Source: Candidatus Hermodarchaeota archaeon (GTDB taxonomy: Archaea > Asgardarchaeota > Heimdallarchaeia > Hodarchaeales > Hodarchaeaceae). From it: a DNA stretch of 32,000 nucleotides. The stretch is from the NCBI GenBank assembly GCA_048886185.1, contig JBHLKY010000018.1, positions 19,151 to 51,150 of the forward strand, in the 5' to 3' direction. The notes beneath the pieces were generated by a model that saw only the letters and a list, made by a program, of their open reading frames with translations, ran no database searches and was not told the origin of the DNA. Position numbers and translations under genes: made by a program. Shown in pieces: positions 1 to 32,000 of the stretch (within the stretch, counting starts at the first letter, position 1; each line of letters opens with the position of its first letter).

Positions 1-478
1 GACCTGTAAAATCCTGATAAATCCCCACAAAGGAATAATATCCTTTTTTAGTAATGAAACTCTCTCTTATAACAATTCCAGGAACTCTAGGAGAGATAAG
101 GATAACATCTACATTTTTGGGGGGAGAAATCATATCATAGGCGACTGTATACCCACTGCCAAACACAAGCGTATGCTTATCCTTCAAATACGGCTTTACC
201 TGGTCATTAAAGATTCTTACCATATCATCATCTGATACAAGTAAGAAGAGAATATCTGATTTTTCTATTATTTCAGGGATTTCACCAATGGAAAATCCAT
301 CATTTTTAGCTCGTTGTTTGTAGATATCATTCTGTGGCCCTATTATGACCTGCAAACCTGAATCTTGTAAATTTAAAGCTTGAGCACGAGCTTGATTACC
401 ATAACCTATTATAGCTATTATTTTATCCTTCAAGAGTGATAGGTTTCCCTCTTCTGTATAATAAATAGAAGTCATCAT
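1..478 (-). CDS. ilvC: Ketol-acid reductoisomerase (IlvC)-like protein, N-terminal part; runs off the left edge; not in the ORF track
   Basis: Manual translation from ATG at 478: MMTSIYYTEEGNLSLLKDKIIAIIGYGNQARAQALNLQDSGLQVIIG...DILFLLVSDD...LVFGSGYTVAY...VDVILISPRVPG. This matches the KARI Rossmann domain (GYGxQ, ALNLxDSG, PPxNVDVI). Confidence 0.85.
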   Translation of the reverse strand, partial: MMTSIYYTEEGNLSLLKDKIIAIIGYGNQARAQALNLQDSGLQVIIGPQNDIYKQRAKNDGFSIGEIPEIIEKSDILFLLVSDDDMVRIFNDQVKPYLKDKHTLVFGSGYTVAYDMISPPKNVDVILISPRVPGIVIRESFITKKGYYSFVGIYQDFTG

Positions 479-528
479 GTATTACCCATTAATTTTCTCT
501 TTTACTATTAATTTCTGATAATGGAGTA

Positions 529-1965
529 TTAAATAATGTAGAAAGCCTTGAGGAGGAAGAATCCATAGAAGATTATTGAAAGACATATGATTATTACCTC
601 AAAAATGGAAAAACGATATTCTTTAGGCAACAATATGTAATTAACCGCAAGTAGGCCAATAGAAAAAATAACACCACCAATATTTGCCAATGATCCAGCT
701 AGGAGAACCATGGTTACAGGAGGAGTACCTATAATAATTATGAAAATCCAGAGTACGATAAAAATACCAAGAATTCCGTAATAAACGGGGCGAATATCCC
801 CCCTAAAACGCTCATGAAGACTTGGGAAACTATTCCAGATAATATTCGCAAACTGTCGTATAATACCATCAACGACACCTGTTCCATCAGCAAAAAACAC
901 TAAAGCAAACATAATTAGAATTAAGGCCCAAGAGAAAACTATGACTGTACCTAAGTTTTGAGCGAGGCTAGCGGTAAATCCAAAGATGTTTTCAGTGGCT
1001 GCTTCGGAGGGAACATAATAGTAAAAAAGAGCACAAGGGAATAACATTGTAATCAAACTCCCAAAAAAGAAAATTGGTATTAATTCCAATAGAATATATT
1101 TGTACCATTTTTTTACCCGTTGTTTATTCTCCTCATCTACTTTTGGCATATATCCTTTTACTAAGAAGTCTACTTTTTCACCTCCAAGAGCCCCAGGAAT
1201 GTGACCCAGTTTAGAGGCCATTCCCCATCCAGTATCACGATAATAAGCGGAGATACTCATTCCAGCACTGGCAGCAAGGCCTGCAAATCCCGCTACTGCT
1301 CCTAATGCTAACCAATCTGCACCCTCAGGCAGGTAACCAAAGCTAAAAAACCCAGAAAAAACCTCCACTATCGTTCCAAGTGGAACAGTGAATAGGGTTA
1401 TGATTATTAGTAGGGGAATGATAATCAAGAAGTGTATAATGAAGAACATTAATCCTAGAGTTCTCATTACCTTTTTACCTAAAAAAAGTGGAATCAAAAT
1501 AATTCCTAAAGCAACTAATGTGAAAATAACCCACAAAAATTGACTTTCAGAAGTGGGAACGTCGTTTATGATCATAGCTACAAAAGTTACTCCAAGTAAT
1601 GCGGGATAATAAGGAAATATTGCTGATAATGTTCCAAGAACCACCCATATAGCTGTCCATCCTTTTTTACTGAACCATAAGCGATTCAATCCAATTTGAA
1701 ACGGTTCCCCAGTTAGAATAGTATATTTGGAAGCGCTAATAGCTGTTACGGTCTGTAGAAAAATACTGATGAGTGCTACCCATAAAATGAGAGGCCCATG
1801 CCTTACTATTAGATACGGCCCAGATACAAGTTCACCAGTACCTAAACCAAGTCCTAAAGCGATAATTCCTGGTCCTATAAGAAATTTAAGGTAATCTCGC
1901 CAACTTTTTATTTCAAAAGATTCTGGAATATCCGCTACACCAGTAAATTCTTTATCTGTACCCAT
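529..1965 (-). CDS. NRAMP/APC-superfamily secondary transporter, substrate unknown
   Basis: About 11-12 hydrophobic helices, N-terminal GPGIIALGLGLGTGELV motif, YYRDTGWGM segment; GAGGT RBS upstream. Confidence 0.7.
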   Translation of the reverse strand: MGTDKEFTGVADIPESFEIKSWRDYLKFLIGPGIIALGLGLGTGELVSGPYLIVRHGPLILWVALISIFLQTVTAISASKYTILTGEPFQIGLNRLWFSKKGWTAIWVVLGTLSAIFPYYPALLGVTFVAMIINDVPTSESQFLWVIFTLVALGIILIPLFLGKKVMRTLGLMFFIIHFLIIIPLLIIITLFTVPLGTIVEVFSGFFSFGYLPEGADWLALGAVAGFAGLAASAGMSISAYYRDTGWGMASKLGHIPGALGGEKVDFLVKGYMPKVDEENKQRVKKWYKYILLELIPIFFFGSLITMLFPCALFYYYVPSEAATENIFGFTASLAQNLGTVIVFSWALILIMFALVFFADGTGVVDGIIRQFANIIWNSFPSLHERFRGDIRPVYYGILGIFIVLWIFIIIIGTPPVTMVLLAGSLANIGGVIFSIGLLAVNYILLPKEYRFSIFEVIIICLSIIFYGFFLLKAFYII

Positions 1966-2043
1966 TATATTACCTCACTGTATATTTATGCCATTGTTTT
2001 TCATCATTCTAAAATTATATGAAATTTTACTAAATTTCACAAT

Positions 2044-2057
2044 AAAATCTTTAAAGG
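2044..2057 (+). promoter_or_regulatory. Putative archaeal BRE/TATA element upstream of the DUF3604 gene
   Basis: AAAATC-TTTAAAGG about 35-40 nt upstream of the TTG at 2090. Confidence 0.3.
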
Positions 2058-2089
2058 TTGATCTACTAATCTAATGAAAGACTAAAGAT

Positions 2090-4306
2090 TTGTTACTCCA
2101 TTATCTACTTTTAGGAATTTCTGGAGTGTTTGAATTGGCAAAAGTAAAATTTTCTACAAGGAGTAGAATTGATATAAAACGGTTAGTCCTTCGAATTTTT
2201 CGTATTCTGATCTTTCTTCTAGGTGTTTTCTCTATAATATTCTTCTATTTCGATGTCATTGGCTTAATAATTGGTTTTCTGTTTTTCTTAGTTTTTAAGG
2301 GTGATTGGAAACTTCATGGATTAGTACTCGCGTTTTCAACGGCAATCTCATCATTATTACCACAAAGAGGTATAGCAGATATCACAGGTATATATCCCTT
2401 ATATCTTGTGATTCTTACAGGGTGGGGGATGATTTGTACATACTTTCTAATATTTATTCTTTTTAGAATTGCCTCAAAGTATGAGTTCTTTACTCAGTGG
2501 AGATCTACATTACATCAAAAACTGAATTATTACAAATTTCCCCAGAAATATAACTCTTATTTTCTTATTGGTCTAATTCTCATTCCTATTACAATTTGGA
2601 TGAATATAAACATAAATTTTTCTGTTATACTTGATAATAACCCCAAACTCTTATGGATTAATGCACCTTCAACTGTTGACGAAAATACTTCTTTTAATAT
2701 CACAGTTGAAGCTTGGGATCGTTTTGAGAGATTAAGTGCGATATATCAAGGAACAGTTGCATTTTCTTTGGAATCATATAATTTAACGACATTAACTCCC
2801 CTTTCTGTTGTAATAGCAGAACTTCCTTCTGATTATACATTCACAGGACAGTTTCTCCCTTCGGATATCGCCTATAACATTAATAATGGTAAAGATAATG
2901 GATTGCATGTATTTAATGTAAAAATTGATACTCCTGGTATCCACTATATTCTCGTACAAGATTCTGTAACCCGCAATAAATACTATAGCAATCCAATTGT
3001 GGTTCAAGATACAGAGATTAACATTTATTGGGGAGATATTCATAATCATTCATATTTAAGTGATGGAAGTGGATCTGTAACCCATGCATACTACTATGCA
3101 AGGTATATTGCCTGTTTAGATTATTTCGCACTGACAGATCATGGTGAGATAGTCTCCTTTGTAAATAATGGTTTCAGAAATTATCAGATTTCAACTGAGA
3201 ACGCTTATGAATCAAATAAATTTGTAACTTTTCATGGGATGGAATACACTAATCATCAAACTGGGCATTTTGCATGCATTTTCAACAGCATCAATCTGCC
3301 TGAAGATCCCATAATCTCATCCTATGCAGGAATTAGTACACCATTTGATTTGTGGAGTATTTTGGATAATTTTACGGTATCAACGGGTGATAGGGTGCTG
3401 GCATTACCTCACCATTGTGTGAAGCGAAGTTATATGCAAGATTGGACATATATGAATCCCAATTACGTTAAGATTGCAGAAGTAACATCTGTCCATGGGG
3501 ATTCTCTCTTTGAACCAAGCCATCCACTGAGTTACCGAGGATCTACAGTCCCACCTCCTAAACACACAAATGGTTGTTCCATTATAGATGCTTTGAAAAT
3601 GGGTTATCGATTATCCCTATATGCTAGTAGTGATAGCCATGATGGCCATCCAGGACATTCAATATCTCATACCCCTGCACATGTTGCTCATCAAAATCCC
3701 TGGACAACATGGTGGACAAGAATTGACAAACCCTATCCTGGGGGATTAACCGCAGTCTATGCTCATAGATTAACTCGAAGAACTGTATTTTCATCGTTAG
3801 AAGAACGGAGAATTTTCGCTAATTCAGATCATGGACGTCCAATATTAGATTTTACTATTAATGATCTAACAGTAGGAGAATCAAATTCAACTCTCATAGT
3901 TGTAAATGCCACTGTTCCCCGTCATATTGAAGTATTTCTAGCTCAAGATGGTTCCCCAGCAAGTACTAAGCGCTCAGCTGCTTCTGTAAACCCAAATTGG
4001 AAACCTAATTGGAATGCTACTATTGAAATCATAAAAAATGGAGAAATTCTTACGCAGATCCTGATCACTAATCCAATAAGTGCTGTGACTTTTGTAGATA
4101 ACTCTCCAGTTAGCGGTACAAAATATGGAGAAGAAAGCTGTACAAAGAGAGGAAATAACTATTATATCAACAAGTTTAGTGATAACCCGGTAGAAAAACC
4201 AGAGGATCTTAAGACCAATAGTAGCGATTTTTACTTAATCAGAGTCGTTGGAGCGAATGGACGTCATTCATTTATTGGGCCTATCTGGGTAGAAGTAATG
4301 CAATAA
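2090..4306 (+). CDS. Membrane-anchored PHP-fold metallohydrolase (DUF3604 / CehA-McbA-like)
   Basis: N-terminal TM helices, then YWGDIHNHSYLSDG, ALTDH, GMEYT, ALPHH, ASSDSHDGHPG and GGLTAVYA metal-binding motifs. TTG start uncertain. Confidence 0.75.
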   Translation: MLLHYLLLGISGVFELAKVKFSTRSRIDIKRLVLRIFRILIFLLGVFSIIFFYFDVIGLIIGFLFFLVFKGDWKLHGLVLAFSTAISSLLPQRGIADITGIYPLYLVILTGWGMICTYFLIFILFRIASKYEFFTQWRSTLHQKLNYYKFPQKYNSYFLIGLILIPITIWMNININFSVILDNNPKLLWINAPSTVDENTSFNITVEAWDRFERLSAIYQGTVAFSLESYNLTTLTPLSVVIAELPSDYTFTGQFLPSDIAYNINNGKDNGLHVFNVKIDTPGIHYILVQDSVTRNKYYSNPIVVQDTEINIYWGDIHNHSYLSDGSGSVTHAYYYARYIACLDYFALTDHGEIVSFVNNGFRNYQISTENAYESNKFVTFHGMEYTNHQTGHFACIFNSINLPEDPIISSYAGISTPFDLWSILDNFTVSTGDRVLALPHHCVKRSYMQDWTYMNPNYVKIAEVTSVHGDSLFEPSHPLSYRGSTVPPPKHTNGCSIIDALKMGYRLSLYASSDSHDGHPGHSISHTPAHVAHQNPWTTWWTRIDKPYPGGLTAVYAHRLTRRTVFSSLEERRIFANSDHGRPILDFTINDLTVGESNSTLIVVNATVPRHIEVFLAQDGSPASTKRSAASVNPNWKPNWNATIEIIKNGEILTQILITNPISAVTFVDNSPVSGTKYGEESCTKRGNNYYINKFSDNPVEKPEDLKTNSSDFYLIRVVGANGRHSFIGPIWVEVMQ

Positions 4307-4329
4307 ATTGCACTTTGGAGTATATATTC

Positions 4330-4639
4330 ATGTCCTTAAAGGATTATAATACTATTGTCTTGTTCACATGGGAAGTTAATGACCGTCTTAAGGGGTATCT
4401 AAAAGATAATCTTGAGAATACTCCAAAAAAACCATCTTCCCAATCTTGACGATCAGGGCTGTAAATATCCTTATAAATTCCCGTTTCACACCTTGGATAA
4501 TGTTATCTTATCTCCTCATCGCGCAGCATCCCCTTTTAGTGATCTAGAAAGATGAATTGAAGTTATTGAGAATATATTACGATTAAATTATGGAGAACAA
4601 TCCTTTCTTAACGTGATTGACCTAGAACAGGAATACTGA
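4330..4639 (+). pseudogene. Internally deleted D-isomer-specific 2-hydroxyacid dehydrogenase relic
   Basis: ATG 4330 opens 39 codons to TGA 4447. The +1 frame reads DDQGCKYPYKFPFHTLDNVILSPHRAASPFSDLER*IEVIENILRLNYGEQSFLNVIDLEQEY*, the family C-terminus (NVILSPH, NVIDLxxxY), with an internal TGA at 4553. Confidence 0.75.
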
Positions 4640-4720
4640 TCCTGAAATAAAAGAATAGGAGTAAATAGAGGTGGAAAAGACTTTGAACAAACCAAAAGCC
4701 TTAATGGAGCTGAATATTAA

Positions 4721-5566
4721 ATGAGTATAGAATTACCTGAAGCACTAATCCTCACCAAACAGATGACCAAAGAATTAGTAGGAAAACAAATACATTCATG
4801 GTATTTACAGGATTTTGAGAGATTAATCAAAGTTGGTTTCCTGAATAAGAATATTAAAGATTTTGATCAGTTGGTTAAAGGGAAAGTACAATCAGTTGTT
4901 TCTAGAGGTAATAGTATTGTTGTAAAACTTGATAATAAAATGAATCTTCTTCTTGCACCAGAGTATGGTGGAAAGATCCTTTATCATGAAAAAAATGTCA
5001 CAATTCCAAAGAAAGTCCATTTACTAGTACAGTTTTCTGACAACACCTCATTAACAGTGAGACTAACGAGTATGGGATGCATATATGCTGCTAATGATAA
5101 AGAATTGAAACAATTGTACATTTATGAACGAGATTTTTCTGGTACCTTGTCACCTATAGACGTTGAATTTACATTCAAGCGTTTTTCCCAATTAATAGCT
5201 GGAATGAGAAGAAATATTAAGTCAGTACTTGTTGGAAAGGAAGCAGTAATAGTAGGTGTCTCAAACAGTGCTTTTCAAGATATTATCTACAGAGCGAAAA
5301 TCCATCCTAAAGTGAAGGTATCTGAACTTACTACTGATGAGAGAAAAACAGTTTTCTACGCTATCAAGACACTTATTCAGGAGAGAATTAAGTTTGGAGG
5401 TAAAGACCAGTTTCTTGACTTATATGGCAATTCAGGGAAGTACATACCTACAATGGGACCAAATATGAAGAATAAAGCCTGCCATCATTGTGGAACAACC
5501 ATTGAGAAGTTAAGTATGGGTGGAGGACAAGTTTATTACTGCCCAAGGTGTCAAGTACCTAAATAG
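4721..5566 (+). CDS. Fpg/Nei-family DNA glycosylase-like protein with non-canonical active site
   Basis: N-terminal IELPEA, H2TH motif GVSNSAFQDIIYRAKIHP, C-terminal zinc finger CHHC...YYCPRCQ. Confidence 0.85.
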   Translation: MSIELPEALILTKQMTKELVGKQIHSWYLQDFERLIKVGFLNKNIKDFDQLVKGKVQSVVSRGNSIVVKLDNKMNLLLAPEYGGKILYHEKNVTIPKKVHLLVQFSDNTSLTVRLTSMGCIYAANDKELKQLYIYERDFSGTLSPIDVEFTFKRFSQLIAGMRRNIKSVLVGKEAVIVGVSNSAFQDIIYRAKIHPKVKVSELTTDERKTVFYAIKTLIQERIKFGGKDQFLDLYGNSGKYIPTMGPNMKNKACHHCGTTIEKLSMGGGQVYYCPRCQVPK

Positions 5567-5640
5567 CTATTTAAAACAAATGTTTTAATGAGAAGAAAAA
5601 CCTCTAATTATTTTACTCTTATGAAACGAGATGAAAAATC

Positions 5641-5976
5641 ATGTCTTTTATTAATCTTAAAGAAGTTACTGATAGAGAAGTTGTCCCTGGATTTAAAGGG
5701 AAATTTATCCATACTAAAAACGTTACAGTAGTCCATTGGGCAATAGTTGCAGGATCAAAGCTTTCTGAACATAATCATCCCCATGAACAGATAACAAATA
5801 TTATTGAAGGACAATTAGAACTGACCATGGAGGGAAAAACGAAAATATTAAATCCAGGGGAAGTAGTAGTCGTTCCTTCAAATGTTAAACACCGTGGAAA
5901 AGCAATTTCTGATTGCATTGTAATTGATGTATTTTATCCTGTTAGAGAAGATTATAAGGTTGAATTAAACGGGTGA
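5641..5976 (+). CDS. Cupin domain protein
   Basis: Cupin motif 1 HNHPHEQ...EG and motif 2 GEVVVVPSNVKH. Confidence 0.85.
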   Translation: MSFINLKEVTDREVVPGFKGKFIHTKNVTVVHWAIVAGSKLSEHNHPHEQITNIIEGQLELTMEGKTKILNPGEVVVVPSNVKHRGKAISDCIVIDVFYPVREDYKVELNG

Positions 5977-6000
5977 GACCCTCGACTGGAAAGAGGCTTA

Positions 6001-6491
6001 ATGATGAGTGATCAATATTCGAAAAAATTCATTTTTCCCTCGGTTTTAGGAAGCTTGGGCTTTTTAACAATTTTGATCTCTGAATTCATTGTCTTGCTTC
6101 ATGGTTCGAAAATTGTTCAAGTTACTTGGATTGCTAGTGGTCTTGTTTTGGCTTCAACTATTGTTATTAGGTTTTATTCCATTGACCTCGATTTTTTTCA
6201 TAAAATTATTCGAGAAACCAATCCATTAAAGAATAAAACGCTACATTCGTCACGTTTCTTGAACTGGATTGTCATAGCAATAGCTATTGGACGACACTTC
6301 GCTGGATGATGGTTATTGCCTCCCTTTTATTTGTATTCTCTGACACATTAGTTGGTAACGCAAGGTATGGTCTAATTCGTATCGAAATGGATCAATTGAT
6401 TGATGTCACTTATGTACTTAACATTGTGCTTATGTCTCATGCGATTCTTTTCCTTAAAGATCCTTCTGGGCAAACACCAATAAAAGATTAG
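6001..6491 (+). pseudogene. Split membrane protein, YhhN/TMEM86 (lysoplasmalogenase)-like
   Basis: Two hydrophobic ORFs overlap by 4 nt (6001-6309, 6306-6491). The second carries SLLFVFSDTLVGNARY, resembling the YhhN LFxxSDxxI motif, and its frame is open upstream to 6237. Confidence 0.45.
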
Positions 6492-6625
6492 TATAGTTTG
6501 ACTGATTATCTTGTAATTGATAGCACTAGACTGGCAGAAGGAGATTATTTAGCAAGAAGAATTATTTGCCTAAGTAATAACATTCATAATTGAATATCGA
6601 TTGAAGAAATGATCGAGGTTTCAGT

Positions 6626-7522
6626 ATGGTACCTATCGAAATTAAAGGATTTGAACCAAATCGTTTAGAAGAATTAGCAAAGATCCAAACAGAGATCTAT
6701 AATGCTGCAACTTCCTCTCTACCCAATTCTCCAGCAAAAGTTGAAGACACCATTGCCCGTTTCAAAAGAGAAGCTTTTGATCAAAGTCGAATGTTTTATG
6801 CTTATAAGGGTGATCAAATTGTTGGTTATTCAGGATTAACTGGAAAGGATACTGAACAAAATTTACGAGGAATAGGTTATCCTTGGCTTACTGAAGGGAC
6901 CGACACGAGCGTTAGGGATCTTCTTTATGAAACTATGGTGAAAAAATGCCGTGATGAAGGCACCAAGCTCTTACGAGTCTTTTATTCCCTTAACTATCCT
7001 GATCAACTCGAATTTTTTAAATCAAAAGGATTTGAGTTAAAACATGAATTCCTAGTACATGAAAAAGATCTCACGAAAAATGATTATGAGTTGCCTGCTG
7101 GATATATCTTCCGTCCATTGAAGCGTGAAGATCTCCCCATCCTTGAGGAAGTGTCACGAAAAGATCCAAAAATGAAAAGCCCTTTTGTAGCTTCAGATTA
7201 TGAACAGTATATGGATTCAAGTACATATGATCCTGATAATGTTATAGTAACAGAGAAAGATGGTACTGTAGTAGGATTTTTTGGAATATTCATCCCACCT
7301 GATCCTGAAAGAGAGAGAGCGTTTTTTGCAGGAGTGGCAATACACGGAGATCATCAGGAAATTGAATCCTTTTTAATGAAAGAAGCTGAGAATAGAGCCC
7401 TCGCAAAAGGAAAACAAAAGATGGATATCACCTTCTATCCTGATTCTCCCCGTTTGCCGTTTGCGCAAAAGCAAGGTTATAAGCAATATAGTCACAGCTA
7501 CCAATTGGAAAAAAAACTTTAG
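6626..7522 (+). CDS. Tandem GNAT-family N-acetyltransferase
   Basis: Two GNAT-like halves (YKGDQIVGYSG...LEFFKSKGF; EKDGTVVGFFG...FAQKQGY); GAGGT RBS. Confidence 0.7.
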   Translation: MVPIEIKGFEPNRLEELAKIQTEIYNAATSSLPNSPAKVEDTIARFKREAFDQSRMFYAYKGDQIVGYSGLTGKDTEQNLRGIGYPWLTEGTDTSVRDLLYETMVKKCRDEGTKLLRVFYSLNYPDQLEFFKSKGFELKHEFLVHEKDLTKNDYELPAGYIFRPLKREDLPILEEVSRKDPKMKSPFVASDYEQYMDSSTYDPDNVIVTEKDGTVVGFFGIFIPPDPERERAFFAGVAIHGDHQEIESFLMKEAENRALAKGKQKMDITFYPDSPRLPFAQKQGYKQYSHSYQLEKKL

Positions 7523-7686
7523 GCTAACTTGTAATTTCGAGAAGAATTAGATGATTATCATCAATATGACTATGAATAGCGTGTTATTTTGCTAAAAGTA
7601 TGAGTACCAACTAATACCAAATCTTAAGTCTCAAGCGCATAAAAACATGCTAAAATTTCAGTGATCGATTTACTAATATAGTTTCA

Positions 7687-8703
7687 ATGGTAAACTTCCT
7701 TCTGATCAGATTGCGTAAGAAAATTTTTTTTCTTTTAATCATAATATTCTCATATCCCTATTCATTTTCATGTATTACTCAGAGGAATGCTCAGGGATCA
7801 ACTTTTTATACTCAGGAGAATGTTAAAGGGCCTAATTCTCTTAAATGGCATGAAAATTTAAAATTAGACACTATCCTAGGTTGGCAATTGACCGAATACT
7901 TCCTAAATGGTACACCTTTTTCAATTGCAAAGATTATGATAAAAGAATTTGATGTAGTACAAATTGGTTTTGTCCGAGACCCACCCAGTAGTGCAAGAGA
8001 ATTCTTCGCTCTAGATGCTTTAGCATTCAACTACAAACCACCGATTTGGTTAAATCTTTTTATAGATAGTATGTGGATCGATCTAGATTTAATAGAATTC
8101 AACCTTGAAATAGGTAAAAATGATGAACTATCATTTTTACAGCTATTTATTCTACCAATTGAGTATATTTTTAAAAACGGTAGCTCTTTATCTCTCGATT
8201 ACTTTTTAGATGTCTTTGGAACAGTAATTTTCAACTTTCAAGATTATTCTGTTTCTTCAGAAAATTCTTTCTTTATTGTGGAATGGGGAGTAGGAAAAGG
8301 AATCAATTATACAACTTATTCTTACACAATTTCTCAAACCACAGGAGTTACAACACGCTTTTCTTGGAATACTTCTGATTTTAGGATGATTTGGAACTTC
8401 TGTGATGAAGCATCAAATTTTGACCTCAATGGCAGGTTTGATCTATTAGCAGATCGCTATTCTGTGAGACTCTCGTATCCAGTAACAACTCCTATAGAAT
8501 TTGTAATCCTAATTTTTCTCTTCTTGATTCCTATTAGTCTTTTAGTTCTAAAAATATCTCTTGATAAATTGGAAAAGCTGATTATCCATGAACAGTCAAT
8601 AACAACATCAGATCCTCATAGAATCCATTACTTAATGAAAAAATCCAGATTTCCTTATCATAAAAACCTCAATAAACCAAGGAAGAATAATAAAAGTTCC
8701 TAA
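7687..8703 (+). CDS. Hypothetical protein with signal-like N-terminus and C-terminal TM anchor
   Basis: Basic-then-hydrophobic N-terminus, soluble central region, IEFVILIFLFLIPISLLVL helix near the C-terminus; no family recognised. Confidence 0.55.
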   Translation: MVNFLLIRLRKKIFFLLIIIFSYPYSFSCITQRNAQGSTFYTQENVKGPNSLKWHENLKLDTILGWQLTEYFLNGTPFSIAKIMIKEFDVVQIGFVRDPPSSAREFFALDALAFNYKPPIWLNLFIDSMWIDLDLIEFNLEIGKNDELSFLQLFILPIEYIFKNGSSLSLDYFLDVFGTVIFNFQDYSVSSENSFFIVEWGVGKGINYTTYSYTISQTTGVTTRFSWNTSDFRMIWNFCDEASNFDLNGRFDLLADRYSVRLSYPVTTPIEFVILIFLFLIPISLLVLKISLDKLEKLIIHEQSITTSDPHRIHYLMKKSRFPYHKNLNKPRKNNKSS

Positions 8704-8955
8704 GCAGCAAGAGATTTATTTTTTTAAAATTTTCATTCACTGATATTAGGAACTTTAAATCTCATAATATGACTACAACAACATGATTAGGGTGGAATAA
8801 TCCTCATTGAAGTTCGTTATTATTCGATTATTGAATATTTAGGACATCAAGGGAGTAGAATAGAAGAAATGACTAAATCATGCAGGGTAAGATTTTAAGC
8901 CAAGAATAAGCAAGAAATTACTTCGAACCACCCCCTACAAAGCTTTTTGAAAAAA

Positions 8956-8975
8956 AACATCTATCTTCAGATGTT
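8956..8975. promoter_or_regulatory. Inverted repeat AACATCT-N6-AGATGTT, candidate operator
   Basis: Perfect 7-bp arms ending 11 nt before the radical SAM ATG, just downstream of a T-rich TATA-like tract. Confidence 0.3.
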
Positions 8976-8986
8976 GGCTGCATTAA

Positions 8987-10144
8987 ATGGGTTCATTAGA
9001 AAGAAAAATTGAAATCTTAGGTGATGCGAGTAAATTCGATGTTTGTGCTTCGATGGCTTCACCAAGAAATGTGTCTGGAGTAAATCGAATCGGTAATCCG
9101 GATAAAGTGGGGATATGTCATGCTTTCGCCCCTGATGGCCGATGTATAAGTCTTTTCAAAGTACTCATGACTAATCACTGCATTTATGACTGTAAGTATT
9201 GTGTAAACAGCTGTGGTAAAGCCAAAGAAAAGGTTATGTTTGAACCTGTGGAGTTAGCGCGAGCTTTTACAGGCCTCTATATTCGAAACTATGTTGAAGG
9301 GTTATTCTTGTCATCGGGAGTCTGGAGAAGTGCAACTGAGACAACAGAGAAAATGATTGAGGCACTTATGCTCATTCGTCATAAATATCATTTTCAGGGG
9401 TACATTCACCTAAAGATCCTGCCAGGAACTGATAAAGAATATATCTATCAGCTGATGGAGCTAGCTGATCGTGTTAGTCTTAATGTAGAGTTACCTAGTG
9501 CTTCCCGTCTTAATGAAGTTTCTAGTATGAAAAATTATGATACAGATATCATTAGGTGCCAAGAAATTATCTATCAATACATTAAAAAAGGATTAGTACC
9601 AGCAGGTCAGACAACACAATTCATTATTGGAACAACTGAAGAATCTGATCAAGAGATCGTTGAAAGACTGTATTGGGAGTACAAACGATTAGATTTAAAA
9701 AGAGCATACTTTTCTGCATTCACACCAATCAAAGGTACACCATTAGAGGATAAAAAAGTATCAGAGACATATCACCAGAGAAGGGAAAATTTCCTCTACA
9801 GGGTAGATTGGTTATTTCGGCGATATAAATATGAAATTGAGAGTATTTATTCGATTATGACTGATCAAGGAATGATTCCTCTGAATATCGACCCAAAGAT
9901 CTTACTTGCCCTGAATGATGATATTTTTCCATTAGATGTAAATAAAGCTTCTTATTCGGAGTTATTAAGGGTTCCTGGGATTGGAGAAGTTTCCGCTAGA
10001 CGTATCATTAATTTAAGAAAAGTGAACAACAAAATTCACAGTTATAAAGATTTACAGAGATTAGGTGTTGTGGTTAGGCGCGCTAAATCATTTCTTACTA
10101 TTAATGGCAAAAGGCAGACAAGAATAAGGGAATTTTTTCAATAA
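8987..10144 (+). CDS. Putative DNA modification/repair radical SAM protein (TIGR03916-type)
   Basis: GICHAFAPDGRCISLFKVLMTNHCIYDCKYC (CxxxCxxC), GLFLSSG, GYIHLK, GQTTQFIIG, helix-hairpin-helix LLRVPGIGEVSARRII; C-terminal QTRIREFF. Confidence 0.9.
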   Translation: MGSLERKIEILGDASKFDVCASMASPRNVSGVNRIGNPDKVGICHAFAPDGRCISLFKVLMTNHCIYDCKYCVNSCGKAKEKVMFEPVELARAFTGLYIRNYVEGLFLSSGVWRSATETTEKMIEALMLIRHKYHFQGYIHLKILPGTDKEYIYQLMELADRVSLNVELPSASRLNEVSSMKNYDTDIIRCQEIIYQYIKKGLVPAGQTTQFIIGTTEESDQEIVERLYWEYKRLDLKRAYFSAFTPIKGTPLEDKKVSETYHQRRENFLYRVDWLFRRYKYEIESIYSIMTDQGMIPLNIDPKILLALNDDIFPLDVNKASYSELLRVPGIGEVSARRIINLRKVNNKIHSYKDLQRLGVVVRRAKSFLTINGKRQTRIREFFQ

Positions 10145-10152
10145 GGATCCTG

Positions 10153-10764
10153 GTGCTTATAGTGTTTAGAAAAATCACAAGAAAACAAGTTTTAGATTCA
10201 TTATCAAGGCATAAAAATGCTACAACAGAACTTTTAGAGAATGTAAAACTTATTCCAAAAGAAATACTTGAAAATATTGGAACAGATGTAGCTAAAAGGG
10301 CTGTAGCAATGAGTCAAGAAGTAGATAGGGATCTTCATTCTCACAAAGCCTTCTTACGTCTCTCTGCATCCCCATATGGCATATTATATGCAAAATCAGA
10401 TAGAATGAAACATTATAATGAAGAGCATCTAATTAAGTTCTTTCATACTAGGTTTCCTACCTTTATAATTCTATTTGAATCGAAAAGAGGGACTTTTTCA
10501 ATCAACCAGGATTCAATAATAGAAAATTCAACTAAATCATTAGATGAGGCTCTTCAGGAGTATGAAAAAAAACTCCCGATCAATCCTTTATTTATAAACT
10601 CTGATGAAAGGGAATACCTAGAATTATGGGAAAGCTTTGCCCATTCCCAAATAATTAGAGGTAGAAGAACATCAAAACAATTGATCAGTTTATCGAAAAG
10701 ATGGGGAGGAACAGTAGCAAAAGATAAAACTGAATCCAAGAAATTAGATGAATTTTTTGAATAG
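10153..10764 (+). CDS. DUF4130 / TIGR03915-like partner of the radical SAM protein
   Basis: 8 nt downstream, GTG start. EVDRDLHSHKAFLRL...GILYA...FFHTRFP...YLELWESF follows the family pattern (HRxKAFxRF...RF...LWxxY). Confidence 0.7.
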   Translation: MLIVFRKITRKQVLDSLSRHKNATTELLENVKLIPKEILENIGTDVAKRAVAMSQEVDRDLHSHKAFLRLSASPYGILYAKSDRMKHYNEEHLIKFFHTRFPTFIILFESKRGTFSINQDSIIENSTKSLDEALQEYEKKLPINPLFINSDEREYLELWESFAHSQIIRGRRTSKQLISLSKRWGGTVAKDKTESKKLDEFFE

Positions 10765-10788
10765 TAATTAGGAGTATTTGGTGAGGGT

Positions 10789-13101
10789 CTATTCTTCAGC
10801 TTCAGAAAAAGGAATGAATATCCTAAAAGAGGTTCCTTTGATATCCGATTGTACGGATACCTCCCATCCATGAGCCTCAATTATTTTTCGTACAATTGAT
10901 AAACCAAGTCCCATACTATCTTTGAGGGTTGTGAATCCATAATTAAAAATTCTTTTCTGGACCTCACGGGGGATCGGAATACCATCGTTACGAATGTGGA
11001 TTTCCAAATATTTATCAGCTTGAACTAATTTAATTTTAATTGTATTTGGTTTTCCATGAATTATTGCATTTTCAAATATGTTTTTAAATACTTGGGCTAA
11101 TCTCTCTTGATCACACATCACAGTTGGTAAATTATCGTGGTAAAAATTGACATTCTTTGGAATTGTGGTCTCAGCAATTCTTTCCACTAAAACATTCAAA
11201 TCTATATTATCATCTTTATTAACAGCTAATCCTGCATCTGCTAAAGAGAGAGAACGTGTTAATAGTCCTTTCATATACTCGATTTGTTTACTTATGATAT
11301 GAGTCTCATCATATTCAAGGTCAAGTAATTGAGTGTATCCTTCGATAGTAGTAAGGCAATTGTTTATGTCATGTGCAATAAAATGAGCAAACTCACTTAA
11401 TTCTTCCTTTTGTCTAATTAATTTTTCTTCCGCTAATTTCCTCTCAGTAATATCCCTCAAAATCCCTATAAAGTTGGTTGGATTACCCATTCTATCAAAT
11501 ATAACAGCAACACTTAAATCAGCTGGAAAAATAGCCTGGTCTTTTTTGATCATTGAATACTCAAGATTTCTAATACTCCCGGTTTTTAAAAGCCTCTGAA
11601 TATTTTGGGTGGCAAATTCATGATCCTCAGAGACAATAAACTCAAATATATTCCTTCCAATCAGTTCTTTCTCATCTGTGGCTCCGTAGAGCTTCACAGC
11701 ACGATCGTTTACCATAACAATTTTCGAGTTTAAGTCAGTAAGAATTATAGCATCAGGAGAGAGGTCTATCAGCATTCGATAACGTTCTTCACTTCTTTTA
11801 AGTTCTTCCTGTGTCTGGATAAGACTCGTGATGTCTGTTACAATTCCCAGGATCGCCCTCTCACCCTCAAAATCAATCAATTTTGTTGTTAGAATTCCAG
11901 TAATTCGTTTTCCTTCTTTGGATATTAGAATATATTCGATTGGCTCAACTTCGTCTCCATTTAAATGTTGTTGGAAATTTAAACTGATGGTTTCTCTGTA
12001 TTCCGGAGCGATCAAGCATTGATAGTCAAAATCAGGAGAATAAAATTCATCACAAGTGTAACCTAGGACCTCCTCACATTTTTTGTTTGCATATACAACG
12101 AGGCCCTTTTTATTAATGAAAATTAAATTTGGGGATTTTTCTGCTAGAGTTCTGAATTTTTCCTCAGATTCTTTTAGTGTCTTCTGAGTTTTTTCAAGTT
12201 GTGCAATACTTACCCTCAAGGATTTTTCTACTTGTTTTAATTTGGTAATGTCAATCACTGAAACAATGATTTTTTCTAGTGTTTCTTCATAGCCAGAAAC
12301 CACTGATAATCTAATGATACAATTAATTTTTTCCCCGGTCAATTTGTATCCTGGAAACTCACTTTGATAGAAAGTTCTCCCATTATACAAAGCAACAAGC
12401 TCCTCTTTAAACAGGCTTGACGCCTCTTCATCAAAAAAGGAACTTAATCCCGTGAAAAACTCGGTTACGTTTTCTGCATTGTACATTTTCAAAGTGGTAT
12501 AGTTCACATTTATGATTTTAACCAGTTGTGTGAGTTTTTTGACTTCGTCAGGATGTTTATTCAGGTACTGGCCTAAATCATCAATCCCTTGGGCCTTTAG
12601 TTGATCGAAATACAGCTTTACAGCAGAGAAGTCCTCCTCCCAAAGACTTATTGGTGAATCATCAAAAATTGTTCTATAACGTTCCTCACTTTCTCTTAAT
12701 GCCTTTTGGGTGCGCCTGTGTTTGTCTACCTGCTTGATAACATGACGGAGTTCACCAAACTGACTCTCCAAATCAAAACTTTTCTCGATATAGTAATTGG
12801 CACCTAAGTTTAATGCTTTAATGGCAACTTCTTCTCGGCCTCGACCAGTGAAAATAATAACTGGAATGTCATATATACTCCGTAACTTACTTAAAAGTTC
12901 CAAACCATCCATATTGGGCATCTGAAAATCTGTTAAGATAACATCAAAGTCTTTCTCTTTTAATAGATCAAAAACCTTCAATGGATCATTAACGGAATGG
13001 ATTGTTATTTCATCAGCCCCCAAAATGCTTAGATACTTTTCTGTTAACTGAAGAAAGCTGGATTCATCATCTACATGGAGTACATTAATTACTTCTTCCA
13101 T
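10789..13101 (-). CDS. Hybrid sensor: receiver domain, three PAS domains, histidine kinase
   Basis: REC (HVDD, LTDFQMP, YIEK), three PAS repeats each starting E(E/K)(R/K)(Y/F)R, H-box AHDINN, ATPase NIFENAIIHG and GLGLSIVRKIIEAHGW. Confidence 0.9.
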   Translation of the reverse strand: MEEVINVLHVDDESSFLQLTEKYLSILGADEITIHSVNDPLKVFDLLKEKDFDVILTDFQMPNMDGLELLSKLRSIYDIPVIIFTGRGREEVAIKALNLGANYYIEKSFDLESQFGELRHVIKQVDKHRRTQKALRESEERYRTIFDDSPISLWEEDFSAVKLYFDQLKAQGIDDLGQYLNKHPDEVKKLTQLVKIINVNYTTLKMYNAENVTEFFTGLSSFFDEEASSLFKEELVALYNGRTFYQSEFPGYKLTGEKINCIIRLSVVSGYEETLEKIIVSVIDITKLKQVEKSLRVSIAQLEKTQKTLKESEEKFRTLAEKSPNLIFINKKGLVVYANKKCEEVLGYTCDEFYSPDFDYQCLIAPEYRETISLNFQQHLNGDEVEPIEYILISKEGKRITGILTTKLIDFEGERAILGIVTDITSLIQTQEELKRSEERYRMLIDLSPDAIILTDLNSKIVMVNDRAVKLYGATDEKELIGRNIFEFIVSEDHEFATQNIQRLLKTGSIRNLEYSMIKKDQAIFPADLSVAVIFDRMGNPTNFIGILRDITERKLAEEKLIRQKEELSEFAHFIAHDINNCLTTIEGYTQLLDLEYDETHIISKQIEYMKGLLTRSLSLADAGLAVNKDDNIDLNVLVERIAETTIPKNVNFYHDNLPTVMCDQERLAQVFKNIFENAIIHGKPNTIKIKLVQADKYLEIHIRNDGIPIPREVQKRIFNYGFTTLKDSMGLGLSIVRKIIEAHGWEVSVQSDIKGTSFRIFIPFSEAEE

Positions 13102-13525
13102 GAATTATTCCTCTTCACATATAATCAAGAAATTGAATCTATTGTGGATATGCTAAGAAACGATATACAAGAATAAATCTTTGAATTACCCCTTAAAAAT
13201 ATAGACAAAATAACCTCAAAATATTCCAATATCCTTTGGTATTTAAATATTTAATTCTAATATACAGGTGTAATCATCTGATAAGAAGAAATTTTCAAAA
13301 AGGTTGATAATATGACGAATTGTCACCAATGTAAGAATGAGATAGCTTGTGAGGTGTGTTAACTGTTGATTTTTATACCACCTTCTATTGTTGTGTCACA
13401 AACATTTTGCGAAGAATGTTTTGAACTAGTAAAGCAAAGAGAACAGGAACTGTGCCCAATAGTCCTTCTTGTATTAATATTTATTCTTAAATTAATATGT
13501 ATCTTTCTCCTTCTTTAAAAAAAGA

Positions 13526-14341
13526 CTATTCTTTAAGCGAAAAATAATTCACTTCTAATTCTTTCTTCAAAATTTCATAGAAGTTGGCCTTCGCTTGCCT
13601 TTCAATCCATGGTTTATGTCCACAATTCTTGAGAAGATAAAAACGAAAATTTCTTATAATACCAGATAAAGGTTCTTCAACACCTTTGGCAGGATGTGGA
13701 TCGTAATCACCATGAATTGCAATTACTGGACATCTAACATACTTAACAAGTTCCAACAACTTCCCACTCCTTCTCATTTCCGCAGCTTCTTTCCATACAC
13801 TATGAAAAATATCAGCTCGATAATCAATTGATGGTAATTCAGTGGATTCATCCTTTAGCGGATTATATTGATCAGTTTTCATAGTTAATTCTCCCAATCG
13901 GTTAAGAGCCGCGTCTTTGTTTTCAGCTTTAGAATCATTCAGAATGTTGATGAGCAAGTTATATTCTTCTATTTCCTTTTTATCAAGACGCCTTATCCTA
14001 GCTTCACGCAATTCATTAGTATATTTCTCTTCAAAAGGACCACTTCCGACGAGTATTAGCTTTTTTATGAATGAGGGATGTTTTGCGGTGAATAGAAAAC
14101 TTAACCATGCCCCCCATGAAAAACCAATCAAAATGACAGGAAGATTACTTGCCTTTTTTAGGATATTTTTTAATTCTTCGATTTGGCCTTCAATAGAAGA
14201 GGCTGTTTGTATTGGTTCTAGGGTACCCCGCTCAGATGCGAGTTCACGAGCTATTGGGGCCATCTCTCCACCTGCACCAGGACCACCATGAATGACCGCC
14301 ACACCAAATGGCTTTTTTCCATATTTTCTTGGATTTTCCAT
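13526..14341 (-). CDS. Alpha/beta hydrolase (proline iminopeptidase-like)
   Basis: HGGPG oxyanion motif, GFSWG nucleophile elbow, HGDYD acid, CGHKPW histidine. Confidence 0.85.
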   Translation of the reverse strand: MENPRKYGKKPFGVAVIHGGPGAGGEMAPIARELASERGTLEPIQTASSIEGQIEELKNILKKASNLPVILIGFSWGAWLSFLFTAKHPSFIKKLILVGSGPFEEKYTNELREARIRRLDKKEIEEYNLLINILNDSKAENKDAALNRLGELTMKTDQYNPLKDESTELPSIDYRADIFHSVWKEAAEMRRSGKLLELVKYVRCPVIAIHGDYDPHPAKGVEEPLSGIIRNFRFYLLKNCGHKPWIERQAKANFYEILKKELEVNYFSLKE

Positions 14342-14510
14342 ATATGGTTAACAATTTTGGTATCAGTTTTTGAAAGTAATCATTATTTTGGTAAATGATG
14401 TAGAATACTATATTTGAAGTTCTTAAAATTCGGTTTGATGGAAAATGGATTATAAGACACTCTCTTCTGAAAGATACATTTACAAGTGGGAGCTGTATCA
14501 CAGTTAAATA

Positions 14511-15110
14511 ATGTCACTTAAGGATTATTCTGACTTATTTGATGCGTTAAGCAACGAAAGGCGAAGAGAACTTTTTGAGTTTGTATTAACATTTAATTTT
14601 TCATCGAAAAATGATTTAGCAATAAAATTTAACATGAAAAGGGCAAGTTTGAACCATCATTTGGATAGTTTAGCGAAAGCAGGATTAATTCATGAAGTAT
14701 CGTTAATTTTGGATGGGAGAAGACACAACTTCATCATTCCAGCTGTGAATCTTTTCCCAGATCAATTACTTCAGAAACGAAAAGATACCCAAACATTGTT
14801 GGAACAGTTACGAATCTGGACAGACCGTAATTTAACACTAAATAATTGGAAGATATTGCGTGAAAGTTTAAATAACTTGGATATTTCGGAAGAGCTTGTT
14901 AATTCTATCGAATATCGTTTATTTCCTTTAGTCGGAACAAGAGTCTCAACTGAAACCAACTACTGCTTTATCTGTAAAACAAACAAGGCAAAAGTATCAT
15001 GTTTTGCCTGCAAGAATTTAATGTGTAAAGTTCATTGTTATAAAATAGACCGTGATGAGCTTGGTACTATTTCTCTGTGTCCAAATTGTGTAAACAAATT
15101 TTTTGGATAA
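14511..15110 (+). CDS. ArsR-like winged-helix regulator fused to a C-terminal Cys/His zinc-binding domain
   Basis: LFDALSNERRRELF...ASLNHHLDSLAKAGLI helix-turn-helix; tail CFIC-x8-CFAC-x4-CKVH-x13-CPNC. Confidence 0.7.
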   Translation: MSLKDYSDLFDALSNERRRELFEFVLTFNFSSKNDLAIKFNMKRASLNHHLDSLAKAGLIHEVSLILDGRRHNFIIPAVNLFPDQLLQKRKDTQTLLEQLRIWTDRNLTLNNWKILRESLNNLDISEELVNSIEYRLFPLVGTRVSTETNYCFICKTNKAKVSCFACKNLMCKVHCYKIDRDELGTISLCPNCVNKFFG

Positions 15111-15129
15111 AAAAGGGAAGGAGGAGATA

Positions 15130-17520
15130 TTAGCCTATGATTCGGCTAACGGTCTCTTCGGAGATTTTTGTACCAAACAGGGAACGAAGTGAAAGGTAAG
15201 CAGCTAGAATAATACCGAGAAAAACATTTACGACTGATAACCCAATATTGATTGGAGTGATTCCCATAATAAATACAACTCCAAATTCTGCTGCCCATTG
15301 AAAGATGAAACTTGTCAACGCACTACCAGTAAAAAATCCAATGAAAATACCACCAATGCTAATTACGACCAGCTCTAGTAGTACTGTTTCAAAAATTTCA
15401 CGATTTGAAACTCCTAATGCACGGAAATTCACGAAATCGTATTTTCGCTCTGAAATTGAAATAGAAACAACGGAAACAGCTATAGATAATCCTACAATTA
15501 GACCTGCAGACATTGCTGCTAGCATGAAAGCATAACCAACTGTCATTCCTTCTCGCACAGAATTTGCTAGTTCACTTTTTATGAGAACTTCTTGAACATT
15601 AGGATTCTTGCTCAGTTTTTCATCAATTTGGGCTGAATTTGTCGTATGAATGTATATACCATTAGCATAATCTGTTTCAGATATCCCAGCGAGCCATCGA
15701 GCAGTTTCTATTGATGTATATAACCCAGCACCCGTGAATTCATTAAGTATGTTTTCAACCTTTAATTGCCTATAATTTCCTTTAACATCAATTATTGATA
15801 GGTTTTCACCTATGGTAAGACCAAACTTAATTACTAAGTCTTTCGTAATCACGACATTTTGGTACCTTGGAACACCTCCAGTGTCGAAATTCCGACTCCG
15901 TGTTGTCAATTCAAGCCCAGTGATAACATAGTTTTGAGTCATATCTTGTTTTAATCTTATAGGTATTAAAATAAAAGGTTCATAATGGAACCATGGTAGA
16001 TCTTCAAGCATCATTTCAATCTGTGTTGAGTTTTGATAGTTGTTGAGGGTAATCTGCACATCCCACGCTTGATAGAATTTAAATTGTTTATCAATACCTG
16101 ATGTAAAACTGGTTCCAGCGATTGAACCAAAGCAAGATATGGACATTGCTAGAATAATCCCAAAGATTATGAACAACACTTTTCGTTTATCTTGAAAGAC
16201 TGATCGAATTGAAAATTTTGTCAGTGGCGAGAGGGATTTAACTTTTAATAAGATTTTTTCTAAAAAGACAGGACGAGTTGGTTTGAACGCTGCTTGAGGT
16301 CGCATTGCTTCGATTGGTGCCATTCTTATAATTCTTCGACTGGCTAGGAGAGAACCTGTTGATGTAGAAAAGAATATTAGACAAATAAATCCAAAAGTGG
16401 GGATTAATAAGAGTATAGAAGAAATATGGGTCACATTGGGTAATTTTTTTATGCCTGCTAGTTCAATATAGAAATCTCCGAGGCCTAAACTTAAGATTAA
16501 GCCTATTAATATTCCGATAGAACCCCCTATCAGACCAATTAGCCATGAATAGATAATAGCACTTGTAATAATTTCACGATTTGTAAACCCCAAGGCCTTA
16601 AAAATACCAAAAGTAGTGATTTCCTCCTCAACAATCCGCTTTAGGACAATAAATAACATAATTCCAGCAATTAGTGCAAAAACAAAAGATAAAATAAGAG
16701 TCATTCCTGAAAAAGTAGGTGCAATACTTAATAGGAAAGCATCTCGCCCACTGTACTGAAGTACTGAATCAATACCATACTTTTGACTTATTACAGCTAG
16801 AAATTCTTCCAAAAAACGATTTCTCATTGAAGGTTTGTTAAAATAAATAGCAATTTGATTAGCTTGGTTTGTACTGTTGCAATGAGATTCCCATACTTGA
16901 TCTTTCATCCAGATCACAGGGCCATCCCAAGAGCTCCCATAAAATTCGGTAACAATCCCAGGTGATAACATAAATTCTGGCGAATCAACAAAAGCTATGA
17001 CTGTTAAATTCAAGATCCCAGAAGGAGTGAATACTTGTAATTCGTCATTTATTTCCCAGCCCTGGAGCTCAGCAGTTAGCTTCTCAACAACGGCCACATT
17101 AAAGCCAGTTGATTCATGGAGAGTATCTTCGTAACCATCATGATAATATAATTTATCAACGAGTAATTCTTCATCTCTAACTGCATATAAATGAGTAGTT
17201 ACTTGTGATTCTGCCCCAGACTCAGCTACTTGTAATTCATGGAAATCTCGAATTTCAAACTTTAAATCGATGGTTAAGTTCTCTTTGACTTGATTTACCA
17301 ATATTGTCAAATCAGATTTATCCATTTGTTTTGTTGTTATTAAAAGGTGGTGATATCTATAGTCGATCCAAGATGAATTCTCAACTTCAAGCCAATTAAA
17401 GTACAGTGATGAGTACATAATAGTTATTATACCCCCAATTGTAATCACTATTATTATTGGTATCGACCTGAGTTTCTTATTTTTCACATCCCTCCAAGCT
17501 TTGCGAAAGAATAATCTCAT
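15130..17520 (-). CDS. ABC transporter permease, FtsX/MacB family, two repeats
   Basis: Two FtsX-like domains (FGIFKALGF; FVNFRALGV). Start refined to ATG 17520 (MRLFFRKAWRD), preceded by GGTGA; the ORF-track extension to 17658 overlaps the ATPase gene. Confidence 0.85.
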   Translation of the reverse strand: MRLFFRKAWRDVKNKKLRSIPIIIVITIGGIITIMYSSLYFNWLEVENSSWIDYRYHHLLITTKQMDKSDLTILVNQVKENLTIDLKFEIRDFHELQVAESGAESQVTTHLYAVRDEELLVDKLYYHDGYEDTLHESTGFNVAVVEKLTAELQGWEINDELQVFTPSGILNLTVIAFVDSPEFMLSPGIVTEFYGSSWDGPVIWMKDQVWESHCNSTNQANQIAIYFNKPSMRNRFLEEFLAVISQKYGIDSVLQYSGRDAFLLSIAPTFSGMTLILSFVFALIAGIMLFIVLKRIVEEEITTFGIFKALGFTNREIITSAIIYSWLIGLIGGSIGILIGLILSLGLGDFYIELAGIKKLPNVTHISSILLLIPTFGFICLIFFSTSTGSLLASRRIIRMAPIEAMRPQAAFKPTRPVFLEKILLKVKSLSPLTKFSIRSVFQDKRKVLFIIFGIILAMSISCFGSIAGTSFTSGIDKQFKFYQAWDVQITLNNYQNSTQIEMMLEDLPWFHYEPFILIPIRLKQDMTQNYVITGLELTTRSRNFDTGGVPRYQNVVITKDLVIKFGLTIGENLSIIDVKGNYRQLKVENILNEFTGAGLYTSIETARWLAGISETDYANGIYIHTTNSAQIDEKLSKNPNVQEVLIKSELANSVREGMTVGYAFMLAAMSAGLIVGLSIAVSVVSISISERKYDFVNFRALGVSNREIFETVLLELVVISIGGIFIGFFTGSALTSFIFQWAAEFGVVFIMGITPINIGLSVVNVFLGIILAAYLSLRSLFGTKISEETVSRIIG

Positions 17521-17536
17521 ATCATCACCGAGTAAG

Positions 17537-18289
17537 CTATGTTGTATCAATAGGAGGAGCCTCTGTGAGTTCCTCCCAGAACTCTTTTTCTTTAGCTGGA
17601 TCATATTGTGAGGTACCAAAGACCTTTCCATCTCGAAGGTAAACAACTCTATCCGCAAGGGTAGAGATCCCTACATTGTGAGTCACAATGATTACTGTTA
17701 CTTTATGACTCTCATTGATTCGTTGTAGTAATTTCAATATTTTACCTGTCGTTTCACTATCTATGTTTCCTGTTGGCTCATCAGCTAATAGTATCTTTGG
17801 ATTTTTTGCTAATGCCCTTGCAATGGCTACTCGCTGTTGTTCCCCACCACTAAGCTGAGCAGGAAATTTGTTGACTTTATCTCCAAGACCTACTTCATCT
17901 AGTAAATCTTTAGTAATCTCTCGGGCCTCGGTTGACGGATTGGTGAGTTTTGCTGCTAGTTCCACGTTCTCAAATGCTGTAAGAGAGGCAACGAGGTTGT
18001 AGAACTGAAAAATGAATCCCACGTTAAGTCGTCTATATTGTGTTAATTTTTTTTCTTTGAGAGAAGCCAGATTGATTTTTTCTCCATTTTTGGTAAAAAA
18101 AATCTTTCCTGCTGTTGGCCGATCAATCCCTCCTATTAGGTTTAGAAGAGTTGTTTTTCCTGAACCTGAAGGGCCTAAAATAGCAATAAACTGCCCTTGC
18201 TCTATATCAAGAGTAATACCGCTCAAAGCAGGAACGATCAATTCACCCATTTTATAGTCTTTAGTCAAATCCTCTATCCATAAAGACAT
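17537..18289 (-). CDS. ABC transporter ATP-binding protein (LolD/MacB-like)
   Basis: Walker [17 protein letters not shown] signature, [13 protein letters not shown]. Start refined to ATG 18289 with GGTGA RBS. Confidence 0.9.
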
Positions 18290-18435
18290 TTTTTTCACCA
18301 AATCAGATGAGATAGCCAATAGGTTTAAGATACTCAGGTAAAACAAATATGTTTACCTTTGGTTTTTAATATTAAAACACGAAAAAAAATCGTGTAGAAT
18401 GGTATACAGATGGGTTATTTCATGTTAGGTGATTC

Positions 18436-19911
18436 CTATAGCTCTTTTGAAAATTGATGAAAGAGTTTAGCCACAAATAGTTCGAATTCTTTAATACCTC
18501 CAACGTTGGGGTTATTAGATTTAATAACTGCATATTCAAGAGGTGAATGAGCACGTCCACCATGACCTAGCCCGCCATAAACAAATGGAAGTTTGAGAAT
18601 CGAATGGAACAATGAAAAAGGAGCTGATCCAGCCAATAGAGGATAAAAAACAGGCCTTTTATTGAATTTCTCATAGATTTTTGCAGTCATTTGAATTAAA
18701 GGATGAGATGGAGACATTTTAGCAGGCCCATAGCCTGCTCCTAATTCTAACTCCACCATAGGGAATTTCTCCTTAACATATGTCTGATAACATTTTTTGA
18801 CATAATCTACCTCTTGAAATGGAGGTAAACGAATATCTAAATTAGCGTGAGCTTCATGGGGAATTATCGTCATACTCCCTTTTCCATAATACCCACTTTC
18901 GATACCATTTATCGATAATCCTGGTTTAAACACTTGCTCGATAATGGCTTCTTCCCCTACTAATTCAATACCATTTTTATCTCTGAATTTTGATACGCTT
19001 ATTGACTCTTTCATGGTGTCAAATTTTAATTCTTCGAGAAGTGTTTTTATGACTTCTTTGTCTTCCTCAGATGGGCCAACAATATTTGGATCATCCATGA
19101 TTCCTGGTACAAGAATCTCATTAGTATTATCATTTTTCAACGCTTGTAATACCTCAATAAGTTTGAAAACTGGGCTTTGTACCAATCCAGAAAAAGAGGA
19201 ATGCAAATTATGACCGATAGGACCTCCCCACTCACCTCCACGGCAGGACATTTTTGCTTCAATTACTCCTCTTACTCCTAAAAAGAACTTTATAGAACCA
19301 TCATGACTTTCAAAAAACATTGGAAAGAAGAGAGCAGTGCTTTTCATCAATTTATCTTGATATTCGTTAATGAAAGGTCTTAAATGGGGAGATCCAAGCT
19401 CTTCTTCCCCTTCTAACGCGAAAATGATGTTTATTGGTAATTCACCGTCTTCTTGTAAGAATGTTTCTAAAACATTGAAAGTTGCTAATGTAGGCCCTTT
19501 TTGATTTTGGACTCCACGGTTCAATAAACATTTTCCTGAAAACCCTGGAAACCATTCAAATTCATGAACCTCTGCTCCAAAAGGATCGACTTTTTTCCCA
19601 TTTAATACCCATTTCTCTGGATAAACTGGTTGGACATCATACATACTGTAAAATAAGAGTGTAGGCTTGTGTTTATCCATCCATATTTCACCATAGATTT
19701 GGGGATGGCCAAATTCATTTCCCATGGTTTCAGCTAGATGAATATTCTCACCACCCAAATTTTTGATCTTTCTCATCAGTATTTCCGTTGTTTCACGAAT
19801 TCCTTCACCTGTTGCTGATACTGAAGGTTGTTTAAGAAATTTCTGAATTTTTGGAAGGTCTTTGTTCATGAATTCATTTTCAATTCGATCTAGAACATCT
19901 TTTAAAGTCAT
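18436..19911 (-). CDS. M20/M25/M40-family metallopeptidase (ArgE/DapE-like)
   Basis: YSMYDVQP, NRGVQNQKG, EGEEELGSP, AHSPLEY. Likely start ATG 19911 (MTLKDVLDRIE) rather than 20025. Confidence 0.85.
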   Translation of the reverse strand: MTLKDVLDRIENEFMNKDLPKIQKFLKQPSVSATGEGIRETTEILMRKIKNLGGENIHLAETMGNEFGHPQIYGEIWMDKHKPTLLFYSMYDVQPVYPEKWVLNGKKVDPFGAEVHEFEWFPGFSGKCLLNRGVQNQKGPTLATFNVLETFLQEDGELPINIIFALEGEEELGSPHLRPFINEYQDKLMKSTALFFPMFFESHDGSIKFFLGVRGVIEAKMSCRGGEWGGPIGHNLHSSFSGLVQSPVFKLIEVLQALKNDNTNEILVPGIMDDPNIVGPSEEDKEVIKTLLEELKFDTMKESISVSKFRDKNGIELVGEEAIIEQVFKPGLSINGIESGYYGKGSMTIIPHEAHANLDIRLPPFQEVDYVKKCYQTYVKEKFPMVELELGAGYGPAKMSPSHPLIQMTAKIYEKFNKRPVFYPLLAGSAPFSLFHSILKLPFVYGGLGHGGRAHSPLEYAVIKSNNPNVGGIKEFELFVAKLFHQFSKEL

Positions 19912-20232
19912 GATAATCACTATTTTGGTTTCATCATTTTTTCTCAAGGAATAAGGAATCAATAGGCCATTCAGGCCAATCTTATCTTTGGTAAACACAT
20001 TTGAATTTATTATTCTTATCCTCATGTTTTTTGGAGTACTTATTGTCTTTCTATTGTTCTATCTATATATTACTTTTCTTCTAGCATAAAATTCCTACTT
20101 TAGGTGAGTATAACTTATCCCAATACAATCAAATTTACTCATTAAAAATATTAAAAGTTTAATGGCCATACCTCAAAAGGAACTGTTTTTTACCATATTA
20201 TAAACGCCTTATTTCATTGGTAGGTATTAATA

Positions 20233-21093
20233 ATGATTATTAAAAGTTTAGAAACTATCAGTTTAAGTGAGATCACTAAGACTTTTAACGAGGCCTTTGC
20301 AGATTATGTAATACAATTCACTGCAACAGAAGAATACCTACAAACGAGATGGAAAGGAGCAGGAGTAGATTATAAACTATCCTATGGGGGATTTGAGAAT
20401 GATACCCTCGTAGGTTTCATTATTCATGGAATTGACAATTGGAATGGTTTGAAAACGGCTTTCAATGTAGGAACAGGGGTAATACCTGAGTACAGAGGAA
20501 AAAGAATGGTCAAAAATATTTATGACTATGCAATACCAAAGCTAAAGAAACACGGAATACAGCAGTGTCTTCTAGAAGTCATTCAAGAAAATGAAAGAGC
20601 AATAAGAGCTTATCACAGGATAGGATTTAAAGAGGGGAGGGAATTAATAAGTCTCACTTATACTTCTGAGGCAAATCAAGTTGAACATGGAGTGAATACA
20701 CAGATTCAGTTTGAAATTGAAGAGAATATAAGACACGTAAACTGGGACATTATACAAACTTTTTGGGATTTTTACCCATCTTGGGAGAATTCAATTTCAG
20801 CTTTAATACGAAGTGCTGAAATATATCATTATCTAGGAATGCTAAAGGACAAGAGGTTAATCGGTTACGTTATTTTTAATCCAAAAACTGGTTATATACC
20901 TCAATTTGGGGTTGCAAAAGGGGAAAGGGGAAAAGATTATGCCAGAAATTTATTCAATAAACTAGCTACCCTTAATAATCGATTCTCCATTATCAATGTA
21001 GAGAAGCAGGCGAACCAAACACTGAAGTTTCTCACCACTTATGGGTTTAAAAAATTCATTAGTCAGTATGAAATGAAAAAAATTCTAGAATAA
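20233..21093 (+). CDS. Tandem GNAT-family N-acetyltransferase
   Basis: GTGVIPEYRGKRMV motif A, NERAIRAYHRIGF motif B, degenerate second GNAT half. Confidence 0.8.
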   Translation: MIIKSLETISLSEITKTFNEAFADYVIQFTATEEYLQTRWKGAGVDYKLSYGGFENDTLVGFIIHGIDNWNGLKTAFNVGTGVIPEYRGKRMVKNIYDYAIPKLKKHGIQQCLLEVIQENERAIRAYHRIGFKEGRELISLTYTSEANQVEHGVNTQIQFEIEENIRHVNWDIIQTFWDFYPSWENSISALIRSAEIYHYLGMLKDKRLIGYVIFNPKTGYIPQFGVAKGERGKDYARNLFNKLATLNNRFSIINVEKQANQTLKFLTTYGFKKFISQYEMKKILE

Positions 21094-21102
21094 GATAATA
21101 GA

Positions 21103-21499
21103 TTAGCTCCGCAATGAGCTAATGACTCTTTGTAATTTATCTTTCACTTCCATAGCTATTGATTCCATTTGAGGGTTCCCAATCATCTTGAACATCTTCT
21201 CTGGGTTTATTGCAACAATTTTTGTTTTTTACCTTCCTCTTATTCCTGAATAATTACATTGCAAGACAATAATAGACTAACTGATCTTTCAATATCAATA
21301 GCTTTTTTTGAATAGGGGGGATTACATGCCCCAAGAATCATGTAGCGCTCGAATTCAGCATTTAACTTCTCTTTAAGGGTTTTTTCAAATCAATTTCAGT
21401 TAAGACGCCAAAATTTTCTTTTTATAATGCTTCAATTGTTTTTATAACAACTATATCTTATTCTTCGTTTAAAATAACACTAATCTCATAAGCTGTCAT
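21103..21499 (-). pseudogene. DUF302-family pseudogene; not in the ORF track
   Basis: Reconstruction MTAYEISVILNEE*DIVVIKTIEAL*KENFGVLTEIDLKK/TLKEKLNAEFERYMILGACNPPYSKKAIDIERSVSLLLSCNVIIQE*EEG/KIVAINPEKMF...VISSLRS*. Contains FGVLTEID, ILGACNP and LLxCNV motifs, three premature TAA and two frameshifts in A6 runs. Confidence 0.85.
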
Positions 21500-21600
21500 A
21501 TCAATAACCGTTTCCCTTGATAATTCTATTTAGATATAACTGTATCTTCTAATCTGATCAGACTATTAATTTATTAGTCAAAAAAAGAAGAGAGAATGAC

Positions 21601-22689
21601 TCAGAAATCAAGAGTCTGATTCTTAAAAGATTGAGCCAAAGCAATCCCATAAGCAATAGATTGATTAGTAACCACTCCTAGAATATTGCAGGGGACATTA
21701 CTATCAAGAACAGGAATTAATCGTGTTTTCTCCTTTGTCATTAACTTATAGGCATCAAGAAGTGGACGATCAGGTGGAATTGCCACAGATCTAATCATTA
21801 AATCAGCAACAACTGCGTTCTCTCTGGATTCAGGACTTACTTTGATGATGTCATCCCATGTAATTACTCCTAGAAGATCACCTTCATAACAAACAATGAG
21901 GTCACTAATTCTAGCACGAAACATTAATTCCAAAGCTACATTTAAGGGAGTAGTAGGAGCAACTGTCATATTATTGTCCATAGAAAGCATGACATCTCCG
22001 ACTCGTAAAGGTTTAAGGATAGTTGTTATTTTAGTTGCTTGTAGCTCTTGAGAAGCACCCCAATAAATGAAGAATCCAAGGATTACGAACCATAGATTAC
22101 TAATGAATCCTACTAGTAACATAATGAGAGCGAAGAACCGCCCAATACTAGCTGCAGTTTCTGTTGCTTCAATCAAATCTTTTTTCCAAAGAGCAAGAGA
22201 GGCTCTCAGAATTCGCCCACCATCCATCGGAAAAGCAGGGATCAGATTAAAAAAAGCTAAGATTATATTCAGAACACCAACGTCTAGGAAGATAAAGCCA
22301 GTACCAATGACGAAAAATGGTGTCACAGATAGTTGAATCGGAAATAAGAAGTGAAATATAAGAGAAGATATTCCAATTATCAAGCTAGTTAATGGCCCTA
22401 TTGCTGCGACTCTCCATTCGACTTTAGGATCGTCTGGAATATCTTCAATTTGTGCAGCACCACCAATTGGATAAAGGACAATTCTATTCACAGCCAGTAA
22501 ATTACGCTTTGCAAGAAGTGAATGAGCTAGTTCATGAATTGTTACTGATAAAAAAAGCAACCCTAATAGTAGAACAGCGTAAATCTCTGGAAAAGTTAGT
22601 ATGAATAATAACAAAAATAGCCCAATGAAAGTAATATGTAATTCTAGATCTATACCCTTTATGCTAATAATTTTGTATGAATACTTCAT
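21601..22689 (-). CDS. Site-2 protease (M50 family) with CBS domain pair
   Basis: HELAH zinc motif, AAIGP, FNLIPAFPMDGGR, C-terminal CBS pair (LRVGDVM...). Confidence 0.9.
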   Translation of the reverse strand: MKYSYKIISIKGIDLELHITFIGLFLLLFILTFPEIYAVLLLGLLFLSVTIHELAHSLLAKRNLLAVNRIVLYPIGGAAQIEDIPDDPKVEWRVAAIGPLTSLIIGISSLIFHFLFPIQLSVTPFFVIGTGFIFLDVGVLNIILAFFNLIPAFPMDGGRILRASLALWKKDLIEATETAASIGRFFALIMLLVGFISNLWFVILGFFIYWGASQELQATKITTILKPLRVGDVMLSMDNNMTVAPTTPLNVALELMFRARISDLIVCYEGDLLGVITWDDIIKVSPESRENAVVADLMIRSVAIPPDRPLLDAYKLMTKEKTRLIPVLDSNVPCNILGVVTNQSIAYGIALAQSFKNQTLDF

Positions 22690-22861
22690 TTTTCTTCAAA
22701 ATTAATGTGTTAACAATTGTTCATTAATTTATTTGTATCCTTTTCGTAGTATTTTATCTTTATTAAATTCCTAGTAGGCTTTTTGATAAGATACAAGAAT
22801 GAAGTTTAAGATTTTTAGACTTCAATAATAAAGGTAGAACCACGCCCAGATGGATTAGTCA

Positions 22862-22882
22862 CGATATTGAGCTTCAATATCG
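22862..22882. repeat. Inverted repeat CGATATTGA-GCT-TCAATATCG
   Basis: Perfect 9-bp arms with a 3-nt spacer, between the ICMT-like stop and the M50 start. Confidence 0.6.
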
Positions 22883-22956
22883 ATCGACTCCTTAACTGAA
22901 TCATCAAACATGAGTTAATAATGATATTCAATTGTAATATTAACACACTATAGGAG

Positions 22957-23577
22957 TTAAAATCTTAGTTTTGGAATTAGCATGGGTACTTTGGTTTTGT
23001 ACTCTTCGTATTCTTTACCAAACTCCTTCACAAGCTCTATTTCCTCTTTCCATGCAATAAAAAGGATATAAATAAATAATAAAGGGGTGAAAACCAAAGA
23101 ATAAAGTGCAGAAAAAAGAACGGAAATTGATAGGTGTGCTAATAATGCCCCAAGATACTGAGGGTGTCTTATGAGGGAATAAACCCCTGTGATGACAACT
23201 TTTTCAGGCCGATGAGTTTCAGCTACTTTAAGGGTTACTTCTTTTACACCCATAAGAGCAAACCACAATACAATTATAATACTGGGAATGAAAATTAAAA
23301 CATGTATCAAAGGAATTGTGAAATCAATAATTGGGATTTTTAACTTCAGATCTGAAAAAATTGGAATTGTAAATCGAGGCTGTGGAGATATCCAGATACC
23401 AAACAAGAATAAAAAAAAGCCCCAACCTGAAATAAGTCCGAGAGTATCTCCAATCTTTATACCTCTCTCTTTACCAAATCTATCCTGTAATTTGACATGT
23501 TCAAGGGACCAAATATAGATGGGGAAAATTATTAATTCACCCAAAACACTGATCCAAAACCAAAAACTCATTTCCAT
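22957..23577 (-). CDS. Isoprenylcysteine carboxyl methyltransferase / PEMT-family membrane methyltransferase
   Basis: VITGVYSLIRHPQYLG and EEIELVKEFGKEYEEYKTKVPMLIP family motifs; several TM helices. Confidence 0.85.
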   Translation of the reverse strand: MEMSFWFWISVLGELIIFPIYIWSLEHVKLQDRFGKERGIKIGDTLGLISGWGFFLFLFGIWISPQPRFTIPIFSDLKLKIPIIDFTIPLIHVLIFIPSIIIVLWFALMGVKEVTLKVAETHRPEKVVITGVYSLIRHPQYLGALLAHLSISVLFSALYSLVFTPLLFIYILFIAWKEEIELVKEFGKEYEEYKTKVPMLIPKLRF

Positions 23578-23637
23578 CAGATTTTTTTTTAAACCAAAAT
23601 GAAATTAAAATCTTTTTCTTTATTCTGTAATATAACT
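23538..23637. repeat. Copy A of a diverged ~100-bp direct repeat (5' end and upstream region of the ICMT-like gene)
   Basis: Aligns by eye with 24624-24722: shared CACCC, ACTGATCCAAAA, AAAAACT, GATTTTT, AATGAAA and TTTCTTTA blocks. Confidence 0.7.
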
Positions 23638-23661
23638 AATACTTCTCTACTCTAAACATGA

Positions 23662-23754
23662 TGGTTAGCCATAAATCTATATCAAGAGTTTCATAGCATT
23701 GGATTAGGTTCTTTAATGCTTAATGTCATTCTTAAACATGCAAAAAACGAATGA
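23662..23754 (+). pseudogene. GNAT acetyltransferase fragment
   Basis: WLAINLYQEFHSIGLGSLMLNVILKHAKNE* resembles the acetyl-CoA-binding motif A; bounded by stops, no usable start. Confidence 0.4.
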
Positions 23755-23966
23755 TGGTAATAGTAAAAGTGTTGAATAAATAAAAAAATATTCTCAATTG
23801 CAAATAGTCCAGAAAGATTTTAATATATTAATTTTTGATTCAAAAAAAGTAATCAATTTCAGCTTTGAACATTCCTAATGGATAATTGAAATTCCGATCA
23901 CCACATTGAAAGTATAAAACTAATTGAATATAATAGAATATAACAATATGCTGATAGAGTAACAAT

Positions 23967-24569
23967 ATGCTGAATAAAATGAATAAACTAATAAAAACCT
24001 ATCCAACAATTGGTACATGTGGTCTTGATTGTGGCTTATGCCCAAGATACTATACTGCAGGCCCTTCAAGATGTCCTGGATGCTGTGGTCCTAACTTCTT
24101 TAACAAACATCCATCATGTTCCTTCATAACGTGTTGTGTCAAGAAAAAAAAACTTGAAGTTTGTGCTGAATGTTCTGAATTTCCATGTTCGAAATTCAAA
24201 GATGAGGAAGAATATCAGCAAATAGAAGAATCTTCTTCTTATCCACCATCCAAAAACATTATGTCAAATTTAAATTTTATAAAAGAACATGGAGTAAAGA
24301 AATTCATTGACCAACAGGAAAAAAGAATTAAATTACTTGAAATAATGATAGAAAATTTTAATGATGGAAGATCAAAAAGCTTTTTTTGCAAAGCGGTAGC
24401 TTTACTTGATTTGAGAAGTTTGGAGAACTCTTTGGGCGATGCAACCCGAAAAATAAAAATAAACAACATCAAATCAGACGATATTAAAAATCAAGCAAAA
24501 ATTCTCAAGAATATCCTTAATGAAGTTGCTCTTAAAGAGGGAGTTGAGTTAACCAAGCAAAAGAGGTAA
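23967..24569 (+). CDS. DUF3795-family Cys-rich protein
   Basis: CGLDCGLCP...CPGC...CSFITCC...CAECSEFPC pattern. Confidence 0.8.
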   Translation: MLNKMNKLIKTYPTIGTCGLDCGLCPRYYTAGPSRCPGCCGPNFFNKHPSCSFITCCVKKKKLEVCAECSEFPCSKFKDEEEYQQIEESSSYPPSKNIMSNLNFIKEHGVKKFIDQQEKRIKLLEIMIENFNDGRSKSFFCKAVALLDLRSLENSLGDATRKIKINNIKSDDIKNQAKILKNILNEVALKEGVELTKQKR

Positions 24570-24623
24570 GAGTCTAATGGGGGAGGACAAAGATTCCATT
24601 GCATATCGAGGCTTCTGACAATA

Positions 24624-24722
24624 CACCCTAAATACTGATCCAAAATAAAAACTATTCATTACTATCGGATTTTTAAAAGCCAGAATGAAACTAAATTCAT
24701 TTCTTTACTTTGAAATACAATT
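24624..24722 (-). pseudogene. Copy B: relic 5' end and upstream region of an ICMT-like paralogue
   Basis: Minus strand reads ATG AAT AGT TTT then, shifted by one base, FLFWISI*GV, versus FWFWISVLGE in the intact gene. Confidence 0.6.
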
Positions 24723-24786
24723 TGTGATTAATAGCAATATTTTAACAGAAATATTCTTAAGATAAGTGGAAGTGATCTCTTGATTC

Positions 24787-25275
24787 ATGAAAGATGAACT
24801 AATTAATGCTATTTCTAGTGGGCTTCATGGTGATTATACCCATACAGATCCACTATTTATAATTAAAGGATTAACTCCCACAATTGCGAGGAAAAAACCC
24901 AAAAAAGCCGGTCACTCATGTTGGGAACTACTTCATCACATAGTTGTTTGGCAAGATATCCTTCTCAGGCATATTAAAGGAGAAGAACTAGATTGGCATG
25001 AAATCGAAAGTAGAGATAACTGGCCAACGAGTGAAGCATTGGAAGATGACTCCAATTTTTGGAGTCTCAAAAATAAATTTGAAGCAGATCTCAACGAAGT
25101 AAAGACTCTATTAAATGATATAGATTATACAAAGAAATCAAAAGGGTCTCCTGAATTATCTACAATTAAGTTGTTACTTGTTCTTTTACAACATACATCC
25201 TACCATATTGGTCAAATAATTACAGTCAGCCAAGTTTTAGGTGAACCAATAAAGCCTCCAACACCTGATGGGTAG
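24787..25275 (+). CDS. DinB/YfiT-superfamily protein
   Basis: HSCWELLHHI and QHTSYHIGQI histidine motifs. Confidence 0.8.
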   Translation: MKDELINAISSGLHGDYTHTDPLFIIKGLTPTIARKKPKKAGHSCWELLHHIVVWQDILLRHIKGEELDWHEIESRDNWPTSEALEDDSNFWSLKNKFEADLNEVKTLLNDIDYTKKSKGSPELSTIKLLLVLLQHTSYHIGQIITVSQVLGEPIKPPTPDG

Positions 25276-25319
25276 GATCAATTTGAGTTAATAGAGTAAC
25301 AAACTATTGACCAGGAAGA

Positions 25320-25766
25320 TCAATTTGATGAATGAATCATATAATAATGGGTTTCGGTTTCATCAGAGATAGCAAAACCCATCGTTTTGTAGAGTTTGAT
25401 CGCTTTATGATTAACCTTGAGAACTTGTAAAGCAATTCCTTTGTTCTCCTGTAATCCTTTATCTATAAGGTCTTGAATCACCGATTTACCAATTCCTAAG
25501 TTTTGAAACTCTGGGGAAATTTCAATAATATTTAAGAAAAGAGTATCCGGTTGTTCCTCAATAGAAATACAACCGATATCTTGTCCCTTTTTTTGAATAA
25601 TTAGGCATTTTTCTGGATTAAAGTTTTTCTGATGATAATCGCGTTGTATTTGTTCATTCCATCCCCAAGTTTGTGCGATATATTCCTTCATTGTCTTTTT
25701 CTTAAGTTGATAAAGAAACTCGGAATCTTCAGGCGTTGCAGAACGAAAATAAATCATTATTATCAT
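25320..25766 (-). CDS. GNAT-family N-acetyltransferase
   Basis: IEISPEFQNLGIG motif A, NHKAIKLYKTMGF motif B. Confidence 0.85.
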   Translation of the reverse strand: MIIMIYFRSATPEDSEFLYQLKKKTMKEYIAQTWGWNEQIQRDYHQKNFNPEKCLIIQKKGQDIGCISIEEQPDTLFLNIIEISPEFQNLGIGKSVIQDLIDKGLQENKGIALQVLKVNHKAIKLYKTMGFAISDETETHYYMIHSSN

Positions 25767-26019
25767 CTTAATCCTAATTTAGGTAGGACATTACCAGAAA
25801 AAATAAGTATATAAAATATGAGAAAAATTAGTTTAACCGCTAAAAAAGGAATTAAAAAGCCCAAGTAAATTTAGACCAAAATTAATTCCAAATAGATTTG
25901 GTATAATTTTCCAATTGGTTAAATTAAAAATCCTCCGCTTTGCCCAAAGGAAAATACTTTTATAGAGGGGAGTCTGTCTATAACATATTAAGAATTTTAC
26001 TACTGATGGCTTTATTTTC

Positions 26020-26049
26020 CATATTAGCATTTAAATGAGCGCTAATATG
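26020..26049. promoter_or_regulatory. Inverted repeat CATATTAGC-N12-GCTAATATG enclosing a TATA-like box
   Basis: Perfect 9-bp arms (26020-26028, 26041-26049). The spacer contains TTTAAATG at 26030-26037; GGAGG RBS at 26078-26082 precedes TTG 26090. Confidence 0.5.
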
Positions 26050-26089
26050 CCTTTGTGTAATTCTTATTATGCAAATCGGAGGATATGTC

Positions 26090-27013
26090 TTGGAAGACAA
26101 AAGTATTCGACATAAATTTGAACTTGCTCTTGAACATTTCATCGAACGAATCAAACTTGATAAGAATATTCTAGCTATCTTTGTAGCTGGTAGTGTTACT
26201 AATGGTATTGTTTGGGAACACTCGGATATTGACATGTTTATTATTACTAACGAACAAACTGTTCAACAAAATTTTTTAGCCATACAAGAGAATGATATCA
26301 ATATTTTTGCTAGTATTATGACTCGGAACGAATTTCGACAAATTTCTCAGCAGTTTGTACAAGGGAGTTTTTGGCATCACATCCTTTCCACAGGAAAACT
26401 TGTTTATGTGACAGATCAAGGAATTGCTGATTTTAATCGTGATTTGGAATGGGTTGCGGAACGAGATAAAGAAACACAGATTTTAGTTCGTACTGAACAG
26501 CTCATTGTAACTCTTTTTAAAGCCCAGAAAACACTTTTTGTAGAGGAGGACATTGTAAAGTCATTTAACTGGATCATCATGGCATTACAAGAACTAGCCC
26601 GAATTCTCATCCTTCGTGCAGGTCAGATTCCTGGAAGAGATGTCTTATCTCAAGTTAAACATTTAGATGGAATACTAGTAACTGGAGTCATTCAGTCTTT
26701 CAAAGAAGGCTATAATAAAGCAAACCTTGTAGAAGCTATCAATATAATTGAAGAATTTCTTGAGTCAAATAAGAATACATTATTTAAACCACTCTTTGAG
26801 TACTTGGAAGAAGCAGCAGGTGAACGAAGACAATCTGAGATTGATGACTACTTTAAGCGAGCTTTGGGCAATATCCCATTTTTCACGTTAGCAGAATCTG
26901 TTGAATGGTTAAGTCACAAAGGAGATCTTGTCAGAAGCGTATCTCCTAAACGAATTACTGCTAAAAGCCGTGTAACAGTGGATGAGATAACTGTTTATTA
27001 TGTAGGAGGGTAA
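26090..27013 (+). CDS. Pol-beta-superfamily nucleotidyltransferase domain, helical bundle and probable C-terminal winged helix
   Basis: VAGS...SDIDMFII (GS + DxD) motif, helical middle region, and PLFEYLEE...QSEIDDYF...VEWLSHKGDLVRS tail. TTG start chosen from GGAGG spacing (ORF track starts at 26069). Confidence 0.75.
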   Translation: MEDKSIRHKFELALEHFIERIKLDKNILAIFVAGSVTNGIVWEHSDIDMFIITNEQTVQQNFLAIQENDINIFASIMTRNEFRQISQQFVQGSFWHHILSTGKLVYVTDQGIADFNRDLEWVAERDKETQILVRTEQLIVTLFKAQKTLFVEEDIVKSFNWIIMALQELARILILRAGQIPGRDVLSQVKHLDGILVTGVIQSFKEGYNKANLVEAINIIEEFLESNKNTLFKPLFEYLEEAAGERRQSEIDDYFKRALGNIPFFTLAESVEWLSHKGDLVRSVSPKRITAKSRVTVDEITVYYVGG

Positions 27014-27018
27014 GAAAG

Positions 27019-29871
27019 ATGAGAGATAACATAGAAGTAATTGGAGCACGTCAGAATAATCTCAAGAACATCTCTGTCAAGCTTCCACGGAATAAACTAA
27101 CAGTAATTACTGGTGTCAGTGGGAGTGGAAAATCAAGTCTTGCTTTTGATGTGATCTTTGGTGAAGGGCAACGATTATTTCTAGAATCGCTTTCTACATA
27201 TGCTCGCTCACGCGTTGTCCAAGTAAGGCGACCAGATGTTGATTTTGTGTATGGTCTCTCTTCAGTTGTATCTATTGAACAGCACCAAGGAATTCGGAAC
27301 TATAGGTCAACAGTTGGCACTCTTACTGATATAAACACCTATCTTCGCTTGTTGTTTTCAACGATGGGACAAGCTCATTGTCCTTACTGTGAGAGACAAG
27401 TCCCCATTAAATCAATTAATCAAATTCTTGAACATCTCTTATCCCTCCAGAAAGAAACCATGATAGAAATTTTAGCCCCAGTGTTTAAGATTTATGGAGA
27501 AAAATATCGTTATTTATTTGATGAACTTCGGAAAAGAGGACTAGGGAAGATTCGGATTGTTAATAAAGAGTATGATATTGGAGATAAGATTAAACTAGAT
27601 GAAGAAAACGATCATCAAATTTTGGCATTTATTGATAAATTTGAAGTTTCGAGTGATCTTCATCAACGAATCCTTGATTCTCTCCGTGAATGTCAGCGAA
27701 TCGGAGGAGGATTTATTCAGATTAACCTAAGGGATTCAGAATCCAACTCAATATACGATTTCACTTGTCCAGAACACAACATAACGATGGTAAAACCCAA
27801 ACCTTGGTATTTTAGTCCTAATGAAAGTGATAGTGCTTGTCTTACTTGTATGGGGCTAGGAATTTATCGTAAAGCAGTTCCATATTTGGTTGTAGAAAAT
27901 GAAAAGAAAACTATTCGGGAGGGGGCAATAAATTCGAATATCTTTAATGTAAAGCATCCTTTTAAATATTTAGTAATTTTTAGTTTGGCAAAGCATTATA
28001 ACTTCAGCCTAGATAGGCCATTTAATGAACTTCCCGAGGAAATACATAATATTCTTTTTTATGGAACCAAGGGAGAGAAATTTGAACTTCATCAACCTCC
28101 GAAAATGAAACAATCGTTCTCAAATGTTGGTAAGAAGGTAAAATTCGAAGGACTCATACCTCCGATTGATAGATGGTATAAACAACGAGTTCGTCAGCAA
28201 TCCCAACGACAAGCAAAGACTATGGAAGAACACATTTTCTTTCGCGGAATGACAGATATCACATGTCCTGATTGTAATGGTGTAAAATTACTTTCTCAAC
28301 GTCTTTTAGTTCGAATTAAAGGAAAAAATATCCATGAATTAGGAGAATTAACACTTACGGAATTATTAGACTTTCTAGGTGAGATTGAAGTTAATGAAGA
28401 ACGAAAACATATTGATCTTCCTATTGTTGAAGAACTGAAGAAGCGACTTTCTTTGTTGTGTGAAATTGGAGTTGGTTATTTATCTTTGAATCGTGAAGCC
28501 CATACACTTTCAGGTGGAGAAACTCAACGCGTTCGAATGTCAACTCAAATTGGCTCAGGATTGATGGGAATGCTATATATTCTTGATGAACCCTCCATAG
28601 GATTACATCATAGAGACAATTATCGTATTATTAATATGTTAAAGAAATTACGTGATATTGGAAATACAGTTATTGTTGTTGAACATGATACAGAGATGAT
28701 GGAGGCAGCAGACTGGATTTTGGATATGGGGCCAGGATCAGGGGAGAAAGGGGGGTATATTGTTGCTCAGGGAAGTGTTGAGGAAGTAAAAAAGGCAAAA
28801 AAATCCATTACAGGACAATATCTAGCCAGAATTAAAACAATCCCTGCACGGAATTCTCGAAGAGAATCAAATGGTGAATCGATACATATAATTGGTGCTA
28901 GAGAGAATAATTTAAAGAATTTTAGTGTAAAAATTCCTTTGGGAAACTTTGTATGTATTACTGGTGTTTCAGGCTCAGGAAAAAGCAGTTTAATCAATGA
29001 GATCTTAGCTAAAGCTTTATTATCAAGAAAGAATCGAAGAGTGATCCCAGGTAAACATGACTGTATAGAACACCTTGATCTCATCAAGGATATCCGGATA
29101 ATGGATCAATCTCCAATCGGACGTACATCCCGCTCTAATCCCGCTACTTATGTAGGATTTTACAATAAAATCCGTGAAATTTTCTCTGAATTAGCTGAAT
29201 CAAGGGAGAGGGGTTATACAAAAACCACATTTAGTTACAATTCTAAGGATAGTGGCAGATGTGAGGAGTGTGAAGGGACAGGTGAAATTGTCACTGCACT
29301 GCAATTCATGCCTGATGTGAAATCTAAGTGCCCTGTATGTAAAGGAAAGAGATTTAAAAATGAAATATTAGAAATCACCTATAATGGGTTCAATATTGCT
29401 GATGTAATGGAACTATCGGTAGAAGCAGCTCTGAAAGTCTTTAAGGATGTACGCTTAATCCGCTATAAACTTAAAATAATGAATGATTTAGGATTAGGTT
29501 ACTTAAAACTTGGCCAGTCGTCAACAACATTAAGTGGAGGGGAAGCCCAACGTGTTAAGCTTGCAACAGAATTGGGAAAAATAAAACGTCACCAACAAAA
29601 TCTATATATCTTTGATGAACCCTCAATTGGACTGCATCTAGCAGATATTCAAAAATTACTTCACTGCATCGATAAATTGATTGAGGCTGAGAATACTGTT
29701 ATAGTTATTGAACATAATCTCGAAATCATCAAGATGGCAGATTATGTGATTGATCTTGGACCAGAAGGAGGGACTGGAGGTGGTTATCTTGTTGCTGCAG
29801 GAACACCAGAAACTATCGCCCAGAATGATGAGTCAATTACTGGTCACTATCTAAAAACAGTTATTAACTAG
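27019..29871 (+). CDS. uvrA: Divergent UvrA-family ABC ATPase
   Basis: Two Walker A motifs GVSGSGKSSL, two LSGGE signatures, LDEPSIGLH / FDEPSIGLH, zinc modules (CPYC, CPEH, CLTC, CPDC, CEEC, CPVC), GARQNNLKN / GARENNLKN. May be a paralogue rather than the NER uvrA. Confidence 0.85.
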   Translation: MRDNIEVIGARQNNLKNISVKLPRNKLTVITGVSGSGKSSLAFDVIFGEGQRLFLESLSTYARSRVVQVRRPDVDFVYGLSSVVSIEQHQGIRNYRSTVGTLTDINTYLRLLFSTMGQAHCPYCERQVPIKSINQILEHLLSLQKETMIEILAPVFKIYGEKYRYLFDELRKRGLGKIRIVNKEYDIGDKIKLDEENDHQILAFIDKFEVSSDLHQRILDSLRECQRIGGGFIQINLRDSESNSIYDFTCPEHNITMVKPKPWYFSPNESDSACLTCMGLGIYRKAVPYLVVENEKKTIREGAINSNIFNVKHPFKYLVIFSLAKHYNFSLDRPFNELPEEIHNILFYGTKGEKFELHQPPKMKQSFSNVGKKVKFEGLIPPIDRWYKQRVRQQSQRQAKTMEEHIFFRGMTDITCPDCNGVKLLSQRLLVRIKGKNIHELGELTLTELLDFLGEIEVNEERKHIDLPIVEELKKRLSLLCEIGVGYLSLNREAHTLSGGETQRVRMSTQIGSGLMGMLYILDEPSIGLHHRDNYRIINMLKKLRDIGNTVIVVEHDTEMMEAADWILDMGPGSGEKGGYIVAQGSVEEVKKAKKSITGQYLARIKTIPARNSRRESNGESIHIIGARENNLKNFSVKIPLGNFVCITGVSGSGKSSLINEILAKALLSRKNRRVIPGKHDCIEHLDLIKDIRIMDQSPIGRTSRSNPATYVGFYNKIREIFSELAESRERGYTKTTFSYNSKDSGRCEECEGTGEIVTALQFMPDVKSKCPVCKGKRFKNEILEITYNGFNIADVMELSVEAALKVFKDVRLIRYKLKIMNDLGLGYLKLGQSSTTLSGGEAQRVKLATELGKIKRHQQNLYIFDEPSIGLHLADIQKLLHCIDKLIEAENTVIVIEHNLEIIKMADYVIDLGPEGGTGGGYLVAAGTPETIAQNDESITGHYLKTVIN

Positions 29872-29888
29872 TTAGTGAGAATATACCA

Positions 29889-30821
29889 TTGACAATGGAA
29901 CAATTAGAGCATATTCAATTAACGAAAAACATAGTTACAACCTCAATGAATCCTCGAGAAGTTCAAAAGCTATTAAGGAGTTATGAAACTCAGACTATGA
30001 GCTGTCTTATCTTAGAAGATGAACTCTTTTTTGTAGATACGCTTGCTCGAATTGATTTAACAAAACAATTTCGTCAGGATATGGAAAAGCGATTTAAAAA
30101 GCCAACAACTCATTTATTACTCACACACGATCATTGGCACTGTGCATTTGGAATGAGTGTCTTTGAAGACGTTACTGTTGCGATATCCAGTGCAGGTAAG
30201 TCCTATTATAGAAAGAATTTAAAATACGGAGTTTATGAGAAGTTTAAAAATAGAATAATACGTAATATTCCTGATGATGACAAATTACGAGAACTTTTAC
30301 TAGAAGCACCTCTTTTTGTTCCTCATGTTGGTATTAGTAACATCAGATATTTTGGACAAAATGATGAAGTTTTTTTCAAGGTTATAGGTATGCATACACG
30401 CCCCTCCTCGATGATCTATGTGAAACCAGATAAGACATTGTTCACAGGGGGAGCTCTAAATACTGTTTATGGACAATCCATCTGGCCACTACAAGCAATC
30501 GAGCTCTATCGGGAATGGGAAAAAATGGAAATAGATTACGTTGTTCCTGGACACGGTTTTGTCACTGATAAGCAGTATATTACTATCATTAGAAAATATT
30601 TTGAGGAGCTCGTTGCCAAACTTCGTGAATTGAGAAATCAGGGTCTTACAAAGACTCAAGTCTTGAAACATAATGATTTACCTGAATATCCTGGAAAAAA
30701 ACAAAAGAGTTGGATTGAAGGGAGTGATTTTCACACAAAAGTTGTGAATAATCTGATTAAATGGTGGTATGGACAGATTTTAAAAGAACAATCCGATAAT
30801 GATCTCCTATTCATAAGTTGA
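29889..30821 (+). CDS. Metallo-beta-lactamase-fold protein with atypical metal motif
   Basis: FVDT, THDHWHC in place of HxHxDH, MHT, FTGG in place of FTGD, VPGHG. Start TTG 29889 or ATG 29895. Confidence 0.75.
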   Translation: MTMEQLEHIQLTKNIVTTSMNPREVQKLLRSYETQTMSCLILEDELFFVDTLARIDLTKQFRQDMEKRFKKPTTHLLLTHDHWHCAFGMSVFEDVTVAISSAGKSYYRKNLKYGVYEKFKNRIIRNIPDDDKLRELLLEAPLFVPHVGISNIRYFGQNDEVFFKVIGMHTRPSSMIYVKPDKTLFTGGALNTVYGQSIWPLQAIELYREWEKMEIDYVVPGHGFVTDKQYITIIRKYFEELVAKLRELRNQGLTKTQVLKHNDLPEYPGKKQKSWIEGSDFHTKVVNNLIKWWYGQILKEQSDNDLLFIS

Positions 30822-30981
30822 TGGACAAAATATCAAGGGAGTTTCTCTCTTAGCTATAATATTTGAAATTATGTACTTTCCTCCTAGCAGTAAAGCAGAT
30901 ATAATATTAAATCTAATATTCGAATAAATTATTTAGAAAGTGTTAAGATTATTCTTTCCTTAGAATGAATAAGGATGAACG

Positions 30982-31587
30982 TTGATTGTACTTAAGGTCG
31001 TATTAATTGGCGATGGTGGGGTTGGAAAGACTGCGATTCGTGAACGCTATTTAGGGAAAGGATTTGAGTCCCAATACGTTTTAACTATTGGCGCAGACTT
31101 TGCCACAAGGGATGATGTCGTATATGGAAGCCGTGTACGATATCAAATTTGGGATTTGGCAGGGCAGGAACGCTTCGATGGCGTTAGGGGAGTTTATTAT
31201 AGAGGAGCACTCGGTGCACTACTTGTGTTTGATGTTACGAGGCCTGATTCGTACTTTAATGTTCCTAAATGGGTTAAAGAGCTTTGGTCTCATAATGGGA
31301 GGAGTAAAGTGCCAGTTGTTATTGTGGCAAACAAGATAGACCTTCGTGAGTCTGAAAAAGAGACAATAAGTTCTGAACAAGGCAGATTATTTGCTGAAAA
31401 ACTCACCAAGATAACTTCTCGCGAAGGATTTGCATGCAATTATATTGAAACATCAGCCAAGACTGGGGCTAAAATCTCAGATGCATTCTCATTGCTTGGG
31501 GAAAATATCATGAAATATGCAGAAAAGCGAGAAAATATTCGTCAAAACACAGCTCGTCCCGTCGAACATATGATAACCGAACAGTAA
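30982..31587 (+). CDS. Rab-like small GTPase (Ras superfamily)
   Basis: G1 GDGGVGKT, G2 TIGADF, G3 WDLAGQE, YYRGA, G4 NKID, G5 ETSAK; no C-terminal Cys. Confidence 0.9.
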   Translation: MIVLKVVLIGDGGVGKTAIRERYLGKGFESQYVLTIGADFATRDDVVYGSRVRYQIWDLAGQERFDGVRGVYYRGALGALLVFDVTRPDSYFNVPKWVKELWSHNGRSKVPVVIVANKIDLRESEKETISSEQGRLFAEKLTKITSREGFACNYIETSAKTGAKISDAFSLLGENIMKYAEKRENIRQNTARPVEHMITEQ

Positions 31588-31690
31588 TTTAACAGTGATT
31601 GTAGAAATTTTTTTATTTATAGCTACCAATAGAATGAAGTCTAGGTAAAACACCTTTTTCCAGAATAAACACTCTTTTATTTATGATCCC

Positions 31691-32000
31691 GTGCCGTGCC
31701 AAAACCACTTCAGTATATACTCAATAGATATTGTTGGTCATCCTGGGAAGAGTGCGGAAGTCCAGCTTTCTTCAAAGGATTTGAGTTATGGACACTGGTT
31801 ATTTGATGTTGTTGAAGAGTTAGGATTTAAGAAAGTCAATATATACGCTAGATCCTTTGGTGCAGGTATTGCGATACGGCTAGCAACAGTTGCTCCTGAA
31901 AAAATTAATAAATTATTCCTTGTTATTCCTTCTGGTCTTGTTACAGGATCAATTAAAGACCAATCGAAAATTATGATCCCGTACATAAGATATCGGATCA
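31691..32000 (+). pseudogene. 5'-truncated alpha/beta hydrolase running off the right edge
   Basis: Plus-strand frame reads QNHFSIYSIDIVGHPGKS...ARSFGAGIAIRLATVAPEKINKLFLVIPSG. In-frame TAA at 31646, no ATG, and the N-terminal HG oxyanion strand is missing. Confidence 0.65.

Follow-up and report, generated by a model that had tools for sequence, protein, structure and literature searches.

PIP-like C-terminal motifs on both products of a radical SAM–DUF4130 gene pair in an Asgard archaeon, and a beta-clamp-type motif in its bacterial relatives

Does a radical SAM enzyme of no assigned substrate act at the sliding clamp? The question is raised by two adjoining genes in a 32,000-nucleotide stretch of DNA from a Candidatus Hermodarchaeota archaeon (contig JBHLKY010000018.1; hereafter the window), which encode a radical SAM protein of the TIGR03916 family and a small DUF4130 protein, each ending in a peptide that resembles the PIP (PCNA-interacting protein) box. 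Strong matches to TIGR03916/DUF4130 are present in about a quarter of the Asgard genomes sampled and the families are also found in many Bacillota, Bacteroidota, Alphaproteobacteria and Actinomycetota; of the control genomes, those of Caulobacter vibrioides and Bacteroides thetaiotaomicron gave a profile match. Archaeal proteins that bind PCNA through a PIP box include FEN1, the RFC large subunit, PolB, RNase HII, NucS/EndoMS and the family-4 UDG; we know of no radical SAM protein among the PCNA clients described. The pair resembles these clients in having the sequence Qxx[LIM]xx[FYW][FYWL], or a Gln-less variant of it, at a flexible extreme C-terminus and in its predicted docking at the IDCL/hydrophobic pocket of PCNA, but is unlike them in that a radical SAM enzyme is accompanied by an accessory subunit and each has a motif of its own.

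The two-gene locus

The features of the locus are collected in Table 1. The radical SAM ORF matches NCBIfam TIGR03916 with 382.2 bits (cut-off 343.5) across residues 4–378, and its Pfam matches are Radical_SAM and HHH_3. Downstream, after a gap of 8–17 nt, lies the partner ORF, which has two candidate start codons, both GTG: one at 10153, giving a protein of 203 amino acids, and one at 10162, as in the database form. The partner scores 46.1 bits against Pfam DUF4130 (PF13566; cut-off 27) and 40.5 bits against TIGR03915, where it does not reach the cut-off of 112.25 and aligns with profile positions 69–226 of 243 only; being below that cut-off it is classed, on its sequence, as a short archaeal form and filed as DUF4130 rather than as a TIGR03915 equivalog. 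The family assignments of the first-pass annotation hold, the partner being TIGR03915-like.

Table 1. Features of the radical SAM–DUF4130 locus (positions in the window)
Feature	Position	Strand	Remarks
Radical SAM ORF	8987..10144	+	385 aa; TIGR03916
C65-x3-C69-x2-C72, radical SAM [4Fe-4S] cluster ligands	9179..9202	+	invariant alignment columns
Helix-hairpin-helix DNA-binding domain HHH_3, residues 316-358	9932..10060	+	PF12836, 39 bits
Canonical PIP box QTRIREFF	10115..10138	+	exact Qxx[LIM]xx[FY][FYW]; one residue before C-terminus
DUF4130 / TIGR03915-like partner subunit	10162..10764	+	200 aa; without UDG domain
Gln-less PIP-like box SKKLDEFF	10735..10758	+	one residue before C-terminus; partner ends TESKKLDEFFE

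The order seen here, with the radical SAM gene first and the DUF4130 gene directly adjoining it, recurs in archaea and bacteria alike (73 named loci). The bacterial TIGR03916/TIGR03915(-UDG) module is built from the same two families. It differs in that the archaeal partner, of about 200 amino acids, has no UDG fusion, is missing the first ~65 positions of the profile, scores under the TIGR03915 cut-off and has acquired a PIP-like tail, and in that the archaeal radical SAM protein lacks the long bacterial linker. Among the neighbours in the window, a GNAT acetyltransferase, a protein of no family and an opposite-strand PAS histidine kinase/response regulator show no functional link to the pair, and no tie to the operon was found for an Fpg/Nei-type glycosylase located 3.4 kb upstream.

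Upstream of the CxxxCxxC motif, the orthologue alignment has two further invariant cysteines (C20 and C44) and a nearly invariant one (C53), which are candidate ligands of an auxiliary cluster. In a Foldseek search, the nearest solved folds to the AF2 model of the radical SAM protein (mean pLDDT 90) were HydE, BioB, ThiH, LipA and viperin; these are generic full-barrel radical SAM enzymes and therefore offer no clue to the substrate. Spore photoproduct lyase was absent from the best 50 fold matches, and a sequence search of the PDB returned a ComEA-related HhH chain (2duy) as its sole match, with no significant match to any solved SPL. SplB (spore photoproduct lyase) is, to our knowledge, the only radical SAM enzyme of DNA repair to have been characterised, and we know of no clamp motif in it. 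Like the protein described here, it belongs to the radical SAM enzymes for which action on DNA is proposed, and DUF4130-linked enzymes have been placed among ‘SplB-like radical SAM photolyases’ (PMC3765255); unlike SplB, however, the pair has a helix-hairpin-helix domain, an obligatory DUF4130 partner, conserved N-terminal cysteines and a clamp motif. The fold of the partner has a weak likeness to RecJ/DHH proteins (E 0.03), in agreement with a study in which a heterodimer is predicted for the bacterial pair (bioRxiv 10.64898/2026.08.19.745780).

The archaeal tails and the host PCNA

The C-terminus of the radical SAM protein (INGKRQTRIREFFQ) closes with QTRIREFFQ, the motif itself beginning two residues past the last folded segment (FLTING-KR). 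In the AF2 model pLDDT stays under 50 for residues 380–385, of which 380–384 form a short helix. The partner model is similar: pLDDT is low at 184–190 and a short helix follows at 195–199. Each tail is disordered but for a one-turn helix, and neither forms part of the folded core. Set against the PIP consensus, SKKLDEFF agrees at positions 4, 7 and 8 but not at the glutamine.

Both tails are conserved. When 113 archaeal-type radical SAM orthologues (clusters at 90% identity) were aligned with the register fixed after F-x-x-N-G, position 3 was glutamine in 68%, another residue opening the motif in about a third, position 6 was L/I/M/V in 97% and position 9 was F/W/Y in 96%; position 10 was hydrophobic and was mostly followed by 0–2 residues before the end of the protein. 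A PIP-like tail was found at 24 of 29 further Asgard loci. Two departures count against the clamp reading: Methanobacteria have truncated tails ending in QSRLEF or QTTL, and one Asgard family has valine at the aromatic position and no adjoining partner gene. On the partner side, the PIP-like tail is present in 36/36 close orthologues, at all ten named archaeal loci (five lineages) and at 26 of 27 further Asgard loci, against a match rate of 12% for internal windows; L195 and D196 are nearly invariant across 37 orthologues. Nearly all DUF4130 partners from Asgard archaea, Methanosarcinales, Methanomassiliicoccales, Methanofastidiosum and Woesearchaeota close with K-x-[LI]-D-x-[FY]-x, which lacks the glutamine, and the partner tail is found only in hosts that have PCNA. 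The two motifs as first annotated, an exact PIP box on the radical SAM protein and the same motif with serine for glutamine on its partner, are confirmed, and the comparison of orthologues that had been proposed as a check shows both to be conserved in several archaeal phyla.

How specific are such tails in the host itself? A census of 3539 host ORFs of at least 120 amino acids (genome G000) identified five with Q..[LIM]..F[FYW] within the last 12 residues, compared with 0–1 in internal control windows: PolB, FEN1, a Rad51-like protein, a DUF72 protein and the present radical SAM protein. The pattern [LIM]..FF within the last eight residues was found in 26 ORFs (internal windows 7–11). Gln-less L..FF tails occur on two more PolB proteins, an HhH-GPD glycosylase and three DNA methyltransferases, and the large subunit of the host clamp loader RFC ends in EKKLTDYF, Gln-less like the partner. 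Looser Gln-less patterns are less specific (16 tail matches versus 9–12 internal) and also appear on a few unrelated proteins, namely an esterase, a Trp/Tyr-tRNA synthetase and a glycosyl hydrolase. The host genome encodes one PCNA (L001:1453-2352); DnaN was not found in it.

Of the two tails, that of the partner (residues 161–200) was co-folded with host PCNA (residues 14–270), a check that the first-pass annotation had also suggested. The ipSAE was 0.70 and that of the best control 0.00; 58 of 80 solved complexes attain the mark applied, as do 2 of 110 mismatched pairs. The pass may reflect likeness to the PCNA–PIP complexes that are abundant in the PDB. The runs share at least 82% of their contacts, with a partner pLDDT of at least 46 but below 50. 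Tail residues 190–200 are placed against PCNA residues 56–63, 141–146, 219–223, 245–246 and 262–267, with L195 and F198 sitting in the canonical PIP pocket, and the model thus supports docking of the DUF4130 tail on host PCNA.

It could be argued that the radical SAM subunit alone docks on PCNA and that the K-x-L-D-x-F-F tail of DUF4130 serves instead, for instance, for fold-back on the enzyme, for active-site gating or for contact with a different replisome or repair factor able to recognise PIP-like peptides. The missing glutamine, the poor specificity of the loose patterns in the host and the lack of any clamp motif in bacterial DUF4130 partners (at the named loci compared) all speak for this. 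We nevertheless consider it unlikely, given that similar tails are found in the same host on the clamp loader, on two PolB paralogues, on a glycosylase and on DNA methyltransferases, that the partner tail is confined to PCNA-bearing hosts and that the co-fold places it in the canonical pocket. The first-pass proposal that both subunits load on the clamp is favoured for archaea by the conservation of the two tails and by the model, but does not extend to the bacterial partners, and since these have no clamp motif a second tether does not seem essential to the system.

Motif type and clamp type across the two domains

Bacterial clamp clients such as Pol IV, UmuC, Pol II, MutS and Hda bind the beta clamp through QL[SD]LF motifs. 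A motif of this kind, Q[LM].[LMF]F, is present in 56 of 65 bacterial radical SAM tails, in none of 372 internal bacterial windows and in none of 133 archaeal tails. The forms seen are QLSLF, QLELF and QLSFF, placed close to or at the C-terminus past a linker of 20–40 residues; the motif belongs to the bacterial orthologues rather than to the Asgard protein in the window. The expectation that bacterial members end in QLxLF was therefore borne out for the radical SAM subunit but not for its partner. The bacterial genes are, like those for Pol IV and UmuC, DNA-damage-regulated (PMC12392091; PMC3765255). Further residues often follow the bacterial motif, and some Clostridia have a second conserved element, ..KCLTGQ[IVM]. 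A possible beta-clamp-like Q-x-R-L-F is also seen in UDG-fused alphaproteobacterial partners, where it apparently belongs to the last helix of the UDG domain.

The type of motif follows the type of clamp: the PIP motif is kept in orthologues from hosts with PCNA and is absent where the host lacks it. A Margulisiibacteriota protein (L007) groups with the archaeal clade in the tree yet has KQLELF, preceded by a decayed Q..I..IV; the genome it comes from encodes DnaN but not PCNA. The only ‘archaeal’ label within the bacterial clade, Methanomethylophilaceae (L042), is an apparent exception that we set aside: it sits on a contig of 2 kb whose bin has DnaN but lacks PCNA.

In the unrooted tree a long branch divides an archaeal from a bacterial clade, both of them deep. 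It had been suggested that the clamp motif was swapped on transfer to archaea; as a recent event this is rejected by the depth of the two clades. Because the tree is unrooted, the direction and timing of any inter-domain transfer cannot be read from it.

Could both tails have been kept for a reason unrelated to clamps, such as heterodimer or oligomer contacts or binding to some other hub protein, with the bacterial QLSLF likewise being no clamp motif? PIP-like peptides are promiscuous, which counts in favour of this. So does our literature search (family names, clamp motif, radical SAM with PCNA and PIP), which returned no published clamp link for the family and no experiment tying a member to a clamp. 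It is, however, hard to reconcile with a consensus that tracks the host clamp exactly, the Margulisiibacteriota case included, with tails that are disordered and outside the folded core, and with the presence of the same motifs at the ends of bona fide clamp clients of the host, and we regard it as very improbable. Chance resemblance of functionless, short hydrophobic or aromatic C-termini is hardly credible: with ~0.2 adjacent pairs of L..FF-tailed genes expected in one genome of this size a chance pair is conceivable in a single genome, but the tails are judged real because they are conserved across orthologues, the two key radical SAM positions at 96–97% in fixed register among more than 100 divergent sequences with variable flanks, and the partner tail similarly.

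A clamp-tethered radical SAM enzyme?

Because the archaeal subunits carry PCNA peptides and their bacterial relatives a beta-clamp peptide, the family probably works tethered to the sliding clamp. For the archaeal pair, the explanation that we think likely is that the two genes form one operon encoding a heterodimeric, DNA-acting radical SAM enzyme in which each subunit has a PCNA-docking tail. The catalytic subunit would bring together the [4Fe-4S]/SAM core, the helix-hairpin-helix DNA-binding domain and, probably, an auxiliary cluster, and the second would be a non-catalytic, RecJ/DHH-like DUF4130 protein. The tails QTRIREFF and SKKLDEFF would bind in the hydrophobic pocket that lies beneath the interdomain connecting loop of the one homotrimeric PCNA encoded by this Asgard archaeon, possibly filling two of its three pockets, so that the heterodimer rides on, or is recruited to, the clamp and meets its DNA substrate there. 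The bacterial orthologues would act likewise on the beta clamp, with QLSLF on the radical SAM subunit only. Our best guess for the chemistry is that the enzyme repairs a damaged base, since DNA damage regulates the bacterial genes, which are frequently joined to a UDG-like domain by fusion or linkage. The system may also be replication-coupled, as the first-pass annotation proposed.

A more ambitious version can be put forward tentatively, and with more doubt than confidence. The pair might represent the first radical SAM enzyme to be placed on a sliding clamp, and in both prokaryotic domains, the archaeal form being a bivalent client that occupies two of the three PCNA pockets and holds the helix-hairpin-helix domain and active site over DNA leaving the ring. 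Once there, it would use radical chemistry to remove or rewrite a base lesion that blocks replication. On this view the division into two clades, each with the clamp peptide to match, would mark a very old clamp-coupled repair system and not a recent transfer.

In this Asgard genome a PIP motif at the C-terminus specifically marks DNA enzymes, and the census should be useful in finding more clients, among them the DNA methyltransferases, the DUF72 protein and the Rad51-like paralogue. For TIGR03916/DUF4130, a gene pair that is widespread but has no assigned reaction, and for whose members the literature searched gave no biochemical data, the switch between PCNA and beta-clamp peptides provides the first concrete and cheaply testable pointer to a site of action, namely clamp-loaded DNA. 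Searches for the substrate should include the clamp together with primed or nicked DNA and, if the proposal is true, radical SAM chemistry would join the range of clamp-coupled DNA transactions.

The gene pair and its archaeal tails

The window covers C18:19151-51150 of a host genome of 4.84 Mb in 75 contigs, which is that of an Asgard archaeon, its closest protein relatives bearing the names Hodarchaeota or Heimdallarchaeota. The window encodes both tail motifs that the first-pass annotation had described, at exactly the positions given there: the PIP box QTRIREFF at the end of the radical SAM protein (rSAM) and the Gln-less SKKLDEFF at the end of its DUF4130 partner. At 382 bits, rSAM clears the TIGR03916 cut-off of 343.5 and so belongs fully to that family; profile searches also detect its Radical_SAM core and a helix-hairpin-helix domain, HHH_3. 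The partner, at 46 bits, clears the Pfam DUF4130 cut-off of 27, but with 40.5 bits it falls short of the 112 required of a TIGR03915 equivalog; its TIGR03915 alignment spans profile positions 69–226 only, marking it as a short archaeal form without the UDG domain. The Fpg/Nei-type DNA glycosylase gene listed in the table lies 3.4 kb upstream in the same orientation, separated from the operon by four unrelated genes and with no functional link found.

Coordinates of the features discussed (window positions, unless a locus or contig is named)
Feature	Position	Strand	Remarks
Fpg/Nei-type DNA glycosylase	4721-5566	+	Fapy_DNA_glyco, H2TH, zinc finger
rSAM	8987-10144	+	385 aa, ends INGKRQTRIREFFQ
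DUF4130 partner	GTG start 10153 or 10162, stop codon end 10764	+	200-203 aa, ends TESKKLDEFFE
Host PCNA	L001:1453-2352	+	
Host DUF72 protein	L085:1-828	-	ends RQMSLKDFF
Host Rad51/RadA-like paralogue	L086:1-807	-	ends QQIPLTEFW
Host PolB paralogue	L091:1-2286	-	ends KKDMTLESFF
Locus of the two preceding genes	C5:146746-150155		
Host DNA methyltransferase	L093:1-1083	-	TNLDQFFNTS
Host DNA methyltransferase	L094:1-1044	-	TKTLQNFF
Host DNA methyltransferase	L096:1-801	-	INLDSFL
Host DNA methyltransferase	L087:1-765	+	KQSTLESYLE
Host DNA methyltransferase	L090:1-960	+	AQQILMMFLEN
Asgard V-type rSAM	L124:1473-2646	+	
Asgard V-type rSAM	L126:1464-2646	-	
Margulisiibacteriota rSAM	L007:3001-4191	+	
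Methanomethylophilaceae-labelled rSAM	L042:800-2060	+	

The structure model of rSAM has a mean pLDDT of 90; its folded part stops at about residue 376, and pLDDT drops below 50 over residues 380–385, which contain a one-turn helix, as expected for a PIP peptide. Only two residues separate the fold from the PIP box, a spacing that suggests that the HhH domain would lie close to the clamp face. The nearest solved folds (HydE, BioB, ThiH, LipA and viperin) are not diagnostic of a substrate. Beyond C65, C69 and C72, the alignment shows C20 and C44 to be invariant and C53 nearly so; an auxiliary cluster on these three cysteines is a reasonable inference.

Of the 120 nearest rSAM clusters at 90% identity, nearly all share one type of C-terminal ending, and all those whose source is named are archaeal, coming from Hod-, Heimdall-, Thor-, Odin-, Loki- and Helarchaeota, from Woese-, Micr- and Altiarchaeota, and from Thermoplasmata and Methanofastidiosa. 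With the register set from the last folded segment, F-x-x-N-G, in 113 of these clusters, tail position 3 is glutamine in 68%, position 6 is L, I, M or V in 97%, position 9 is F, W or Y in 96% and position 10 is mostly L, F, I or V; the intervening positions vary, and the stop codon follows position 10 by 0–2 residues in most. In 24 of 29 additional loci, all in genomes belonging to the host's phylum, Q..[LIMV]..[FYW] also falls within the last 25 residues. The motif first read as a PCNA-docking signal is thus conserved across archaeal orthologues. Exceptions are found in Methanobacteria, where the tail is shortened (ending QSRLEF or QTTL), and in one Asgard family with valine at the aromatic position (QLKLDEVY, QLRLGDVR), represented by loci L124 and L126, where no adjoining DUF4130 gene was detected.

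The partner tail is likewise conserved among archaeal orthologues, the canonical glutamine excepted. L195 and D196 hardly vary among the 36 DUF4130 orthologues closest to the partner, with x-[FY]-[FLI] coming next, and [ST/N]-K-[KT]-[LI]-[DNS]-x-[FY]-x ends the protein in all ten named archaeal loci that have a partner (Woesearchaeota, Methanosarcinales, Methanomassiliicoccales, Methanofastidiosum and several Promethearchaeota). Among 27 further Asgard loci, the core falls inside the last 16 residues in 21, five have K-T-K-L-D-x-F-[LI] followed by an extension of 12–25 residues, and the last is a broken ORF; the core is matched by 12% of internal windows taken from these proteins.

The partner model (pLDDT 78) is disordered at residues 184–190 and has a short terminal helix at 195–199. 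Its tail, lacking the glutamine, was the more open case and was therefore chosen for co-folding, residues 161–200 (37-row alignment) being paired with residues 14–270 of host PCNA (80-row alignment). Three runs gave ipSAE values of 0.70, 0.70 and 0.71, and the best of three controls scored 0.00. The pass mark is attained by 58 of 80 solved complexes and by 2 of 110 mismatched pairs, although these counts are only approximate here because our own alignments were used. Contact agreement between runs was at least 82% and partner pLDDT at least 46. In the confidently predicted interface tail residues 190–200 meet PCNA residues 56–63, 141–146 (the interdomain connecting loop), 219–223, 245–246 and 262–267 (the conserved C-terminal A-P strand), with L195 and F198 in the pocket. 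Many PCNA–PIP structures have been solved, so this outcome, whilst favourable to the proposed loading of the partner, measures likeness to those structures rather than binding by this copy.

Bacterial orthologues and the type of clamp

In 65 complete, named bacterial loci, rSAM continues for 20–60 residues beyond the same folded segment, and in 56 of them this extension contains the beta-clamp-binding consensus Q[LM].[LMF]F, usually as QLSLF, QLELF or QLSFF. Most of the remainder carry near variants (QLSFL, QISMF, QLSVF, QFELF). The pattern occurs in none of 372 windows of 60 residues taken from inside these bacterial proteins, nor in any of 133 archaeal rSAM tails. No clamp-like peptide was found in 63 bacterial DUF4130 partners, whose C-terminus is either the domain's conserved MPKRYW..E or a fused UDG domain. 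The QLxLF motif noted for some bacterial members therefore holds for rSAM and fails for the partners, so that the clamp motif lies on one subunit in bacteria and on both in archaea. Several Clostridia (L015, L019, L021, L030, L039, L052, L060, L078) have a second conserved rSAM element, ..E(D/E)V.KCLTGQ[IVM], at the extreme C-terminus, 10–25 residues past QLSLF. Alphaproteobacterial DUF4130–UDG fusions (L020, L043, L050, L067, L068, L071, L081) share Q-x-[RE]-L-F-x-x-D-L about 20 residues before the end, a faintly beta-clamp-like stretch that may be just the last helix of the UDG domain.

A maximum-likelihood tree of rSAM cores with tails removed (84 rows; nine alphaproteobacterial rows are absent, their HhH anchor having been missed by the trimming rule) splits along a long branch into two clades, both supported at 100/100. 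Being unrooted, it neither shows nor excludes transfer into archaea. The archaeal clade holds 26 archaea and one bacterium, the Margulisiibacteriota MAG L007, on a long branch at its base. Its tail reads NG-KA-QGNIKNIV-MA-KQLELF, in which QGNIKNIV is a decayed PIP-like stretch without aromatics, directly followed by the beta-clamp motif KQLELF. The L007 genome has DnaN and lacks PCNA. Here one clamp motif seems to have been replaced by the other in nature. The bacterial clade includes one archaea-labelled row, L042 (Methanomethylophilaceae), nested in Adlercreutzia. We reject this bacterial-type copy as an archaeal exception, since it sits on a 2-kb contig in a bin with DnaN and no detectable PCNA, which makes the label untrustworthy; the bin is probably mislabelled or contaminated.

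PIP-like tails in the host genome

The host has one PCNA and no DnaN. Past the conserved C-terminal strand, its PCNA carries an extension of about 30 residues, almost all Asp or Glu, with two Trp. Among 3539 ORFs of at least 120 amino acids, five match the strict pattern Q..[LIM]..F[FYW] within their final 12 residues (against 0–1 in internal control windows): FEN1, a family-B DNA polymerase, a member of the uncharacterised DUF72 family (L085), a Rad51-like protein and rSAM itself. Under looser canonical patterns, a Y-family polymerase and two DNA methyltransferases join them. The shorter [LIM]..FF occurs in the last 8 residues of 26 ORFs (7–11 internally), those identified including two more paralogues of PolB, a glycosylase of the HhH-GPD type and two N6/N4 DNA methyltransferases; one more methyltransferase of this kind, ending NLDSFL, fits a looser Gln-less pattern. 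False positives are a glycosyl hydrolase and an esterase for [LIM]..FF and a class-I tRNA synthetase for the looser pattern.

The gene for the large clamp loader subunit lies 2 kb away from that for PCNA. Its product, whose best match in NCBIfam is NF003229 at 273 bits (narrowly missing the cut-off of 280), ends in EKKLTDYF, which is Gln-less and nearly identical to the partner's SKKLDEFF. The adjacent genes L086 and L091 form a second pair with PIP-like tails on both proteins. The five methyltransferases with PIP-like ends (four N6_N4_Mtase, one C-5 cytosine MTase) are candidate PCNA-coupled methylases.

A proposed clamp-bound radical SAM enzyme

The motif follows the type of clamp, its two key positions keep a fixed register and, in the host genome, tails of this sort are specific to DNA enzymes; taken together, these patterns leave chance or a function unrelated to the clamp as an unlikely explanation. 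We favour instead docking on the clamp: the operon would encode a heterodimeric DNA-binding radical SAM enzyme, each subunit of which would dock on PCNA, whilst the bacterial version would dock on the beta clamp via its catalytic subunit. Taken whole, this scheme is in our judgement probable; we hold PCNA docking by the rSAM tail with greater confidence, and docking by the partner tail with somewhat less. PIP-box clients of PCNA are of a well-known kind, but the literature searched describes no radical SAM enzyme, nor a DUF partner of one, in that role. As to the chemistry, repair of a damaged base is our best guess, because the bacterial rSAM/DUF4130 genes are DNA-damage-regulated (PMC12392091) and have been put in SOS-type neighbourhoods (PMC3765255), and because, among the 63 bacterial partners surveyed here, DUF4130 is often fused to a UDG-like domain.

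Follow-up and report, generated by a model that had tools for sequence, protein, structure and literature searches.

The locus described here consists of three co-oriented genes on the forward strand of the window, a term that we use for the whole stretch of 32,000 nucleotides that was analysed. The first gene (26090-27013, 307 aa) encodes a KNTase/YgxA-like nucleotidyltransferase (NTase), the second (27019-29871, 950 aa) a UvrA-like protein, hereafter the UvrA paralogue, and the third (29889-30821, 310 aa, with an alternative ATG start at 29895) a protein of the MBL fold; the intergenic gaps measure 5 nt (27014-27018) and 17 nt (29872-29888). The NTase gene starts with a TTG at 26090, in a reading frame that is open from an ATG at 26069. 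This start is preceded by a GGAGG (26078-26082) and is backed by the N-termini of homologues (M-x-EDK) and by a public gene call beginning at residue 8, the NTase residues being numbered throughout on the 314-aa ORF from ATG 26069. The ribosome-binding site of the UvrA gene, a GGAGG at 27003-27007 on the same strand, is located within the final NTase codons, 11 nt upstream of the UvrA ATG. No gene for UvrB or UvrC is present within the window, both being found on contig C16 of the genome that carries the locus (G000), which belongs to a Hodarchaeales-like Asgard archaeon. The orientation and spacing of the genes, the ribosome-binding site at the end of the upstream gene, the absence of uvrB and uvrC from the window and the domain calls (Polbeta NTase, UvrA and MBL) had all been put forward in a sequence-only reading of this DNA and are borne out, the MBL fold by weak NCBIfam matches together with a fold search. 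The candidate operator of that reading is a different matter: a perfect 9-nt inverted repeat, CATATTAGC-N12-GCTAATATG, does exist at 26020-26049, where it flanks a TATA-like TTTAAAT (26030-26036), but 230 of 2000 shuffles of its intergenic region (11.5%) yield such a repeat, which is at chance level, and it is not conserved in the relatives in which it was looked for. Its role as an operator was therefore dropped.

The UvrA paralogue has the same length and domain order as canonical class I UvrAs (E. coli; G. stearothermophilus, 2r6f; Ct-UvrA, 9gxk). It comprises two ABC ATPase modules (Walker A at 32 and 649, LSGGE at 497 and 838, DEPS at 523 and 866), three zinc modules (C121/C124..C250/H253, C274/C277..C416/C419 and C748/C751..C771/C774), a UvrB-binding-type domain at 132-237, detected by PF17760 with an E of 2e-19, and an insertion DNA-binding domain at 289-396; PF17755 is also found. 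The protein passes the TIGR00630 cut-off for UvrA (1067 vs 729.8 bits). In the PDB, it is most similar to canonical UvrAs (9gxk, 951 bits), whereas the class II structures 2vf7 and 7sh1 reach 551 and 436 bits and are aligned only from residue 265 and 379 onward, respectively. The class IIa UvrAs, namely DrrC, Ecm16 and UvrA2, are devoid of the UvrB-binding domain and of the first zinc finger, and have been proposed to protect from DNA-binding compounds through the ATP-driven recognition of drug-DNA complexes, a process in which Ecm16 requires only its own ATPase (PMC9328131). Because the UvrB-binding domain and all three zinc modules are kept, the paralogue is, as judged from its sequence, a protein of class I architecture and thus not DrrC/Ecm16-like, and the assignment to the DrrC/Ecm16 type was abandoned, so that independence from UvrB does not follow. 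The resemblance to DrrC (daunorubicin), Ecm16 (echinomycin) and D. radiodurans UvrA2 is that all are additional, non-housekeeping UvrA paralogues, for which a like role in protection from DNA-binding compounds is proposed; no NTase partner has been described for the class II proteins, and the NTase-UvrA loci considered here lie outside biosynthetic gene clusters.

The paralogue had also been called divergent. This is correct inasmuch as the NTase-linked UvrAs form one clade apart from canonical UvrA (UFBoot/SH-aLRT 100/100), with 41-45% identity to the latter, but not as regards the domain architecture and the TIGR00630 score. Throughout this clade, the first zinc module ends in a histidine (CCCH). 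Its Asgard members fall on one side of a branch supported at 99/97, which suggests that the gene was transferred once between bacteria and archaea. The paralogue is an extra copy in its genome, since a canonical uvrA (1366 bits), uvrB and uvrC lie elsewhere in G000, and the same holds for eight Bacillota genomes, each with a canonical UvrA (~1500 bits) in addition to the linked copy (~930-1150 bits); a canonical UvrA was also seen in at least 8 Asgard relatives carrying the module. The most conserved aspect of the locus is the adjacency of the two first genes. Almost all the NTase homologues examined adjoin a UvrA of the same lineage, at ~45 loci distributed over four Asgard families and the Bacillota, so that the neighbourhood extends far beyond this genome. 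It is observed in 10 of the 10 genomes of genus g1 that have the NTase, in families f3, f4 and f31, in MAGs labelled Hermod-, Thor- and Odinarchaeota, in 6 Paenibacillus genomes and, among the 401 Bacillota genomes sampled, in 7 of the 8 with an NTase match; a locus search with one Paenibacillus protein as the query matched solely Paenibacillus. The NTase and UvrA genes often have overlapping stop and start codons, in the Asgard archaea as in the Bacillota. The distribution is nevertheless patchy, the NTase being present in only 11 of 22 genomes within the genus. The MBL gene, on the other hand, is linked to the pair only in one Hodarchaeales lineage and in one MAG labelled Hermodarchaeota; the conserved core is the pair and not the trio that had been taken as the unit.

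Within the NTase-linked clade, the UvrB-binding-type domain is as well conserved as in the canonical proteins (mean identity of 45% in both groups), and only 9 of the 22 columns conserved in the canonical domain are kept. Four residues that are invariant in canonical UvrAs, namely K159, G160, H198 and R216 in the E. coli numbering, are replaced in the clade by G/D, E, Y and Q, respectively. R216 and E222, which we take to be UvrB-contact residues, are invariant among canonical UvrAs; the protein of the window keeps the arginine equivalent to R216 (R217) but has an arginine at the position of E222. We infer that this domain has been re-modelled in the NTase-linked UvrAs.

The NTase is predicted to have three parts: a pol-beta NTase domain, whose active-site motif is GS(41-42)...SDID(52-55), then a helical domain for the substrate and, at the C-terminus, a winged-helix-like tail (~250-314). 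It is matched by PF18765 and by PF22339, the YgxA-like substrate-binding helical domain (28.4 bits vs a cut-off of 27). With its AlphaFold model (pLDDT 87), the top Foldseek match is the YgxA-like 3c18 (E 1.7e-14, TM 0.65/0.69, 306 columns), followed by ANT(4')/KNTase (TM 0.68-0.70), ANT(4')-IIb and LinB, the ANT-type structures being 6nmk, 1kny, 4ebj and 3jyy. The likeness to 3c18 and to the ANT enzymes, which inactivate antibiotics by nucleotidylylation, resides in the two-domain fold of NTase and helical substrate domain, in the GS...DxD motif and in the acidic character of the family (pI ~5-6). The protein differs from the ANT enzymes in its additional tail, a trait common to 3c18-type proteins, and in its consistent link with UvrA, none being reported for ANT; moreover, it scores far under the cut-off of the curated NCBIfam ANT models (ANT_9, 20.8 vs 340 bits; ANT(3'')-Ic, 17 vs 545 bits). 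An assignment to the MntA antitoxins of HEPN-MNT systems was rejected, since the score of 20.9 bits falls short of the cut-off (60) and no HEPN gene lies at the locus. The NTase of Paenibacillus is homologous over its full length (30% identity, E 1e-46). Across the single-copy NTases, G41, S42, D53 and D55 as well as K151, K154 and R190 of the helical domain are invariant. Some of the homologous loci have two NTases, either fused in tandem or as adjacent genes, which fits with an enzyme that probably acts as a dimer. In the tandem forms, DxD is changed to NxN in one half; one lineage has DIG in the other half as well, with the consequent loss of DxD in both halves, which indicates that catalysis is not needed in every member.

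The third protein yielded a model with a pLDDT of 91, which matched 8d2z (E 5e-15), B1 lactamases (TM 0.72-0.78) and Chd 6uxu (TMq 0.74), with E values from 5e-15 to 1e-11, although PF00753 of Pfam did not match and the sequence evidence amounts to weak matches to NCBIfam B1 MBL models. It has in common with B1 beta-lactamases, Chd, the alkylsulfatase Pisa1 and 8d2z the alpha-beta/beta-alpha fold and a C-terminal helical extension. A beta-CASP or RNase Z nuclease was discarded, as none is found in the best 50 Foldseek matches, which are small-molecule hydrolases bar one mitoribosome chain. In contrast to these hydrolases, motif 2 reads HDHWHC (80-85) in place of HxHxDH and the motif-4 aspartate is a glycine (TGGAL, 186); the histidines of motif 3 (MHT, 168) and motif 5 (PGHG, 220) are retained. 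In sister orthologues, motif 2 is SKSWDV or SEDWHR and later histidines are lost too; those of G008, G010, G011 and G017 have SKSWD.. and are devoid of the motif-3 histidine and, in part, of that of motif 5, whereas the orthologue of the Hermodarchaeota-labelled MAG keeps the canonical metal motif. The protein is therefore unlikely to be a dinuclear zinc hydrolase of the standard kind, and the hydrolase component that had been anticipated is doubtful. The MBL gene is a local add-on, inessential to the module. A second MBL paralogue, on contig C28 of G000, was considered as a decayed copy of the operon and dismissed, no remnant of UvrA or NTase being found alongside.

At the other loci, the commonest third gene encodes an HTH regulator with a GyrI-like drug-binding domain. 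An ArsR-HTH+GyrI-like/Cass2 gene lies immediately upstream of the pair and co-oriented with it at 9 Asgard loci, and an AraC-HTH+GyrI-like gene lies in divergent orientation at 3 Bacillota loci, hence 12 sister loci with such a gene beside the pair and a DNA-binding domain that is of the ArsR type in Asgard archaea and of the AraC type in Bacillota. Regulators of the BmrR/Rob/SbmC type control multidrug responses, and such a regulator beside the pair is a layout typical of ligand-induced detoxification operons. The prevalence of this gene points to an inducible protection against a small molecule that binds or damages DNA. The other neighbours at homologous loci are MFS, MacB-type ABC, alpha/beta-hydrolase and GNAT genes. 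GNAT was not retained as a conserved partner: the proteins of loci L052 and L053 are 76% identical to each other, the GNAT of the window, which adjoins the operon, is not orthologous to them, and the recurrence is at the level of the superfamily alone. The operon of the window has neither a GyrI-like regulator nor an efflux pump.

Taken together, the gene context lends most support to a role in resistance against some compound that binds or damages DNA, and the pair probably protects DNA against a toxic compound of this kind. We propose, with a probability of roughly 0.45 for the proposal as a whole, that an accessory module of two genes has spread horizontally, of which this locus is the Asgard form and in which a class-I-derived UvrA paralogue and a KNTase/YgxA-like dimeric NTase would act in drug protection. 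In this proposal, a drug-like compound would induce the operon, and the UvrA paralogue would use its ATPase and zinc modules to locate DNA distorted by the bound or covalently attached compound, while holding the NTase dimer through its re-modelled UvrB-binding-type domain or through another surface. The NTase could then nucleotidylylate the compound or the adduct and so neutralise it, much as ANTs inactivate antibiotics; we know of no case in which a DNA-binding drug is nucleotidylylated. In the lineages with a dead active site, the NTase may merely bind the compound. The MBL protein, of the small-molecule-hydrolase type and added in the Hodarchaeales lineage, would probably be an accessory binding or hydrolysing component. 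The sequence-only reading had left resistance, alternative repair and antiviral defence side by side; the gene context favours the first, the trio and the class II type do not stand, and nothing specific speaks for the antiviral role.

A physical link between the two proteins was modelled by co-folding residues 1-612 of the UvrA paralogue with the NTase, which gave an ipSAE of 0.52 against 0.00 for the best control, with at least 78% of the contacts in common between three runs and a partner pLDDT of at least 79. The mark of the tool is reached by 58 of 80 solved complexes and by 2 of 110 mismatched pairs, with 7 of the 80 and both mismatches at 0.60 or below, a calibration that holds roughly here, own alignments having been used. 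The co-fold is accordingly rated in the weak range and hints at a UvrA-NTase contact. Several observations were counted against the proposal: the UvrA of the window keeps a UvrB-binding-type domain and R217, which makes a cooperation with UvrB conceivable; its operon is without regulator or pump, DxD is lost in tandem NTases and the ANT models stay under their cut-off; the co-fold passes only in the weak range, and the metal site of the MBL protein is non-canonical and lost in the sisters.

Among the alternatives, a specialised branch of NER is the best placed, albeit unlikely. The paralogue would hand lesions over to the single UvrB/UvrC of the genome, with the NTase marking, processing or gap-filling a class of lesions, or AMPylating UvrA. 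Such a role would suit the full class I architecture, from PF17760, PF17755 and the three zinc modules to the TIGR00630 score and the canonical best match in the PDB, as well as the presence of uvrB and uvrC in the genome and the retention of R217. It would also suit signature domain II, a second interface with UvrB (PMC12796330), in which 69% of the canonical-conserved columns are kept in the NTase-linked clade. However, a canonical UvrA accompanies the paralogue in the carrier genomes that were checked, the distribution is patchy within the genus and the canonical invariants of the UvrB-binding domain are replaced clade-wide. Furthermore, the genes around the pair encode drug-sensor regulators and functions of efflux or modification rather than of repair, and the NTase is acidic with a tail that is not basic, unlike NTases acting on DNA. 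A bolder version of the drug-protection proposal, to which we give a low likelihood, would make the NTase-linked UvrA a third functional class of UvrA, which brings a dimer of the NTase to distorted DNA, either ahead of UvrB or in its place, the DNA-bound compound or adduct being nucleotidylylated on the spot; this pathway of damage or drug processing would be common to Bacillota, probably other bacteria, and several Asgard lineages.

It is less probable still that the NTase is a non-catalytic adaptor or regulator, which would bind a ligand or the upstream palindrome via its winged-helix tail and leave it to UvrA alone to displace the compound. The loss of DxD in one half of the tandem NTases, and in both halves in one lineage, is in agreement with this idea, as are the conservation of the winged-helix-like C-terminal domain, the HTH_52 carried by related YgxA-like clusters, the position of the palindrome over a TATA-like box and the precedent of Ecm16, for which such displacement by its own ATPase has been proposed (PMC9328131). 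It is nonetheless difficult to reconcile with the GS...DxD motif and the helical-domain Lys/Arg residues, invariant in every single-copy NTase, with a tail that is near neutral (net charge -5 to +4), with a palindrome at chance level that relatives do not have, and with the separate, dedicated regulator present at many loci.

An anti-phage or anti-plasmid system, in which UvrA would sense foreign or modified DNA and activate the NTase, which would either produce a signal nucleotide in the manner of Hailong HalB and CD-NTases or modify the invader DNA, and the MBL protein or an alpha/beta-hydrolase would be the effector, appears improbable: the accessory, patchy distribution, a UvrA tree that fits one bacteria-archaea transfer, the presence of HalB among the NTase fold matches (TM 0.40-0.47) and weak PADLOC PDC-M05A matches of the NTase (E 1e-5) would be compatible with it, but nothing is specific to it, there is no conserved effector (the MBL protein being lineage-specific and often without metal ligands), HalB is a far poorer match to the NTase fold than ANT-type enzymes are, and the genes that recur nearby encode GyrI-like drug sensors and not defence functions. 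The PADLOC mad3/mad8 match of the paralogue was dropped as evidence because mad3 is generic to all UvrAs, the canonical proteins of E. coli and of contig C1 of G000 scoring higher (342 bits vs 293 for the paralogue); PADLOC gave no match for the MBL protein.

To our knowledge, the UvrA paralogues known so far are either the sensor of NER or class II proteins, without a UvrB domain, that protect antibiotic producers. If the drug-protection reading is true, the association of a full-length UvrA lineage with an enzyme resembling antibiotic NTases would represent a new coupling of DNA-distortion sensing to chemistry, in a module standing under drug-sensor regulators and common to bacteria and Asgard archaea. 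It would bear on the choice of partner by UvrA-type sensors, on self-protection and resistance against DNA-binding natural products, and on how bacterial genes pass into the archaeal lineage nearest to eukaryotes. Literature searches found no published description of the NTase-UvrA pair, in keeping with the initial impression that no such module had been described. Annotation pipelines label the paralogue as a plain 'excinuclease ABC subunit UvrA', and the module is consequently invisible in current annotation. NTase-UvrA fusions were also sought; where UvrA homologues are long, their extensions of 360-690 aa turned out to be extra ABC or UvrA modules, not NTases. In a search of representatives with the UvrA paralogue, the top ranks are almost wholly occupied by double-length UvrAs.

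The true unit of this operon is a conserved, accessory pair, formed by a nucleotidyltransferase (NTase) and the adjacent UvrA paralogue, which we term NTase-linked. The open reading frames bear out the sequence-only reading of three co-oriented, tightly packed genes in the window (19151-51150 of contig C18), namely the NTase (26069 or 26090 to 27013), the UvrA-like gene (27019-29871) and the MBL-fold gene (29889-30821), with gaps of 5 and 17 nt respectively. The ribosome-binding site that it placed at the upstream gene end is also there, as a GGAGG within the last NTase codons, 11 nt 5' of the UvrA ATG. A GGAGG is likewise found upstream of the TTG at 26090, the NTase start that we favour over 26069 because of the homologue N-termini and a public gene call beginning at residue 8. 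From the names of homologues, the source is a Hodarchaeales-like Asgard archaeon, with which the Ras-family GTPase gene downstream of the operon agrees. Among 60 Asgard relatives, the three genes are contiguous in every genome of genus g1 that has the NTase (G008, G010, G011, G014, G017, G018, G021 and G019); in G006, of the same genus, they are divided between two contigs. Identity of these orthologues to the window proteins is about 52% for the NTase, 73% for UvrA and 42% for the MBL. Half of the genus has no NTase (present in 11 of 22 genomes). Other Asgard families keep the pair and miss the MBL gene, with the NTase either 5' of UvrA, often overlapping it by 1-4 nt, or downstream of it as a tandem NTase-NTase fusion of 630-700 aa. 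A profile search detected the NTase in 40 of 400 Asgard genomes (families f1, f3, f4 and f31), and UvrA adjoins it at all 22 loci of one batch, comprising 19 from those 40 genomes and three MAG contigs. The same adjacency is seen on MAG contigs labelled Hermod-, Thor- and Odinarchaeota.

Outside the Asgard archaea, the nearest relatives of the window UvrA are bacterial (50-54% identity), from Abyssisolibacter, Vallitalea, Oceanirhabdus, many Paenibacillus and one Thermotogota MAG. In Paenibacillus, a full-length NTase homologue precedes the UvrA gene (30% identity, E 1e-46). Eight of 401 evenly drawn Bacillota genomes encode the NTase, which in seven adjoins a UvrA of the NTase-linked type. 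A canonical UvrA is also present in each of eight Bacillota genomes tested for it, scoring about 1500 bits versus about 930-1150 for the linked copy. One very divergent Bacillota member (locus L119, G642:C45:10000-18858; UvrA branch length 1.1) has a shortened NTase of 210 aa with a separate 105-aa piece and a neighbouring Phd-antitoxin/Uma2-nuclease fusion gene, and may represent a module in decay. In the source genome, the window UvrA is an extra copy and not the only one, since the canonical uvrA lies on contig C1 (1366 bits); uvrB and uvrC are single genes, close together on C16. In a 69-row tree (IQ-TREE, LG+G4, careful search), a branch supported at 100/100 (UFBoot/SH-aLRT) separates all NTase-linked UvrAs, including that of the window, from the canonical bacterial and canonical-type Asgard UvrAs, the halves of fused double UvrAs and a class-II-like outgroup. 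The Asgard NTase-linked UvrAs form one group (99/97). Rooting a quick tree on the class-II-like sequences places the bacterial members below this group, with weak support (87-88), so that transfer of the module from bacteria is plausible, not established. Among the other UvrA-type genes are a 1642-aa double UvrA-like gene in the source genome (C21:54462-59345; loci L003-L007) and, in sister families (G024, G028, G031, G038 and others), head-to-tail UvrA-UvrA fusions of about 1920-1980 aa. The N and C halves of these fusions are separate clades in the tree. Class-II-like paralogues of about 760-810 aa without the UvrB-binding region also occur (G010:C1:4643065-4645128, G014:C164:7776-9842 and G033:C44:61964-64009). 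Some Hodarchaeales genomes therefore have four or five UvrA-type genes.

We propose as most likely, with a rough probability of 0.45, that the pair is inducible and protects against a small molecule that binds or damages DNA. The commonest third gene beside it encodes a regulator in which a GyrI-like/Cass2 small-molecule-binding domain is joined to an ArsR-type HTH, directly upstream and co-oriented at nine Asgard loci (L037-39, L054-58 and L069), or to an AraC-type HTH, in a divergent gene at three Bacillota loci. The recurrence of the same ligand-binding domain on two DNA-binding domain types, beside this pair in archaea and bacteria alike, argues for induction by a drug-like ligand. The initial proposal of a trio as a candidate DNA-protection system is partly supported: the pair is conserved, and the MBL is not part of the core. 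Further neighbours of the pair are an MFS transporter, MacB-type ABC pumps, GNAT acetyltransferases and an alpha/beta hydrolase gene lying between UvrA and the tandem NTase. The surroundings in the window are loosely similar (GNAT, a DinB_2 protein, DUF3795, an FtsX/ABC pump and an alpha/beta hydrolase), with no GyrI-like regulator around the operon. Upstream of it are a MacB-like FtsX permease with an ABC ATPase (15130-18346) and a double-GNAT protein (20233-21093); in G041 and G010, too, homologues of the window ABC ATPase and M20 peptidase (18436-20025) occur close to the pair. The MBL gene is followed directly by a Ras-family small GTPase gene (30982-31587; PF00071, E 6e-45), and Ras/Arf GTPase genes are near the pair on Thor- and Odinarchaeota-labelled contigs too, which probably reflects the mere abundance of such genes in Asgard genomes. 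In a MAG labelled Hermodarchaeota, a luciferase-like monooxygenase and an NRPS condensation-domain gene (L051:14752-16954) lie about 2-4 kb downstream of the trio, a single case that may hint at a natural-product context. In one genome of f31, a GNAT fused to an Ssb-like OB fold (L058:3626-4417) is immediately downstream of the NTase-linked UvrA. Our literature search, of incomplete coverage, found no published description of the NTase-UvrA pair.

That the pair is instead a specialised NER branch seems unlikely to us, a judgement that has to accommodate the architecture of its UvrA. This protein is full-length (TIGR00630, 1067 bits for a cut-off of 729.8). PF17760 (UvrB interaction) and PF17755 (DNA binding) are both present, its two ATPase modules are complete, and it has three zinc modules. 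Its closest solved structures are canonical UvrAs (9gxk, 951 bits; 2r6f, 850 bits), and class II proteins rank below them (2vf7, 551 bits; Ecm16, 7sh1, 436 bits). Class IIa UvrA-like proteins have neither the first zinc finger nor the UvrB-binding domain, and Ecm16 functions without UvrB/C/D (PMC9328131). A class IIa assignment was therefore rejected, and with it the proposed likeness to DrrC/Ecm16, because PF17760 and all three zinc modules are present. Mean identity in the UvrB-binding-type domain is 45% within the NTase-linked clade and 45% within canonical UvrAs, and 28% between them; the clade keeps 9 of 22 canonical-conserved columns there, the smallest share of all domains. K159, G160, H198 and R216 (E. 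coli numbering), invariant in the 14 canonical sequences compared, become G/D, E, Y and mostly Q respectively, and L143, E161, R171 and H253 are new, clade-specific invariants. The window UvrA is atypical in keeping R217 and in having Arg at the canonical E222 position. This divergence would fit a binding partner that has been changed or added.

The NTase is one possible partner. Strict adjacency and frequent translational coupling make a physical UvrA-NTase complex likely, though unproven. Co-folding, limited to UvrA residues 1-612 and the NTase, gave an ipSAE of 0.52, compared with at most 0.00 in three controls, which the tool grades as weak support; at least 78% of contacts agree between runs and partner pLDDT is at least 79. 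By counts that are rough, since we supplied the alignments, 58 of 80 solved complexes attain the tool's mark, as do 2 of 110 mismatches, with only 7 of the 80 and both mismatches at 0.60 or under. The NTase joins a pol-beta NTase domain to a YgxA-like helical domain (model pLDDT 87), and its best fold match is 3c18, a YgxA-like protein whose function is not known, followed by ANT(4')/kanamycin nucleotidyltransferase (TM 0.68-0.70), ANT(4')-IIb and LinB; HalB of Hailong is a poorer match than these ANT-type enzymes. A role as a non-catalytic adaptor or regulator is rather improbable; GS...DxD and several Lys/Arg/Asp of the helical domain are invariant in single-copy NTases. The tandem fusions, which keep SDID in one half and have SNIN in the other, would fit a KNTase-like dimer turned pseudo-heterodimer; in one f4 lineage the better half reads SDIG, and by these changes some lineages may do without catalysis. 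The tail (about 250-314) is winged-helix-like and conserved; the protein is acidic and its tail not basic.

The antiviral defence raised by the sequence-only reading is the least probable role, as the PADLOC mad3/mad8 matches of UvrA are generic, canonical UvrAs scoring higher, the MBL has no PADLOC match and the pair loci show no conserved effector.

Returning to protection by the pair, the MBL is a lineage-specific accessory and not a core third member, because its gene is absent from all examined NTase-UvrA loci of f3, f4, f31 and Bacillota; conserved adjacency, in four Asgard families and Bacillota, holds for NTase and UvrA alone. The MBL has no match in a Pfam search, and its confident structure model (pLDDT 91) has an MBL fold of the small-molecule-hydrolase type, with fold matches including 8d2z, B1 lactamases, chlorothalonil dehalogenase and alkylsulfatase and no beta-CASP nuclease among the top 50. 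The UvrA-linked MBLs and a stand-alone paralogue on contig C28 of the source genome group together in a single clade (SH-aLRT 94), in which motif 2 has four variants: canonical HSHWDH in a MAG labelled Hermodarchaeota, HDHWH[CS] in the window and its nearest relatives, SEDWHR, and SKSWD.. in G008, G010, G011 and G017. The SKSWD.. orthologues have lost the motif-3 His, and all but one of these four also lack the motif-5 His; hydrolytic activity appears doubtful from these motifs. On C28, two MBL paralogues are adjacent (43968-46286; L046:3968-6293), one with canonical HYHGDH and the other of the SKSWDL type. The latter groups with the MBLs that are UvrA-linked in sister genomes but stands alone on C28, flanked by no remnant of a UvrA or NTase gene. 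A further homologue in the source genome (C2:70251-71063; 38-40% identity to the window MBL), whose match is split in two and carries in-frame TAG and TAA stops, is likely a pseudogene, and similar broken copies are found in G010 and G008.
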